Of a stretch of DNA of 64,000 nucleotides, positions 1-64,000 are shown piece by piece (the first letter of the stretch is position 1; every line of letters starts with the position of its first letter). The notes beneath the pieces were generated by a model. The model was not told the origin of the DNA and ran no database searches. It saw nothing but the letters and a program-made list of their open reading frames with translations. The position numbers and the translations under genes are program-made. Source of the stretch: Acidimicrobiaceae bacterium (GTDB lineage Bacteria > Actinomycetota > Acidimicrobiia > Acidimicrobiales > Salinilacustritrichaceae); NCBI GenBank assembly GCA_036675575.1, contig JAKFET010000049.1, positions 619-64,618 on the forward strand. Reading direction: 5' to 3'.

Positions 1-248
1 ACGTTCTCCGCCCGGTCGTCGGCGGTGAAGCCGAGGTCGCCGTTCAGGCCCTGTCGGAGGTTGTCGCCGTCGAGCAGGTAGGCGGGCCGTCCGGCCGAGA
101 CCAGCAGGCGCTCGACCTCGACGGCCACGCTCGACTTCCCCGACCCGGAGAGACCCGTGAACCACAGGGTGGCGCCGAGCGACGGCCGGGCCGTGCGGTC
201 GAGCGCCGACGGGTGCCAGACCGTGTTCGGCGTGACCCGGCCCGTCAC
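1..248 (-). CDS. cysC: adenylylsulfate (APS) kinase, N-terminal part only (gene continues beyond window start)
   Basis: Own translation of minus strand from GTG 248-246: VTGRVTPNTVWHPSALDRTARPSLGATLWFTGLSGSGKSSVAVEVERLLVSAGRPAYLLDGDNLRQGLNGDLGFTADDRAENV. The P-loop GLSGSGKS and LDGDNxR are APS-kinase hallmarks. Starts 10 nt after the cysN stop. Open-ended, so absent from the ORF track. Confidence 0.85.
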   Translation of the reverse strand, partial: MTGRVTPNTVWHPSALDRTARPSLGATLWFTGLSGSGKSSVAVEVERLLVSAGRPAYLLDGDNLRQGLNGDLGFTADDRAEN

Positions 249-258
249 GAGACCGACC

Positions 259-1512
259 TCAGCTCTCGCCGAGGATCATCCCGGCAGCCATCGTGTTGTT
301 CGTGGTCTCGTCCACCAGGATGAAGCTGCCCGTCTGGCGGTTCCGCCGGTACTCGTCGAAGAACAGCGGCGCCGTGGTGCGCAGCGAGACCCGGCCGATC
401 TCGTTGAGCGCCAGGCTCGTCGCCTCCTCGTCCCGGTGGAGCGTGTTCACGTCCAGGCGGTACTGCACGTCCTTCACCATCGCCCGCGCCCAGCGGGTCG
501 TGTGCTTGATGGCGAGCTTCTGGCGCGGCTCGAGCGAGCCCGCCTCCGACATCCAGCAGACCATGGCCTCGACGTCCTGCGACGCGGTCGGCTGGTTCTT
601 CGGTCGGCAGATCATGTCGCCGCGGCTGATGTCGATCTCGTCGGTGAGGCGGATGGTGACCGACATCGGCGGGTAGGCCTCGTCGACGGGCCCGTTCGGA
701 CCGTCGATGGCGGCGATCGTCGACGTGAACCCGGAGGGGAGCACCACGACCTCGTCGCCCGGCTTGAACACCCCGCCCGACACCGAGCCGGCGTAGCCCC
801 GGTAGTCGAGGCCCGACGAGCTCATCGGACGGATGACGTACTGGACCGGGAAGCGGCTGTCGATGAGGTTGCGGTCCGACGCGATGTGGACCTCCTCGAG
901 GAAGCGCAGCAGCGGCAGGCCCTCGTACCACTTCATGTTGTCGGACTTGTCGACCACGTTGTCGCCGAGGAGCGCCGACACCGGGATGAACGACAGGTCG
1001 TTCACGTCGAGCTTCGTGGCGAACTGGCGGAACTCGGCCTTGATCTCCTCGAAGCGGTCCTCGCTCCAGTCGACCAGGTCCATCTTGTTGATGCACACGA
1101 CCAGGTGCGGGATTCGCAGCAGCGAGGCGAGGAAGGCGTGGCGGCGGGACTGCTCGACGATGCCGTTGCGGGCGTCGACCAGGATCAGGGCCACGTTGGC
1201 CGTCGAGGCACCCGTGACCATGTTGCGCGTGTACTGGATGTGGCCCGGGGTGTCGGCGATGATGAACTTGCGCCGGGGGGTGGCGAAGTACCGGTAGGCG
1301 ACGTCGATGGTGATGCCCTGCTCGCGCTCGGCGCGCAGGCCGTCGGTGAGCAGCGCGAGGTTCGTGTACTCGTCCCCTCGCTCGGCCGAGGTGCGCTCGA
1401 CCGCCTCCAGCTGGTCCTGGAAGATCGTCTTGGAGTCGTACAGCAGGCGACCGATGAGCGTGGACTTGCCGTCGTCGACGGAGCCGGCCGTGGCGAAGCG
1501 GAGGAGCTCCAT
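259..1512 (-). CDS. cysN: sulfate adenylyltransferase subunit 1 (GTPase subunit)
   Basis: 417-aa ORF with GTPase motifs GSVDDGKST, DTPGH and NKMD. Full-length CysN-like and located between cysD and cysC. An in-frame TAA directly precedes the ATG, so the start is fixed. Confidence 0.95.
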   Translation of the reverse strand: MELLRFATAGSVDDGKSTLIGRLLYDSKTIFQDQLEAVERTSAERGDEYTNLALLTDGLRAEREQGITIDVAYRYFATPRRKFIIADTPGHIQYTRNMVTGASTANVALILVDARNGIVEQSRRHAFLASLLRIPHLVVCINKMDLVDWSEDRFEEIKAEFRQFATKLDVNDLSFIPVSALLGDNVVDKSDNMKWYEGLPLLRFLEEVHIASDRNLIDSRFPVQYVIRPMSSSGLDYRGYAGSVSGGVFKPGDEVVVLPSGFTSTIAAIDGPNGPVDEAYPPMSVTIRLTDEIDISRGDMICRPKNQPTASQDVEAMVCWMSEAGSLEPRQKLAIKHTTRWARAMVKDVQYRLDVNTLHRDEEATSLALNEIGRVSLRTTAPLFFDEYRRNRQTGSFILVDETTNNTMAAGMILGES

Positions 1513-1557
1513 TTAGAGCACGCCCAAGCAGATGCGCTCGCTGCGCAAGTTCAACAT
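1513..1557 (-). other. 14-codon intercistronic mini-ORF (MLNLRSERICLGVL) in the 70-nt cysD-cysN spacer
   Basis: AGGAG (1569-1565) lies 7 nt upstream of ATG 1557-1555. The stop TAA 1515-1513 abuts the cysN ATG (TAAATG). The spacer is visibly AT-richer than its surroundings. Translation is not demonstrated. Confidence 0.3.
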
Positions 1558-1582
1558 TTGCTCGCTCCTACTTGGCCGCACT

Positions 1583-2488
1583 CTAGAAGTACCCTTCCTT
1601 CTTGCGGTCTTCCATGGCGGCCTCGCTCACCCGGTCGTCGGCGCGGGTGGCGCCTCGCTCGGTGATGCGGGTCGCGGCGACCTCTTCGATGATGGCCTCG
1701 AGCGTGTCGGCCCGGGATTCGACGGCGCCGGTGCAGCTCATGTCGCCGATCGTGCGGTAGCGGACCATCTCGGTGAACACCTCTTCGTCCTCGAGCTGCT
1801 CGATGTACGGCGACTCCGACAGCAGCATGCCGTCGCGCTCGAACACCTTGCGCTCGTGGGCGAAGTAGATCGAGGGGATCTCGATGTCCTCCTCGTAGAG
1901 GTACTGCCACACGTCGAGCTCGGTCCAGTTGCTGATGGGGAACACGCGGATGTGCTCGCCCTTGCGGTGCCGGCCGTTGTAGAGGCTCCACACCTCGGGC
2001 CGCTGCCCCTTCGGGTCCCACTGACCGAAGTCGTCCCGGAAGGAGAAGACGCGCTCCTTGGCCCGAGCCTTCTCCTCGTCCCGGCGGGCGCCGCCGAACA
2101 CGGCGTCGAAGCCGTGCTCCTCGATCGCCTCGAGCAGGGGCACGGTCTGGAGCTGGTTGCGGCTGGCACGGGGCCCGGTCTGCTCGGTGACCTTGCCCTG
2201 GTCGATGGCGTCCTGGACGGAGGCGACGATGAGGCGGGCGCCCGCCCGCTCGAGGCGGCGGTCCCGGAACTCGAGGACCTCGGGGAAGTTGTGGCCGGTG
2301 TCGACGTGCATCACCGGGAACGGGATCTTCGCCGGGGCGAAGGCCCGGATCGCCAGCTCGAGCATGACGATGGAGTCCTTGCCGCCCGAGAACAGCAGCA
2401 CGGGCCGCTCGAACTCGGCCGCCACCTCGCGCATGATGTGGATCCCCTCGGCCTCGAGGGCTCGGAGGTGGGACAGCTGGTAGCTCAT
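1583..2488 (-). CDS. cysD: sulfate adenylyltransferase subunit 2
   Basis: ORF 1583-3118 trimmed to ATG 2488-2486 ([22 protein letters not shown]...). Has the PAPS-reductase-like PP-loop LLFSGGKDS. At 301 aa it is a typical CysD length, and it sits upstream of cysN. Confidence 0.95.
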
Positions 2489-2558
2489 CGTGGCCTGCTC
2501 GTGGTCCGGACGTGAGTGGGCAAATGTACGGTCGGCGCCGGTTGGTAGACAATCCAGG

Positions 2559-3362
2559 GTGCCGTCCCACCCCGCCGTCTCCGACAGCGACCACGCCCTC
2601 GCCCGGCGGCTCGCCGTCGCCGCCGGCACCCTGCTGGTCGACCTGCGCGAGCTCATGGTGGCCGACGGCGCCGACCCGACCGAGCTGAAGGACGAGGGCG
2701 ACCGACAGGCCAACGAGCTGCTCCTGGCCGACCTCGACCAGCACATGAAGCCGGGCGACGCCGTGCTCTCGGAGGAGGCGCGTGCCACCCACGACGACGG
2801 GGTCCGGCTGGACGCCTCCCGCGTCTGGATCATCGACCCGCTCGACGGCACTCGCGAGTTCTCCGAGCCAGGCCGCAGCGACTGGGCCGTGCACGTCGCC
2901 CTCTGCGTCGACGGGGCCCCGGTCTGCGGTGCAGTCGCGCTGCCGGCGCTCGGCGCCGTGCTGTCCACCGCCGACCCGGTGCTCCGGCTGCCGCCGGTGG
3001 GGACGCCGCGCATCGTCGTCAGCCGCACCCGCCCACCGGCGGAGGCCGAGACGGTGCGGGCGGCCCTCGGCGGCGTCCTCGTCGAGATGGGGTCCGCCGG
3101 CGCCAAGGCGATGGCCATCCTCCGGGGCGAGGTCGACTGCTACCCGCACTCGGGCGGCCAGTACGAGTGGGACTCGGCGGCACCGGTGGCCGTCGCGCTC
3201 CACCACGGTCTCCACGCCACCCGCCTCGACGGCTCCCCGCTCGTCTACAACCAGCCCGACCCGTACCTGCCCGACCTGCTGGTCTGCCGCGCCGAGCTGG
3301 CCGGGGCCTCGCTCGCCGCCCTGGGCGGAGGGAGCCGAGCCGACAGGCGAGGCGACCCATGA
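2559..3362 (+). CDS. cysQ: 3'(2'),5'-bisphosphate nucleotidase (PAP phosphatase), inositol monophosphatase family
   Basis: ORF 2490-3362 with motifs [19 protein letters not shown] and YEWDSAAP. Divergent from cysD. GTG 2559 is chosen as start, but 2490 or other starts are possible. The last ~30 nt are supplied by repeat copy A. Confidence 0.85.
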
Positions 3363-3415
3363 GCACGGTGCCCTTCGGCGGCGAAGCCGCCAAACCGAGT
3401 CGCGTGAGGAGGTGA
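3332..3415 (+). repeat. interspersed junction repeat, copy A (includes 18-codon sORF 3359-3415 and hairpin 3377-3391)
   Basis: GAGCCGAGCCGACAGGCGAGGCGACCCATGAGCACGGTGCCCTTCGGCGGCGAAGCCGCCAAACCGAGTCGCGTGAGGAGGTGA. Near-identical to the reverse complement of 29808-29892 and, for 66 nt, of 51809-51874. Its ATG overlaps the cysQ TGA (ATGA). Confidence 0.85.
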
Positions 3416-3439
3416 ACCATTCGCGCAGATCGTGACGCC

Positions 3440-4267
3440 GTGGAGCTCAAGGTCGTCCGCTACGAGGTCGACGGCCACGTCGCCCGCCTGACCCTCGACC
3501 GCCCCCACCGGGGCAACGCGTGGACGGGCCGGATGCACCTCGAGTACCGCTGGGCGATGACCGAGGCCGAGGCCGACCCCGAGGTCCGGGTCGTGGTGGT
3601 CACCGGGGCCGAGAACCCCGACGGTCGCACCGCGTTCTGCGTCGGCGCCGACGCCAAGGCGCTCGAGGGCCACGTCGACAAGCGCGGCTACGACGACGGC
3701 CTCCGCGGGGCGGAGCCCCCGATGCCCGATGTCGCCGAGCCCTTCGCCGCCGACTTCGCATTCCAGCTGGGCATGCGCACGCCGGTCGTGGCCGTGGTGA
3801 ACGGCGCCGCCGCCGGCGTCGGGCTGGTCATCGCCTGCTACGCCGACGTCCGCTTCGCCGTGCAGGGCGCCAAGCTCACGACGGCGGCGCCGAAGCTCGG
3901 CTTCCCCGCCGAGTACGGCCTCTCGTGGCTGCTCCCCCGCCTCGTCGGCGCCGGACGGGCCGCCGACTGGCTGCTCTCGGGCCGGGTGTTCCTCGCCGAG
4001 GAGGCGGCCGAGGTCGGGCTCTTCTCCTCCGTGCTCCCCGCCGACGAGCTGCTCCCCCACGTCGAGGCCTACGTCACCGACCTGGCCCGGCACGTCTCGC
4101 CGGCCTCGGTCGCGGCGACGAAGGCCCAGCTGTGGGGCGACCTCCTCCACGACGACCCGGCGGCATCGGTGCGCCGCTCGATGGCGCTCCTGCGCGAGAT
4201 GGCCACCGGGCCCGACTTCGTCGAGGGGTCGCGGGCCCTCTCCGAGCGGCGGCGACCGGAGTTCTGA
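3440..4267 (+). CDS. enoyl-CoA hydratase/isomerase (crotonase) family protein
   Basis: 275-aa ORF with a crotonase-fold pattern (VARLTLDRPHRGNAW, FCVGADAKAL, VVAVVNGAAAGVGL). Confidence 0.85.
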   Translation: MELKVVRYEVDGHVARLTLDRPHRGNAWTGRMHLEYRWAMTEAEADPEVRVVVVTGAENPDGRTAFCVGADAKALEGHVDKRGYDDGLRGAEPPMPDVAEPFAADFAFQLGMRTPVVAVVNGAAAGVGLVIACYADVRFAVQGAKLTTAAPKLGFPAEYGLSWLLPRLVGAGRAADWLLSGRVFLAEEAAEVGLFSSVLPADELLPHVEAYVTDLARHVSPASVAATKAQLWGDLLHDDPAASVRRSMALLREMATGPDFVEGSRALSERRRPEF

Positions 4268-5437
4268 TCAGCCCCTGAGCTCGGCCAGCACCTCGTCGGT
4301 GTGCTCGCCGAGCCCTGGTACGCCGCGGCGGGGGCCCACGGGCGTCGCCGAGAAGTCGACCGGCGTCATCACGCCCCGGTGCGCCGCCGCGCCCTCGCCC
4401 GCCGGCACGTCGACGAAGGAGCCGATGGCGAGCGCCTGGGGGTCCTCGACCACGTCGGCCAGGGTGTTCACCGGCGCCCACCACACGTCGTGCTCGTCGA
4501 AGCGGGCGGTCCAGTGGTCGCGGTCCGCGGTGGCGAAGGTCTCGTCCAGCACGGCGATGAGCGCGGGTGCGTTGACCCGCCGGTCCTTCGGCGAGGCGAA
4601 GCGCTCGTCGTCGGCGAGGTCGGGCCGGTCGATGGCCAGGAGCAGGGGCGGCCAGTGGCGGGCGGCCTCGAGCCCGAGCAGCCAGAACCAGCGACCGTCG
4701 CCGGCCTCGTAGGAGTTGATGAGCGGGTTCCCCACCTCGGTCCGGGGGTCGGTCGGCAGGTGCTTGCCGTACCGCAGCTGGATCTGGAGCGGCCAGCCCA
4801 TCGTGTAGATCCCGGCCCGGAGCAGCGAGGTGTCGACCAGCTGGCCCCGACCGGAGCGCTCCCGCGCGAACAGGGCGGCGCAGATGCCGGCGGTGATCGT
4901 GGTGGCGGTGATGTGGTCGCCGACCCCTCCGGCGTTGGCGACGGGAGGCTGGTCCGGCGGCACCGCCTGGCTGGCCATCCCGCTGCGGGCGAAGAAGGCG
5001 CCGAGGTCGTAGCCGGCCCGGTGGGCATCGGGACCGGTGCGGCCGAACCCCGACACCTGGGCGTAGACGAGGCGGTCGTGCGCGGCCAGCAGCGTCTCGG
5101 GACCGAAGCCCAGTCGCTCGACCGCGTCGGGGCGCAGGTTGGTGAGGAACACGTCAGCCGTGGCCACGAGCTCGTGGAGGTCGGCCCGACCCTCCTCGCT
5201 GCGCAGGTCGAGCACCACCGAGCGCTTGCCCCGGTTGTCGAGGTCGAAGGGCGGGGACTGCGGCTCGCCGTGGCCCGACAGGACGGCGAACAGGCGGCGC
5301 ATCGGGTCGCCCTCGGGCGCCTCCACCTTGATGACGTCGGCGCCCCAGTCGGCCAGCAGCCCGCCGGCACCGGGCCCGGCCACCCACGCCCCCAGCTCGA
5401 CGACGCGGATCCCCTCGAGAACGGTCATGGGGCGCAT
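4268..5437 (-). CDS. family III CoA-transferase (CaiB/BaiF-like)
   Basis: 389-aa ORF. The N-terminus LEGIRVVELGAWVAGPGAGGLLADWGADVIKVE is typical of family III CoA-transferases. An alternative ATG lies 3 codons downstream. Confidence 0.85.
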   Translation of the reverse strand: MRPMTVLEGIRVVELGAWVAGPGAGGLLADWGADVIKVEAPEGDPMRRLFAVLSGHGEPQSPPFDLDNRGKRSVVLDLRSEEGRADLHELVATADVFLTNLRPDAVERLGFGPETLLAAHDRLVYAQVSGFGRTGPDAHRAGYDLGAFFARSGMASQAVPPDQPPVANAGGVGDHITATTITAGICAALFARERSGRGQLVDTSLLRAGIYTMGWPLQIQLRYGKHLPTDPRTEVGNPLINSYEAGDGRWFWLLGLEAARHWPPLLLAIDRPDLADDERFASPKDRRVNAPALIAVLDETFATADRDHWTARFDEHDVWWAPVNTLADVVEDPQALAIGSFVDVPAGEGAAAHRGVMTPVDFSATPVGPRRGVPGLGEHTDEVLAELRG

Positions 5438-5457
5438 CCTGCCCGCTCGCCCGGGGT

Positions 5458-7095
5458 GTGCGCGGACTGGGTCCCTGCGATGATGTCCCGATGGCGTCGC
5501 CCGACCCGACCGAGCCCCCCGCCGACCACCAGCTCGGGTCGTTCTCCGACACCCCGCCGTGGATCATCGACCGGGACCAGCTCACGTGGCTCCCGCCGCT
5601 GGCCCGGGTGCGCCGCGAGGTCCGGGCCGAGATCCCCCGGCTCACCCGCCCGGGCTGGCTCCCGCCGGCGCGCCGGGTCACCACCGTCGCCCGCCACCTC
5701 GGCTGGGGGGTCGGACGCTGGTACGTCGGGAAGCGCCGACAGGGCGGCTCGGCCTCCCGGGCCGACCTGTCCCGCCGGCTGCGCATCGCCGCCGAGGCCC
5801 TCGGCCCCACCTACATCAAGCTGGCCCAGATCATCTCCAGCGGCGAGGGCCTGTTCCCCGAGGAGCTGGTCGCCGAGACGAAGAAGTGCCGCGACCAGGT
5901 GCCCCCCGAGACGTGGGAGGACATCCGGACCGTCGTCGAGGCCGAGCTGGGCAAGCCGATCCACGAGGTGTTCTCCGCCTTCGACACCACCCCGCTGGCT
6001 GCGGCCTCCATCGCCCAGGTCCACCGGGCCACCCTGAAGACCGGCGAGGACGTGGTCGTCAAGGTCCAGCGCCCCTCCGTGGCCGCCCGGGTCAAGGAGG
6101 ACCTGCGGGTCATGGCCTGGCTGGCGCCGAAGATGATCGGTCGCATCCCCGTCGCCGCCCTCGCCAACCCCCCGGCGCTCGTGGAGCTGTTCGCCGAGAC
6201 CATCGGGGAGGAGCTCGACTTCCGCCTCGAGGCCGAGAACATGCTCGACGTCGCCGCCAGCTTCGCGGAGCTGGGCCAGCGCGACTACGTGATCCCCCGC
6301 CCGCACCCCGAGCTCGTCACGCCGCGGGTCCTCGTCATGGAGCGCCTCGACGGCTTCAAGTTCGACGACGTCGCCGGCATGAAGGACGCCGGCGTGGACA
6401 CCGTCCAGGTCGTGCGCACCGGGATGATCGGGTTCATGGAGGGGGCGCTGATCCACGGCATCTTCCACGGCGACCTGCACGGCGGGAACCTGTTCGTCAT
6501 GGCCGACGGCCGGACGGCGCTGCTCGACTTCGGCATCACCGGCCGCCTGGACGACTTCAAGCGCAACGCCTTCCTGCGACTGCTCATGTCGGGCACGTCC
6601 AACGACCCGGTCGGCCAGCTCGCCGCGTTCCGCGACCTCGGCGCCCTGCCCCCCGACACCGACCTCGAGGCGGTGGCACGCGACCTCGGCCTCGACAGCC
6701 CCGAGGTGTTCGACCCGACCAAGGTCGACGGCGACGCCCTGGTGGCCGAGATCCAGCGGATCATCAAGGCGCTCCTCGGCTACGGGGCCAAGATCCCCAA
6801 GGAGCTGATGCTCTTCACCAAGAACCTGATGTTCGTCGACGGCGCCATCGCCACCCTGGCGCCCGACCTCGACATCCTCGAGGAGATCGCCCACATCACC
6901 ATGTACTTCGCCACCACGCACGGCGAGAAGATCGCCGCCCAGATCGGGATCGAGCCCGATTCGTGGCAGCTGGACATGGAGGGCGTGAAGGCCGGGTTCG
7001 GCATCTCCGACGACATCGACCGGCTCACCTACCGCGACCTCCAGCAGCGCCGGGAGACGATCCGGAAGCGGCTCGAGGGCCGGGCGCTCCAGTAG
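5458..7095 (+). CDS. ABC1/UbiB-family atypical kinase
   Basis: 545-aa ORF with ABC1 signature [14 protein letters not shown]...FPEE and [13 protein letters not shown], followed by a kinase-like core. The start could also be ATG 5491. Confidence 0.85.
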
Positions 7096-7097
7096 CC

Positions 7098-8447
7098 GTG
7101 GCCGGGCCGCGGCTCGTCGAGGTCGCGCCCGGCGTCCTCGTCGCCACCAGCCGGTTCATGGCCACCAGCACGGTGGTCCTCACGAGCGGGCGGGACGCCC
7201 TCCTCGTCGACCCCGGCGTGCACCTCGACGAGCTCGAGTCGCTCGCCGTCGAGCTCCTGGGCCGACGGATCGAGCCGATCGGCGGCTTCGCCACCCACGC
7301 GCACTGGGACCACGTCCTCTGGCACCGCGACCTCGGCGAGGTCCCCCGGTGGGCGTCGACGGGCACGGTCGCCGACGGCATCGTCCACCACCACGAGCAC
7401 GTCGACCAGGCCGAGGCGGTGGTCGAGATCGACGACGAGCGGCTCGGGATGGCGCTCTCCCCCGTCGAGGGTGCGCTCCCGTGGGACGGCCCGCAGGCCG
7501 TGCTCGTCACCCACGACGCCCACGCCCCCGGCCACACGGCGCTGCACCTGCCCGAGCTCGGCGTGCTCGTCGCCGGGGACATGGGCAGCGACGTCGAGGT
7601 GCCACTGCTCGAGCACGGGGTCCCGGGGCCCCGGGCGCTACTCGCGTACCACGAGGGCCTCGACCGCCTGGCCGCACTCGACCGGGTCGACGTGGTGGTC
7701 ACCGGGCACGGCCACGTCTGCGACGGGGCGATGTGGCGCCGCCGCCTCGACGCCGACCGGCGCTACCTCGACGACATCGCCGCCGGCCGGCCCTCCGACG
7801 ACACCCGCCTCGTCGAACCGTGGCTCGTGGACGCCGACGCCGGCATGCGGGGCTCCCTCTCGAAGCGCCGGTGGCGGGAGTGGGCCCGGACGATCCCGGC
7901 CCCCGGCGAGACCGACGTCGTCGCGGTCCGCGACGGCCTCGTCGCGTTCCTCGGGACCCGGCCCGGGTTCGTCGCCGCATACCTCCCCCTGCCCGGCGAG
8001 ATCGACCTCGGCGACCTCCTCAGCTCAGCGCGCCAGGAGCGCCCGCTGCGCCGGCTGCCCGGGCACGCGACCGTGCTGGCCGACGTGGTCGCCCTGCCGC
8101 ACCTGGAGGAGGACGGCACCATGGGGTGGCGCAGCGACGAGGGCGAGCGGGAGCGCAACGACCTCGGCTTCGACCAGCCGGCGGAGCACCTCCCCCACGT
8201 GGACCCCTTCGACTTCGACGTCCTGCTGGTCCCGGGGCGCCTCTTCGACCGCCACGGCGTGCGACTGGGACGGGGCGGTGGCCACTACGACCGGCTCCTG
8301 TCGAGGCTGCGCCCGGGCGCGGCCGTCGTCGGCGTCACCGTCGACGAGCGCGTCGTCCCGCGCCTGCCGACCGAGCGCCACGACCGGGCGATGACGCACC
8401 TGGCCACCCAGTCGGGCGTTCGCGCCGTCGCCGCGATCGCCCCGTAG
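7098..8447 (+). CDS. MBL-fold metallo-hydrolase fused in frame to a 5-formyltetrahydrofolate cyclo-ligase-like domain
   Basis: Part of ORF 5559-8447 starting at GTG 7098, 2 nt after the upstream TAG. N-terminal half has HxHxDH (THAHWDH) and a later GHGH. C-terminal ~190 aa has GRGGGHYDR and the ...[12 protein letters not shown] pattern of the 5-FCL family. No stop separates the two parts. An internal ATG lies at 7845. Confidence 0.7.
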
Positions 8448-8458
8448 CCTCGCCCGAC

Positions 8459-9133
8459 GTGCGCCTCGTCATCGCCCGCTGCTCGGTCGCCTACCGGGGC
8501 AAGCTCGCCGCCCACCTGCCGAGCGCCCAGCGCCTCATCCTGGTGAAGGCCGACGGTTCGATCTCCATCCACTCCGACGACCGTGCCTACAAGCCCCTCA
8601 ACTGGATGAACCCGCCGTGCTCGATCACCGAGTCCACGGACGACGAGGGCCTGCCACGCTGGCTGGTGCGGGCCAAGGGCGGCGACGAGCTGGAGATCAC
8701 CATCGAGGAGCTGGTCAGCGACACCGCCCACGACCTCGGCGTGGAGCCGGGGCTGCAGAAGGACGGCGTCGAGGCCCACCTCCAGGCGCTGCTGGCCGAG
8801 CGCTGCGAGGTGATCGGCGAGGGGTTCCAGCTGGTGCGCCGCGAGTACCCCACCGACATCGGGCCGGTCGACCTGCTGTGCCGGGACGGCGGCGGCGGCG
8901 CGGTGGCCATCGAGGTCAAGCGCCGGGGCGAGATCGACGGCGTGGAGCAGCTCACCCGCTACCTCGGGTTCCTGAACAAGGACCCCCGGCTCGCACCGGT
9001 GCGGGGCGTGTTCGTGGCCGAGCAGATCAAGCCGCAGGCCAAGGTCCTCGCCGCCGACCGGGGCATCGCCTGCGTGGAGGTCAGCTACGACGAGCTGCGT
9101 GGCATCGAGTCCACCGAGCTGCGGCTGTTCTGA
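8459..9133 (+). CDS. nucS: endonuclease NucS (mismatch-specific)
   Basis: 224 aa from GTG 8459: [50 protein letters not shown]...VDLLCRD...[20 protein letters not shown]. Full-length NucS-like. Confidence 0.9.
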
Positions 9134-9134
9134 C

Positions 9135-9437
9135 GTGGGCGCCCGCTCCGAGGTCCAGGTCGTCCCCCAGCCGTGGCCGGTGGTCTACGACGCGCTCGTC
9201 CGCTGCCTCCCCAGCGCCGGCTTCGCCATCACCGCCACCGACCCGGATCGGGGCCGCATCGAGCTCGAGACCCGCAACACCCGCCTGACCGTGGCGGTGG
9301 GGGCGATCGACGCCATCACGAGCGAGTGGGTGGCGACGTCGGAGCTGAAGCTCGGCCTCCTGCGCGACCGCCACGAGGAGAAGTTCGCCGCCATCCGCGA
9401 CGCCCTCGACCGCTACCTCGCGACGTACTACGGCTGA
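9135..9437 (+). CDS. hypothetical protein (100 aa)
   Basis: Starts at GTG 9135, 1 nt after the nucS TGA. 99 of 100 codons end in G/C by hand count, which is a strong coding signal. No recognisable motif. Confidence 0.6.
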   Translation: MGARSEVQVVPQPWPVVYDALVRCLPSAGFAITATDPDRGRIELETRNTRLTVAVGAIDAITSEWVATSELKLGLLRDRHEEKFAAIRDALDRYLATYYG

Positions 9438-9970
9438 TCGGCCTGGTCCGCCGGCTTCTCGTCCTCGGCCTGCTTGATGGCCCAGGTGTAGGCGACCTGC
9501 AGGAAGTCGGCGGCGCCGACGATCGTGAGCACCGACATGACGGTGCGGGTCAGCTTGGGCGCCACCACGATCCCGGTGACCAGCGTCGTCGCCGTCCACT
9601 GGCTCAGGCAGAACGGGCAGGTCAGCAGCTCGCCGACGGCGTGGCGCCAGCCGTCCCGGCGCACGTCCTCGTGCAGCTCGGACGGCCCGGTGACGCCGGC
9701 GAACTTGGTGAAGGGCATCCGCAGCGGGCTGGCGATGGGGTGCTTGGTGACCGTGCGGGTGCCGATGAAGGTCGCCGCCGCGCCGAGGGCGAGGTCGGAC
9801 GGCGCCAGCGTCCCGGGCAGCTTGTCCCGGCCCTTGAAGGCGAGCGCGACGACCACGGCCAGGTACGTGGCCAGCAGGATGCTGTAGGCGCCGAGCGGGC
9901 GCTCGTCTTCGGCGTCCTCGCTGTACTCCTCGGCGTGCTGGCGGAACCGTTCACCCGGCGTCGTGGTCAT
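9428..9970 (-). CDS. DUF1360-like integral membrane protein
   Basis: 180-aa ORF with several hydrophobic helices and a CPFCLSQW motif typical of DUF1360. Confidence 0.7.
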   Translation of the reverse strand: MTTTPGERFRQHAEEYSEDAEDERPLGAYSILLATYLAVVVALAFKGRDKLPGTLAPSDLALGAAATFIGTRTVTKHPIASPLRMPFTKFAGVTGPSELHEDVRRDGWRHAVGELLTCPFCLSQWTATTLVTGIVVAPKLTRTVMSVLTIVGAADFLQVAYTWAIKQAEDEKPADQADQP

Positions 9971-9993
9971 CGCCGATCGGTACCCGATCGGCG
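9971..9993 (-). terminator. perfect 10-bp hairpin between the gdhA stop and the DUF1360 gene start
   Basis: CGCCGATCGG-tac-CCGATCGGCG directly abuts the ATG at 9970-9968. No U-tract. Confidence 0.35.
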
Positions 9994-10057
9994 ACGACCC
10001 GAACCCTGCGACGTTGCGAGGCCCAGCCCAGCAGCTCGTGGTCGCGGAAGGCGACAG

Positions 10058-11455
<1,398 letters not shown>

Positions 11456-11472
11456 TGAACCGAATCTGACGT

Positions 11473-12324
11473 TCAGGAGGAGAACGAGCAGGTGCCCTTG
11501 TCGAGGACGACCCGGCCGTCGCCGCCCTCGGTCTGGAAGACGGCCTCGCCGTCGCCGGTGCGCCAGACCTTCACGGTGAGCGACTCGCCCGGCAGGACCG
11601 GGGACGAGAAGCGGCCGTACATCGAGCGGAAGCGGGCCGAGTCGCCGTCGCAGAGCGCCTTGAGCAGGCCACGGCCGGTGAAGCCGTAGGTGCACAGACC
11701 GTGCAGGATGGGCGTGTCGAACCCGCCCATCGCCGCGAACTGCGGGTCGGCGTGGAGGGGGTTGCGGTCGCCGGAGAGCCGGTAGATCAGGGCCTGCTCG
11801 GGTCGGGTCGTGTAGGTGACCACGTCGTCGGGGTCGCCGTCGGGCCGCTCCCACACGAGGGACGGGCCGGAGTCGCCGCCCCAGCCACCCTCGCCGCGGA
11901 TGAAGGCCGACATGGTCTTGGAGAAGAGGGGCTGACCGTCGGACACGAGCGTCGACGTGGCCTTGCTCTCGACCACGGCGCCCTTGCCCTTGTCGTAGAT
12001 GCCGGTGATCTCGCTCACCGTCTCGATCTCGCCCTCGACCGGGATCTCCCGGTGCAGCTCGATCTGCTGCTCGCCGTGCACGAGCATCGCCGGGTTGAAG
12101 CTGCCGATCTGGCCGAACGCGCCACCGCCGCCGCCGAGGACCACCGCCATGGTCGGCAGCACCTTCTGGTCGACGCCCGTGGAGTTCTCGGTCGTGTACT
12201 GCAGCTCCTCGAGGGGCTCCTGCCCTGCGCCCACGCCCACGGCGTAGAGGAGGGCGTCCTTCGAGCTCCAGGACTGGCGGGTCGGCTCGCTCGTGGCGCC
12301 GACGGCATCGGGGTTGATGGGCAT
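11473..12324 (-). CDS. MaoC-family (R)-specific enoyl-CoA hydratase, double hot-dog
   Basis: ORF 11473-12888 trimmed to ATG 12324 (MPINPDAVG...). Has the hydratase-2 motif YRLSGDRNPLHADPQFA. The ATG lies 5 nt after the upstream SDR stop. Confidence 0.85.
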   Translation of the reverse strand: MPINPDAVGATSEPTRQSWSSKDALLYAVGVGAGQEPLEELQYTTENSTGVDQKVLPTMAVVLGGGGGAFGQIGSFNPAMLVHGEQQIELHREIPVEGEIETVSEITGIYDKGKGAVVESKATSTLVSDGQPLFSKTMSAFIRGEGGWGGDSGPSLVWERPDGDPDDVVTYTTRPEQALIYRLSGDRNPLHADPQFAAMGGFDTPILHGLCTYGFTGRGLLKALCDGDSARFRSMYGRFSSPVLPGESLTVKVWRTGDGEAVFQTEGGDGRVVLDKGTCSFSS

Positions 12325-12329
12325 GGTCC

Positions 12330-13235
12330 TCAGCTCTCGTCGTATCCGGCCATGTTGGCGTTGGGTCGGGCCTCGCCGACGATGCGCCGGACGTCCGCGC
12401 CGAGGGCGGCCGGGTCGTCGGTGGGCATCTCGATGGTGGGGCCGCGGTGCCAGCCCTCGGAGACGGAGAGCGCCCGACCGGAGACGTCGAAGACGCGACC
12501 GGTGACGTCCTTGGCCTCGGCGCTCGACAGCCACACGACGACCGGGGAGATGTAGTGGGGCGACATGCGCTCCTTCTGCTCCTCGGGCAGCTGGCCCATG
12601 CCGAGGTTCTCGGTCATGCGGGTGATGGCGGCCGGGGCGATCGCGTTGACGGTGACCCCGTAGCGGCCGAGCTCCTTGGCGGCGATGATCGTGAAGCTGG
12701 CGATGCCGGCCTTGGCCGCGCCGTAGTTGGTCTGGCCCACGTTGCCGTAGATGCCCGACGGCGACGACGTGTTGATGATGCGACCGTCGACCTCGTTGCC
12801 GGCCTTGGACTGCTCGCGCCAGTAGGCGGCGGCGTGGCGGCTCGGTGCGAAGGTGCCCTTGAGGTGCACCTGGATCACGGCGTCCCACTCGGCCTCGGAC
12901 ATGTTGGTCAGCATCCGGTCGCGCAGGATGCCGGCGTTGTTGATGAGCACGTCGAGGCGCCCGAAGTGCTCGACGGCCTGGCCGATCAGGCGCTCGGCGC
13001 CGTCCCAGCTGGAGATGTCGTCGGTGTTGGCGACGGCCTCGCCGCCCATGGCGGTGATCTCGTCGACCACCTGCTGCGCCGGGCCGGCGTCGGTCCCCGT
13101 GCCGTCCATGGAGCCGCCGAGGTCGTTGACGACGACCTTGGCCCCCTGCTGGGCGAGCATGAGGGAGTGCTCGCGGCCGATCCCCCGTCCGGCGCCGGTC
13201 ACGATCGCGACCCGTCCGTCACAGATGCCACTCAT
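12330..13235 (-). CDS. SDR-family oxidoreductase (Hsd4A / MFE-2 N-terminal-like 3-hydroxyacyl-CoA dehydrogenase)
   Basis: ORF trimmed to ATG 13235 (MSGICDGRVAIVTGAGRGIG...). Has TGxxxGIG, NNAG and YGAAK motifs. Operon partner of the MaoC hydratase. Confidence 0.85.
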   Translation of the reverse strand: MSGICDGRVAIVTGAGRGIGREHSLMLAQQGAKVVVNDLGGSMDGTGTDAGPAQQVVDEITAMGGEAVANTDDISSWDGAERLIGQAVEHFGRLDVLINNAGILRDRMLTNMSEAEWDAVIQVHLKGTFAPSRHAAAYWREQSKAGNEVDGRIINTSSPSGIYGNVGQTNYGAAKAGIASFTIIAAKELGRYGVTVNAIAPAAITRMTENLGMGQLPEEQKERMSPHYISPVVVWLSSAEAKDVTGRVFDVSGRALSVSEGWHRGPTIEMPTDDPAALGADVRRIVGEARPNANMAGYDES

Positions 13236-13389
13236 ACGTGTGTGCGTCCCTTCTCGTCTCCTCGCCGGTTCTCGGTCGAGGGCGCGGTGACCATAGGCAC
13301 CCGGCGCCCGTTCCGTCATCTGCGTCAAGGGATCGTCATCGGACCCGACTACGTCGACCCCCGGATCGCGTGCCAGGGTTGCCCGTCGT

Positions 13390-15048
13390 ATGGGTCGACG
13401 GCGACAGCTGATCTGGGCAGGCGCGATCGCCCCTGTCGCCGCCATCCTCCTGGTCGTCGCCGCCTGGGCGATCGACACCGGGATGTCCGCCGGCGAGGTC
13501 GTTCGCAACGTCCAGCTGGCCGGCATGGACGTGGGCGGCATGGACTCGAGCGACCTGCTGGAGCACGTGGAGTCCATGGACGACGCCATGCGGGCCAGGC
13601 CCGTCGAGATCGTCACCCCGGAGCGCACGTACGAGACGACCGCCGGCGAGATCGGGTTGTCCATCGATCCCCGGCGCACCGCCCAGGTCGTGCTCGACGC
13701 CGGCCGTGACGATCCCCTCCCCACCCGTCCGCTCACCTGGATCGGCAGCTTCGTCGGGCCCCGCGAGGTCGACGTCCGCTACGACGTCGACGCCGAGACC
13801 GCCCGCGCCACGATGCGGGCGCTGGAGGGCGACTTCATGGTCGCTCCCCGCGAGCCCACGATCGAGTCCTTCGAGGGCGAGCCCTACCGGGTCGTCCCGG
13901 GACAGCCCGGCATGGGCATCGACGCCGACACCCTCGTGGTCGCCCTCGGCGCCGCGGCCGGCGACAGCGCCGTGGACGAGGTGGTGACGGTCTCGATCCA
14001 GCCGTCCGAGCTGGCACCGACGCTGGACGACAGCGTCGCCGAGGCTGCTGCCGCCGCCGCCAACGACGCGACGGAGTCCACGATCTCGGTCACGGCGGGC
14101 AGCCGCACGATCGAGCTCGTGCCTCGCGAGCTGCGCACGCTGGCCCAGGTGGTGCAGGTGGAGGGCGACATCACCGTCGAGCTCTCGCCCGACACGGTGC
14201 TCCCGCTGCTCGAGGAGGGCTTCGGCGACCTGGCGGTCTCCCCCCGCAGCGCCTCGTTCTCCCTCGTCGGCGGCCAGGTGCGCCTGGAGCCGTCGGTGAC
14301 GGGCGTGTCGTGCTGCTCGATGGAGTCGGCCGAGGCGGTGGCCCAGGCGTTCGACACGGGGGACACCGACGTGGAGATCGAGCTGGACGAGGCCGTCCCC
14401 GAGCTCACCACCGAGGAGGCCCAGGCCTACGGGATCGTCGAGGAGGTCGGGAGCCCCACGGCGTTCGGTCCGACCACGCGCCACCCGTGCTGCCAGAACC
14501 GGGTCACGAACATCCACCGCATCGCCGACATCGTCCGTGGCGCGGTGATCCCTCCCGGGACGACCTTCTCCGTCAACGAGTTCGTGGGGCGGCGCACCAT
14601 CGAGAAGGGCTTCGCCACCGACGGCGTCATCTACGACGGCGTGCTCACCCAGGACGTCGGCGGCGGCGTGAGCCAGTTCGCCACCACGCTGTTCAACGCC
14701 GCGCTCTACGCCGGCCTGGACTTCGGCGAGTACCAGAGCCACAGCCTCTACATCTCCCGCTACCCGCGCGGCCACGAGGCCACGATCTCGTTCCCCAACC
14801 CGGACCTGCAGATCGAGAACGACACCCCGTACGGGGTGATGATCTGGCCGGAGTACACCGACACGTCCATCACGGTCCGCCTGTTCAGCACCCGCCACGC
14901 GCAGGTCTCGGTCGGCGAGGCCACGCCGAGCCCCCAGGGGAACTGCACCCGCTGGACCACGCCGCGCACCCGCACGTACCCCGACGGCACCACCGACACC
15001 GACAGCGTGTACGCGACCTACCGCCCCGAGGAGGGCGTCCGCTGCTAG
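13390..15048 (+). CDS. VanW-family protein with N-terminal membrane anchor
   Basis: 552-aa ORF. N-terminal TM helix (IAPVAAILLVVAAWAI). C-terminal VanW pattern IPPGTTFSVNEFVG...GGGVSQFATTLFNAALYAGL. Confidence 0.8.
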   Translation: MGRRRQLIWAGAIAPVAAILLVVAAWAIDTGMSAGEVVRNVQLAGMDVGGMDSSDLLEHVESMDDAMRARPVEIVTPERTYETTAGEIGLSIDPRRTAQVVLDAGRDDPLPTRPLTWIGSFVGPREVDVRYDVDAETARATMRALEGDFMVAPREPTIESFEGEPYRVVPGQPGMGIDADTLVVALGAAAGDSAVDEVVTVSIQPSELAPTLDDSVAEAAAAAANDATESTISVTAGSRTIELVPRELRTLAQVVQVEGDITVELSPDTVLPLLEEGFGDLAVSPRSASFSLVGGQVRLEPSVTGVSCCSMESAEAVAQAFDTGDTDVEIELDEAVPELTTEEAQAYGIVEEVGSPTAFGPTTRHPCCQNRVTNIHRIADIVRGAVIPPGTTFSVNEFVGRRTIEKGFATDGVIYDGVLTQDVGGGVSQFATTLFNAALYAGLDFGEYQSHSLYISRYPRGHEATISFPNPDLQIENDTPYGVMIWPEYTDTSITVRLFSTRHAQVSVGEATPSPQGNCTRWTTPRTRTYPDGTTDTDSVYATYRPEEGVRC

Positions 15049-15125
15049 GCCTGGGGCCAGGCAGGGACAGCTGACCCTGGCGGCGAACGCTGCGTACGGA
15101 GCACCCTCGGACCCCGGGAGCGGAC

Positions 15126-16514
15126 ATGCAGTACGAGACGCGGATGAGCGACGCCGATGCGCTCATGTGGAACATCGAGAAGGACCCGATCCTGCGGTCG
15201 ACCATCACGGCGGTCGCGGTCCTCGACCGGTGCCCCGACCGCGAGGCGCTGCTCTACCGGCTCGAGCGAGGCACCCGCCTGATCCCCCGGATGCGCCAGC
15301 GGGTGGTGGGCAACCCGTACTCGATCGCCCCGCCCCGCTGGGAGGTCGACCCGCACTTCGACCTGCGCTACCACGTGCGCTTCGTCCACGCCGGCGGCGA
15401 CGGCACCCTGCGCGACGTCCTCGACATCGCCGAGCCCATCGGCATGCAGGGCTTCGACCGGGCCCGTCCCCTGTGGGAGTTCGTGGTGGTCGAGGGCCTC
15501 GAGGACGGGCGCTCCGCCATCATCCAGAAGGTGCACCACGCCATCACCGACGGGGTCGGCGGCATGCAGATGGTGATGACCATGATCGACCTCGAGCGCG
15601 AGCCCGCCGCCACCGAGGAGGAGCTGCCACCGGCGCCGGAGCCCGAGGTCATGGGCCCGGCCCGGCGCACCGCCGACGCCCTCGGCCACGTGCGGCGCCG
15701 CAACATGGGCATCGCCCGCCGTGCCGGGGGGAACCTGGTCGCCGCCGCCACGACCGCCCTGTCGGACCCCGGCGCGGTCGTCAGCGGCCTCGGCGCCACC
15801 GTCGGCTCGATCGGTCGGCTGCTCGCCCCCACGCCCACGCCGCTGAGCCCGATCATGGCCAAGCGGTCCCTGTCGTTCCGGTTCCAGGCGCTCACGTTCC
15901 CGCTCCCGGAGCTGAAGGCGGCGGCCAAGGCCGCCGGCGGGACGCTCAACGACGCCTTCGTCGCCGCCGTCGCCGGGGGCCTGCACCGCTACCACGTCCG
16001 CCACGGCGTGGAGGTCGAGTCGCTGCGCATGACCATGCCGATCAACGTGCGCACGGAAGGCACCGCCGACCTGGCGGGCAACCAGTTCGTCCCGGCCCGC
16101 TTCACCGTCCCCGTGGCCATCGACGACCCGGCCGAGCACATGCAGGCCATCCACGCCCTGGTGGAGCAGCAGCGCCACGAGCCCGCCAACGCCCTGGTGG
16201 AGCCGTTGGCGATCGTGCTCAACCGCCTGCCCACCACGGCCGTCACCGCCTTGTTCGGCTCCATGATCAAGGGCTCCGACTTCACGACCTCGAACGTCCC
16301 GGGCGCCCCGATCCCCATCTACATCGCCGGCGCCCAGGTGGAGTCCATGATCCCGTTCGGGCCGCTCGCCGGCGTCGCCCTCAACGTGACCCTGCTGTCG
16401 AACCTCGACGAGGTCCACATCGGCATCAACTCCGACATGGCCGCCGTGCCCGACCCCGACGTGCTGCTCGAGTGCATGCAGGAGTCCTTCGAGGCGGTCC
16501 TGAAGCAGCCCTGA
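15126..16514 (+). CDS. wax ester synthase/diacylglycerol acyltransferase (WS/DGAT)
   Basis: 462-aa ORF with the active-site motif HHAITDGVGG (HHxxxDG). Confidence 0.9.
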   Translation: MQYETRMSDADALMWNIEKDPILRSTITAVAVLDRCPDREALLYRLERGTRLIPRMRQRVVGNPYSIAPPRWEVDPHFDLRYHVRFVHAGGDGTLRDVLDIAEPIGMQGFDRARPLWEFVVVEGLEDGRSAIIQKVHHAITDGVGGMQMVMTMIDLEREPAATEEELPPAPEPEVMGPARRTADALGHVRRRNMGIARRAGGNLVAAATTALSDPGAVVSGLGATVGSIGRLLAPTPTPLSPIMAKRSLSFRFQALTFPLPELKAAAKAAGGTLNDAFVAAVAGGLHRYHVRHGVEVESLRMTMPINVRTEGTADLAGNQFVPARFTVPVAIDDPAEHMQAIHALVEQQRHEPANALVEPLAIVLNRLPTTAVTALFGSMIKGSDFTTSNVPGAPIPIYIAGAQVESMIPFGPLAGVALNVTLLSNLDEVHIGINSDMAAVPDPDVLLECMQESFEAVLKQP

Positions 16515-16540
16515 GGGTGCTGGCTGCCTAGCGTGGTGCC

Positions 16541-17761
16541 GTGCTGACCTGTGACGTCGTCGTCGTCGGCGCCGGCCCGGCCGGGGCCAGCGCGGCCACG
16601 AGCCTCGCCCGCGCCGGTCGGGAGGTCCTGCTCGTCGACAAGGCCACCTTCCCGCGGGACAAGTGCTGCGGCGACGGCCTGACCGCCCTGGCGCTGCGGC
16701 TCCTCGAGCGGCTCGACCTCGACCCGACCACGCTGCCGTCCTGGACCACGGTCGGCAGCGCCGTCGTCTCCGGCCCGTCCGGCCACGCCGTCCGCTTCCC
16801 CCTCCCCGACGGCCCCGGGACGCACGCCGCCGTGGTCCGACGCAGCGAGCTCGACGCCGCGCTGGTCGACCTCGCCCGGCGCGCCGGCGCGAAGGTGCTC
16901 GACGGTCACGCCATGGTCGGGATCGCCGAGCACGACGACCGCGTCGTCCTCGACGTCGCCGGCGTCGGGGAGGTCCAGGCGCGCTACGCCGTGGCCGCCG
17001 ACGGGATGTGGTCGCCCACCCGCCGGGCGCTCGGCCTCAGCGTCCCCGGCTACCGGGGCGACTGGCACGCCTTCCGCGCCTACTTCCGCGACGTCTCCGA
17101 GACCGCCCTGCGCGACCTCTGCGTGTGGTTCGAGGCCGACCTCCTCCCCGGCTACGCCTGGTCGTTCCCGGTCGGCGACGGCACGGCCAACTTCGGCTTC
17201 GGCATCCAGCGCGGCGGCAAGGTCGCAGTGGGCGACATGAAGCAGGTCTGGGACGACCTGCTGACCCGGCCGGCGATCCGCGAGGTGCTGGGCCCGGACG
17301 CCACCCCGGAGGCCCGGTTCACGGCGTGGCCCATCCCCGCCCGCGTCCACGACATGTCCCGCACCGCCCGCCGGACCTTCTTCGTCGGCGACGCCCTGGC
17401 CGCCACCGACGTCATGACCGGCGAGGGCATCGGGCAGGCGATCCTCACCGGCATGCTGGCCGCCGAGGCCATCGAGGAGACGGGTCCGCACGGCGCACGG
17501 GTGGCGACCGAGCGCTACGCCGCCGCCGTCGACCACCACCTGGTCGCCGACCACCACGTCAGCGCCCTGCTCGTGCGCGCCATCCGCCACCGCAAGGGGG
17601 CACGGGCCGCCATCCGGGTCGCCGGGCTCACGCCCTGGACGAGGCGGAACTTCGCCCGCTGGCTCTTCGAGGACTACCCCCGAGCCGTCGTGGGCACCCC
17701 CAGCCGCTGGCACCGCGGGGTCCTGTCCGGTCCGGGCGCCTACGCCGACCGGGTGCCCTGA
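16541..17761 (+). CDS. geranylgeranyl reductase-family FAD-dependent oxidoreductase
   Basis: 406-aa ORF with N-terminal dinucleotide fold DVVVVGAGPAGASAA, followed by FPRDKCCGDGL, typical of this family. Confidence 0.8.
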   Translation: MLTCDVVVVGAGPAGASAATSLARAGREVLLVDKATFPRDKCCGDGLTALALRLLERLDLDPTTLPSWTTVGSAVVSGPSGHAVRFPLPDGPGTHAAVVRRSELDAALVDLARRAGAKVLDGHAMVGIAEHDDRVVLDVAGVGEVQARYAVAADGMWSPTRRALGLSVPGYRGDWHAFRAYFRDVSETALRDLCVWFEADLLPGYAWSFPVGDGTANFGFGIQRGGKVAVGDMKQVWDDLLTRPAIREVLGPDATPEARFTAWPIPARVHDMSRTARRTFFVGDALAATDVMTGEGIGQAILTGMLAAEAIEETGPHGARVATERYAAAVDHHLVADHHVSALLVRAIRHRKGARAAIRVAGLTPWTRRNFARWLFEDYPRAVVGTPSRWHRGVLSGPGAYADRVP

Positions 17762-17766
17762 CCCGT

Positions 17767-17784
17767 CTTGACCGTCGGGTCAAG
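17767..17784. promoter_or_regulatory. 18-bp perfect palindrome CTTGACC-GTCG-GGTCAAG (putative repressor operator), copy 1
   Basis: Lies 21 nt upstream of the nitronate monooxygenase ATG. The same arms recur at 47425-47442. Confidence 0.5.
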
Positions 17785-17804
17785 GAGCGTGCCACCATGC
17801 GGAC

Positions 17805-18773
17805 ATGCGCACGCGACTGACCGACATCCTCGAGATCGAGCACCCGGTGATGCTCGCCGGCATGGGCGGGGTCTCCTACGCCGACCTGGTGGTCGCGGTG
17901 TCCGAGGCGGGCGGCTTCGGCTGCCTCGGGGCATCGACCATGTCCGACGACGAGCTCGACGCCGAGATGGCCGACGTTCGCTCCCGCACGACCAAGCCCT
18001 ACGGCGTCGACCTGCTCACCGCCGCCGGCGACCAGACGGAGAAGGTCGAGCGCATCATCGCCGCCGGCGCCACCGTGTACGTGGCCGGCCTCGGGGTGCC
18101 CCGCGAGGTCATCGACCTCTGCCACGCCAAGGGCGTGCTCGTCATGAACATGTGCGGCAAGGTCCGCCACGCCGTCGACGCCGTCGAGGCCGGCTGCGAC
18201 ATCGTCGTCGCCCAGGGCACGGAGGCTGGCGGCCACACCGGCCGGATCGCCACCAACACGCTGGTGCCCCTCATCGTCGACGCGGTCGGTGACCGTGTCC
18301 CGGTCGTCGCCGCCGGCGGGATCTTCGACGGACGTGGGCTGGCGTCGGCCCTGACGCTCGGCGCCGACGGCATCTGGGTCGGCACCCGCTTCATCGCCAC
18401 CCCCGAGGCCCACACCGTCGAGGGCTACAAGGAGCGCCTCGTCGCCATGGCCGAGGACGACACGGTCGTGTCCAAGGCGTACACGGGCAAGACGTGCCGC
18501 GTCGTGCGCAACAGCTACACGGATGCGTTCGAGGCCGCGGGCGGCCAGGCCGAGCCGTTCCCCATGCAGTACATCAAGTCGGTGCGCGACGGCGCGAACC
18601 ACCTGGGTGCCGAGGGCCGGCCCGAGGGCTTCGACCCCGACAAGGAGTTCTGGCCCGCCGGCCAGGGCGCCGGCGGCATCCAGGACCTGGTCCCGGCCGC
18701 CGAGCTGGTCGAGCGCTTCGTGGCCGAGGCCGAGGCCGCCCTGGCCCGGGCGTCGGGCGCGAGCACGGCCTGA
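17805..18773 (+). CDS. nitronate monooxygenase (NMO / 2-nitropropane dioxygenase-like, FMN)
   Basis: 322-aa ORF with PVMLAGMGGVS and AQGTEAGGHTG motifs. Confidence 0.85.
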   Translation: MRTRLTDILEIEHPVMLAGMGGVSYADLVVAVSEAGGFGCLGASTMSDDELDAEMADVRSRTTKPYGVDLLTAAGDQTEKVERIIAAGATVYVAGLGVPREVIDLCHAKGVLVMNMCGKVRHAVDAVEAGCDIVVAQGTEAGGHTGRIATNTLVPLIVDAVGDRVPVVAAGGIFDGRGLASALTLGADGIWVGTRFIATPEAHTVEGYKERLVAMAEDDTVVSKAYTGKTCRVVRNSYTDAFEAAGGQAEPFPMQYIKSVRDGANHLGAEGRPEGFDPDKEFWPAGQGAGGIQDLVPAAELVERFVAEAEAALARASGASTA

Positions 18774-18804
18774 GCCCGTCACGGGCCCCCGGTACGGGGG
18801 ACAC

Positions 18805-20073
18805 GTGCCTCCGTTGGTCCTGACGACCCTGCTGGACCGTCGAGATCCGGTCAGCGGCGACTGGGTCGTGGTCCGTGCCGACCAGCACCGCGTCGAGATC
18901 GGGTCCGGCGGCACGGGCAACCGGTTGGATCCGACCCGGCGGGTCCGGCGCAGCGCATGGGAGATCCGGCGCATCCACGGCGACCTCGAGCTGCGCGCCA
19001 CCTGGCCCGTGCCCGAGCTCGTCACGCACCGAATCGGCGAGCACGTCGACCAGCTCCGCGACGACCTGGCCCGGGCCGGCGGCGACCCCGACGTGGACCT
19101 GGCCACCGTCGCGGCAGCCCTGCCCGCAGCGCTCGTCACGGAGGTCGAACCGCGCCTCGCGCTCGACGCCGTCCTGTGGCGGGCGGCCCACCCGCTCCTG
19201 CGCAGGCCGATCGAGCGGGGCGCACGACCCGACCACGTCCCGGTCGCCCTCGACGCGATCCTGCGGGCACCGGACGCGCGCCAGGCCGCACGACGGGCGT
19301 TCGGCCGGGTGACCCGCCCCCTCGTTCGGGCGCTCGCGGCCAGCCTGCTGCCGGACGCCGACGGTCGCATCCCCTTCGAACCCGCCGTGCTGGCGCTGAT
19401 GGCGGGTCCGTGGTGTGGCCCGGAGGCCCTGACGCAGATCCTGCTGACGCCACCGCACCGGGCCGGGGCGGTGGCCTTCGACATCGCGGACGTGGACCGG
19501 GCGCGGGCGATGTTCCACGGCGAGGCGCCGCGTCGCATCGCCACACAGCTGGTGGCCGCGCTCGCCGAGCCCGACGGGCTCGGCGGGCTCGCTCGGGACC
19601 TGGCCGGGTGGGTACCGCCCGCGCCCGAGCCCCGACCTGCCATCCTGCCACCACGTCCACCTGCACCGGCATCTGCGCCGGTCCCTGCGCCGCAGCCCGC
19701 CCGCACGGACGTGGCCCTCGTCCACCCCGCCCGGCTGCGCGCCGTCGAGGGTCGGGAGGTCGGGCCGCACCGCATCGTCCTGCCCCGCACCGGCGACGAG
19801 CTCCTCGAGTGGGGCATGGTCCTCGGCAACTGCCTGGGCGGGTTCCGCCACGCGGTCGCCGCCGGGCGCACCCACCTCCTCGGCCTCACCAGCGGCGGCG
19901 CGCTGCACTACGCCGTCGAGGTCACCCGCTCGGGCGTCGTGCGCCAGTTCGAGGGGTCGGGCAACCAGCAGGCCCCGACCTCGGTGACCGTGCCCGTCCT
20001 CGCCGCCCTGCGGGAGTGGGGCGTCGTGTCCGCCGACGGGAGACGGGGGCGCTCGCTGCTCGCCCCGGCGTGA
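18805..20073 (+). CDS. hypothetical protein with C-terminal PcfJ-like domain
   Basis: ORF 18523-20073 trimmed to GTG 18805. The C-terminus LLEWGMVLGNCLGGFRHAVAAGRTHLLGL...HYAVEV...VRQFEGSGNQ resembles the PcfJ pattern (EG..M.HCV..Y......G.....Q.rG..N). A Pro-rich linker precedes it. Confidence 0.5.
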   Translation: MPPLVLTTLLDRRDPVSGDWVVVRADQHRVEIGSGGTGNRLDPTRRVRRSAWEIRRIHGDLELRATWPVPELVTHRIGEHVDQLRDDLARAGGDPDVDLATVAAALPAALVTEVEPRLALDAVLWRAAHPLLRRPIERGARPDHVPVALDAILRAPDARQAARRAFGRVTRPLVRALAASLLPDADGRIPFEPAVLALMAGPWCGPEALTQILLTPPHRAGAVAFDIADVDRARAMFHGEAPRRIATQLVAALAEPDGLGGLARDLAGWVPPAPEPRPAILPPRPPAPASAPVPAPQPARTDVALVHPARLRAVEGREVGPHRIVLPRTGDELLEWGMVLGNCLGGFRHAVAAGRTHLLGLTSGGALHYAVEVTRSGVVRQFEGSGNQQAPTSVTVPVLAALREWGVVSADGRRGRSLLAPA

Positions 20074-20074
20074 C

Positions 20075-20542
20075 CTAGGCGGCGCCCAGGCGGGCGCGGG
20101 CCGCGGCCGAGCGCTCGAGGAGGTGCGGCGGGATCGAGACGCCGTTGACCACGGGGGCCTCGCCCCCGAGCGCCTCCCCGCCGCCGCCGTCGGCAGCTGC
20201 CTCGGAGGTCTCCGTGCGGTCGAAGGCGCCGGACTCCAGCGCGTGACGGCGCTTCCCGACCATCTCGTCGTACTGCTTCGCCGGCACCAGGTGCTGGCGG
20301 TTGAGCGACCCGAGGCTCACGCCGTTCTCGAAGATGACGTGGTAGCGGATCCACTGGTCCCAGCCGTTGACCAGGACGACGCGACCACCGGTCCCCTCGG
20401 GCACGCCCGGCAGGGAGGTGAACGCCCGGACCTTCGACTTGCGCTTCAGCTCGCCGTCGTTGCCGATCTCTGCGGCGATGAGCGCCGGATCGATGTCAGG
20501 GGTCGCGGCGTCGGGGGCCACCTCGGGCTCGACCAGGGTCAT
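20075..20542 (-). CDS. hypothetical protein (155 aa)
   Basis: Clean ORF with high GC3. No recognisable motif. Convergent with the PcfJ-like gene, 1 nt apart. Confidence 0.55.
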   Translation of the reverse strand: MTLVEPEVAPDAATPDIDPALIAAEIGNDGELKRKSKVRAFTSLPGVPEGTGGRVVLVNGWDQWIRYHVIFENGVSLGSLNRQHLVPAKQYDEMVGKRRHALESGAFDRTETSEAAADGGGGEALGGEAPVVNGVSIPPHLLERSAAARARLGAA

Positions 20543-20591
20543 GGGCCCAATGCTGGCACGGGATGGCGCACCAGACGGAACTGCGGACCGC

Positions 20592-21752
20592 TCACCCCCG
20601 CCGGGCGTCGGCCCAGGTCTTGCCGACCTCGACGTCGACGTCGTGGGGCAGGCCGAGCACCCGCTCGGCCACGATGTTGCGCTGCACGTCGCCGGTGCCC
20701 CCGCCGACGGTCAGCGCGGGAGCGAACAGGTGGCCGAAGTGCCAGCCCCACAGGTCGGGGGACCCGCCGGCGCGCTGGTGCTCGAGCATGCCGTGGGCAC
20801 CCGCCAGGTCCTTGGCGAGCTCCATGATCCGCTGGCCGTGCTCGTCGGCGAGGATCTTGCGGATCGAGGCCTCGGGGCCGGGCTGCTCGCCCCGGATCCG
20901 GGCCGTGACCGTGCGCAGGCGGATGAGGCGCAGCAGCTCGGCCTCGATGTGCAGCTGGGCGAGGCGGTCCCGGAGCACGGGGTCGTCGCAGCCGCCGCCG
21001 CCCCGCACCTCGTCGAGCAGGTCCGACGCGGCCGGGCCCATGCCCCACAGCGCTCCGCCCGAGCTGAGCGAGACCCGCTCGTTGCCCAGGGTCACCTTGG
21101 CCAGCGACCAGCCGCCGTGGACCTCGCCGACCCGGTTGGCGTCAGGGATGCGCACGTCGGTGAGGAAGACCTCGTTGAAGGTGTGGCCGCCGGTCATCTC
21201 GATGATGGGGCGGATCTCGATGCCCTCGGCGTCCATCGGGCAGATGAAGTAGGTGATGCCCTGGTGCTTGGCCACGTCGGGGTCGGTGCGGGCGATCAGG
21301 ATGCCGAAGGCGGAGTGGTGGGCCAGCGAGGTCCAGATCTTCTGTCCGTTGACGACCCATTCGTCCCCGTCGCGCACCGCCCGGGTGCCCAGGTTGGCCA
21401 GGTCGGAGCCGGCCCCGGGCTCGGAGAACAGCTGGCACCAGATCTCCTCGCCGGCCAGGAGGGGGAACAGGTAGCGCTCCTTCTGCTCCTCGGTGCCGGC
21501 GTGGAGGATGGTGGGACCGGCCCAGCCGATGCCGATCTGGTTGGACGGGCGCTTCACGCCGGCGGCGGCGAGCTCCTCGTCGACGATGATCTGGTGGATG
21601 GGATCGGCGTCGAGGCCCCACGGCTCGGGCCAGTGCGGGGCGACGTAGCCGGCCTCGGCGAGCTCGCGCCCCGTGGGCTGGGGGTTCGCGGCCAGCCACG
21701 CCCGGACGGCGAGTCGGCGGGGGTCGTCGGAGGGTGGGAAGTCGAAGTCCAC
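20592..21752 (-). CDS. acyl-CoA dehydrogenase
   Basis: 386-aa ORF. CQLFSEPGAGSDLANL...DGDEWVVNGQKIWTS plus C-terminal GGTGDVQRNIVAERVLGLP are typical of FadE-type ACADs. Confidence 0.9.
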   Translation of the reverse strand: MDFDFPPSDDPRRLAVRAWLAANPQPTGRELAEAGYVAPHWPEPWGLDADPIHQIIVDEELAAAGVKRPSNQIGIGWAGPTILHAGTEEQKERYLFPLLAGEEIWCQLFSEPGAGSDLANLGTRAVRDGDEWVVNGQKIWTSLAHHSAFGILIARTDPDVAKHQGITYFICPMDAEGIEIRPIIEMTGGHTFNEVFLTDVRIPDANRVGEVHGGWSLAKVTLGNERVSLSSGGALWGMGPAASDLLDEVRGGGGCDDPVLRDRLAQLHIEAELLRLIRLRTVTARIRGEQPGPEASIRKILADEHGQRIMELAKDLAGAHGMLEHQRAGGSPDLWGWHFGHLFAPALTVGGGTGDVQRNIVAERVLGLPHDVDVEVGKTWADARRG

Positions 21753-21922
21753 GACGGCACACTAGGACCGGCCCTCGACCCGACATCTGGTCCGGTTTTC
21801 TTCCCCGAAGCGAAGCATTTCGGGTTAGCATCGGAAGTCGGGCTTGTGCCGGTGTCAATCACCGGATTCCACTTCGGTGTCCCCGAACGCAGTCGCCCCG
21901 CTCCTTGGAGGTCCTCGTTTCC

Positions 21923-22864
21923 GTGAGTCCCGCAGCACGCGCCACACGCTCAGGTGAGTCCGACGAGGACATCGTCCGGCTGTACCTGAACGACATCGGG
22001 CGCCACGCTCTGCTCACCAAGGAGGACGAGGCCCGCCTCGGCGCTCTGGTGCAGGCCGGGGTCGAGGCTCGCGAGCGCCTCGCCGCCGACGACGACCTCT
22101 CCCCCTCCGAGAAGGCCAAGATGCGCCGCCAGGTGCGCGCCGGCGACCGGGCCACCGAGCAGTTCGTCAACGCGAACCTGCGCCTCGTGGTCTCGATCGC
22201 CAAGAAGTACCACCGCACCGAGCTGCCGCTGCTGGACCTCATCCAGGAGGGCAACCTCGGCCTGATCCACGCGGTGGAGAAGTTCGACCACCGCAAGGGC
22301 TTCAAGTTCTCCACCTACGCCACGTGGTGGATCCGCCAGGCGATCACCCGCGGCGTGGCCAACACCGCCCGCACCATCCGCCTCCCGGTGCACGCCCACG
22401 ACCTGCTCAAGCAGATCGACAAGGCCCGCGGCATGCTCGAGTCCAAGCTCGGCCGCCCGCCGACGCTGGACGAGCTCTCCGTCGAGGTCGGCCACCCGCC
22501 GGCCAAGATCGAGGAGATCCTGGCCTCGGCCCGCATCGCCAAGTCCCTCGACGACGGCCTCTCCGACGACGGCGACATGACGCTCGGCGACCTGGCCGCC
22601 GTGGCCGAGGACGACCCCGAGGGCGACGCCGTCACCGAGGCCACCCGCGGCGACGTGCTGGCCGGCCTCAAGGGCCTCGACGAGCGCGAGCAGCGCATCC
22701 TGATCCTGCGCTACGGCCTCGACGGCCACGAGCCCCGCACCCTCGACGAGGTCGGTCGCCACTTCGACCTCACCCGGGAGCGGATCCGCCAGATCGAGGC
22801 TCGGGCCATGAGCAAGCTGCGCCACCCGGCCAACGCCGGCATCCTCGCCGACCTGGCCAGCTGA
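21923..22864 (+). CDS. RNA polymerase sigma-70 family factor, principal-like (group 2, SigB-like)
   Basis: ORF trimmed to GTG 21923 (GGAG at 21907-21910). Region 2 is DLIQEGNLGLIHAVEKFD...FSTYATWWIRQAITR. Region 4 is LDEVGRHFDLTRERIRQIEARAMSKLR. No long region 1.1. Confidence 0.9.
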   Translation: MSPAARATRSGESDEDIVRLYLNDIGRHALLTKEDEARLGALVQAGVEARERLAADDDLSPSEKAKMRRQVRAGDRATEQFVNANLRLVVSIAKKYHRTELPLLDLIQEGNLGLIHAVEKFDHRKGFKFSTYATWWIRQAITRGVANTARTIRLPVHAHDLLKQIDKARGMLESKLGRPPTLDELSVEVGHPPAKIEEILASARIAKSLDDGLSDDGDMTLGDLAAVAEDDPEGDAVTEATRGDVLAGLKGLDEREQRILILRYGLDGHEPRTLDEVGRHFDLTRERIRQIEARAMSKLRHPANAGILADLAS

Positions 22865-22883
22865 CGCGCCCCCAGCTCTGAAC

Positions 22884-22909
22884 GGTGCCCCGGCCTCGGC
22901 CGGGGCACC
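22884..22909 (+). terminator. perfect 12-bp GC hairpin after the sigma factor gene
   Basis: GGTGCCCCGGCC-tc-GGCCGGGGCACC, 20 nt after the TGA. No U-tract, which is common in high-GC actinobacteria. Confidence 0.6.
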
Positions 22910-22960
22910 GTCGCGTCCGGGCCGCCGTCGAAGGCAGGTGCCACGCCGGTCCGCACCGAA

Positions 22961-23037
22961 CCTGGTGGGACGAGCGCGCCGATCGGTCCGTTCGTTCCCC
23001 TGGGTGGAACGAGCGCGCCGATCGGTCCGTTCGTTCC
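22961..23037 (+). repeat. tandem direct repeat, 2 units of 38 and 39 bp, each an internal palindrome
   Basis: Unit 1 is CCTGGTGGGACGAGCGCGCCGATCGGTCCGTTCGTTCC. Unit 2 is CCTGGGTGGAACGAGCGCGCCGATCGGTCCGTTCGTTCC. Unit 2 contains GGAACGA-N18-TCGTTCC. The array ends 17 nt upstream of the PLC-like gene start. Confidence 0.9.
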
Positions 23038-23053
23038 GACGGGCAGGACGGGA

Positions 23054-24823
23054 GTGGACGTGCACGGTCAACGGACGAAGTCGTTGCTGGGAGGGATCGT
23101 CGCTGTGGCGGCACTGGCGCTGCTGCCCGTGGTCGTCGCTGCGCCCGCCGGCGCCCAGTCCCTCGCCGACGCTGTCGAGGCGTGCGACCCGCTCACCGCC
23201 GTGCCCGAGGTCGGTCCCCGTGCCTGCGGCGGGCTGGAACGGGGGACGTGGCTCGCGGCCCAGCACTGCCGGCGGGTGCCGGAGGCACAGGAGCCGGTCT
23301 GCCCGTCCATCGACGGGCGCCCGGTGCACGAGTCGGCCATGCAGGCCTACGCGCAGGGCTGGGTGGCCCGGGCCCTCGACCTGCAGCGCGAGCTCGACCT
23401 GGACGTGCCGCTGACCGAGTCGCTGATCCCGCACACGCACAACTCGGGGAACTCGACCGCCTACGACCCGTCGGTCACGATCAACGACGCCAACCAGGTC
23501 GTGTCGGTGACCGACCAGCTCCGGCTCGGGATCCGCGGCATCGAGCTCGACCTCCACTGGACCCCCAACCCGGCCGGTGACCCGGCGCAGGGCTTCCGCG
23601 CCGTCGTGCAGTGCCACGGCCAGTCGGCGGCGACGCCGGTCGGGTCCGTCCACCCCGGCTGCTCGGTGGACCGCACCTTCGACGCCCACCTGGCCGAGCT
23701 GGCCGCCTGGTTCGACCGGCCGGAGGCCCACGGCGAGCTCGTGCTGCTCTACCTGGAGAACCAGCTCGACGGGGACGAAGCCGCCCACGCCTCCGCAGTC
23801 GAGTCGCTCGAGCGCCACCTGGGCGACCTGCTCCACCGCCCCGTCGCCGGTGGCGGCTGCCAGGACCTCCCGGTCACCCGGACCAAGCGGGAGATCCTCG
23901 CCACCGGCGCACGGGTGCTGCTCACCGGCAACTGCGGCCCGGGCGGGTGGGACGACCTCGTGTTCCAGCGGGGTGCGGCGTGGGACGAGAGCGGGTCCAG
24001 CACCGACTACCTGGCCGGCTCCACGTGCGACGCCGAGCGAGAGGCCGGCGACTACGCCACCACGTTCGTCCGGCGCTACGAGGACTCGACCTTCGTGTCC
24101 CTGATGGCCAACGGCGGGTCGCACATCTCCCCCGCCGTCGCGGCGGACATGGTGCGCTGCGGCGTGAACCTGCCGGGCTTCGACCAGCTGCACCCCGGGG
24201 ATGCGCGCCTGCCGTCCCTCGTTTGGAGCTGGCGGGCCGGTGCAGACCCGGACGATCCCGGTGCGGCCTGCGCCGCCCAGGGCGACGACGGGCGGTTCGG
24301 TGCCCTCCCCTGCGGGTCGGTCCTGCCGGTGGCGTGCCGCACCGCCGCGGGCGAGTGGGTGCCCTCGACCCAGCGGGTCGCGTGGGCGGACGGCGACCTG
24401 GCGTGCCAGGCCGACGGCCACCCGTCGGCCGGCGTGCCGGCGAACGGCTGGGACAACGAGCTCCTGCGCCGGGCGACGGACGGGCTCGGCGACGTGTGGT
24501 TGGCCTACGGCCGCCAGCCTCGGCGCGAGGGCGGCGAGCGGTGGGCCGTCGGCATCCCGGCACAGGCTCCCGACGATGGCGATGGCGGCGGCGGCGGCCG
24601 CCGCCCCGACCACGCCGGGCGACCCGACGACGCCGGCCCGCCCCCGTCGTCCGGCGCTCCCGGTGGCAGGCCCGGACACGCCGCTCCGGCTGCGCTGGCC
24701 GCGACCCCCACCTCGACCTGGCGCGACCTCGGTGCCGACCCGTCGACGCTCGTCGCGGGTGCCCTGCTGCTCGTTGCCGTCAGCGGCGTGGGCATCCGAC
24801 GGCGGCGGGGCGACGTCGGCTGA
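23054..24823 (+). CDS. secreted PLC-like phosphodiesterase (PI-PLC X-type TIM barrel) with C-type-lectin-like module and C-terminal membrane anchor
   Basis: 589-aa ORF with signal peptide (AVAALALLPVVVAAPAGAQS). The PHTHNSGNS...GIRGIELDLHW pattern is a PLC-like phosphodiesterase pattern. VWSWRAG...CAAQGDDGRFGALPCGSVLPVACR is CTLD-like. A Gly/Pro-rich linker is followed by the hydrophobic tail LVAGALLLVAVSGVGIRRRRG. Confidence 0.6.
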   Translation: MDVHGQRTKSLLGGIVAVAALALLPVVVAAPAGAQSLADAVEACDPLTAVPEVGPRACGGLERGTWLAAQHCRRVPEAQEPVCPSIDGRPVHESAMQAYAQGWVARALDLQRELDLDVPLTESLIPHTHNSGNSTAYDPSVTINDANQVVSVTDQLRLGIRGIELDLHWTPNPAGDPAQGFRAVVQCHGQSAATPVGSVHPGCSVDRTFDAHLAELAAWFDRPEAHGELVLLYLENQLDGDEAAHASAVESLERHLGDLLHRPVAGGGCQDLPVTRTKREILATGARVLLTGNCGPGGWDDLVFQRGAAWDESGSSTDYLAGSTCDAEREAGDYATTFVRRYEDSTFVSLMANGGSHISPAVAADMVRCGVNLPGFDQLHPGDARLPSLVWSWRAGADPDDPGAACAAQGDDGRFGALPCGSVLPVACRTAAGEWVPSTQRVAWADGDLACQADGHPSAGVPANGWDNELLRRATDGLGDVWLAYGRQPRREGGERWAVGIPAQAPDDGDGGGGGRRPDHAGRPDDAGPPPSSGAPGGRPGHAAPAALAATPTSTWRDLGADPSTLVAGALLLVAVSGVGIRRRRGDVG

Positions 24824-24829
24824 CGGCCC

Positions 24830-26113
24830 TCAGGTCGCCGCAGACCGGGCGACCGGTGCCGCCGCCTCCGGATGCGGCGCCTCGTACCGGACGAACCCCG
24901 GCAGCGCACGGGCCAGGAGGAGCATCACCACCACGCACCCGACGCCGCCGGAGACGATGGCGAACGGCACGGAGGTGAGCGAGGCGACCACGCCCGCCTC
25001 GAGCTCGCCGAGGCGCGGGCCACCCGTCCACACGGCCATGCCCACCCCCTCCATCCGCCCGACCAGCTCGGGTGGGCTGGCCAGCTGCAGGATCGCCTGC
25101 CTCGAGATGCCCGAGACCATGTCGGCAGCACCGCCGACGGCGAGTGCGAGCAGGCTCAGCACCGCGCCGTCGACCAGACCGAAGACGGCCATGGCGATGC
25201 CCCAGGCCACGATGCTCGCCGTCACGACCATCCCGTGTCGGGTCACCCGGCGGGCCCAGCCGCTCGCCAGGCTGGCCACCAGCGACCCGGCGAAGGGCGC
25301 CGCGTAGAGCAATCCCAGCAGCTCGGGCTGGTCGGGGAAGCGGGTCGCCGCCACGGCGGGGAACAGCGCGACCGGCAGGCCCAGCACCATCGCGTTGAGG
25401 TCGGATGCGAAGGACCCCAAGAGCGCGGGCTGACGGCGCAGGTGGCGGAGCCCGTCGAGGACCAGCCCGAACGTCGGGTGACCGCCGACGATCTCGGGCC
25501 GGAGCGGGCGCATCCGGGCGATGACGACCGCAGCGATGACGAAGGTCGAGGCGTCGACCGCGTACGCCCAGGTCGTCCCGGCCGTGGCGAGCACCACGCC
25601 GGCGACGGCCGGCCCGGCAACGTGCGCGGTGCTGCCCGACACCGCCTTCAGCGCCATCGCGGAGGCGACGTGGGCCCGCCCGACCACCCGGATCACCGAG
25701 GCCCGCTCCGCCGGGGCACCGAGCGCGAAGGCGCAGACGTCGACGGCGCCACAGACGTAGATCGCCACCAGGTTGGGTTCGGCCAGGGTCGAGTTCAGGA
25801 GCAGGCCGGTGGTGCCGACCAGGCCGAGCAGCTGGCACCCGACGATCCAGCGCCGCCGCTCGACCTTGTCGGCCATGGCGCCCCCGACCAGGTTGAGCAC
25901 CAGCAGCGGCACGAGCGTCACCGCACCGAACAGGCCGATGGCCAGCGTGGACCCGGTGAGGTCGTAGAGCTGGTACGGCACGGCGACCGTCGTGAAGGCG
26001 CTGCCGAGCTGGCCGACTGCGGTGCCGGCGTACAGGAACCGGAAGTCGCGCGACGCCCGCAGCGGCGTCACGTCGATCGCCACGGCCGCCAGCCGCTGTC
26101 GCAGTCCCCGCAC
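24830..26113 (-). CDS. MFS transporter
   Basis: 427-aa ORF with ~12 hydrophobic segments. N-terminus FRFLYAGTAVGQLGSAF...GGAMADKVERRR is typical of the MFS (EntS-like) family. Confidence 0.85.
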   Translation of the reverse strand: MRGLRQRLAAVAIDVTPLRASRDFRFLYAGTAVGQLGSAFTTVAVPYQLYDLTGSTLAIGLFGAVTLVPLLVLNLVGGAMADKVERRRWIVGCQLLGLVGTTGLLLNSTLAEPNLVAIYVCGAVDVCAFALGAPAERASVIRVVGRAHVASAMALKAVSGSTAHVAGPAVAGVVLATAGTTWAYAVDASTFVIAAVVIARMRPLRPEIVGGHPTFGLVLDGLRHLRRQPALLGSFASDLNAMVLGLPVALFPAVAATRFPDQPELLGLLYAAPFAGSLVASLASGWARRVTRHGMVVTASIVAWGIAMAVFGLVDGAVLSLLALAVGGAADMVSGISRQAILQLASPPELVGRMEGVGMAVWTGGPRLGELEAGVVASLTSVPFAIVSGGVGCVVVMLLLARALPGFVRYEAPHPEAAAPVARSAAT

Positions 26114-26128
26114 GGCGCCAGTGTGCTC

Positions 26129-26146
26129 GGCCGGGTCTGCCCGGCC
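26129..26146 (-). terminator. hairpin between sulfotransferase and MFS genes
   Basis: GGCCGGG-tctg-CCCGGCC, 25 nt after the sulfotransferase stop. Confidence 0.35.
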
Positions 26147-26171
26147 GGCACGCGATCTCAGGCGGCGGCGG

Positions 26172-27071
26172 TCAGGGCCGGTGCAGCCAGGACAGCAGCT
26201 CCTCGTCCGCGAGGAGATCGCCGACGGCCTGCTGGTACCGGTCGGCGTCGTCCTCGCCGATGAGCTCCCGCCACTGTCCGGACGTGCCCCGGTGGAAGAA
26301 CGCCGGCTGGTCGAGCCAGATCTGTCCGGCGTTCGGGACGAGCACGTCCGCCCGCGCCTTCATGGAGGAGAAGGACGCGGCCTCCACCAGCTCCGGCCAG
26401 CGCTCCTCCGCCGCGTCGATGTCGAGCCGCTCCGCGATCCGTCGCATCTCGCCCTCCAGATCCTGCTGCAGGTCCGCGTAGTGGACGAGCACGACGTTGG
26501 GGTCGAGCCGGCGCTCCCATGCCGCTGCAGCGTGGCGGGCGTACAGCTCGAAGCCCGACGCGAACTCGGGCGCGGGTGCTCGAGCGGTCATGTACGACCA
26601 GAAGCGGTCCTGGGGGTCTTCCAGCGGGGGCGCCATGGGCGGCAGCTCGGCGAGGTCGTCCATCCCGTGGACCTCGGCGCGCAGGGCCACCAGTCGCTCG
26701 AAGTCCATGTTGTGCGCATGGTGGTCCCAGGAGACCGCGGCGTCCCGGGGATCACGGAGGACGACCACGTAGGTGATCTCCTCGCTCCACGGCAGCCCGT
26801 CGATCGGCGTGTGCGACTTGATGAAGCGACGGTGCTCCATGGCGTCGAGATCGCCGAGCACCTCGTCCAACGGCCGGATGACCTGGTCGAGCCACGGCGA
26901 GAGGTGGGCGACGGGCCGGTCGAAGGTGCTCGTACCGAGGACCAGCATGGCCACGATGTTCTGCGTCCAGGTGGTGCCGCACTTCGGTGGCGTCGTGATG
27001 ACGATGTCGCCCGGGCGGTGCCGGAACCCCGCCCAGCGATCGCTGTCGTAGATGAAGCTGCGGTAGCGCAT
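26172..27071 (-). CDS. PAPS-dependent sulfotransferase (cytosolic Sulfotransfer_1-type; actinobacterial Stf-like)
   Basis: 299-aa ORF with the 5'-phosphosulfate-binding loop TPPKCGTTW and the 3'-phosphate-binding RDPRDAAVS motif. Confidence 0.8.
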   Translation of the reverse strand: MRYRSFIYDSDRWAGFRHRPGDIVITTPPKCGTTWTQNIVAMLVLGTSTFDRPVAHLSPWLDQVIRPLDEVLGDLDAMEHRRFIKSHTPIDGLPWSEEITYVVVLRDPRDAAVSWDHHAHNMDFERLVALRAEVHGMDDLAELPPMAPPLEDPQDRFWSYMTARAPAPEFASGFELYARHAAAAWERRLDPNVVLVHYADLQQDLEGEMRRIAERLDIDAAEERWPELVEAASFSSMKARADVLVPNAGQIWLDQPAFFHRGTSGQWRELIGEDDADRYQQAVGDLLADEELLSWLHRP

Positions 27072-27176
27072 GGGGCCTCCCCCGGCGGCCCCCGAGGGGC
27101 GTCGGACCCGACGCTACGCCTCCCTCTGCGATGCGGCCGTGAGGAATCCGTGCGGCGGCCTCCCTACGATCCACCC

Positions 27177-28814
27177 ATGCCCGGATGGAACTTCGCCGAC
27201 GCCTGGGAGACGGTCGCCGAGACCCTCCCCGAGGCTCCCGCCCTCCTGCACGGCGACGTCGAGCGCTCGTGGGGCGACTTCGACGCCCGGGCCGACGGCG
27301 TCGCCGCAGCCCTCCTGGCCGCCGGCGTCACCGAGGGCACGAGCGTCGCCCAGTACCTGACCAACCGGCCCGAGTACCTCGAGGCGGTGTTCGCCGCCTT
27401 CAAGCTCGGCCTCGCCCCGGTCAACACGAACTACCGCTACGTGGAGGACGAGCTCCTCTACCTGTGGGACAACGCCGACACGTCCGCCGTGGTGTTCGAG
27501 GGCCAGTTCACCGACCGGGTCGAGCACATCCGCCACCGGGTGCCCGGCGTCCTGGCCTGGCTCTGGGTCGACGACGGGCACGGCGACTGCCCGGCGTGGG
27601 CCACCCCGTTCGAGGCTGCGGCCACGAGCGGCGCGCGCCGCACCGGGTCGCCGTGGGGTCGCTCGGGCGACTCGCTGTACCTGCTCTACACGGGCGGCAC
27701 CACCGGCATGCCGAAGGGCGTGATGTGGCGCAACGACGACCTGCTGCTCGTGCTGAACGACGGCGCGCCCCGTGCTCGCAAGCTGCCCGAGGACGTCGAC
27801 CTCGATCACCTGCGTCAGGCGGTGGCGACCCCAGGGATCCGCACCCTGCCGGCGTGCCCGCTGATGCACGGCACCGGGGCGTTCAACGCGTTCACCGCGC
27901 TCACCGTCGGCGGCTCGGTGGTCACCCTCACCAAGCCCAGCTTCGACCCGGTCGAGCTGCTCGACGCGGTGCAGGACAACCAGGTCAACAACACCGCCAT
28001 CGTGGGCGACGCCTTCGCCCGACCCATCCTCGCCGCCCTCGACGCCGAGCCCGACCGCTGGGACATCTCCTCGCTCAAGGTCGTGGTGTCGTCCGGGGTG
28101 ATGTGGAGCCAGGCCAGCAAGGACGGCCTGCTGCGCCACAACCCCCGCATGCTCCTCGTCGACACGCTCGGCTCCTCGGAGGCCATCGGCATGGCCAGCT
28201 CGGTGTCGAGCGGGTCGGCCGACGCCGGCGGCTCGGCCCGCACCGCGACGTTCACGCTCGGCCCGTCCACCAAGGTCATCGCCGACGACGGCACCGAGGT
28301 CCACCCCGGCGACGACGCCATCGGCAAGATCGCCATCAAGGGCCGCACCCCGGTCGGCTACTACAAGGACCCGGTCAAGTCGGCCGAGACGTTCGTGCGC
28401 ATCGGCGACGACACGTACTCCATGCCCGGCGACTACGCCCGGGTGGAGGCCGACGGCACCCTCGTCCTGCTGGGGCGCGGCTCGGTGTGCATCAACACGG
28501 GCGGCGAGAAGGTCTTCCCCGAGGAGGTCGAGGAGGCGTTGAAGGAGCACGCCGACGTGCGCGACGCCGTCGTCGTCGGCCTGCCCGACGAGCGCTTCGG
28601 CCAGGCCATCACCGCCGTCGTCGAGGCCGTCCCGGGCACGTCGCCCGCCCCGGACGACCTCATCGCCACGGTGAAGGCCCACCACGCCGCCTACAAGGCG
28701 CCGAAGCGCATCGTGTTCGTCGACTCCCTCGCCCGGGCCGCCAACGGCAAGGTCGACTACAAGCGCTGGACCCTGCACGCCGCCGACGAGCTCGGCATCG
28801 ACCTCCCGACCTGA
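27177..28814 (+). CDS. acyl-CoA synthetase / AMP-dependent ligase (FadD-like)
   Basis: ORF 25992-28814 trimmed to ATG 27177 (MPGWNFADAWE...). AMP-binding motif LYTGGTTGMPKGV. C-terminal GEKVFPEEVE and ...NGKVDYK. Confidence 0.9.
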   Translation: MPGWNFADAWETVAETLPEAPALLHGDVERSWGDFDARADGVAAALLAAGVTEGTSVAQYLTNRPEYLEAVFAAFKLGLAPVNTNYRYVEDELLYLWDNADTSAVVFEGQFTDRVEHIRHRVPGVLAWLWVDDGHGDCPAWATPFEAAATSGARRTGSPWGRSGDSLYLLYTGGTTGMPKGVMWRNDDLLLVLNDGAPRARKLPEDVDLDHLRQAVATPGIRTLPACPLMHGTGAFNAFTALTVGGSVVTLTKPSFDPVELLDAVQDNQVNNTAIVGDAFARPILAALDAEPDRWDISSLKVVVSSGVMWSQASKDGLLRHNPRMLLVDTLGSSEAIGMASSVSSGSADAGGSARTATFTLGPSTKVIADDGTEVHPGDDAIGKIAIKGRTPVGYYKDPVKSAETFVRIGDDTYSMPGDYARVEADGTLVLLGRGSVCINTGGEKVFPEEVEEALKEHADVRDAVVVGLPDERFGQAITAVVEAVPGTSPAPDDLIATVKAHHAAYKAPKRIVFVDSLARAANGKVDYKRWTLHAADELGIDLPT

Positions 28815-28863
28815 GAATTTCGTTCGTTCGTCAGGATCCTCCTGACGAGGACACGAAATTCTC
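28813..28863 (+). repeat. 51-nt composite inverted repeat (11-bp outer + 9-bp inner stems), AT-rich for this genome
   Basis: GAGAATTTCGT-tcgt-TCGTCAGGA-tcc-TCCTGACGA-ggac-ACGAAATTCTC. It starts inside the TGA of the acyl-CoA synthetase gene and lies 33 nt upstream of the next ATG. Confidence 0.85.
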
Positions 28864-28895
28864 CGCTGAGCGGGGGTGGACGTAGCCTCGCCGCC

Positions 28896-29786
28896 ATGAC
28901 TCTCTCCTTCGACGGCAAGGTCGCGATCATCACCGGCGCCGGCGGTGGCCTCGGCCGCTCGCACGCACTCGAGCTCGCCCGCCGCGGCGCCCACGTCGTG
29001 GTGAACGACCTCGGCGGATCCGTCGACGGCGTGGGCGGGGATGACTCCGCTGCCCAGAAGGTGGTCGACGAGATCAAGGCCGCCGGCGGCGAGGCCGTCG
29101 CCAACCACGACTCGGTCGCCACCCCGGAGGGCGGCAAGGCCATCGTCCAGGCCGCACTCGACGCCTGGGGCACGGTCGACATCGTCATCAACAACGCCGG
29201 CATCCTGCGCGACACCAGCTTCGCCAAGATGACGCCCGAGCAGCTGAACCCGGTGCTCGACGTGCACCTCAAGGGCGCCTTCTACGTGACCCAGCCCGCC
29301 TTCGTGCAGATGAAGGAGCAGGGGTACGGCCGCATCGTCAACACCGCCTCCGGCGCCGGCATCTTCGGCAACTTCGGCCAGACCAACTACGGCTCGGCGA
29401 AGATGGGCCTGGTCGGCTTCACCAACGTGCTCGCCCAGGAAGGCGCGAAGTACAACATCAAGGCCAACGCCATCGCCCCCGTCGCGGCGACCCGCATGAC
29501 CGAGGGCCTGCTCGGCCCGCTGGCCGACAAGCTCGGCCCGGAGTACATCACGCCCGTGGCCGTGTACCTGGCGCACGAGTCCTGCGAGGTCACCGGCGAG
29601 ATCTACAGCTGCGGCGGCGGTCGCGTCGCCCGCATCTTCGTCGGGGTCACCCCCGGCATCGTCGACGACGAGCTGTCGGTCGAGACCATGGGCGAGCGCC
29701 TCGCCGAGATCCGGGCCGAGGACGGCTACCAGGTCCCCACGTCGATGAACGAGGAGATGGGCATCGCCATCAAGGCGATGAGCTGA
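28896..29786 (+). CDS. SDR-family oxidoreductase (MFE-2/Hsd4A-like 3-hydroxyacyl-CoA dehydrogenase), paralog of 12330-13235
   Basis: 296-aa ORF with TGAGGGLG, NNAG and YGSAK motifs. Confidence 0.85.
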   Translation: MTLSFDGKVAIITGAGGGLGRSHALELARRGAHVVVNDLGGSVDGVGGDDSAAQKVVDEIKAAGGEAVANHDSVATPEGGKAIVQAALDAWGTVDIVINNAGILRDTSFAKMTPEQLNPVLDVHLKGAFYVTQPAFVQMKEQGYGRIVNTASGAGIFGNFGQTNYGSAKMGLVGFTNVLAQEGAKYNIKANAIAPVAATRMTEGLLGPLADKLGPEYITPVAVYLAHESCEVTGEIYSCGGGRVARIFVGVTPGIVDDELSVETMGERLAEIRAEDGYQVPTSMNEEMGIAIKAMS

Positions 29787-29807
29787 CCCCGGACCGGCCA
29801 GCAGAGA

Positions 29808-29892
29808 TCACGTCCTCGCGCGACTCCGTCTGGCGGCTCCGCCGCCGTGGAGCACCGTGCCCATTGGTCGCCTCGCCTGTCGGCTCGGCTCC
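29808..29892 (-). repeat. interspersed junction repeat, copy B (18-codon sORF 29864-29808; hairpin 29832-29846)
   Basis: The reverse complement reads GGAGCCGAGCCGACAGGCGAGGCGACCAATGGGCACGGTGCTCCACGGCGGCGGAGCCGCCAGACGGAGTCGCGCGAGGACGTGA. It begins immediately after the methyltransferase TGA (29895-29893). Confidence 0.85.
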
Positions 29893-30663
29893 TCAGGCCC
29901 GTCGGGCCGTCCACACGTCGCAGCGGTAGACGAGGTCGAACGCGCCACCGTGCGCGTCGATCGCGCCTGCCACCGCGCCGTGCAGCTCGGCACGGTGCGC
30001 AGGTGAGAGCATCACGTGGTCGGAGTGCGTGCCGAGCAGGCGGATCCAGGTGTCGGACGTGTACCGGACGACCTGGCGGTGGGTCCGCACCTCCGCCCCG
30101 GCGAACCCGTCCGGCGGCGGGTCGACCGGCGGCGCCTCGCCCTTCGAGCCGGTCGCGCTCGACGCCAGAGAGGACACCATGTCGGGCGCGATGCGCTCGT
30201 ACACCCCGTCCATGTCGGCCCGGAGCTCGGGCACCTCGCTGAAGTCGGGGCGGTTCCAGAAGATGGCGGCGACCCCGTCGGGCCGGAGCAGACGCCGGAT
30301 CCGGTCCAGGCCCCGCTCGGTGTCGATCCAGTGCCAGGCCTGCCCGCACGTGAACAGGTCGAAGGCGCCGTCGGGGACGTCGCACGTCTCGAGCTCGCCG
30401 ACCACGACCTCCCACCGGACGCCCTCGAGACGGCGCCGAGCGACCGCGGCCATGTCGGGATCGGGCTCCACCGCAGTGCCGGTGAGCCCCCGGTCGGCCA
30501 GCGCCCCGGCCACCTTCCCGGTGCCCGCGCCGGCGTCGAGGACGTGCGCCTGTTCGCCGACCAGCCCGAGCAGGCTGTCGAACAGCTCGTCGGGGTAGCC
30601 GGGCCGGTGGGCGTCGTAGGCCTCGGCGACGGAGCCGAACACGAGGCGCTGCGGGCGGTCCAC
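29893..30663 (-). CDS. class I SAM-dependent methyltransferase
   Basis: ORF 29893-32055 trimmed to GTG 30663 (VAVDRPQRLVFGSVAEAYD...). SAM motif I is VLDAGAGTG. The start is moderately uncertain. Confidence 0.75.
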   Translation of the reverse strand: MDRPQRLVFGSVAEAYDAHRPGYPDELFDSLLGLVGEQAHVLDAGAGTGKVAGALADRGLTGTAVEPDPDMAAVARRRLEGVRWEVVVGELETCDVPDGAFDLFTCGQAWHWIDTERGLDRIRRLLRPDGVAAIFWNRPDFSEVPELRADMDGVYERIAPDMVSSLASSATGSKGEAPPVDPPPDGFAGAEVRTHRQVVRYTSDTWIRLLGTHSDHVMLSPAHRAELHGAVAGAIDAHGGAFDLVYRCDVWTARRA

Positions 30664-30704
30664 GGCGACATGGTCGCATGCTGCGGCGACGGCGCGGGCC
30701 GGGT

Positions 30705-31286
30705 TCAGCGCACGACGTCGTAGGTGCGCTGGACCATGCCTCCGTCGAAGGTCTCGCACGACACCAGCTCCAGGCGGACGTCGTCCATCGGCTGGCCGAA
30801 CAGGGGGATGCCCTCGCCGATGAGGACCGGCGGGGTGGAGATGGTCATGCGGTCGATGAGCCCGGCGGCCAGGAACTGGCGGATCACCGTGCCGCCGTCG
30901 ACGTAGACGTGCGCGATGCCGTCGGCGACCAGCCGCGCGACGACCTGGTCGAGGGTCCCGCTGACCGGTCGGAGCACGGCGCCAGCCGGTGCCACGACGT
31001 CGTCGGGGTGGCTGGTCCAGACGTAGACGGGCTTGTCCCCGTAGAACCACTCGCCGCCGAAGCCGGAGACCACGTCGAACGTGCCCCGGCCCATCACGAG
31101 GGCGTCGACCCCGGCGAAGAACTCGGCGTAGCCGTAGTCCTGGTCCGGGTCGTGCTCGCCGGTGAGCTCGTCGTCCGGCTTGCCCGTCAGCCAGTCGAGG
31201 CCGTCGTCGGGCCGGGCGATGAAGCCGTCGACGCTGGTGGCGATGAAGACCGAGGCGCGCGGCCGCTCGGATGGGTTGGTGGTCAC
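30705..31286 (-). CDS. dihydrofolate reductase-family protein (RibD C-terminal domain-like)
   Basis: ORF trimmed to GTG 31286 (VTTNPSERPRASVFIATSVDGFIA...). Pattern ...VMGRGTF...DGGTVIRQFL is typical of the RibD_C/DHFR-like family. Confidence 0.75.
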   Translation of the reverse strand: MTTNPSERPRASVFIATSVDGFIARPDDGLDWLTGKPDDELTGEHDPDQDYGYAEFFAGVDALVMGRGTFDVVSGFGGEWFYGDKPVYVWTSHPDDVVAPAGAVLRPVSGTLDQVVARLVADGIAHVYVDGGTVIRQFLAAGLIDRMTISTPPVLIGEGIPLFGQPMDDVRLELVSCETFDGGMVQRTYDVVR

Positions 31287-31308
31287 GTCCGGACGGTACG
31301 CCGACGCC

Positions 31309-31998
31309 GTGACGCGCCCGGCGCCGACACGAGCGCCGGCAGGCGACGGGTACCGTCTGGCTGTGGCCGACGCACAGCGCGACGAGCTCGACGCCGGCGC
31401 CTTCGGACCCTGGCTGCGGGCGACGGCCGCCGTCGCCGCCGGTGAGGGCGACGCCGACGTCCCGTGCGGCACCTGCACGGCGTGCTGCCGCGCGTCGTAC
31501 TTCGTCCACGTCGGTCCTGAGGACGTGGCCGCCCGGCACCGCATCCCCGCCGAGCTGCTCTTCCCGGCCCCGGGCCGGCCGCCGGGCCACCACCTGATGG
31601 GCTACGACGAGCAGGGCCGGTGCCCGATGCTCACCGACGACGGGTGCTCCATCTACGAGGACCGGCCCCGCACCTGCCGGGCGTTCGACTGCCGGGTCCA
31701 CGCCGCAGCGGGCACCGAGCCCGACGGCGACCACGACGGCGACATCACGGCGCGGGTGCGGCGGTGGCGGTTCCGACTCGAGGGGCCCGACGACGAGGCC
31801 CGCTGGACCGCCGTGCACATCGCGACCCGGCACCTCGCCACGGCCGACCTCCCCGCCGGCACGGCGCCCCAGCGACCGGCGGACCTTGCGGCTGCAGCCC
31901 TGCGCAGCCACGAGCTGTTCCTCGACGGGTCCGTGCCCGATCCCGTCCGGCTCGCTGGCGCCCTCCTCCCCGATCGACGGGACCCGGCCGTCGGGTGA
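31309..31998 (+). CDS. YkgJ-family cysteine-cluster protein (UPF0153)
   Basis: Contains CGTCTACC (CxxCxxCC) plus later ...GRCPML..DGCSIYEDRPRTCRAFDC. The start is uncertain (GTG 31309 chosen; later GTGs possible). Confidence 0.6.
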   Translation: MTRPAPTRAPAGDGYRLAVADAQRDELDAGAFGPWLRATAAVAAGEGDADVPCGTCTACCRASYFVHVGPEDVAARHRIPAELLFPAPGRPPGHHLMGYDEQGRCPMLTDDGCSIYEDRPRTCRAFDCRVHAAAGTEPDGDHDGDITARVRRWRFRLEGPDDEARWTAVHIATRHLATADLPAGTAPQRPADLAAAALRSHELFLDGSVPDPVRLAGALLPDRRDPAVG

Positions 31999-32143
31999 AC
32001 ACGATGTTCTGCGCATCGCGTGCCAGGGAACGTGGCGTCGGTGGAGATGCTCCACGGACAGCTCGAGTGGCAGGGCGAGGAGGGCAGCGCCGAGTCCGCG
32101 AAGGACCAGGGATCGCAGGCCCAGCCGGCGGCGTGAACCCCGG

Positions 32144-33802
32144 CTAGAGGGTCCGCACCCAGCGCTCGCCGGCGACGAGCCGGCGCTGGAGCTGGTCGGC
32201 GGTGGCCTCCGTGACCTTGCTGACGCCGGCCAGGCGGTTGAGCTCGCCGTTGACCTCGCGGTGGCTGCGCCCGGTCACGGCCACCAGGTGGGCCACCAGC
32301 GCGGCGTTGTCCTTGCGGAGCTTCGACTTCGCCTCCGCCAGGGAGGAGTCCCGACCGACGACGATGCCGGTGGCGCGGCGGGGTCGGGGCGGCAGGGCGA
32401 TCTCGAGGGATTCGTCGCCGTCGTCGTCGTCCCAGACCAGCTCCTCGGGCGAGTCGGCATCGTCGCCATCGGGGTCCTCGCCGCCCTCCATGCCGAGCGC
32501 CACGGCCGACATCGCCTGGAACAGCGACAGCTGCTCGTCGTCGTCGACCTCGTCGAGGGCCGCCCCGTCGATCTGGTCCAGGGAGTCCTCGTCGTCCTCG
32601 CGGCGTCGCTTGAACAGGGAGTGCCGGCGCTGCTCGGCGATGCCCTCGGCGAGGCGGCGCAGGCGCGGGTCGTCGGGGATGTAGAGCCACGCCCGCTGCG
32701 TGCGCAGACCGCGGGTCCAGCGCACGAGGCGCCCGAGCGCCTGGCGGAAGAACAGCTCGGTGGTGGTGTTGGTGGCGAACACCCCGACCCGCAGGCGGGG
32801 GATGTCGACGCCTTCGGACACCATGCGCACCGCCACGATCCACGGGTCGCTCGACCTGGCGTAGCGGGCGATGCGAGCCGAGGCCATCGGGTCGTCGGAG
32901 GTGGCCACGGTGGGACGGATCCGCCAGCGCCGCTCGATCAGCTCGGCGATGGCCCGGGCGTGCTCCACGTCCATGCAGATCACGAGGCCGCCGGCGTCGG
33001 GCTGGGTCCGGCGCACCTCGAGCAGCCGGCGGTGCGCGTCCTCGAGCACCGACCCCATCCACTGGCCCTCGGCCGAGAGCGCGGTGCGGAGGCGCTGGTT
33101 GGCCCGGGCCCGGTCGAGGTCGTCGTCGAAGTCGTGGGAGTGGAACTGGCCGTCGGCGCCGACCCACTCCATGTGCCCCTTGATGCGGGGGAAGTGTACG
33201 GGCCGGACGACGCCGCCGTCGCCGAGGGCGTCGCCGTAGCCGTACTCGAAGTCCGGCACCGCCTCCTCCCACTGGTACGTGACGAAGGGGATCGGGTTCG
33301 TGTCGGAGCGGAACGGCGTGCCGGAGAGGCACAGCCGTCCCCGGGCGCCGGAGAACGCGATGCGCAGGGCGTCGCCCCAGGCGCGGTCGTCGCCGGCGTG
33401 GTGGACCTCGTCGAGGACGGCGAAGCCGCCGTGGGCCACCTGGGCCAGGGCCATCGGGTTCGACGCCACCTGCTGGTAGGTGGTGACGATGCCGTCCATG
33501 TCGGCGGGGATCGGGTCGCCGGCCCGCCACGAGGGCTCGAGGGCGAGGTCGAAGCCGGCCGCCGCGCTGGCCCACTGGCCCTTCAGGTGCTGGGTGGGGG
33601 CGACCACGACGAGGCGGGCGTCGGGGTGGTCGTGCAGCCAGTGGAGGGCGGCCGTGAGGGCGAAGGTCGTCTTTCCGGCGCCCGGCGTGGCCACGGCCAG
33701 GAAGTCCACGCCACCCTCTGCGGCGAACCCCTCCGCCGCCTTGGTCCGGAACCGCTCGAGGGCCTCCTTCTGCCAGGGGCGGAGTCGGATCGTGCGGGCC
33801 AT
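32144..33802 (-). CDS. SF2 DEAD/DEAH-box (ResIII-type) helicase
   Basis: 552-aa ORF with Walker A ATPGAGKT, a DEVH box (LDEVHH), and the SGTPFR motif. The helicase C domain contains VSEGVDIP. An acidic linker contains QLSLF. Confidence 0.85.
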   Translation of the reverse strand: MARTIRLRPWQKEALERFRTKAAEGFAAEGGVDFLAVATPGAGKTTFALTAALHWLHDHPDARLVVVAPTQHLKGQWASAAAGFDLALEPSWRAGDPIPADMDGIVTTYQQVASNPMALAQVAHGGFAVLDEVHHAGDDRAWGDALRIAFSGARGRLCLSGTPFRSDTNPIPFVTYQWEEAVPDFEYGYGDALGDGGVVRPVHFPRIKGHMEWVGADGQFHSHDFDDDLDRARANQRLRTALSAEGQWMGSVLEDAHRRLLEVRRTQPDAGGLVICMDVEHARAIAELIERRWRIRPTVATSDDPMASARIARYARSSDPWIVAVRMVSEGVDIPRLRVGVFATNTTTELFFRQALGRLVRWTRGLRTQRAWLYIPDDPRLRRLAEGIAEQRRHSLFKRRREDDEDSLDQIDGAALDEVDDDEQLSLFQAMSAVALGMEGGEDPDGDDADSPEELVWDDDDGDESLEIALPPRPRRATGIVVGRDSSLAEAKSKLRKDNAALVAHLVAVTGRSHREVNGELNRLAGVSKVTEATADQLQRRLVAGERWVRTL

Positions 33803-33853
33803 GGGGCGTCCGATCCTAGGAGCGCCCTCACGGCGCCCGGCGCATCACCGACC

Positions 33854-33908
33854 GAACTGGCAGTGGTTTCGTCGCAACGGGCTTCTGCGACGAAACCACT
33901 GCCAGTTC
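33854..33908. repeat. perfect 23-bp-arm inverted repeat with 9-nt spacer in a divergent promoter region
   Basis: GAACTGGCAGTGGTTTCGTCGCA-acgggcttc-TGCGACGAAACCACTGCCAGTTC. The outer 8-mer CGAACTGG recurs directly at 33933-33940. Confidence 0.9.
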
Positions 33909-33989
33909 ACAGAGTCGCGACACAGGGTGACTCGAACTGGTCGCCGCCAGGTGCAAGTGGGAACAGCCGTTGCCACTATCGTCGGGCCC

Positions 33990-35105
33990 GTGATCGAGGT
34001 CGAGGAGTTCCGCACCCGGGCGACCGCCTGGTTGGCCGACCAGAAGCCCACCGCCCCGCCGGACTGGGGGGCGATCATGCCGCCCGAGCGGCGGGACCAG
34101 GGCCTCGAGTGGCAGCAGCGGCTGCACGCCGCCGGCTACGCCGCCATCCACTGGCCGGTCGAGTACGGCGGGCAGGGTCTGACCGTCGCCCACAACCAGG
34201 CGTGGATGGAGTGCTGCGCCGACGCCGGCGTCCCCCCGTTCCTGAACATGGTCGGCCTGGTGCTGGCCGGCGGGTCGCTGCAGCTGTTCGGCACCGAGGA
34301 GCAGAAGCGGGCCCACCTGCCCGACACCGCCTCGGGCCAGCGGGTCTGGTGCCAGCTGTTCTCCGAACCGGGCGCCGGGTCCGACCTGGCGTCGCTCCAG
34401 ACGCGGGCCGAGCTCGACGGCGACGAGTGGGTCGTCAACGGCCAGAAGGTGTGGTGCTCGGGCGGCCGGGCGTCGGACTGGGGGATCCTCCTCGCCCGCA
34501 CCGAGCGCGACCTGCCCACCCACCAGGGGATCTCCTTCTTCCTCATCGACATGCGCAGCCCCGGCGTCGAGGCCCGGCCCCTGCGCCAGATGACCGGCGG
34601 CGCCGAGTTCGACGAGGTCTTCCTCACCGACGTCCGCCTCCCGGCCGACGCCCTCATCGGTGATCGGGGCCAGGGCTGGCAGATCGCCATGGCCACCCTC
34701 ACCAACGAGCGCGGCCACATCGGCGGGATGGGTCGGGCCCTGACCAAGCGGCTCGAGGCCATCCAGGCGCTGGCGGCGACCAAGGGCCTCGACGGCCCGG
34801 TGCGCGACCGCCTGATCCGGCTCTACTCGCGGGGGAAGGCCTACCTCTACATGACCCAGCGCCAGGGACCGATGGCCTCCGTCGGCTCCTCGCTCGGCAA
34901 GCTCGGCATGACCGGCTTCATGTTCGACCTGGCCGAGCTGCGGGCCGACCTCGCCGGCCCCGACGCCATGCTCGTCGGTCCGGAGTCCGACGGTCTCCTC
35001 GCCGCCCCGGGCGGCTGGTTCGGCGGCGGCACCAGCCAGGTGCAGCGCAACATCATCGGCGAGCGCATCCTCGGCCTGCCCCGGGAGCCCCGACCCGGCG
35101 CGTAG
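33990..35105 (+). CDS. acyl-CoA dehydrogenase
   Basis: ORF 33480-35105 trimmed to GTG 33990 (VIEVEEFRTRATAWLAD...). CQLFSEPGAGSDLASL...DGDEWVVNGQKVWCSGG. C-terminal GGTSQVQRNIIGERILGLP. Confidence 0.9.
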   Translation: MIEVEEFRTRATAWLADQKPTAPPDWGAIMPPERRDQGLEWQQRLHAAGYAAIHWPVEYGGQGLTVAHNQAWMECCADAGVPPFLNMVGLVLAGGSLQLFGTEEQKRAHLPDTASGQRVWCQLFSEPGAGSDLASLQTRAELDGDEWVVNGQKVWCSGGRASDWGILLARTERDLPTHQGISFFLIDMRSPGVEARPLRQMTGGAEFDEVFLTDVRLPADALIGDRGQGWQIAMATLTNERGHIGGMGRALTKRLEAIQALAATKGLDGPVRDRLIRLYSRGKAYLYMTQRQGPMASVGSSLGKLGMTGFMFDLAELRADLAGPDAMLVGPESDGLLAAPGGWFGGGTSQVQRNIIGERILGLPREPRPGA

Positions 35106-35109
35106 CGGC

Positions 35110-35523
35110 TCAGCTGTTCCGGCCCCGGGCCTGCTGCACGACCGGCGAGCCGTGGTGGTGGACGAGGCGCCAGCCGCCCTCGCCGGAGACGAAGACGTTG
35201 GTGGCGGCCACGGCCTGGGTGCCGGCCGCATCGATCAGGTTCTCGTTGCAGGTCACCCATGCGGTGGGGCCCGCCACGTGGACCTGCTCGTCGGTGACGA
35301 TGAACTGCAGCCGCTGGGGCCCGTCGAAGAGCGCGAACCACGAGGCCGCCACCGACGCCCAGCCACCGAGGATCGGCCAGCCGGGGTGCACGCAGGTGAC
35401 GCGGTCGGTGTGCTCCCACACGTCGGACATGGCATCGAGGTCCCGCGCCTCGAACGCGGCGTAGAAGGCCGCGTTGGCGGCGCGCACGGCAGCGGTCGCA
35501 GCGTCCTCGTCGATCGGATCCAT
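35110..35523 (-). CDS. SnoaL/NTF2-like (DUF4440-type) protein
   Basis: 137 aa from ATG 35523: ...AVRAANAAFYAAFEARDLDAMSDVWEH...VTCVHPGW is a typical NTF2-like fold pattern. Confidence 0.7.
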   Translation of the reverse strand: MDPIDEDAATAAVRAANAAFYAAFEARDLDAMSDVWEHTDRVTCVHPGWPILGGWASVAASWFALFDGPQRLQFIVTDEQVHVAGPTAWVTCNENLIDAAGTQAVAATNVFVSGEGGWRLVHHHGSPVVQQARGRNS

Positions 35524-35593
35524 CCGGGCGCCGACGGTAGCGGGGTCCCGCTCGTGTCCACTCCCGCCGCAGCCGGTGCCAGGATGGCCGACC

Positions 35594-36424
35594 ATGATCA
35601 GCGTCGACTCCACCGACGGGGTGCGCCTCGCCGTCCACGAGCTGGGACCCTCCGACCCCGATGCCCGGCCGCTCCTGCTGTGCCACGCCACCGGCTTCCA
35701 CGGCCGCGTGTGGCGGGCGCTGGCCGAGGAGCTCCCCGAGCGCCGCTGCCTGGCCCTCGACTTCCGCGGCTACGGCGACTCGACCGAGCAGGCGGGCGAG
35801 CTCACGTGGGACGGCTTCGGCGAGGACGTGCTGGCGGTGGTCGATGCGCTCGAGCTCGGCTCCGTGCAGGCCGTCGGGCACTCGAAGGGCGGCGCGGCCA
35901 TCATCCTCGCCGAGCAGGCCCGACCGGGGACGATCGAGGCAGCGGTGTGCTTCGAGCCGATCGTGTTCCCGCCGGTGGAGGGCGAGCGCGGTCCGAACCA
36001 CCTGGCCGAGATCACCAAGAAGCGCCGCGAGGTGTTCGGCTCCTTCGACGAGGCCATCGCCAACTTCTCGGCCAAGCCGCCGCTCGGGTCCCTGCGCCCG
36101 GACGTGCTCGAGGACTACGTCCGCCACGGCTTCGTCCGGCAGGCCGACGGCAGCGTGCGCCTGAAGGCCCGCCGCGAGCACGAGTCGAAGACCTACGAGA
36201 CCGGCGGCGGCCACGACGCCTACGCCCACCTGGGCGAGGTCACCTGCCCGGTGCTCGTCGTCCACGGCGGCGACCCCGAGGGCCCGTCGCAGATGGCACC
36301 GCTGATCGCCGACACCCTCCCCCACGGCGAGCTCCGGGCGTTCCCGCACCTGGGGCACTTCGGGCCGCTCGAGGACCCGGCCTGGTTCGCCGCCCTCGTC
36401 CGGGAGTTCCTCGACGCTCCGTAG
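35594..36424 (+). CDS. alpha/beta hydrolase
   Basis: 276 aa from ATG 35594 with nucleophile elbow GHSKGG, an HG oxyanion region (LLCHATGFHG), and a C-terminal His (HLGHFGP). Confidence 0.8.
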   Translation: MISVDSTDGVRLAVHELGPSDPDARPLLLCHATGFHGRVWRALAEELPERRCLALDFRGYGDSTEQAGELTWDGFGEDVLAVVDALELGSVQAVGHSKGGAAIILAEQARPGTIEAAVCFEPIVFPPVEGERGPNHLAEITKKRREVFGSFDEAIANFSAKPPLGSLRPDVLEDYVRHGFVRQADGSVRLKARREHESKTYETGGGHDAYAHLGEVTCPVLVVHGGDPEGPSQMAPLIADTLPHGELRAFPHLGHFGPLEDPAWFAALVREFLDAP

Positions 36425-36455
36425 GGCTGTCGGACCCCCGGCGTACGCTGCCGCC

Positions 36456-37295
36456 ATGGCCCTGGCGCTCCCCAGCTCGCTGTCGCCGTCGCGGCTGTCG
36501 AGCTTCACGTCGTGCGGCCTCCAGTTCCGGTTCACCGCCATCGACCGCCTCCCCGAGCCCCCCACCGTGGCCGCCACCCGCGGCACGCTGGTGCACGCCG
36601 CCCTCGAGGAGCTGTTCACCCTGCCGGCCGAGCAGCGGGTCCCCGCCGCCGCCGAGGCCTGCCTCGACGCCGCGGTCGAGCGCATGCGCGGCGACCCCGA
36701 CTGGACGGGCCTCGGGCTCGACGGGACGGGCGAGGCGCGCATGCGGGCCGAGGCAGCCGAGCTCGTGGGCCGCTACTTCCGCCTCGAGGACCCCCGCACC
36801 GTCCACCCGGTCGGCCTGGAGCTCAAGCTCGAGGTCGACGTCGGCGGGGTGAAGCTGCGCGGCATCATCGACCGGCTCGACCTGGTCGACGGCGAGCTGG
36901 TCGTCACCGACTACAAGACGGGCCGGGCGCCCGGCGACGGCTACGCCAGGCAGCGCATGACGGGCGTCCACCTGTACTCGCTCATGTGCGAGCGGTGGTT
37001 CGGGCGACGGCCGGTGCGGGTCCAGCTGCTCCACCTCGCCGAACCCGTCAAGATCGTCGCCGAGCCGTCCGAGCAGTCCACCCAGGGCCTGTCACGCCGC
37101 CTCGACGCGGTGTGGCGGGCGGTCGAGACCGCCTGCGAGCGCGAGGACTTCCGCCCCCGGCCCTCCCCCCGCTGCGACTGGTGCGCGTTCCAGCGGTGGT
37201 GCCCCGCCTTCGGTGGCGACCCGACCCAGGCAGCGGTCGACCTCGAGCGCCAGGCCGTCGCTGCGTCCGGCCAGGGCACCCTGCTGGAGGTCTGA
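36456..37295 (+). CDS. PD-(D/E)XK RecB-family (Cas4-like) exonuclease
   Basis: 279-aa ORF with IIDRLDLVDGELVVTDYKTGR (D...D/ExK), an N-terminal Cys, and a C-terminal CDWCAFQRWC cluster. Confidence 0.75.
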   Translation: MALALPSSLSPSRLSSFTSCGLQFRFTAIDRLPEPPTVAATRGTLVHAALEELFTLPAEQRVPAAAEACLDAAVERMRGDPDWTGLGLDGTGEARMRAEAAELVGRYFRLEDPRTVHPVGLELKLEVDVGGVKLRGIIDRLDLVDGELVVTDYKTGRAPGDGYARQRMTGVHLYSLMCERWFGRRPVRVQLLHLAEPVKIVAEPSEQSTQGLSRRLDAVWRAVETACEREDFRPRPSPRCDWCAFQRWCPAFGGDPTQAAVDLERQAVAASGQGTLLEV

Positions 37296-37885
37296 TGGTG
37301 GAGCAGCACGAGGTCCCCACGCCGCGCCAGCTGTCGGCACCGGTCCGTCGGTTCGACACCACGATCGAGCGCGCCTTCGACTCGCTCCGGGGCAAGCCCA
37401 TCGTCGACCGTGCCTTCTACACCGTCTCCGAGCTCGGCGACTTCAGCCTGATCTGGCACCTGCTGGCCACCACGCAGGGCCTGCGCCGGGGCGGCGACCT
37501 GGCCGGCACGGTCCGCGTCGTCACCATCATGGGGGTCGAGTCCCTGCTCGTGAACGGGGTCGTCAAGTCCATGTTCCGGCGCCAGCGCCCGGTGCACGAC
37601 GGTCCCCGGCCGTTCAACCTGCGCCAGCCGCGCACCTCGTCGTTCCCCTCCGGGCACGCCTCGGCCGCGGCCGTGTTCGCCGTGGTGGCCAGCGAGGACG
37701 ACGCCCTGGCCCCGCTCTACGTCGCCCTCGCCGCCGCCGTCGGCGCCTCCCGCGTGCACGTGCGCATCCACCACCCCTCCGACGTGCTCGGCGGCGCCGT
37801 CCTCGGGGTCGCGCTCGGCGCGGCACTGCGCGTCTGGTGGCCGGCCGGCCGGCTCCTGCCCCGAGGGCTTTGGAACCTGCGCTGA
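37295..37885 (+). CDS. PAP2-family phosphatase
   Basis: 196 aa. The ATG overlaps the upstream TGA (TGATG). Has PAP2 motifs KSMFRRQRP, PSGH and SRVHVRIHHPSD. Confidence 0.85.
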   Translation: MVEQHEVPTPRQLSAPVRRFDTTIERAFDSLRGKPIVDRAFYTVSELGDFSLIWHLLATTQGLRRGGDLAGTVRVVTIMGVESLLVNGVVKSMFRRQRPVHDGPRPFNLRQPRTSSFPSGHASAAAVFAVVASEDDALAPLYVALAAAVGASRVHVRIHHPSDVLGGAVLGVALGAALRVWWPAGRLLPRGLWNLR

Positions 37886-37901
37886 TCCGTACCCTGGCCC
37901 G

Positions 37902-39305
37902 GTGGAGTACGAGATCGTCCGCCGCCTGGCGCGGGGAGGCATGGGGGTCGTCGACCTCGCCCGCCGCGACGACGGCACCCTCGTCGCCCTCAAGCGCGTG
38001 TCCGTGCACGGCACCCCGGCGGAGATGCGCCAGGCCCGCGTCCGCTTCGACCGCGAGCTGGAGGTCCTGGCCCGCCTCGACCACGACGCCGTCGTCCCCA
38101 TGCTCGACGTCGTCGAGGAGGCGGGCGACGTCATCCTCGTGATGCCCTACCTGTCGGGCGGCAACCTGGCTCAGCGGGTCGAGGCCGACGGCCCGCTCCC
38201 GCCCGAGCAGGTGCGGGCCCTCGCCGACCGGCTCCTCCCCGCCCTCGCCGCCGCCCACCGACTCGGCATCGTCCACCGGGACATCAAGCCGGCCAACGTG
38301 CTGTTCGACGGGGACGGCCGGCCGCACCTCGCCGACTTCGGCGTGGCCCGCACTCGCGAGATCACCGGCGGGCTCACCCGGCCCGGCGTCGTGCTCGGGA
38401 CCCCGGGGTACCTGTCACCCGAGCAGGCCAGGGGCGAGGACGTCGGGCCGCCCGGCGACGTGGCCAGCCTGGGTGCCACCCTGCACTTCGCGGCCACCGG
38501 TCGCAGCCCGTACGGGACCGGCGAGGACCACGCGGTGCTGCTGCGGACCGCACGCGCCCGACCGAAGGTGGACAAGGCGATCGAGCCGTCGCTGCGCCGG
38601 ATGATCGCCGCCATGCTGCGGCCCGACCCCGACGCACGGCCCACCGCCGCCTCGCTCGCCGGCGGGGCCGACGGCACCCGCGTGCTCCTGCTGCTGCCCC
38701 GTCGGCACCGCATCGCGGCCGTCCTCGGGGCCGGGGCGGCGATCGCGCTGGCCGCCACCGGCGCGACGTTGCTCCTGACGGGCGACGACGGCCCGGAGGC
38801 GTCGAGCCCGGCCACCACCGCGCCGCCGTGCCAGGCGCTCCCCTACCAGCCCTGCGGTGGGGCGCCCGCGCCCAACACCGACGGCGAGCGCTGCATCGAC
38901 GACCACGCCGACTACGACGCGATCGCCGGCAACGGGTGCGAGGCGGCGCCGGACGGCGGCGACGGCGACGTGCTGGTCGAGCGGGTGGCGGCGAACATCG
39001 TCCCCGAGGGCGACCTGGACCTCTACCCGCTCGACATCGACGACGCCGGCGACCTGGGCTGCAACAACACGTTCCGGCTGCGCATCGTCGCCCCGCCGGG
39101 CACGTCCCTGCGGGTGGCGCTCGCCGACGACGAGGGCACCTCGTTCGGCGACGCCACGTCGTCGGACGGGACCCCGGGCGAGCTGGCGGTAAAGGACCCC
39201 CGCTGCTTCCAGGACGACGGCGGGGCCTTCGTCGCCGAGGTCACGCCGATCGGCTCCGATCGCAGCGCCGAGTCCTACATCCTCACCCGCAGCGGCAGCT
39301 TCTGA
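37902..39305 (+). CDS. Ser/Thr protein kinase with one TM segment and a Cys-containing extracytoplasmic domain
   Basis: 467-aa ORF with kinase motifs GGMGVV...ALK, HRDIKPANVL, DFG and PGYLSPE. TM segment IAAVLGAGAAIALAATGATLLL. Confidence 0.9.
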   Translation: MEYEIVRRLARGGMGVVDLARRDDGTLVALKRVSVHGTPAEMRQARVRFDRELEVLARLDHDAVVPMLDVVEEAGDVILVMPYLSGGNLAQRVEADGPLPPEQVRALADRLLPALAAAHRLGIVHRDIKPANVLFDGDGRPHLADFGVARTREITGGLTRPGVVLGTPGYLSPEQARGEDVGPPGDVASLGATLHFAATGRSPYGTGEDHAVLLRTARARPKVDKAIEPSLRRMIAAMLRPDPDARPTAASLAGGADGTRVLLLLPRRHRIAAVLGAGAAIALAATGATLLLTGDDGPEASSPATTAPPCQALPYQPCGGAPAPNTDGERCIDDHADYDAIAGNGCEAAPDGGDGDVLVERVAANIVPEGDLDLYPLDIDDAGDLGCNNTFRLRIVAPPGTSLRVALADDEGTSFGDATSSDGTPGELAVKDPRCFQDDGGAFVAEVTPIGSDRSAESYILTRSGSF

Positions 39306-39314
39306 ACCGGCCGG

Positions 39315-39632
39315 TCAGCGCCCCATCGAGCGCCGGCGACCGGCGCCCGACGGCGCATCCTCGGGCTCGAGGTGCGGGGCGTGCTGGCGGATGGCGGCCA
39401 GCACCGCGTCGGCGCTGGGGTTCACCATCCGGGCCTCGCCGATGACCACGGTGGGCACCGTCTCGTTGCCGTTGGCGATGCTGCGGACCGTGGCCGCAGC
39501 GTCCGCGTCCTCCCAGATGTTGCGCTTGTCCAGCGCCACGCCGAGGTGGTCCAGCCGGCGCTCGAGGCCCATGCAGAACCCGCAGCCGGGACGCCAGTAG
39601 AAGGTGATCGCTTGGGGGGTCGCGTCGGTCAC
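39315..39632 (-). CDS. mycoredoxin / glutaredoxin-like protein
   Basis: 105 aa from GTG 39632: ITFYWRPGCGFCMGLERRL...NETVPTVVIG. Has a CxxC thioredoxin-fold pattern like mycoredoxin. Confidence 0.75.
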   Translation of the reverse strand: MTDATPQAITFYWRPGCGFCMGLERRLDHLGVALDKRNIWEDADAAATVRSIANGNETVPTVVIGEARMVNPSADAVLAAIRQHAPHLEPEDAPSGAGRRRSMGR

Positions 39633-39709
39633 AGGGCCTACAACCCTGGCGGCGAACGGTGCATTCCGCAACCCGTCCGGGCCGGGGTGCGCGGCTACGG
39701 TCCGCCGCC

Positions 39710-40717
39710 ATGACGAGCACGATCCAGCACGCCGGCTTCACCTTCGCCAGCATCATGGCCCTCGGCCCCCAGCTCGCCGTGGAGACGGCGAAGCAGGCCG
39801 AGGCGCTCGGCTACGAGTCGTTCTGGACGGCCGAGACCACCGGGCCCGAGGCGTTCACCACCCTCGCCGCCGCCGGGGCGGCCGCCCCCTCCCTCGGCCT
39901 CGGCACGGGGGTGATCCCCATCCAGCTCCGCACCCCGATGACCGTGGCCATGGCGGCAGCCACGTTGCAGGCCCTCAACCCGGATCGGGACGTGCTGGTC
40001 GGCATCGGCATCTCCTCGCCGGTGGTGACCGAGCGCTGGCACGGGGTCGACTACGGCGACCGTCCCGTCGCCCGCTGCCGCGAGTACATCACCCTGCTCA
40101 AGGAGATCTGGGCCGGCGATGCCGTGACCTTCCAGGGTGACTTCTGGTCGCTCTCGCGGAGCCGGCTCGGCGTCCGCCTCGGCGAGCGCAAGCCCAAGGT
40201 CGTGCTCGGTGCCCTCAACCCGAAGATGCTCGCCCTCGGTGGCGAGCTGGCCGACGGCGTGCTCCTGAACTACCTGCCGGCGTCCCACGTCCCGTGGTCG
40301 GTCGAGCGGATCCGGGAGGGCGAGGCCCTGCGCACCGACGGCGCGTCGGCCACGGTCTACGCCTACGTCCACGCCGGCGTCACCGAGCGCGAGCACGGCA
40401 TCGACAACGCCCGGCGGGACCTGTTCTCGTACGCCGTCGTCGACTCCTACGCCAAGAGCTTCGAGCGGGCCGGCTTCGGCGACGACGTGGCCGAGCTCCG
40501 GGAGCGCCACGCGGCCAAGGACCGCGACGGCGCCGTCGCCGCCGTCGGCGACGCGTTCGTCGACGCCATCGACTTCATGGGCACCGCCGACGAGGTGCGG
40601 GACTTCGCCCGGGGCTACGCCGAGGCCGGCGTGGACGTCCCGATCCTGATGCCCCTCCCCTGGGGGCCCGACCGCCGCCAGGTCATCGACGACACCATGG
40701 CCGCGTTCGTGGCATAG
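39710..40717 (+). CDS. LLM-class (F420-dependent type) flavin oxidoreductase
   Basis: 335 aa from ATG 39710 with a luciferase-like monooxygenase pattern (AEALGYESFWTAE..., GTGVIPIQLR, ...LGALNPKMLALGGELADG). Confidence 0.8.
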   Translation: MTSTIQHAGFTFASIMALGPQLAVETAKQAEALGYESFWTAETTGPEAFTTLAAAGAAAPSLGLGTGVIPIQLRTPMTVAMAAATLQALNPDRDVLVGIGISSPVVTERWHGVDYGDRPVARCREYITLLKEIWAGDAVTFQGDFWSLSRSRLGVRLGERKPKVVLGALNPKMLALGGELADGVLLNYLPASHVPWSVERIREGEALRTDGASATVYAYVHAGVTEREHGIDNARRDLFSYAVVDSYAKSFERAGFGDDVAELRERHAAKDRDGAVAAVGDAFVDAIDFMGTADEVRDFARGYAEAGVDVPILMPLPWGPDRRQVIDDTMAAFVA

Positions 40718-40727
40718 GTTCCGCGCC

Positions 40728-41525
40728 GTGGACCTGCAGGACAAGAACATCGTCGTCACGGGCGCCGGGGGCGGCATCGGCGCGGCACTCGTGCGCCGCT
40801 TCGCGCAGGACGGCCCCCGCACGGTCGTGCTCGCCGACGTCGACGGCAACGCCGCCCAGGCCGTGGTCGACGAGCTCGAGCCCGGCTTCGACACCGTCGT
40901 CGTCGAGGCCGACCTCGGCACCGAGGCCGGCAACGTCGAGGTGGTGCAGGCTGCGGAGGAGTACGGCCCGATCGACCTGCTGTGCCTCAACGCCGGCATC
41001 GCCGTCGGCGGCGGTGTCGAGGCGCCGGACGAGGACTGGTACCGCATCTTCGACGTGAACGTCATGGCCCACGTGTGGGCCGTGCGGGCCGCGCTGCCGG
41101 GCATGTTGGCCGAGGGCTCCGGCTACATCCTCACCACCGCGTCTGCCGCCGGGCTGCTGACCAACCTCGGTGCGGCCCCGTACGCCGTGACGAAGCACGC
41201 CGCCGTGGCGCTGGCCGAGTGGCTCGCCATCACCCACGGCGACCAGGGCATCAAGGTGTCGTGCCTGTGCCCCCAGGGCGTGCGCACCAAGATGCTGTTC
41301 CCCGACGACGAGGACGCCGCAAAGTCGACCGGCGCCGAGTCGGTGCGGATGCAGGGCGTGATCGAGCCCGACGAGCTGGCCGAGGTCGTGGCCCGGGGCC
41401 TGGCGGACGAGCGCTTCCTCATCCTCCCGCACCCCGAGGTCCTCGACTACTGGCGGCGCAAGACCGACGACTACGACCGCTGGATCGGCGGGATGCGCAA
41501 GCTGCAGGCCCGCACCCAGGGCTGA
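40728..41525 (+). CDS. SDR-family oxidoreductase
   Basis: 265-aa ORF with TGAGGGIG, NAG and YAVTKHA motifs. Confidence 0.85.
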   Translation: MDLQDKNIVVTGAGGGIGAALVRRFAQDGPRTVVLADVDGNAAQAVVDELEPGFDTVVVEADLGTEAGNVEVVQAAEEYGPIDLLCLNAGIAVGGGVEAPDEDWYRIFDVNVMAHVWAVRAALPGMLAEGSGYILTTASAAGLLTNLGAAPYAVTKHAAVALAEWLAITHGDQGIKVSCLCPQGVRTKMLFPDDEDAAKSTGAESVRMQGVIEPDELAEVVARGLADERFLILPHPEVLDYWRRKTDDYDRWIGGMRKLQARTQG

Positions 41526-41534
41526 CGCCCGACG

Positions 41535-41807
41535 GTGGCCGACACCTGGCTGCTGTCGCTCGGGCTGCGGCCCGGCGCCGAGATCCGCTTCCGCCGGGAG
41601 GCGGGCGAGCGCTGGCTGCCGGGGAAGGTGATGGGCCGCGAGGCCGACGGCTCGGTCGACCTGCGCGACGCGCGGGGACGGTCGCGTGCCATCCCGGTGG
41701 ACCAGATCGAGGTGGCCGAGCGCGGCCCCCGGGGCGGACGGGTCTGGACCCCGCTGCCCGACATCGTCGCCCGCACCGAGCAGCTGGACCTGTTCGGGGA
41801 CGCCTGA
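41535..41807 (+). CDS. small hypothetical protein (90 aa) ending in a beta-clamp-binding-type motif QLDLF
   Basis: GTG start 9 nt after the SDR stop, and the stop lies 2 nt before the next gene. High GC3. C-terminus ...ARTEQLDLFGDA. Confidence 0.6.
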   Translation: MADTWLLSLGLRPGAEIRFRREAGERWLPGKVMGREADGSVDLRDARGRSRAIPVDQIEVAERGPRGGRVWTPLPDIVARTEQLDLFGDA

Positions 41808-41809
41808 CC

Positions 41810-42853
41810 GTGCACCGGCGCACGATCGACGTCTACGACGCCCGGGCCGCGACCTACGAGGCGAACCGCCCACCCCGCTTCGCCGACCGGGCAGCTGCCC
41901 TCGCCGCCGGCACCAGCGGGCCGGTGCTCGACGCGGGGTGCGGGACGGGCGCCTACCTGCCGGCGCTCGGACCGGCCGCGCTGGGGCTCGACGGGTCGGG
42001 CGCCATGCTCGGGCTCGCCGCCGGGCGCGGGCGCCCGCTCGTCCGCGCCGACCTCGGTCGGCTCCCGTTCCGCCGGGGCCGCCTTGGCGCGGCGTGGGCG
42101 CGGAACTCCTACCTGCACGTCCCCCACGGCGAGCTGCCGCTGGCGCTCGCCGAGCTGCACCGTGCGCTGGAGGTCGGTGCGCCGGTTTCGGTGTCGGTGC
42201 TCTCCGGCCCGGACGACCACGTCGTGTCCGACGACGACCTCCCCGGCCGCAGCTTCTGGCGCTGGTCCGACGACTCGCTGGTCGACCTGTTGACCGGGGC
42301 CGGCTTCGACGACATCCGGCTCTCGGGCGAGCAACCCCGCTTCGTCGACGCCGTGCGGGCCCGCACGCTGCCCGACACCGTCGGCTCGGGCATGCGCCTC
42401 CTGGTCTGCGGCCTCAACCCGTCGCTGCACGCCGCCGACGCCGGCGTCGGGTTCGTGACGCCCTCGAACCGGTTCTGGCGGGCGGCGATCGAGGCCGGCG
42501 TCGTCACCCGTGCCCTCGACCCGTGGGACGCGCTCCGCTCGCACGGCGTGGGCATGACCGACCTGGCGAAGCGGGCCACCCGCCGCGCCGACGAGCTGTC
42601 CGTCGACGAGTACCGGTCCGGGCTCGCCCGGGTCGAGCGGCTCTGCGAGCGGCTGCAGCCGGGTGCGGTCGTCTCCGTGGGCCTCGCCGGCTGGCGCGCC
42701 GCCGTCGACCGCCGGGCCGTGGTCGGCGTGCAGGACCGCACCCTCGGCGGGCGGCCGGTCTACGTGATGCCGTCGACCTCCGGCCTCAACGCCCGGATCC
42801 CGATGGGCGACCTCGTCGCCCACCTGGCCGCAGCGCGCGCGCTGGCCGACTGA
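41810..42853 (+). CDS. fusion: class I SAM methyltransferase domain + G/U mismatch-specific (Mug/TDG, UDG family 2) DNA glycosylase domain
   Basis: 347 aa from GTG 41810. N-terminal part has VLDAGCGTG. C-terminal part has LLVCGLNPS...PSNRFW...GMTDL...PSTSGLN, which aligns with the Mug pattern GINPG...P.NRFW...G.T.L...PNPSGLS. Confidence 0.75.
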   Translation: MHRRTIDVYDARAATYEANRPPRFADRAAALAAGTSGPVLDAGCGTGAYLPALGPAALGLDGSGAMLGLAAGRGRPLVRADLGRLPFRRGRLGAAWARNSYLHVPHGELPLALAELHRALEVGAPVSVSVLSGPDDHVVSDDDLPGRSFWRWSDDSLVDLLTGAGFDDIRLSGEQPRFVDAVRARTLPDTVGSGMRLLVCGLNPSLHAADAGVGFVTPSNRFWRAAIEAGVVTRALDPWDALRSHGVGMTDLAKRATRRADELSVDEYRSGLARVERLCERLQPGAVVSVGLAGWRAAVDRRAVVGVQDRTLGGRPVYVMPSTSGLNARIPMGDLVAHLAAARALAD

Positions 42854-42867
42854 TCGCCTCGGGTGGG

Positions 42868-43830
42868 TCAGGCGGGGGCGAGGTCGCGGACGGCCTGGCG
42901 CATGTCGTAGCCGAAGGGCAGGGGGGCGAGGGCCGGGGTGGTGACGCCGTTGTCGATGTAGCGCTGGATGTGCTCGCGGCACTCCTCCGGCGGGCCGTGG
43001 ACGATGAGCTCGTCGACGACCGAGTTCGGGATGGCGTCGAGGGCGGCCTTGCGGTCGCCGGCGTCCCAGGCATCCCACATCGGCTGCAGCTGGTCGCGCC
43101 CGAGCCACTCGTGGAAGGCCCGGTACACGGGGACGTTCAGGTAGGCGGCGATGGCGAACTTGGCGGCGCCGTAGACGGTGTCGGGGTCGTCGATGGGGGC
43201 GCAGAAGATGCGGGCCACGACCTCCTTCGGCGAGCCGTCGGGGGATGCGCCCTGCACGACCGGGGCGACCGTCTTCACGTCCTCGGCCGAGAGCCAGTTG
43301 ATGATCGCGCCGTCGCCCTCGCGCCCCGCCAGCTGCAGCATCCCCGAGCGCAGGGCGGCGACCAGGATCGGCACCGGCTCCGGCGGCAGGGCCTTCAGCA
43401 GGAAGCCGTTGATGGAGAACGTGTCGAAGTCCTCCTTGATCTTCTCGCCCGCGAGCGCCTTGCGCAGGAACCGCACCATGTCCCGCACCTTCTTGTACGG
43501 CTCGTCGAAGGCGATGCCGTTCCAGCGCTCGACGATGACGTTGGACGACGACCCGATCCCGATGGCGAAGCGGCCCGGCGCGGCCTGCGCCAGGGACCCG
43601 ACCGACTGCGCGAAGCAGGCCGGCCCCCGTGTGTACGCCGGGATGATGGCGGTGCCGAGGCGGAGCGACGGGGTCCAGACGGAGGCCAGCGCCAGCGGCG
43701 TGAAGCCGTCGTGGCCGTCGGCCTCGGCGGACCAGACGTCGGTGTAGCCGAGGTCGACGAGCTCCTCGAACTGCTCCCGCTGGCTGTGGAGCGGGCCGCT
43801 GAGGGGGATGGTCATGCCGTAGCGCTGCAT
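42868..43830 (-). CDS. LLM-class (F420-dependent type) oxidoreductase
   Basis: ORF trimmed to ATG 43830 (MQRYGMTIPL...), with an alternative ATG at 43815. Luciferase-like pattern. Confidence 0.8.
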   Translation of the reverse strand: MQRYGMTIPLSGPLHSQREQFEELVDLGYTDVWSAEADGHDGFTPLALASVWTPSLRLGTAIIPAYTRGPACFAQSVGSLAQAAPGRFAIGIGSSSNVIVERWNGIAFDEPYKKVRDMVRFLRKALAGEKIKEDFDTFSINGFLLKALPPEPVPILVAALRSGMLQLAGREGDGAIINWLSAEDVKTVAPVVQGASPDGSPKEVVARIFCAPIDDPDTVYGAAKFAIAAYLNVPVYRAFHEWLGRDQLQPMWDAWDAGDRKAALDAIPNSVVDELIVHGPPEECREHIQRYIDNGVTTPALAPLPFGYDMRQAVRDLAPA

Positions 43831-43852
43831 GGGTCGCAGCCTGCCACGGCGC

Positions 43853-44701
43853 TCAGGAGCGCTGTTGCTGGCGCTTGCGCCGCTCCTCGAACTCCTCGTG
43901 GAAGCGCAGGATGGTCGACTGGCTGGCCGTGGCGAGCAGCGTGCCGTCCTCGGCCCAGAGGTGCACCAGGCCGTGGCCGAACCCGTTGGCCACCGCATGG
44001 ACCTGGATGTCCAGCAGCACCCAGTCCGTCTCCACGATGTCGACCGTGCGCAGCGTGTTGTCGAGGCTGTTGCCGCCGGCGTGGCGGCCGAGCGCCTGGC
44101 CGAGCCCCATCGGGACGTAGTCGCCGAGGATGGCCAGCGCCGCCCCGGACATCTCGAGGATGTCCGGCATCCGGGCCCACATCGAGCAGTTGCCGCCGGG
44201 CATCGGGTTGCCCTCGAGGTCGTCGAAGGTGCGGGCGGCGGCGAGGCGGAAGTCGAGGCGGGCCATCATCCCGTCGGTGATGCCCTCCTCGTCCGGCGTG
44301 ATCCCGAAGCGCACGGGGCACTCGTCCGGCGGGGGCACGTCGGGCATCTGCTCCCACATCCCCGACGCCGGCGTGTCCCGGTGGCCGAGGGCGGCGTTCA
44401 CGGTGAGGATCTCCCGGTCGCCCACGTGGCCCACGGCCCGGGCCTGGGTCACGGTCTTGCCCTCGTTGGCCACGATGACGTCGATGTCCATGATCGCCCC
44501 GGTCTGGGCGTAGGAGAGGTACTGGGCGGTGGCCCAGATGACGGGCCGACCCGTCGTGCGCTCCATGGCCTCGATGCCGGCGCCGAGGCCGCACCCGCCC
44601 CACAGGAAGTTGCCCCGGGTCGACACGCCCGGCGTCACCGGGATGTACCAGCGGTTCGGGTTGTGGGTCGGCTGCAGGCCGAGGAAGGTCTTGGCGTCCA
44701 C
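43853..44701 (-). CDS. acyl-CoA thioesterase II-like (double hot-dog)
   Basis: 282-aa ORF with GTG start. Pattern ...FLWGGCGLGAGIEAME...QYLSYAQ... and length fit the TesB family. Confidence 0.7.
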   Translation of the reverse strand: MDAKTFLGLQPTHNPNRWYIPVTPGVSTRGNFLWGGCGLGAGIEAMERTTGRPVIWATAQYLSYAQTGAIMDIDVIVANEGKTVTQARAVGHVGDREILTVNAALGHRDTPASGMWEQMPDVPPPDECPVRFGITPDEEGITDGMMARLDFRLAAARTFDDLEGNPMPGGNCSMWARMPDILEMSGAALAILGDYVPMGLGQALGRHAGGNSLDNTLRTVDIVETDWVLLDIQVHAVANGFGHGLVHLWAEDGTLLATASQSTILRFHEEFEERRKRQQQRS

Positions 44702-44736
44702 GGCCGGATCCTACGGAGTTGACGGGACGGCGGATT

Positions 44737-44756
44737 CATGTACCATCCGGTACATG
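44737..44756. promoter_or_regulatory. 20-bp palindrome CATGTACC-atcc-GGTACATG, putative operator of the adjacent TetR regulator
   Basis: Lies in the 52-bp divergent region between the thioesterase and SRPBCC-tetR genes. Overlaps the SRPBCC ATG (44754). Confidence 0.5.
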
Positions 44757-45197
44757 ATCACCGACGCCAGCATCGAGATCGACGCCCCTGCCGGCGTCGT
44801 GTGGACCGTGTTCGCCGACGTCGAGCGCTGGCCGGTCTGGACCGCCTCCGTCCAGCGGCTCGTCGCCCTCGACGGACCCGACCTGCGGGTCGGGGCCCGG
44901 TTCCGGATCAAGCAGCCCCGCATGCCCGACCTGGTCTGGGAGGTCATCGAGGTGGACCCCGGCGCGTCCTGGACCTGGGTCCAGCGCTCGCCGGGCGGCA
45001 CCACGGTCGCGTCCCACGAGGTGGTCGCCCTCTCGCCCGCCCGCACCCTCGTGCGCCAGCGCCTCGACCAGCGCGGTCCGGTCGGCGCCGCCGTCGGCCG
45101 CCTCACCCGGGGCATGACCCGCCGGTACCTCGATCTCGAGGCCGACGGCCTGAGGCGCACGAGCGAAGCGCGCCACCTCGGTGTCCCGGCCTCCTGA
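44754..45197 (+). CDS. SRPBCC-family (polyketide cyclase/dehydrase-like) protein
   Basis: 147 aa from ATG 44754: SIEIDAPAGVVWTVFADVERWPVWTASV is the typical SRPBCC N-terminus. Confidence 0.75.
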   Translation: MITDASIEIDAPAGVVWTVFADVERWPVWTASVQRLVALDGPDLRVGARFRIKQPRMPDLVWEVIEVDPGASWTWVQRSPGGTTVASHEVVALSPARTLVRQRLDQRGPVGAAVGRLTRGMTRRYLDLEADGLRRTSEARHLGVPAS

Positions 45198-45738
45198 CGA
45201 GGCACGGCGGCGCGAGCTCCTGGACGCACTCGTCGAGGCCTTCGCCGAGGGTGGCATCGGTGCCCGGTCGCTGCGTGAGGTGGCCGAGGCGGTGGGGACG
45301 AGCCACCGGATGCTGCTGCACCACTTCGGGTCGCGCGACGAGCTGCTGGTGGCCGTCGTCGAGGCGGTGGAGGCCCGCCAGGTCGCCACCCTCGAGGACC
45401 TGCCCGACGACCCTGCGGATGCCGTCGCCGCCATGTGGGCCGACCTGCGCCGACCCGAGCTGCGGCCCCTCGAGCGGCTCTTCTTCGAGTGCTACGCCCG
45501 CGGCGCGCAGGGCGAGGAGCCCTTCACCCGGCTGCTGCCGGCGGCCGTCGACGGCTGGCTCGCCGAGGTCGACCGTCGGCACGGCCCGCCGGTCGACCCG
45601 GCGATCGTGCGCCTCGGGCTGGCCGTGACCCGGGGACTGCTGCTCGACCTGGTCGCCACCGGCGACGACACCGGGGTGGACGACGCAGCCGCCGCGTTCG
45701 TGCGCCTCCTCCGGACGGCAGGCCCCCCGGCGCCCTGA
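45181..45738 (+). CDS. TetR-family transcriptional regulator
   Basis: 185-aa ORF with HTH SLREVAEAVGTSHRMLLHHFGSRDELL. Overlaps the upstream gene by 17 nt. Confidence 0.85.
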   Translation: MSRPPDEARRRELLDALVEAFAEGGIGARSLREVAEAVGTSHRMLLHHFGSRDELLVAVVEAVEARQVATLEDLPDDPADAVAAMWADLRRPELRPLERLFFECYARGAQGEEPFTRLLPAAVDGWLAEVDRRHGPPVDPAIVRLGLAVTRGLLLDLVATGDDTGVDDAAAAFVRLLRTAGPPAP

Positions 45739-45761
45739 ACTGCGCACCTAGTCTCCCGGCC

Positions 45762-47150
45762 ATGACCGACGCCCCCTGGCTGCAGGACGCCTGCTCGCTC
45801 GTCGACGCCTACCGCGACGGGTCGCGGAACCCGGTGGAGGACACCCAGGCCTGCCTCGACGCCATCGAGGCGTCCGAGCTGAACGCGTTCTCCCACGTCG
45901 ACGCCGAGGCGGCGCTGGCCGCCGCAGCCCGGGCCGACGTCTCCCTGCCGTTCGGCGGGGTGCCGATGGGCATCAAGGAGCTGGAGAAGGTCCAGGGCTG
46001 GCCCGACACCGATGCGTCGCTGGTGTTCCGGGACCGCATCGGCGACGAGGACACCACGATGGTGGCCCGCCTGCGCGGGGCCGGGGCCGTGCTCGTCGGG
46101 CTGTGCGCCGCGTCGGAGTTCGGCGGGCTCAACGTGTCCACCACCAGGCTCAACGGCACCACGCACAACCCCTGGGAGCGCGGACGCACGGCCGGCGGCT
46201 CCTCCGGTGGGTCGGCTGCGGCGGTGGCCGGCGGCCTGGTCCCCATCGCCAGCGGCGGCGACGGAGGCGGCTCGATCCGGATCCCGGCGGCCTTCAACGG
46301 CAACGTCGGCATGAAGGGCACGGCGGGCCGCATCCCCCGTGGCCCGAAGACCGAGATCGCCCCGCTCACGGTGGTCAAGGGCTGTCAGGCCCGCAGCGTG
46401 CGCGACGTGGCCCGCTGGTTCGACGTCTGCGCCGGCTACGACTTCCGCGACCCGTACTCGCTGCCCAGCCCCGGCGGCTGGGAGGCGGGCCTCGGCACCC
46501 ACGACCTGCGTGGCCTGCGGGTGGCGGTGGTGCCTGACCTCGGCCGGGCGGTCCTGCGACCGGAGGTGGAGGCCAACGTGCGCGACGCAGCCGACGCCCT
46601 CATCGCCGATGCCGGGCTCGTCCGCGTCGACGTCGCCGTCGAGCTGCCCGGCCTCGGGTTCGAGTGGGCGATGTCGAACCTGGCACAGCTGGCCAAGGAC
46701 CTGGACGGCCTGTGGCCCGACTGCAAGGAGGACCTGACCCGGGAGATGGCGATGGGGTTCGAGATGGCCCACGCCAGCTACGACCTCGCCATGGCCGCCC
46801 AGGTCGAGCGCCGCCGCACCGAGCTCAACGAGGCGCTCGCCGCCGTGTTCGACCAGGTCGACCTGGTCATCTCGGCCACCAACCCCGACGTGGCGTACCC
46901 GGCCCAGATCACCGCCAACACCCGGGTGGGTGAGCAGAAGGTGGGCCTCGAGAACAACGGCCTCCTCACGATCCCGGCCAACATCGTCGGCGTCCCCGCC
47001 GTGTCGGTCCCCGTGGCCCCCGCCTTCGGCCTCCCCGTCGGCATGCAGATCATGGCCCGCCACCACCAGGACGCCGTCCTCCTCGACCTCGCCCTGCAGG
47101 TGGAGCGCACGCTGCCCTGGCCGCTCGTCGCCCCCGGCGCGCCCGTCTAG
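45762..47150 (+). CDS. amidase (amidase-signature family)
   Basis: 462 aa from ATG 45762 with AS motifs GGSSGGSAAAVA and GGDGGGSIRIPA. Confidence 0.9.
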   Translation: MTDAPWLQDACSLVDAYRDGSRNPVEDTQACLDAIEASELNAFSHVDAEAALAAAARADVSLPFGGVPMGIKELEKVQGWPDTDASLVFRDRIGDEDTTMVARLRGAGAVLVGLCAASEFGGLNVSTTRLNGTTHNPWERGRTAGGSSGGSAAAVAGGLVPIASGGDGGGSIRIPAAFNGNVGMKGTAGRIPRGPKTEIAPLTVVKGCQARSVRDVARWFDVCAGYDFRDPYSLPSPGGWEAGLGTHDLRGLRVAVVPDLGRAVLRPEVEANVRDAADALIADAGLVRVDVAVELPGLGFEWAMSNLAQLAKDLDGLWPDCKEDLTREMAMGFEMAHASYDLAMAAQVERRRTELNEALAAVFDQVDLVISATNPDVAYPAQITANTRVGEQKVGLENNGLLTIPANIVGVPAVSVPVAPAFGLPVGMQIMARHHQDAVLLDLALQVERTLPWPLVAPGAPV

Positions 47151-47208
47151 GGCGGGTCCCGCGACCCGGGCCGGAGTTCCTGTCAGACCCCCTGGGGAAG
47201 ATGGGGCC

Positions 47209-47394
47209 ATGGCAACACAGACCCGCCTCCTGCCCGCCGGACCGCAGCGCACCGCCTTCCACCTCGACCCCCGCAGCCGGGAGGCCGGCCGCAAGGGCGT
47301 GGCCAAGGCCCGGGCCGCCCTGGCCGACACGGTGGCCCGCACCCAGGCCGAGCGCCGGGCCCAGGCCGGCGACCACCACGCCCACGCCGCGTGA
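47209..47394 (+). CDS. small hypothetical protein (61 aa)
   Basis: ATG preceded by GGGGAAG ~10 nt upstream. Codons almost all end in G/C. Basic, His-rich C-terminus (GDHHAHAA). No known motif. Confidence 0.4.
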   Translation: MATQTRLLPAGPQRTAFHLDPRSREAGRKGVAKARAALADTVARTQAERRAQAGDHHAHAA

Positions 47395-47424
47395 GCCATG
47401 GAGCCGAACCGAAGGCTGCAGCAC

Positions 47425-47442
47425 CTTGACCGCACGGTCAAG
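47425..47442. promoter_or_regulatory. 18-bp perfect palindrome CTTGACC-GCAC-GGTCAAG (copy 2), overlapping a probable leaderless promoter
   Basis: Same arms as 17767-17784. A TANNNT-type -10 (TACACT, 47451-47456) ends 6 nt before the thiolase ATG 47463. TTGACC could double as the -35 (19-nt spacing, slightly long). Confidence 0.5.
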
Positions 47443-47462
47443 AACGGCCGTACACTGCCGCC

Positions 47463-48641
47463 ATGACCGACGTTGTGATCATCGATGCCGTCCGGACGCC
47501 CGTGGGCCGCCGTGGCGGTGGCCTGTCCACCATGCACCCGGCCGAGCTCCTCGGCATCGCCCAGCAGGCGCTCATCGAGCGCACGGGCATCGACCCGGCC
47601 GAGGTCGGCCAGGTCGTCTCCGGCTGCGTCTCCCAGGTCGGCGAGCAGGCCTTCAACATCGGTCGCACCGCCTGGCTGGCCGCCGGCCTGCCCCAGTCGG
47701 TCGCCGCCACCACGGTCGACACCCAGTGCGGGTCGTCGCAGCAGGCCACCAACATGGCCACCGCCCTCGTGGCCGGCGGCGCCGTCGACGTCGCCATCGC
47801 CTGCGGCGTCGAGGTCATGAGCCGCATCCCCATCGGCTCCAGCGGCCGCAAGGACTTCGGCCTCGGCATCCCGATCCCCAAGACCTACTTCGGCCGCTAC
47901 GAGATGACCTCGCAGTTCGAGGGCGCCGAGCGCATCGCCGAGAAGTGGGGCATCTCCCGCGAGGACACCGACGCGTTCGGCCTCCGCTCCCAGCAGCTGG
48001 CCGCCCGGGCCTGGGCCGAGGACCGCTTCGCCACCCAGATCGTCCCGGTCACCGCCCCCGACGCCGACGAGGAGGGCAACCTGCTCGACTCGACCCACAC
48101 CGTCACCCGTGACGAGGGCCTGCGAGAGACCAGCCTCGAGAAGCTCGGCACGCTGAAGCCCGTCGCCCGCCCCGACGGCGTGCACACGGCCGGCTCGTCC
48201 TCCCAGATCTCCGACGGCGCCGCCGCCGTGCTGCTCATGACCGCCGACAAGGCCAAGGCCCTCGGCCTCACGCCGAAGGCCCGCATCGTCGACACCTGCA
48301 ACGTCGGCGTGGACCCGGTCCTGATGCTCACCGGCCCCATCGACGCCACGTCGCACCTGCTCAAGCGCACCGGCATGAAGATGTCCGACATCGACGTCAC
48401 CGAGATCAACGAGGCCTTCGCCTCCGTGGTGCTGTCGTGGGTCAAGGAGCACAACCCCGACATGGACACCGTCAACCCCAACGGCGGCGCCATCGCCCTC
48501 GGCCACCCCCTCGGCGGCACCGGTGCGGTCCTGCTGACCAAGGCCCTCCACGAGCTCGAGCGCACCGACAAGTCCACCGGGCTCGTCACCATGTGCTGCG
48601 GTGGCGGCCTCGGCACCGGCACCATCATCGAGCGCATCTAA
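47463..48641 (+). CDS. acetyl-CoA C-acyltransferase (thiolase)
   Basis: 392-aa ORF with active-site Cys region VDTQCGSSQQA. C-terminal NPNGGAIALGHPLGGTG and MCCGGGLG. Confidence 0.95.
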   Translation: MTDVVIIDAVRTPVGRRGGGLSTMHPAELLGIAQQALIERTGIDPAEVGQVVSGCVSQVGEQAFNIGRTAWLAAGLPQSVAATTVDTQCGSSQQATNMATALVAGGAVDVAIACGVEVMSRIPIGSSGRKDFGLGIPIPKTYFGRYEMTSQFEGAERIAEKWGISREDTDAFGLRSQQLAARAWAEDRFATQIVPVTAPDADEEGNLLDSTHTVTRDEGLRETSLEKLGTLKPVARPDGVHTAGSSSQISDGAAAVLLMTADKAKALGLTPKARIVDTCNVGVDPVLMLTGPIDATSHLLKRTGMKMSDIDVTEINEAFASVVLSWVKEHNPDMDTVNPNGGAIALGHPLGGTGAVLLTKALHELERTDKSTGLVTMCCGGGLGTGTIIERI

Positions 48642-48673
48642 GCTATCCCTCGACTCCCGCTTCCCCCTCCCCC

Positions 48674-48693
48674 GGCGCTGCGGCGCCAGCGCC
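48674..48693 (+). terminator. hairpin after the thiolase gene
   Basis: GGCGCTG-cggcgc-CAGCGCC, 33 nt after the TAA. GGAGGA for the next gene follows. Confidence 0.4.
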
Positions 48694-48709
48694 CTCCCGG
48701 AGGACGGCA

Positions 48710-49249
48710 GTGAGGTCTCGTCCCGCAACACTCGTGCTCGCGGCCGCCAGCGTGCTGGCGGCCGCCTGCGCGTCTCCCGCCCCGGGCAGCGGCCCGCCCG
48801 CCGACGGTGACGGCGTCGTGACGCACGTGGTCGACGGCGACACCCTCGACGTGCGGGTCGGCGGAACCGAGGAGCGGGTCCGCCTCATCGGCGTCGACAC
48901 CCCCGAGTCCGTGGCGCCGAACCGGCCGGTGCAGTGCTACGGCGCTGAGGCCTCCGCCTACCTGGCGAGCCTGGTCCCGGAGGGCACCGCGGTCCGCCTC
49001 GCCCGCGACGCCGTCGCCCGCGACCAGTTCGGCCGCCTGCTGGCCTACGTGTACCGGGCCGAGGACGACCTGCTCGTCAACCTCGCGCTGGTCGAGCAGG
49101 GCTACGCGGACGCCGTCACGTACGGCGACAACGAGGCCCTGTACCCCCGGCTCGTCGCCGCCGAGGCCGAGGCCCGCGACGGCGGCCGCGGCCTGTGGGG
49201 CGTGTGCGGCGGCCCCGACGTCGACATCGGCCCGCCGCCCGGTCGGTAG
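48710..49249 (+). CDS. thermonuclease (SNase-like) lipoprotein
   Basis: 179 aa from GTG 48710 with lipobox LAAAC. SNase pattern VDGDTL...RLIGVDTPE...GRLLAYV. Confidence 0.8.
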   Translation: MRSRPATLVLAAASVLAAACASPAPGSGPPADGDGVVTHVVDGDTLDVRVGGTEERVRLIGVDTPESVAPNRPVQCYGAEASAYLASLVPEGTAVRLARDAVARDQFGRLLAYVYRAEDDLLVNLALVEQGYADAVTYGDNEALYPRLVAAEAEARDGGRGLWGVCGGPDVDIGPPPGR

Positions 49250-49259
49250 CGTTCCCGCC

Positions 49260-50090
49260 GTGCCGACCCTCGCCGAGCGCCTCGGGCACCCGCCCGACGC
49301 CCGACTGCTCATCGTGAACTGCGACGACCTGGGCTTCTGCCACGCGGCCAGCCACGGCGTCTACCGGGCGCTGCGCGACGGCATCGGCACCAGTGCGTCG
49401 ATCATGATCCCGTGCCCGTGGGCGCGGGAGGCGGCCAGTCACTACCGGGGTGAGGACGTGGGCGTCCACCTCACCCTGACCGCCGAGCACGACCTGTACC
49501 GCTGGGGACCGATCACCCACGCACCCTCGCTCCTCGACGGCGACGGCGGGTTCCCCCGGACGAACATCGACGTCTGGGAGCACGCCGACCTCGACGAGGT
49601 CCGTCGGGAGTGCCGGGCCCAGGTCGAGCGGGCGATCCTGTGGGGCTTCGACGTCAGCCACCTCGACAGCCACATGGGCGTCATGCAGCTGCGCCCCGAG
49701 TTCTTCGACATCTACCTCGACCTGGCCGTCGAGCACGGCCTCCCGATCCGCCTGTCCGGCGCCTCCACGCAGCGCGCCATCGGCTTCCCGTTCCGGGACC
49801 TGGCCGCCGAGGAGGGCGTGCTGTTCCCCGACCGCTTCCTCTACGCACCGGGCATCGGCGCCCGCAAGGCCATCGAGCGGATCATCTACGACCTGCCCGC
49901 CGGCGTCACCGAGGTCTACGTGCACCCGGCCGTCGACACGCCCGAGCTGCGGGCCATCGGCGACACGTGGTCGGGGCGGGTCGACGACCTCGACCTGGTG
50001 CTGAGCGCCGAGACCCGCTCGCTGCTGGAGCGGGCCGGCGTCACCCTCATCGGCTACCGGGAGCTGCGCGACGCGCAGCGGGCGGCCTGA
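49260..50090 (+). CDS. ChbG/HpnK (YdjC)-family carbohydrate deacetylase
   Basis: 276-aa ORF with N-terminal LIVNCDDLGFCHA and HLDSHMGV motifs of the YdjC family. Confidence 0.75.
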   Translation: MPTLAERLGHPPDARLLIVNCDDLGFCHAASHGVYRALRDGIGTSASIMIPCPWAREAASHYRGEDVGVHLTLTAEHDLYRWGPITHAPSLLDGDGGFPRTNIDVWEHADLDEVRRECRAQVERAILWGFDVSHLDSHMGVMQLRPEFFDIYLDLAVEHGLPIRLSGASTQRAIGFPFRDLAAEEGVLFPDRFLYAPGIGARKAIERIIYDLPAGVTEVYVHPAVDTPELRAIGDTWSGRVDDLDLVLSAETRSLLERAGVTLIGYRELRDAQRAA

Positions 50091-50092
50091 GC

Positions 50093-50476
50093 GTGCGCGT
50101 CGCGCTCCGGTCCGGGCTCGCCGCCGCCCTCACCACCGCCGCCCTGCTCGGGACCGCCTGCGACAGCGACCGGCGCGCCATCTCCCGCGACGACCTCCCC
50201 GACGTGCCCGCCGAACCGGATCACGTGGTGGAGCTCGGCGACGACGGCTTCGACGTCGACGAGCTCGAGGTCCTGAGCACCGACCTGGTCGAGTTCCGCA
50301 TCGTCGGCGACGACGACCACGGCATCCGGGCCGACACCCGCATCGACACCGGGCTGCTGTTCCCCGGCGAGTCGACCTTCGTGATCTTCGACCAGCCGGG
50401 CGACTACGAGGTCGTCGACGTCACCGACGAGGACCAACAGCTCCAGGTCACTGCGGTGGCCGACCCCGAGGAGTAG
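50093..50476 (+). CDS. small lipoprotein, cupredoxin-like fold (tentative)
   Basis: 127 aa from GTG 50093 with lipobox LLGTAC. Beta-rich acidic sequence. Function unknown. Confidence 0.55.
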   Translation: MRVALRSGLAAALTTAALLGTACDSDRRAISRDDLPDVPAEPDHVVELGDDGFDVDELEVLSTDLVEFRIVGDDDHGIRADTRIDTGLLFPGESTFVIFDQPGDYEVVDVTDEDQQLQVTAVADPEE

Positions 50477-50479
50477 CGC

Positions 50480-50878
50480 TCAGACGGTGGTGCGGGCCAG
50501 GACGACCTGCGCGGCGTCGCGCCACTCGGCCGACGCGGTCACGGGCATCACCGAGAGCATCCGCCCGATGTTGCCCGTCACCTTGACCCGGCCCTGCATG
50601 AAGCCGACGTTCTGGTCGAGCTCCCCCCGGACGATGTCGAGGTAGTCGGCGTAGGGCACGAGCACCGTGAAGTCGGCGTCGGCAGGAGGCGCGCCGAGGG
50701 CGTTCCAGGTGATGCGCCCGTCCTCGAGCACGGTGTGGAACACGACCTCGCCCTCGGGCGTGCCCGACACCCGGTACTCGACGGTGGCGCTGGCCCCGGG
50801 GCGCTCGGGGAGCTGCTCGGTGGCCTGGCGCTGGACGTCGAGCCAGTCCTGGGTGAGCAGCGGGACCTGCTCCGCCAT
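50480..50878 (-). CDS. SCP2 sterol-binding domain protein
   Basis: 132 aa from ATG 50878, which overlaps the mca stop by 1 nt. C-terminal ...GFMQGRVKVTGNIGRML is typical of SCP2. Confidence 0.7.
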   Translation of the reverse strand: MAEQVPLLTQDWLDVQRQATEQLPERPGASATVEYRVSGTPEGEVVFHTVLEDGRITWNALGAPPADADFTVLVPYADYLDIVRGELDQNVGFMQGRVKVTGNIGRMLSVMPVTASAEWRDAAQVVLARTTV

Positions 50879-51762
50879 CAGCGGGCGGCGGCGTCGGACG
50901 CGCCGACCGAGATACCGTCGAACAGGTCGCCGGTGGACTCGTCGCTCTCCACGTGGCTCACCGCCAGCGTGTACTCGTCCCAGGGGTGGACGGTGGACGC
51001 GACCTCGCGTGGCAGGCCGAACCAGAACGGCGACGTCGGGTCGATCTGGGTGGCGTGGGCCAGCAGGGCGTCCCAGCGCACGTCGGACCACTCGCCGGTG
51101 TGCACCCGGGTGGTGATGCGGTCGTCCTGGTCGGGCCGCTCGAACCACTTCTCGTCGAAGGGCGACTCGAGGCCCATCTCCAGGAACTTCTCGTGCATGG
51201 CCACCATGCGGCCACGGGACCACGCGGTCCAGTACACCTTGTCGACCCGGTGCGGCTCCCCCGCCTCCGGGTACCAACCCGGGTCGGCGGCCCGCTCGAC
51301 GGCGGGCATCGTGACGTCGTGGACCTGGAGGTGGTCGGGGTGGGGGTAGCCCTTCTGGTCGTCGCCGTAGGTCACCACGACCTGGGGCCGCTCCCGGCGC
51401 AGGATGGCGACCAGGCGACCGACGGCCTCGTCGTGGTCGGCGTTGGCGAAGGCCTCGGGGTGGGCGTTCGCCTCGGTGTCGGGCATGCCCGAGTCCCGGT
51501 AGCCGAGGTCGATGACCTCGTCGTAGCCGATGATCTCCGCGGCCCGCGCCAGCTCCTCCCGGCGCACGCCGGGCAGGTCGGCCTTCACCTCGTCGCGGTC
51601 CATGGCCGGGTTCAGGATGTCGCCGGCGGCGCCGTCGGTGCAGCAGACGAGCACCGTGCGGATGCCCTCGGCCCGGCACCGGGCGATCGTCGCCGCTCCC
51701 TTCGAGGACTCGTCGTCCGGGTGGGCGTGGACGGTCAGGATGCAGCGGCGGGCGGTGCTCAC
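50878..51762 (-). CDS. mca: mycothiol S-conjugate amidase (LmbE/PIG-L family)
   Basis: ORF 50878-51927 trimmed to GTG 51762 (VSTARRCILTVHAHPDDESSKGAAT...). Has AHPDDE, NPAMD, GYPHPDH and AHATQIDP, as in Mca. Alternative starts are ATG 51798 or 51927. Confidence 0.85.
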   Translation of the reverse strand: MSTARRCILTVHAHPDDESSKGAATIARCRAEGIRTVLVCCTDGAAGDILNPAMDRDEVKADLPGVRREELARAAEIIGYDEVIDLGYRDSGMPDTEANAHPEAFANADHDEAVGRLVAILRRERPQVVVTYGDDQKGYPHPDHLQVHDVTMPAVERAADPGWYPEAGEPHRVDKVYWTAWSRGRMVAMHEKFLEMGLESPFDEKWFERPDQDDRITTRVHTGEWSDVRWDALLAHATQIDPTSPFWFGLPREVASTVHPWDEYTLAVSHVESDESTGDLFDGISVGASDAAAR

Positions 51763-51808
51763 CCGGGCAACGCTAACGACCTGCACAGATGAGTACATCC
51801 CACGGGTG

Positions 51809-51874
51809 TCGGTTCGGCGGCTTCGCCGCCACAGAGACACCGTGACATGGGTCGCCTCGCCTGTCGGCTCGCTC
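51809..51874 (-). repeat. interspersed junction repeat, copy C (core 66 nt; its ATG sORF runs 51848-51759)
   Basis: The reverse complement reads GAGCGAGCCGACAGGCGAGGCGACCCATGTCACGGTGTCTCTGTGGCGGCGAAGCCGCCGAACCGA. It begins right after the TAG (51877-51875) of the upstream membrane-protein gene. Confidence 0.85.
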
Positions 51875-52180
51875 CTAGCGGTTGCTGTAGCGGTCGCTGC
51901 CGTCGTTGACGGTCCACGACCCGCCACGCCGCAACCACCAGCCCGAGGCGGCGCCGGCGACGAGGCCGACCAGGACGCCGACGGGCAGGGCGATGCGGAA
52001 GAGCCCGGTGCGCACGATGGGACGGTCGATGCCGTTCGGCTCGAACGAGGCCAGCGTGTAGAAGGGGATCGCGATCAGGAAGAAGCAGATCGCAGCGGCC
52101 CCCACCCCGATGCCGACGCCGAGCGCGATCGACCGGCCGAGCGGGCGCTCACTGGTCTTGCTGGCCGGTGGCGGTGCCAT
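51875..52180 (-). CDS. small membrane protein (101 aa)
   Basis: C-terminal part of ORF 51875-53470, from ATG 52180. Has two or three hydrophobic helices (GVGIGVGAAAICFFLIAIPF, ALPVGVLVGLVAGAASGWW). Confidence 0.55.
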   Translation of the reverse strand: MAPPPASKTSERPLGRSIALGVGIGVGAAAICFFLIAIPFYTLASFEPNGIDRPIVRTGLFRIALPVGVLVGLVAGAASGWWLRRGGSWTVNDGSDRYSNR

Positions 52181-52216
52181 TCCGCCAACGGTACTGCCGG
52201 TCCGTACCATCCGACC

Positions 52217-52942
52217 GTGCCCAGCCGATGCTCCATCCGCCGGGGCCGCTGGGCGCTCCTGCCGGCGGCGCTGCTCGTCGTCGCGTCGGCGTGCGGCGAC
52301 GACGCCGACGAGGTCGCAGCCACCGGCAACGAGCGCGCCGACCAGGCTCGCGCGGCAGCCCTCGAGGCCGGGCTCGAGGACGACGTGGCCGACTTCCTGG
52401 CGCTGCTGGCCCGAGGCGACACCGCCACCTACGAGGTCCGGTTCCCGGGGCCCACGCAGGGCACCGAGCTGGTGGTCACCAGCCGCCCCCCGGACCGCCG
52501 GGTGGAGCTGCTCAGCGAGGGCGCGACGACCGAGGTTCGCCTGGTCACCGACGGACAGGCCTACACGTGCACCCCAACGGAGGAGGAGGACGAGCTCACC
52601 TGCGACCGCACGGATGCCCTGGTCGACCCACCGGGCGTGTTCCGCGCCGAGGCGCTCGACGGCCTCACCGAGGCGCTCGCCGACCAGGTCGACGACTACA
52701 CCTTCGAGATCGAGGTGCTGCCGGTCGCCGGCATCGAGGCACGCTGCCTCGTCACCCGGCTGCGCAGCGGTCGAGAGGCTCCCGGGTTGGGGGCGAGCGG
52801 GACCATCTGCGCGTCCGACGAAGGCGCGGTGGTGCTGGTCGACCAGGGCGGCGACCGCCTCGAGGCACTCGACTACTCGAACCAGGTGCGCGCCGACGCC
52901 TTCGTGCGACCCGACGCACCGGCCTCCGACGAGGGCGCCTAG
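52217..52942 (+). CDS. lipoprotein, unknown function
   Basis: From GTG 52217 with lipobox LVVASAC. High GC3 throughout. Confidence 0.6.
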   Translation: MPSRCSIRRGRWALLPAALLVVASACGDDADEVAATGNERADQARAAALEAGLEDDVADFLALLARGDTATYEVRFPGPTQGTELVVTSRPPDRRVELLSEGATTEVRLVTDGQAYTCTPTEEEDELTCDRTDALVDPPGVFRAEALDGLTEALADQVDDYTFEIEVLPVAGIEARCLVTRLRSGREAPGLGASGTICASDEGAVVLVDQGGDRLEALDYSNQVRADAFVRPDAPASDEGA

Positions 52943-52981
52943 CGGCCCGCACCGCACGTCCCCGCTCGGTACGCTCGGGCC

Positions 52982-53473
52982 GTGGACGACCCCGACTTCT
53001 GGCGGTGGGTCTGGCTGGCGGCGGCGGTGACCTTCGGTCTCGGCGAGATGGCCTCGGCGGGCAGCTTCTTCCTCGCACCCTTCGCGCTGGGCGCCGTCGG
53101 CGCCGCGGCGGCGTCGTTCCTCGGGGCGCCGATCGCCATCGGCTGGCTGATCTTCGTCATCGTCTCGGCGGCGGCGTTCGCCGCCCTCCGACCCCTCGCC
53201 GCCCGCCTCGATGCCTCCTCCAAGGCCCCGCTCGGCGTCGGCGCCACCCGCCTCGTCGGCGAGCACGGCGTCGTGCTCACCGAGGTGCCGGCCGGGACCG
53301 ACGAGCTCGGCTCGGTGCGCATCGGCCGCGAGGAGTGGCGCGCCGAGGCGCTCGACGGCGGCCCCCTCGCCCCCGGCACGCACGTGACCGTCCTCGAGGT
53401 CCGCGGCACCCGGGTCGTCGTCTACCCCACCGGCCTGCCGGCCTCCACCCGACCACCGGAAAGGCCCCACTAG
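52982..53473 (+). CDS. NfeD-family membrane protein
   Basis: 163-aa ORF with N-terminal TM helices and a C-terminal OB-like region (GSVRIGREEWRAEA...G..V.V), directly upstream of an SPFH gene. Confidence 0.8.
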   Translation: MDDPDFWRWVWLAAAVTFGLGEMASAGSFFLAPFALGAVGAAAASFLGAPIAIGWLIFVIVSAAAFAALRPLAARLDASSKAPLGVGATRLVGEHGVVLTEVPAGTDELGSVRIGREEWRAEALDGGPLAPGTHVTVLEVRGTRVVVYPTGLPASTRPPERPH

Positions 53474-54438
53474 TGGCCCTCATCATCGTCCTGGCGGTCC
53501 TCGCCTTCTTCCTGTTCGTGTACGTCGCCGCCGGCGTCCGCATCGTGAAGCCGTACCAGCGCGGCATCATCGAACGACTCGGTAAGTACAAGGAGACGGT
53601 GGACCCCGGCCTCACGCTCATCATCCCCTTCGTGGACACGATGCGCGTGGTGGACATGCGCGAGCAGGTGGTCGACGTCCCCCCGCAGGAGGTCATCACC
53701 TCCGACAACGTGGGGGTGTCCGTCGACGCCGTCGTGTACTACGAGCCGACCGACCCGCAGCGCCTCATCTACAACGTCGCCAACTTCATCCTCGCGGTCA
53801 CGAAGCTGGCCCAGACCAACCTGCGCAACGTCATCGGCGACCTCCCGCTGGACGAGTCGCTGACGTCGCGGGACAAGATCAACATCGCGCTGCGCGAGAT
53901 CCTCGACGACGCCACCGACAAGTGGGGCGTGCGGGTGGTGCGGGTCGAGATCCAGCGGATCGATCCGCCGCCGGACGTGATGAGCGCCATGCACGAGCAG
54001 ATGAAGGCCGAGCGCACGCGCCGCGCGGTGGTCACCGAGGCCCAGGGCCGTCGCGAGGCGGCGATCACCACCGCCGAGGGCGCCAAGGCCGCCGCCATCC
54101 TCGAGGCGGAGGGAGACAAGGCCAAGCAGGTGCTGGAGGCCGAGGGCCACGCCGAGGCGACGCGCAAGTACGCCGAGGCGGAGCAGTACCGCCAGACGGC
54201 CGTGGCCGAGGGCGAGGCCGCCGCCATCCGCTCCGTGTACCAGGCCATCCACGACGGGAACCCGTCCAACGACCTGCTCGCCATCAAGTACCTGGAAACC
54301 CTGCAGAAGCTGGGCGACGGGCAGGCCACCAAGATCATCGTGCCCACCGAGCTGGGCGGCCTCGCCGGCGCGCTTGCGGGCGTGACCGAGCTGCTCGAGC
54401 GCACCGGCTCCGACGGGCGAGCCACCGCGGCGAGCTGA
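53473..54438 (+). CDS. SPFH/band-7 (stomatin/prohibitin-like) protein
   Basis: 321 aa from GTG 53473, overlapping the upstream TAG by 1 nt. IVKPYQRGIIERLGKY...ITSDNV...NLRNVIG...WGVRVVRVEIQRIDPP. Confidence 0.9.
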   Translation: MALIIVLAVLAFFLFVYVAAGVRIVKPYQRGIIERLGKYKETVDPGLTLIIPFVDTMRVVDMREQVVDVPPQEVITSDNVGVSVDAVVYYEPTDPQRLIYNVANFILAVTKLAQTNLRNVIGDLPLDESLTSRDKINIALREILDDATDKWGVRVVRVEIQRIDPPPDVMSAMHEQMKAERTRRAVVTEAQGRREAAITTAEGAKAAAILEAEGDKAKQVLEAEGHAEATRKYAEAEQYRQTAVAEGEAAAIRSVYQAIHDGNPSNDLLAIKYLETLQKLGDGQATKIIVPTELGGLAGALAGVTELLERTGSDGRATAAS

Positions 54439-54442
54439 CGGG

Positions 54443-55051
54443 GTGGCACGGATGAGGACCGGCGTGCGCCCGCGCGCGCTCGCACTGCTCGCCGTCGCCG
54501 GCCTCGCCGGCGCCGGGTGCAACGACGACGGCAGGACGCTCGAGCCGACGTCGGCGACGATGCCGCCGACGGAGATCCCGGAGACCTCGACCACCGGGGA
54601 GGCCCTCGGCCTGCGGGTGTCGAGCCCGGACGTGATCGAGGGGTCCGAGCTCGACCCGGCCTTCACCTGCGACGGCGAGGGTCGCGCGCCCGAGCTCGTC
54701 TTCAGCGGCGCCCCGCCGGCCGCCGCCGAGCTCGCCGTCGTGATCGTCGACGTGGGTGCCGCCGATCGCGTCCACTTCGCCGTGTCCGGCCTGCCCGCCA
54801 CCACCACGGGCCTGGATCCGCTGCAACCCCCCGACGACGCCGTCCTCGCCCGGACCGGCTCCGATGTCCTCGGTTGGGAGGCGCCGTGCCCCGCTCCGGG
54901 GGCGGCGGCGCACCGCTACGAGATCCGCCTCTACGCCATGGCCGAGCCGGTGGGCTTGGCGCCCGGCCTGCCCGGCGCCGAGGCCCTCGACGTCGTCGAG
55001 CGAGCGGCGCTCGATCTCGCCCGCCTGTCGTTCACCGCCGCAGGCGCGTGA
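54443..55051 (+). CDS. YbhB/YbcL (PEBP/Raf-kinase-inhibitor-like) lipoprotein
   Basis: 202-aa ORF with lipobox LAGAGC (ATG 54452 is an alternative start). HRYEIRLYA motif of bacterial PEBPs. Confidence 0.75.
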   Translation: MARMRTGVRPRALALLAVAGLAGAGCNDDGRTLEPTSATMPPTEIPETSTTGEALGLRVSSPDVIEGSELDPAFTCDGEGRAPELVFSGAPPAAAELAVVIVDVGAADRVHFAVSGLPATTTGLDPLQPPDDAVLARTGSDVLGWEAPCPAPGAAAHRYEIRLYAMAEPVGLAPGLPGAEALDVVERAALDLARLSFTAAGA

Positions 55052-55914
55052 TGCGTGCGCTCCCGTCCGCCGAAGGTCGCCTGCGGCGGGGCGTGTACCT
55101 GCCCCCGTTCGGACCCTTCGGTGAGCCGGACGTGGTCGTGGACCTGGCGGTGCGCGCCGAGGCGGCCGGGTGGGACGGGGTCTTCCTGTGGGACCACGTC
55201 GTCGCCGACGCACCACCGATCACCGACCCCTGGACGACGCTGGCCGCCGTGGCCGTGGCGACCGAGCGGATCCTCCTGGGCCCCACGGTCACGCCGCTCC
55301 CCCGCCGGCGTCCCTGGGTGGTGGCCAGGCACGCCTCCACCGTCAGCCGCCTGTCCGGCGGCCGGCTCGTGCTCGGGGTGGGGCTCGGTTCGGACGAGTC
55401 CGGCGACCTGAGCCGATTCGGCGAGCCGACCGACCTGCGCACCCGGGCGGCCATGGTCGACGAGGGGATCGACATCATGCGGGCGGTGTGGGGCGGGACC
55501 CCCTACCGCCACGCCGGCGCCCACTACGAGGTCCACCTCGACGCAGGCCGGCCCGAGCCCCACCCGATCCCGGTGTGGATCGCATGCTCGACGCCGCACC
55601 GGGGCGTCCTCGCCCGCGCCGCCGAGAACGACGGCATCTTCGCGATCAGCGACCACACCCTGCGACCCGACGAGGTGGCGGCGATCGCCGACGCCACGCC
55701 GGCCGGCACCCCGGGACGTCCCTTCGACGTGGTCGTGTCGGGCAACGCCAGCCACGCATGGGAGCGACCCAACCCCGACGGCGTCGATCTCGACGCGCTC
55801 GCCGGGGCCGGGGCGACGTGGTGGCTCGAGTCGCTGGTCCACTTCGACCCCCTCGGGCTCTCGCTCGAGGTGGTCGACGCCGGGCCGCCGGGCCCGGCGC
55901 TAGATCAGCCGTAG
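55051..55914 (+). CDS. LLM-class oxidoreductase
   Basis: 287 aa. The ATG shares 1 nt with the upstream TGA. Luciferase-like pattern (AEAAGWDGVFLWDH...LVLGVGLG). Confidence 0.75.
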   Translation: MRALPSAEGRLRRGVYLPPFGPFGEPDVVVDLAVRAEAAGWDGVFLWDHVVADAPPITDPWTTLAAVAVATERILLGPTVTPLPRRRPWVVARHASTVSRLSGGRLVLGVGLGSDESGDLSRFGEPTDLRTRAAMVDEGIDIMRAVWGGTPYRHAGAHYEVHLDAGRPEPHPIPVWIACSTPHRGVLARAAENDGIFAISDHTLRPDEVAAIADATPAGTPGRPFDVVVSGNASHAWERPNPDGVDLDALAGAGATWWLESLVHFDPLGLSLEVVDAGPPGPALDQP

Positions 55915-56378
55915 GTGAGGCGGGTGATCCAGTCGGCGATGACCGCCGGCTTGTCGGAGCCCTCGATCTCGATCGTGTAGGTGCGGGTGGCGTTGACCGA
56001 GCTGCCCTTGAGCTCTGCGGCCTTGACGACGGCGCGGGCCCGGATGCGGGAGCCGCTCGGCACGGGTGCGATGAAGCGGATCTTGTCGAAGCCGTAGTTC
56101 ACGCCCATGGTCACGCCCTTGAACGTCTCCGGGTCCTGCTTGATGGAGGCCGAGAGCGGGACGAGCAGCGAGAGCGTCAGGAACCCGTGGGCGATCGTGC
56201 CGCCGAACGGGGTGTTCTTGGCCGCCTCCGGATCGACGTGGATGAACTGGTGGTCCATCGTCACGTCGGCGAACTGGTTGATCATCTCCTGGGTGACCTG
56301 GATCCACTCGCCCGGCTCGCCCTCCTGGCCGATCAGCTCCTGGAACTTGGCGTGCGCGGCCTCTGCGGCTTCGGACAT
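55905..56378 (-). CDS. MaoC-like dehydratase (single hot-dog)
   Basis: 157 aa from ATG 56378 (GGAG 8 nt upstream). FADVTMDHQFIHVDPEAA...GTIAHG. Confidence 0.85.
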   Translation of the reverse strand: MSEAAEAAHAKFQELIGQEGEPGEWIQVTQEMINQFADVTMDHQFIHVDPEAAKNTPFGGTIAHGFLTLSLLVPLSASIKQDPETFKGVTMGVNYGFDKIRFIAPVPSGSRIRARAVVKAAELKGSSVNATRTYTIEIEGSDKPAVIADWITRLTYG

Positions 56379-56419
56379 CTTCAGGTCTCCTCGTGGGTCG
56401 TCTCGATTGCGCGGCGACC

Positions 56420-57253
56420 CTAGCGGCGGTCGTCCTCGTCGACCGGACCTGCTCCGTCGCCCTCCTCGAGGGCATCGTCGGTGATGTCGACGACCTCGTC
56501 GTCCGGGCCGATCTCCGTCCCGTCGACGTCGATGACCTCGCCGTCGGCCGCAGCCGCCCTGTCCGCCCGCAGCTCGGCGAGCCGCTCCTTGGACTCGGCC
56601 CGACGAGACTGGAAGCCACCTACGGCCATGGCGATCATCGACGGCAGGGTGATGATCCCGTACGGCCCGGCGAACAGGAAGATGTACGCCGCCAGCCCGA
56701 TCATCGCCATGGTCCACACGTTCGAGCGCTGCGGGCGCTTGGTGAACCACACGGCGGCGCCGGTGATCAGGATGGGCGTGAGCATGACGCCGGCCGCCAC
56801 GGCCGGGCCCTCCTCGTCGAGGAGCTTGGCGTCCTCGACGTAGGTGACCGTGCCGGCCTCCTCGTCGACCTCCTGGTCCTGCTCGTCGATGGTCTCGAGC
56901 ACCGGGTCGTCGCGGTCGACCTCGCGCTGCACCTGGACCGGAGCGAAGAGCAGGGTGCCGGCCGACACGATCGTGAACATGAAGGCCATGACCACGGCAC
57001 GCTGGCCGGGGATCGAGTACCGGGCCTTGCGGGCCGCCCGCGCCGCCGCCCCCTTGCCTGCTGCGCCGGTCTTCTCGCCGCCCGCCTGGGCGCGACCGCC
57101 CGCGCGCGACGTCGAGACCGGGCGAGCCGCCTCGCGCTCACCCCGGGACAGGGCGGTGGCCTCGCCGGCGTGCACCGAGCGCGCCTGGCGGGCCTGGCGC
57201 TGGTTGCGGTTCTGCCGCTGACGCTGCTGCTTGTTCGGTCGCTTCGTGGCCAT
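56420..57253 (-). CDS. membrane protein, unknown function
   Basis: 277 aa from ATG 57253. Very basic N-terminus (KRPNKQQRQRQNRNQRQARQAR), 3-4 TM helices and an acidic C-terminus. Confidence 0.6.
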   Translation of the reverse strand: MATKRPNKQQRQRQNRNQRQARQARSVHAGEATALSRGEREAARPVSTSRAGGRAQAGGEKTGAAGKGAAARAARKARYSIPGQRAVVMAFMFTIVSAGTLLFAPVQVQREVDRDDPVLETIDEQDQEVDEEAGTVTYVEDAKLLDEEGPAVAAGVMLTPILITGAAVWFTKRPQRSNVWTMAMIGLAAYIFLFAGPYGIITLPSMIAMAVGGFQSRRAESKERLAELRADRAAAADGEVIDVDGTEIGPDDEVVDITDDALEEGDGAGPVDEDDRR

Positions 57254-57378
57254 CGGGTCGACGGTAGAGCCCCGGTCCGATCCGGCCCCACTCGCCCCTC
57301 CGGTCCGACCGCTCACATGGGGTGAAAGGGATCGAAGGACCTTTTCAGGAGATGTTGCACGTGACTACATTCTCGACG

Positions 57379-58023
57379 ATGCGGCGGCTCCTACCCGCCC
57401 TGCTCGGTGCCACCCTCCTCCTCGGCGCCTGCGGGGACGACGACGACGACGGCGATCGATCCGCCGTGACCTCCATCCCGGACGAGACGACGACGTCAAC
57501 ATCGAGCACGACCACCGAGCCGCCCACCGTCGCCCCCGACGTGATCCCTCAGGACGAGAGTCAGATCACCGAGGAGTACGTCGAGGCGGTGCTTGACGCT
57601 CTCTATGCCGCCATGCTCGAGGCCACAGCGACTGCTCGGGAAGCAGGTTTTGTGGAGGAGCCTGCCGTCCGGGTGGCCGAGGCAACAAACACACCCGATG
57701 GGTCCCGAGGCTTGCTGAACAGCCTTACTGAGGCTGCGGCGAACGGATTCGCGGGTTACCGCGACGAGCTGTCACCGGTCGATGTGACCGTGCTGGATCT
57801 ACACGAGCGAACGCTCACATGCGCCTTCGCCGAAGCAACGTTCGACACCTCCGGCCTGACGACGACATCGCCGTCCACCGACGGCTTCCGGCTCTTCGTG
57901 CGGATCGTGGCCGCAACAGAGGAACAGAGAGCGTCGGGCCTGAACCCCACCGCATGGGTGCTCGACGAGTTGCCGGCGACTGACGACGGCAGCATTCCCG
58001 AACGTCAGTGCGAAGGAGTCTGA
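57379..58023 (+). CDS. lipoprotein, unknown function, atypical codon usage
   Basis: ORF 57322-58023. ATG 57379 gives MRRLLPALLGATLLLGAC (lipobox). About 27 percent of the last 150 codons end in A/T (hand count). Confidence 0.6.
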   Translation: MRRLLPALLGATLLLGACGDDDDDGDRSAVTSIPDETTTSTSSTTTEPPTVAPDVIPQDESQITEEYVEAVLDALYAAMLEATATAREAGFVEEPAVRVAEATNTPDGSRGLLNSLTEAAANGFAGYRDELSPVDVTVLDLHERTLTCAFAEATFDTSGLTTTSPSTDGFRLFVRIVAATEEQRASGLNPTAWVLDELPATDDGSIPERQCEGV

Positions 58024-58845
58024 GTGCGCAGAACGTTCCTCCGCCTAGGCGTAGTGGTGGTGGCACTGGTCGGAGGCCTTCGCGTTCCTGTTGCGGCGGA
58101 CCACCTCGGGTGTTTCGTTGACCGCGCCAATCCCGGTTCAGTCAGGTGCCAGGGCCATGAGCAGGGCGGCAGTTCGGTCCAACCCGTCAGCGCCGGCCCG
58201 CCGACCACGGCCTACCCGTTCCGAGAAGCCTGGCGAGCGTTCCTGGCCCAGGACGGCGACGGCAACACGTGCGTCAGCACGGCACCGGTGCGACTCGGGC
58301 GCGAGCCGAGCCGGGAGGACGACGTGCAGTCCGAGGCCCAGTTCTTCCGGCTCATGCGCCTCTACTCCGTCTGCCCCGACGCCGAGCTGCCGACGACCAC
58401 GCCGGCGATGGAGGCGGCCGCCTTCTTCCAGCAGATCTCCCTGCCGGTGCCCACGCCACACGTCGAGCCGGGGTCGCTGCCGGTCGGGTTCGAGGCGTTC
58501 CTCGAGACCGGGGCGCCGACGAGCCAGACGTTCGGGCCCGTCGACACGCCGTTCGGGCCGCTGACGCTCACGGCGACGGCGCAGATCCACGTCGACTGGG
58601 ACGATCCCCACGACGGGGTCGACGGCGAGGAGGGTCCGTACGCCGGTCAGCCCGGGCCGTACCCCACCGGCGAGATCCGCCACGTGTACCAGCACCACGG
58701 CGTGTACGACATCGCCGTGCGCTACGTGTGGACGGCCACGTGGTCCATCGGCGACACCGGCGGCACGATCGAAGGTGCGGAGACCTCCGGGAGCTACCCG
58801 GACCCGGGGTTCGAGGCCTACAGCAGGGAAGCCGTCGGCCGCTGA
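58024..58845 (+). CDS. secreted protein, unknown function
   Basis: 273-aa ORF. GTG lies directly after the upstream TGA, with GAAGGAG 6 nt upstream. Has a signal-like N-terminus. A C-terminal beta-rich segment (IRHVYQHHGVYDIAVRYVWTATWS) is PKD-like. Confidence 0.6.
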   Translation: MRRTFLRLGVVVVALVGGLRVPVAADHLGCFVDRANPGSVRCQGHEQGGSSVQPVSAGPPTTAYPFREAWRAFLAQDGDGNTCVSTAPVRLGREPSREDDVQSEAQFFRLMRLYSVCPDAELPTTTPAMEAAAFFQQISLPVPTPHVEPGSLPVGFEAFLETGAPTSQTFGPVDTPFGPLTLTATAQIHVDWDDPHDGVDGEEGPYAGQPGPYPTGEIRHVYQHHGVYDIAVRYVWTATWSIGDTGGTIEGAETSGSYPDPGFEAYSREAVGR

Positions 58846-59468
58846 GCCTCCGTTGCCTCCCAGCGGGGCCGGAACATGATCGACATGCGGGGGCCGACCG
58901 CCCGGGTCGTCTTCGGGACGCCGTGGCGCCAGGTGCGCTGGATCGTCCCGCCCATGACCAGCAGGTCGCCCATGCCGAAGTCGAACGACACGGACGACCC
59001 TCCGCCGACCGGGGTGAGGTGGAACCGCCTCGGCGCGCCGAGTGACACGATCGCCATCGTCGAGCTGTGCAGCTCGCGGGCGATCGTGTCGCCGTGTGGG
59101 GCCACCGAATCGCGGCCGTCGCGGTAGAGGGCGAGGCCGATGCGGTCCATGCGCTCGCCGAACCGCCCCCCGAGCACCTTCGTGATCTCCCGCAGGACCG
59201 GGTGGCCGGGACCGCTCTTCGGGATGGATGCCGTGAGGCGGGGGACGTCGACGATGCGCTCGTACATGGGCCGCCGCCCGGCGTGCCAGGACGTGGTCTC
59301 GACGAGGTGGTCCATCAGCGTCTGGTCGCCGCCGACCCAGCTCGGCACCCGCACGATCCACGCCCCGTGGGCGAGGTCGACCCGACCCTCGGGGAGCAGG
59401 CCGGTGAGGCGAGGTTCGGTCGCGCCGAACAGGGATCGCTGGACGCCGGCCTCGGCCAGAGCGGACAT
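58818..59468 (-). CDS. alkB: alpha-ketoglutarate/Fe(II)-dependent dioxygenase AlkB (alkylation repair)
   Basis: 216-aa ORF with an HxD (APHGDT), a distal His (WRHGVPK), and RMSIMFR. Length and order fit AlkB. Confidence 0.8.
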   Translation of the reverse strand: MSALAEAGVQRSLFGATEPRLTGLLPEGRVDLAHGAWIVRVPSWVGGDQTLMDHLVETTSWHAGRRPMYERIVDVPRLTASIPKSGPGHPVLREITKVLGGRFGERMDRIGLALYRDGRDSVAPHGDTIARELHSSTMAIVSLGAPRRFHLTPVGGGSSVSFDFGMGDLLVMGGTIQRTWRHGVPKTTRAVGPRMSIMFRPRWEATEAQRPTASLL

Positions 59469-59480
59469 GGTCCGAGCCTA

Positions 59481-59494
59481 CGAACGCACGTTCG
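59481..59494. promoter_or_regulatory. LexA (SOS/Cheo-type) box CGAAC-GCAC-GTTCG upstream of alkB
   Basis: Perfect GAAC-N4-GTTC palindrome, 13 nt upstream of the alkB ATG (59468). Confidence 0.7.
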
Positions 59495-59566
59495 GGGACG
59501 TCAACCGGTGATCCTGCCGTTCGTACGTCATCATCGGGGGACGAGTCCGCGAGATCCCCGATCGGG

Positions 59567-62500
59567 TCAGCGGAAGTCGCGGCTCTTGGGCGAACCCCGC
59601 ACGGGGAGGAGGGAGAGGCGCTCGGCCACGATGTTGATGACCCCCTCCGAGCGCTCGCAGCGGCCCCGGATGAGCATCGCCGGGGCGCTGAGCGCCACCC
59701 GGCGGTGGGCGTTCCAGCAGCCCTTGGACACCACGACGTTGATGAGGCCGGTCTCGTCCTCCAGGTTGAGGAACATGGTGCCGCCGGCGGTGGCGGGGCG
59801 CTGGCGGTGGGTCACGACGCCGCCGATGAGGACCTTCGAGCCGGGCTCGACGTCCCACAGGCCGGCAGAGGTGACGACGCCCAGGCGGTCGAGGTCCTCC
59901 CGGATGAACCGGGTGGGGTGGCCATCGGGGCTCATGCCGGTGGACCACAGGTCGGCCCGGGCCTCCTCGAGCTCGTCCATGCCCGGGAGCGCCGGCGCCT
60001 CGGCCCCGGTGACGATCCCGGGCAGCCGGTCGACCCCGCCTTGGGCGACCGAGCCGGCCTGCCACAGCGCCTCGCGCCGGGTGAGCGGGGCGCCGGTGCG
60101 GGGCGAGCGGAAGCAGCCGAACGCGCCGGCGGTGGCCAGGGCCTCGAGCTGGGGCAGGGTGAGGGGCACCCGGCGGGCCAGGTCCTCCATCGAGGTGAAC
60201 GGGCCGCCGGCATCTCGCGCCGCTTCGATCTGGCGGGCCACGTCGTCGCCGATGTTGCGCACCTCGCGCAGGCCGAGCTGGACGACCGGCCCGCCCTTGC
60301 CCCACACCTCGGCCGGCAACCCCCGGGTGGTGTCCACCGGATCTGCCACCGAGAAGCCCTCGGCTTCCGAGGGCTCCTCGCAGCGATTTTCCGATGGCGG
60401 GTCCCAACACAGCGTGGCCTTGGCGGCGGAGACCGAGACCTCGGGGGTGCGGACCTCGACGCCGTGGCGCCGGGCGTCCTGGATGAGCGAGTGCGGCGAC
60501 CAGAACCCCATGGGCTGGGCGTTGAGCAGGCCGGCGCAGAACGCCGCGGGGTGGAAGCGCTTGAGCCAGGACGAGGCGTAGACGAGGTAGGCGAAGGACA
60601 CCGAGTGGCTCTCGGGGAAGCCGTAGTTGGCGAAGGCGGCCAGCTTCAGCCAGATCTGCTCGATGACGTCGTCGGGCACGTCGCGCTCGCGGGCGCCGGC
60701 GGTGAAGCGGGCGTGCAGGCGCTCCATCCGCTCGGGCGAGCGCTTGGAGCCCATGGCCTGGCGGAGCTGGTCGGCCTCGGCCGGCGTGAAGCCCCCGACG
60801 TCGATGGCCATCTGCATGAGCTGCTCCTGGAACAGGGGCACGCCGAGCGTCTTCTCGAGCGAGGACTCCAGCAGCGGGTGGAGGTAGGTGACCTCCTCGT
60901 GCCCGTTGCGCCGGCGGATGTAGGGGTGCACCGAGCCACCCTGGATGGGGCCGGGGCGGATGAGGGCGACCTCGACCACCAGGTCGTAGAACTTCCGGGG
61001 GCGCAGGCGGGGCAGCGTGGCCATCTGGGCGCGGGACTCGACCTGGAACACGCCCACCGAGTCGGCGGCGCCGAGCATGTCGTAGACCTCATCGTCCTCG
61101 GGCATCTCGGCCAGGTCGAGCTCGATGCCGTAGGCGGCGTGCACCAGGTCGATGGTCTCGTGCAGGGCGGTGAGCATGCCGAGGCCGAGCAGGTCGAACT
61201 TCACGAGGCCGGCGGCGGCGCAGTCGTCCTTGTCCCACTGCAGCACGGAGCGGATGGGCACGTCGGCACGGACCGTGGCCCCCTCCCGCCCCTGGAAGCG
61301 GCCCCACTCGACCGGGCAGACCTCGACCACCGGTCGGTCGCACAGCACCATGCCGCCGGAGTGGATGCCGAGGTGTCGGGGGAAGTGCTCGACCTCGGCG
61401 GCCAGCTCCACCACGTCGACGGGCAGCTCCTCGGCCGCCCCGGGCTGGGACATGGTGGAGGCGATGTTGCCCCAGGCGTCGGCGGCCTTGGCGAAGGCGT
61501 CCTGCTGGCCGGTGGCGTAGCCGAGGGCCTTGGCCATGTCCCGGATCGAGGACCGGGCCCGGTAGGTGATGACGTTGGCGACCTGGGCCGCGTGGCGGCG
61601 CCCGTGGCGCTCGTAGACGTACTGGATGACCTCCTCGCGGCGGTTGGACTCGATGTCGATGTCGATGTCGGGCGGGCCGTCGCGCTCGGGTGAGAGGAAC
61701 CGCTCGAACAGCAGGCCGAGGCGCACGGCGTCGGCCTTGGTGATGCCGAGGGCGAAGCACACCGCCGAGTTGGCCGCGCTCCCCCGGCCCTGGCAGTAGA
61801 TCCCGGCCTTGCGGCAGAACTCGACCAGGTCCCACACGATGAGGAAGTAGCCGGGGAACCCGAGGGTCTCGATGAGGGCGAGCTCGTGGTCGATCTGGGC
61901 CCACGCCCCCGGCTGGCGCTCGGCGTGGCGGGGCCCGTAGCGGCGGGTGGCGCCCGCCTCGGTGAGGTGCCGCAGGTACGCCATCTCGTCCAGGCCCTCC
62001 GGACAGGGGAACGGGGGCAGGTTGGGCGCGACCAGGTGCAGGTCGAACGCGCAGGCCCGACCCAGCTCGGCGGCCAGCTCGACCGCACCCGGGTAGCGGG
62101 CGAAGCGGCGGGCCTGCTCGTCGCCCGAGCGGAGGTGGGCGGTGGCCGCCGGGGGGAGCCAGCCGTCGGCGTCGTCCAGGCTGCGCCGGGCCCGCACGGC
62201 GGCCAGCGCGGTGGCCAGGCGGCGCTCGCCCGGGGTGGCGTAGTGGACGTTGTTGGTGGCCACGACCTCCACGCCGACCCGGTGGGCGATGGCGGCCAGC
62301 GCGTCGTTGCGGGCCGAGTCGAGCGGGTCGTGGTGGTCCCACAGCTCGACCACGACGTTGCCGGCGCCGAAGGTGTCGACCAGCCGGTGCACCTCGCGCT
62401 CGGCGGCGGCCGGGCCGTGGGCGTGCAGCGCCCGGTTGACCGCCCCCTTGCGACAGCCCGTGAGCACCAGCCACTCCCCGCCGTGGGCCCGGGACCAGTC

Positions 62501-63031
62501 GATGCCGTCGTACACGGGCTTGCCCTTCTCGGCCCCGGCCAGCTGGGCGGTGGAGATGGTGTCGGCCAGGCGGGCGTAGCCGGCGGGGCCCCGGGCCAGC
62601 ACGAGCAGGTGGGATCCCTCGGGGTCGGGGATCCCGTTCTGGGGCTGGGTGAGCCCGAGGGACAGCTCGGCCCCGAACACGGTGGGCAGGCCGGCGGCCC
62701 GGGCCGCCTCGGCGAAGCGGACCACGCCGTAGAAGCCGTCGTGGTCGGTGAGGGCCAAGGCCTCGAGGCCGAGGCGGGTGGCCTCCTCGGCCAGGGCCTC
62801 GGGGTGGGAGGCGCCGTCGAGGAAGCTGAAGTTCGAGTGGCAGTGCAGCTCGGCGTAGGGCACCGTGGCCGTGCGCCGCCGCAGGTCGGCCGGGGGCACG
62901 TAGGACGGCCGGTGGTAGGACCATGCCGGGCTGTCGCCTCCGTCACCCTCGGACCGCGTGGGCTTGCGGTGCCGGTCCGACAGGGTCCGCTCCAGGTCGC
63001 TCCAGGGCAGGTCCGGGTTGTTGAAGCCCAC
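59567..63031 (-). CDS. dnaE2: error-prone DNA polymerase III alpha-like subunit DnaE2 (ImuC)
   Basis: 1154-aa ORF with the PHP domain YAELHCHSNFSFLDGAS. The Pol III alpha core lacks the C-terminal tau-binding extension. GTG start with a LexA box upstream. Confidence 0.9.
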   Translation of the reverse strand: MGFNNPDLPWSDLERTLSDRHRKPTRSEGDGGDSPAWSYHRPSYVPPADLRRRTATVPYAELHCHSNFSFLDGASHPEALAEEATRLGLEALALTDHDGFYGVVRFAEAARAAGLPTVFGAELSLGLTQPQNGIPDPEGSHLLVLARGPAGYARLADTISTAQLAGAEKGKPVYDGIDWSRAHGGEWLVLTGCRKGAVNRALHAHGPAAAEREVHRLVDTFGAGNVVVELWDHHDPLDSARNDALAAIAHRVGVEVVATNNVHYATPGERRLATALAAVRARRSLDDADGWLPPAATAHLRSGDEQARRFARYPGAVELAAELGRACAFDLHLVAPNLPPFPCPEGLDEMAYLRHLTEAGATRRYGPRHAERQPGAWAQIDHELALIETLGFPGYFLIVWDLVEFCRKAGIYCQGRGSAANSAVCFALGITKADAVRLGLLFERFLSPERDGPPDIDIDIESNRREEVIQYVYERHGRRHAAQVANVITYRARSSIRDMAKALGYATGQQDAFAKAADAWGNIASTMSQPGAAEELPVDVVELAAEVEHFPRHLGIHSGGMVLCDRPVVEVCPVEWGRFQGREGATVRADVPIRSVLQWDKDDCAAAGLVKFDLLGLGMLTALHETIDLVHAAYGIELDLAEMPEDDEVYDMLGAADSVGVFQVESRAQMATLPRLRPRKFYDLVVEVALIRPGPIQGGSVHPYIRRRNGHEEVTYLHPLLESSLEKTLGVPLFQEQLMQMAIDVGGFTPAEADQLRQAMGSKRSPERMERLHARFTAGARERDVPDDVIEQIWLKLAAFANYGFPESHSVSFAYLVYASSWLKRFHPAAFCAGLLNAQPMGFWSPHSLIQDARRHGVEVRTPEVSVSAAKATLCWDPPSENRCEEPSEAEGFSVADPVDTTRGLPAEVWGKGGPVVQLGLREVRNIGDDVARQIEAARDAGGPFTSMEDLARRVPLTLPQLEALATAGAFGCFRSPRTGAPLTRREALWQAGSVAQGGVDRLPGIVTGAEAPALPGMDELEEARADLWSTGMSPDGHPTRFIREDLDRLGVVTSAGLWDVEPGSKVLIGGVVTHRQRPATAGGTMFLNLEDETGLINVVVSKGCWNAHRRVALSAPAMLIRGRCERSEGVINIVAERLSLLPVRGSPKSRDFR

Positions 63032-63046
63032 GTCAGGGACCGTAGA

Positions 63047-63060
63047 CGAACACCTGTTCG
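63047..63060. promoter_or_regulatory. LexA (SOS/Cheo-type) box CGAAC-ACCT-GTTCG upstream of dnaE2
   Basis: Perfect palindrome, 16 nt upstream of the dnaE2 GTG (63031). Confidence 0.75.
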
Positions 63061-63078
63061 GTCACCAGAGGCGTTGGT

Positions 63079-63091
63079 TATGGACTCCATA
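63079..63091. promoter_or_regulatory. AT-rich 13-bp palindrome TATGGA-C-TCCATA in the dnaE2/katG divergent region
   Basis: Perfect 6+1+6 palindrome, conspicuous in a GC-rich context. Lies 83 nt upstream of the katG ATG. Confidence 0.3.
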
Positions 63092-63092
63092 G

Positions 63093-64000
<908 letters not shown>

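Follow-up and report, generated by a model that had tools for sequence, protein, structure and literature searches.

Bacterial MITEs, exemplified by Correia/NEMIS of Neisseria, ERIC/IRU of enterobacteria, and RUP of pneumococcus, are noncoding elements of about 100 to 150 bp with many dispersed intergenic copies that are present or absent at orthologous sites. They have short target duplications and internal hairpins, are frequently placed at gene ends, and are occasionally co-opted. REPs are 20 to 40 nt long, often form inverted pairs, reach hundreds of copies, and are mobilized by RAYT (Y1) transposases with no target duplication. PATEs insert on the 3' side of a fixed motif of four or five nucleotides, which is not duplicated, and have similar subterminal hairpins at both ends. 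MIRUs form tandem arrays of variable number and contain small open reading frames (ORFs) overlapping with the stop and start codons of neighboring genes, and integron attC sites occur in cassette arrays with R''/R' core sites (RYYYAAC/GTTRRRY). Although Acidimicrobiia (Microthrix, Iamia, Ilumatobacter, and relatives) abound in activated sludge, soil, and water, they have been little studied. A literature search found no paper on repeats or MITEs in Acidimicrobiia.

The window analyzed here, a stretch of 64,000 nt from an Acidimicrobiaceae bacterium, contains three repeats that an original prediction had placed at gene 3' ends and likened to MIRUs. We consider it probable (probability about 0.65) that these repeats are copies of a noncoding, nonautonomous mobile DNA element that is MITE-like, not MIRU-like. 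The element shares the features of bacterial MITEs described above: it is small and noncoding, has multiple dispersed copies per genome without a conserved ORF, and has orthologous empty sites for all three copies (A, B, and C). It differs from bacterial MITEs in that terminal inverted repeats lack statistical support, the parent insertion sequence was not found in the loci examined, and one end is near-invariant across the whole class, whereas the other is moderately conserved.

The three predicted repeats were found where they had been reported. An exact 21-mer, GAGCCGACAGGCGAGGCGACC, is present at positions 3337 to 3357 on the forward strand (copy A) and at 29866 to 29886 (copy B) and 51850 to 51870 (copy C) on the reverse strand. 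Three matches compare with 0.07 expected by chance, and three or more were reached in 0 of 100 shuffles. A covariance model run over the whole window with filters off scored copies A, B, and C at 125, 113, and 85 bits, respectively. Because the next-best match, at 18 bits, was in coding sequence, the window holds three copies only. The weak covariance-model matches, considered as further degenerate copies, were coding sequence. The locations given for the repeats were right, but their 3' ends had been placed too early: each copy continues for about 20 nt through a second conserved module at its 3' side (..ATYCGCGCAGRTCSTNA/G). The revised extents are 3332 to 3435 for copy A and, on the reverse strand, 29892 to 29791 for copy B and 51874 to 51773 for copy C, each 102 to 104 nt. 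The copies are all single. An integron attC identity was rejected, as the copies lie 22 to 26 kb apart between housekeeping genes and have the ends GGAGCC and GTCCTNAG. Segmental duplication was also rejected; the flanks of the three copies are mutually unrelated, and locus L012 was the sole locus syntenic with the window. The only tRNA in the window, a tRNA-Pro, is unrelated to the repeats, and kinship with tRNA or tmRNA was dismissed.

The element begins with a 5' module of 27 nt (GGAGCCGAGCCGACAGG..), in which (G)GAGCC and the near-invariant 21-mer jointly form a hairpin, H1. This conserved 5' block was absent from the earlier description as a hairpin. The H1 consensus, GCC-GA-GCC-GNNA-GGC-GA-GGC, is predicted to fold in nearly all copies, and among copies not chosen by the exact 21-mer its substitutions cluster at the two middle loop bases. 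In copy A, H1 (3334 to 3353, forward strand; GCC-GA-GCC-GACA-GGC-GA-GGC) has two 3-bp stems, a tandem G.A internal loop, and a GNNA loop; in copy B it is predicted at 29870 to 29889 on the reverse strand. A short linker bearing CACGGYG separates H1 from a second hairpin, H2. This is the perfect 6-bp GGCGGC/GCCGCC hairpin of the original prediction, which is present in all three copies with a GAA loop (copy A, 3377 to 3391, forward strand; copy C, 51816 to 51830, reverse strand, where the outer helix CACGGTGTC/GACACCCGTG is added) or a GGA loop (copy B, 29832 to 29846, reverse strand). Across the family the sequence of the H2 stem varies by lineage, but its pairing is kept together with a GC-GNA-GC apex (GAA, GCA, GGA, or GTA). 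Paired cells in H2 amounted to 82.5%, compared with 60.1% in shuffles; 9 of 10 H2 pairs were altered on both sides; and the covariation score was 0.507, a value reached by 0 of 500 shuffles, compared with 0.162 in shuffles and at most 0.138 in slid controls. A conserved long-range helix outside H1 and H2 was found in some subfamilies only (copy C and Iamiaceae copies) and was not accepted as a consensus feature. The 3' module is moderately conserved and terminates in GTCC-TNAG. In copy A the 3' module is at 3416 to 3435 on the forward strand (ACCATTCGCGCAGATCGTGA; nhmmer 3' module match at 3408 to 3435).

Motifs of DNA mini-hairpins, d(GCGNAGC) and d(GCGNNAGC), have been described (PMC13037366). 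The apex of H2 (GC-GNA-GC), the apex of H1 (C-GNNA-G), and the tandem G.A pairs in CGAG context resemble them. The mini-hairpins are, however, physicochemical motifs of phage and plasmid priming sites and N4 promoters rather than a mobile-element family. Beyond GGA..TCC and the palindromic CTNAG, the ends of the element have no excess of similarity over shuffles (mean z of 0.22 for inverted matches, with the terminal TNAG excluded, and 0.44 for direct matches). Therefore, terminal inverted repeats, the defining feature of MITEs, are not evident here. Terminal inverted or direct repeats that had been noted by eye (13 of 17 positions matching when inverted) were discarded after the shuffle test.

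The original prediction had asked whether further copies exist. The 21-mer is present at 66 genome loci, all in Acidimicrobiia with several copies per genome, and at least 120 metagenome loci carry it. Carriers include Salinilacustrithrix flava (CP133888) and long MAG contigs of Iamiaceae and Microthrixaceae. No member of the family was found outside the class Acidimicrobiia in the collections searched, and the element is a class-specific genomic marker. A search of viral contigs and plasmids for the 21-mer gave no match, and a phage or plasmid origin was set aside. An Rfam scan of the window and 18 loci returned nothing at gathering score and only chance-level matches at an E value of up to 10; a known RNA family was thereby rejected as an identity for the repeats, and the original prediction had not recognized them as a named family either. 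The element family appears to be undescribed so far, and it would apparently be the first repeat family described for Acidimicrobiia. Element length is mostly 92 to 118 bp; every 3' module lies 95 to 121 nt from a 5' module, and no longer version of the element was seen. Contigs can end inside the element, as at locus L077, and therefore the element may break assemblies.

All three copies in the window are insertions, because the orthologous junctions are empty in relatives, where the flanking genes are 0 to 26 nt apart. The youngest of the three is copy C (51773 to 51874, reverse strand; GAGC-GAGCC...GGTCGTTAG, 102 nt including the 3' target copy; covariance-model match at 51771 to 51879; RNA fold z of -3.3). 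It lies between a gene for a small membrane protein and mca, which has a GTG start at 51762, and no insert occupies the corresponding site in L072 (Mca 96% identical), L073, L074, and L075. The empty site of L072 (..AACCGTTAG|CGTTC..) has the target motif once, whereas the insert in the window is bordered by CGCTAG and CGTTAG, with (CG)TTAG duplicated. The duplication is 3 nt if exact or up to 6 nt with one mismatch. Its 5' copy, GCTAG at 51875 to 51879, includes the stop codon of the upstream gene, and its 3' copy is GTTAG at 51773 to 51777, both on the reverse strand. As the original prediction had it, this stop codon (TAG, 51877 to 51875) and the TGA at 29895 to 29893 directly adjoin the repeats.

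The latter stop codon belongs to a methyltransferase gene upstream of copy B (29791 to 29892, reverse strand; GGAGCC...GGCCGGTCC, 102 nt; covariance-model match at 29785 to 29896), which is followed by a convergent SDR gene with its stop at 29786. The copy B site is empty in L067 to L071, in which the two stop codons are 3 to 5 nt apart, and filled in L076 and L077. The empty site in L068 reads GGGCCTGA|GGGGTCAGC, compared with a 102-nt insert in the window. The target duplication of copy B is not clean, with an overlap of at most 2 nt. Copy B is not under constraint, because its identity to the copy in L076 (94.3%) is below that at codon position 3 (96.1 to 98.8%).

Copy A (3332 to 3435, forward strand; GAGCC...GATCGTGA, 104 nt; covariance-model match at 3327 to 3438) lies between an inositol-monophosphatase-family gene and an enoyl-CoA hydratase gene. 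The inositol-monophosphatase-family (CysQ-like) ORF, at 2490 to 3362 on the forward strand, reads about 30 nt into the repeat, as previously noted. Its final 10 codons and stop come from copy A, and it terminates at the TGA within CCATGA. The enoyl-CoA hydratase gene, assigned from the downstream ORF by Pfam, has a GTG start at 3440, 4 nt past the end of copy A. The junction is filled in L012 (S. flava) and L078 and empty in L079 (where the site reads GGCGGCTGACCGGTGGAG) and L080. In the relatives with the empty site, the inositol-monophosphatase-family gene closes with ...LGG-TGA, directly before or overlapping the enoyl-CoA hydratase start. The element thus remodels gene ends: copy A replaced the stop and tail of one gene and parted two genes that abut or overlap in element-free relatives. 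Copy A has no clean target duplication, and its 5' junction is now without the TGA. The identity of copy A to its orthologs is 97.1% and 92.4%, compared with 69 to 75% at codon position 3 (p = 5e-12 and 3e-6). Copy A is therefore under purifying selection, and the constraint spans its full length, including 73 noncoding nucleotides. Because of this selection, a coupling or regulatory role is possible for copy A alone.

Across the family, 13 of 65 copies have their 3' terminal 5-mer again in the 5' flank (4.1 expected; p = 5e-5), and 19 of 65 have the 3' terminal 4-mer there (7.0 expected). A clean target duplication is present in about 20 to 30% of copies. Within a copy, the 5' flank and the 3' end have the same N of TNAG, which differs among close sister copies. 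There is thus statistical support for duplication of a few bases at a palindromic (C)TNAG-like target, with lengths of 3 bp and 5 bp not separable from the copies at hand. Together with the empty sites of all three copies, this upholds the suggestion, made among others in the original prediction, that the repeats are miniature mobile elements. PHIS (IS5/PIF-Harbinger) transposons of the NuwaII group have a C|TNA|G target that agrees with the present one in its palindromic consensus and in being readable as either a 3-bp TNA or a 5-bp CTNAG duplication (PMC4482050). Those elements, however, are eukaryotic, encode a transposase, and have inverted repeats, whereas neither a transposase nor clear inverted repeats were found here. 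The location at stop codons follows from the resemblance of the target to C-TNA-G: TAA, TAG, and TGA fall within the motif and insertions inside genes would be purged by selection, so surviving copies are found at the stop codons of gene ends. In relation to the upstream gene, 70 copies were co-oriented, 36 were opposite, and 40 were unclear, a bias of about 2:1 (p = 0.0012), and 11 copies were located between divergent genes. The stop codon is exactly at the 5' edge in 43 of the 70 co-oriented copies. Thus, the earlier rule that the repeat is oriented with the upstream gene and has its 5' edge on the stop codon applies to the three copies in the window but not to the family as a whole.

The mobile element would be inserted in trans by a predicted enzyme that cuts in a staggered manner. 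IS5/PIF-Harbinger-type DDE transposases leave a C|TNA|G footprint, which may point to an enzyme of this type, and the invariant H1 could be its recognition site. With apexes like those of very stable DNA mini-hairpins, both hairpins might work as folded DNA during mobilization or, after transcription, as RNA stem-loops. Following insertion, most copies drift, as copy B does, and some are co-opted. Copy A, under purifying selection, now provides the upstream gene with its final 10 codons and stop and the downstream gene with a 73-nt leader. In 200 loci (up to about 15 kb each), neither a transposase nor any other recurrent gene adjoined the element, and no transposase lies between the two inverted copies, 1 kb apart, at L092. 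A link to a particular neighbor gene was rejected, as ORF clusters from 66 and then 186 loci gave common housekeeping families only; the recurrent ones were SDR, acyl-CoA dehydrogenase, ABC transporter, glycosyltransferase, and sigma factor. Copies that appeared to have the 5' module only were considered as ends of a longer element and rejected; their downstream ORFs are ordinary (polyphosphate kinase, methyltransferase, oxidase).

Some observations count against the mobile-element explanation. The class-wide conservation of the 21-mer and the conservation of copy A in situ exceed what a purely selfish, decaying element predicts, and the 2:1 orientation bias is not explained by a palindromic target. 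In a rival explanation, the repeat would primarily be a cis-acting RNA module of the host, with mobility only distributing it. An intercistronic or 3'-untranslated-region stem-loop would stabilize the transcript upstream, end it, or allow the gene downstream to be translated again. The sense bias, the frequent placement of the stop codon exactly at the 5' edge, the selection on noncoding nucleotides of copy A, and the covariation of the H2 stem are all consistent with this explanation, as is folding that beats shuffles (mean z of -1.15 over 45 copies). However, folding has no strand asymmetry (-0.99 on the opposite strand; Wilcoxon p = 0.37), of the 106 copies that could be classified, 36 run antisense to the gene upstream, others lie between divergent genes, and copy B changes at least as fast as synonymous sites. 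The hairpins of the three window copies have no T-run behind them, which leaves no sign of a canonical intrinsic terminator; an attenuator or terminator had been one option of the original prediction, alongside a translational-coupling device. The lack of an Rfam match also counts against a host RNA module, as do GNA triloops closed by C-G, which typify stable DNA hairpins rather than RNA hairpins (PMC13037366). On balance this explanation is unlikely. We regard with similar doubt a further possibility, in which the element represents an unrecognized mode of moving small DNA, an intercistronic or 3'-end regulatory module that was spread by transposition and then kept, or both. In the former case a unit without inverted repeats might be recognized via its invariant folded 5' hairpin (H1 and H2 being DNA mini-hairpins) by an enzyme conserved across Acidimicrobiia and integrated by staggered cuts at C-TNA-G stop-codon motifs. 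In the latter, a ready-made module would be retained after spreading, as with copy A.

Mobility could also have another basis. The element could be REP/REPIN-like or of the IS200/IS605 type (PATE-like), in which case an HUH (Y1) transposase, not a DDE enzyme, would recognize H1 and the conserved bases 5' of it and mobilize the element in single-stranded form. As in REPs, a short GC-rich imperfect palindrome, here invariant and 20 nt long, stands behind a conserved short motif (NNAG-GA), and copies are extragenic, often just past genes. The ends are asymmetric, with terminal inverted repeats not significant; both apexes fit ultrastable single-stranded DNA mini-hairpin motifs; and the top strand favors G.A mismatches (28, compared with 9 C.T) and G.T mismatches (24, compared with 14 A.C). 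The orientation bias could mirror a bias toward one replication strand. However, HUH systems insert beside a fixed short motif without duplication, whereas here N varies between copies and matches from flank to terminus within a copy. This, and the presence of a single H1-type hairpin, at the 5' end only, led us to reject an IS200/IS605-derived PATE. The element differs from REPs in being composite and about 105 nt long: it joins two unlike hairpins to a separate 3' module and has a duplication. Inverted doublets (the REPIN form) are not the rule, tandems being head-to-tail. A Y1-type gene was absent among the neighbors of the 200 loci, which is a weak test. Mobilization by an HUH transposase is therefore improbable. 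Far less credible is the proposal that the repeats encode a small protein or are MIRU-type coupling units with ORFs bridging the flanking genes, which is already contradicted. The repeats do resemble MIRUs in being actinobacterial, intergenic, about 50 to 100 nt, often co-oriented with flanking genes, and in contact with stop codons, and an ATG ORF behind GGAG/AGG strings is found in all three window copies. The predicted ORFs (18, 18, and 29 codons) are there formally, without being conserved. Of 179 distinct copies, only 58 have an ATG after the 21-mer, and the peptides read from it are unrelated and of variable length. The 18-codon ORF of copy A (3359 to 3415, forward strand) was not accepted as a gene: a 1-nt deletion shifts its frame in the ortholog of S. 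flava, whose nucleotides are still 97% identical. The ATG of copy B is ACG in the 98%-identity ortholog L076, and frame-shifting indels separate copy C from copies A and B. The likeness to MIRUs is thus not supported, as there are no tandem VNTR-type arrays and window copies are single. Orientation is only biased.

For the MITE-like mobile element, four features combine: a 5' hairpin that is near-invariant across families, a covarying H2 with DNA mini-hairpin apexes, a stop-codon-like target, and a lack of inverted repeats. This combination makes it a tractable case for studying the recognition and co-option of small nonautonomous elements. Elsewhere in the family a few tandems occur, all of two copies arranged head-to-tail and sharing one TNAG.

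The 21-mer GAGCCGACAGGCGAGGCGACC, the near-invariant core of the repeat, matches the window exactly at 3337-3357 (+), 29866-29886 (-), and 51850-51870 (-); 0.07 matches were expected by chance, and three were reached in none of 100 shuffles. A covariance model built from the subfamily of the window copies and scanned across the whole window with filters off gave 125, 113, and 85 bits for copies A (3332-3435, +), B (29791-29892, -), and C (51773-51874, -), and 18 bits for the best remaining match. The weaker matches fall in coding sequence, leaving exactly three copies in the window. These results bear out the three repeat copies of the original prediction and the gene context that it gave them. 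Its locations were right, but its 3' ends were set too short, each copy being about 20 nt longer on that side. An inositol-monophosphatase-family ORF (2490-3362) runs into copy A, and a gene for enoyl-CoA hydratase (ECH) starts downstream of it at 3440. Copy B is flanked by a methyltransferase gene (stop, 29895-29893) and a convergent short-chain dehydrogenase gene (stop, 29786), and copy C by a small membrane-protein gene (stop TAG, 51877-51875) and mca (start, 51762). The sole tRNA in the window, tRNA-Pro (GGG) at 48434-48513 (-), is not related to the repeats.

A search beyond the window, as proposed with the original prediction, found further copies. The exact 21-mer occurs in 66 loci of a one-genome-per-species collection, all from Acidimicrobiia (Iamiaceae, Microthrixaceae, Ilumatobacteraceae, Acidimicrobiaceae, and Salinilacustrithrix flava) and with multiple copies in several single genomes, and in at least 120 metagenome loci. 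Viral contigs and plasmids gave no match to the 21-mer, a search of Rfam returned no family matching the element, and no paper on such a repeat was found in the literature searched. One assembled metagenome contig (L077) terminates at 1797, inside the 21-mer, which would be expected of a repeat that breaks short-read assemblies.

The element is an insertion at all three window sites, each of which is empty at the orthologous junction in relatives. At the copy A site, the flanking genes abut or overlap in relatives with 87-89% identical ECH (GGCGGCTGACCGGTGGAG; CGCTGATGGAG), and the element is present in the window, in S. flava, and in a third genome. Across its first 4.8 kb, the window is syntenic with S. 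flava, at about 89% identity. At the copy B site, 3-5 nt separate the convergent stop codons in relatives with 82-84% identical methyltransferase (GGGCCTGAGGGGTCAGC at locus L068), compared with 102 nt in the window; the site is also filled in relatives whose methyltransferase identity is 98% and 85%. The two convergent neighbors of copy B are very unequally conserved, the dehydrogenase (28896-29786) having 98% protein identity to loci L068 and L070 versus only 82-84% for the adjoining methyltransferase. The empty copy C site of a relative with 96% identical Mca reads AACCGTTAG directly followed by CGTTCACCGGGTGAGC, and the filled site in the window reads AACCGCTAG, then the insert, ending in GGTCGTTAG, and then CGTTGCCCGGGTGAGC. 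Thus, the (CG)TTAG found at the empty site now flanks the insert on each side.

The target consensus is (C)TNAG. Among 65 copies, the 3'-terminal 5-mer was found again in the copy's own 5' flank in 13 (4.1 expected; p=5e-5) and the 3'-terminal 4-mer in 19 (7.0 expected). At the variable base N of TNAG, sister copies of one genome are unlike, but a given copy has the same base at both of its ends, which marks a duplication at each insertion rather than a fixed motif borne by the element. The data fit duplication of either 3 bp (TNA) or 5 bp (CTNAG), which are inseparable, and the same ambiguity has been reported for transposons of the IS5/PIF-Harbinger (PHIS) superfamily that target C|TNA|G (PMC4482050). 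Tandem head-to-tail copies have one TNAG in common. In pairs 81-105 nt apart at loci L020 (~217-323), L040 (within its copy's 5' flank), L108 (2469/2562), L138 (5582/5663), and L152 (68/173), the 3' end of the first copy and the 5' end of the second meet in a single TNAG. The missing clean duplication at copies A and B is a weakness of the insertion-duplication model. The overlap at copy B is at most 2 nt, and at copy A the 5' junction has lost the original TGA, with the upstream gene extending 10 codons into the element. This is attributed to the greater age of these copies.

The element is found at stop codons because TAA, TAG, and TGA fall within the target motif and selection would remove insertions within genes. 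Of 146 distinct copies, 70 had the orientation of the upstream gene, 36 had the opposite one, and 40 were unclear (p=0.0012). The stop codon starts 6-9 nt ahead of the 21-mer, within CTNAG, in 43 of the 70 co-oriented copies, and in 7 more the upstream gene enters the element and ends at a TGA at +23. Seventeen of the 146 copies are antisense to both neighbors and 11 lie between divergent genes; at some antisense copies the neighbor's stop overlaps the 3'-terminal TNAG. Therefore, the proposed rule that copies share the orientation of the upstream gene and begin at its stop codon is true of the three window copies but is a 2:1 tendency, not a law, across the 146. The 21-mer also lies in frame, always read as EPTGEAT, within apparently intact ORFs at loci L001 (minus strand; core at 926 of the reverse complement), L015 (minus strand; core at 129 of the reverse complement), and L092 (3660-4322, -, containing a whole element copy). 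These ORFs encode an FHA-type protein, a RibD_C-family reductase, and a membrane protein, and the element sequences in them may be insertions in frame that the proteins tolerate.

Alignment of the copies resolves the element into (G)GAGCC plus the 21-mer; about 6 variable nt and CAC(G/A)G(Y)G; a hairpin, H2; and a variable stretch with a 3' module, roughly GRCC-YNTCCGCGCANGTCC-TNAG. The spacing from the 5' to the 3' module is 95-121 nt for every recognizable 3' module, and no long version was seen among these copies. Copies at loci L024, L030, L032, L041, L052, and L063 consist of the 5' module only (to CACGGYG), followed by unrelated sequence or ordinary genes (polyphosphate kinase at L024). 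They look like 3'-truncated remnants, and thus the 5' module seems preferentially persistent.

The 5' block folds into a hairpin, H1 (GCC-GA-GCC-GACA-GGC-GA-GGC). In 23 copies chosen without requiring the exact 21-mer, substitutions cluster at the two central positions of the loop (GACA to GATA, GAGA, GTCA, or GGAA) and the stems are almost unchanged. The stem sequence of H2 varies by lineage with pairing kept (82.5% of cells versus 60.1% in shuffles). Both sides change in 9 of 10 pairs, and the covariation score was 0.507 versus 0.162 (0/500 shuffles), with slid controls at or below 0.138. The apexes of H2 (GC-GNA-GC, or GCGNAGC) and H1 (C-GNNA-G) match 'mini-hairpin DNA' motifs, whose stability is far greater in DNA than in RNA (PMC13037366). 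Folding of the whole element in 45 copies gave a modest gain over shuffles (mean z, -1.15 and -0.99 on the two strands), with no strand asymmetry. H1 would be the recognition site of the mobilizing enzyme; the kind of enzyme is something that we infer, as is any RNA-level function.

The element is a MITE-like, hairpin-bearing mobile family of Acidimicrobiia that was apparently undescribed before. The original prediction likened the repeats to MIRUs, each with a small ATG-started ORF. The element lacks at least one defining feature of MIRUs, of IS200/IS605-type elements, and of attC, and it is unlikely to be a REP/REPIN. The ORF was not borne out as a repeat feature or as a gene: the ATG is missing from two thirds of copies, the peptides are unrelated to each other, the ATG of copy B is ACG in a close ortholog, and a frameshift disrupts the ORF of copy A in its S. 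flava ortholog. Long terminal inverted repeats were not supported by a shuffle test. Across 200 loci, no transposase or other recurrent gene was found beside the element, and no parent element was found. Two inverted copies about 1 kb apart at L092 (2963-2983, +, and 3990-4010, -) resemble each other; they were considered as a composite or autonomous element and rejected, with no transposase between them.

Copy A has 97.1% identity to its ortholog in S. flava and 92.4% to the one at locus L078, versus only 69-75% identity at third codon positions of the flanking genes (p=5e-12 and 3e-6). Taken alone, its 73 noncoding bases have 95.8% and 91.8% identity to the two orthologs. This result demonstrates that copy A is under selection. 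Copy B has 6 differences from its closest ortholog in 106 positions, against a third-position identity of 96.1-98.8%, and is free of constraint. Thus, the copies are mostly drifting mobile DNA, of which at least one (A) was co-opted. Copy A may give the upstream gene its tail and stop and the formerly abutting downstream gene its leader. The stretch CCGAGTCGCGTGAGGAGGTGAACCAT (3408-3435) of copy A is the same in all three orthologs except for a single A-to-G substitution in S. flava. The GGAGG within this stretch is 27 nt before the GTG at which the hydratase gene starts, beyond the normal range of a ribosome-binding site; a predicted small hairpin, TCGCG-CAGAT-CGTGA, could bring it nearer that start.
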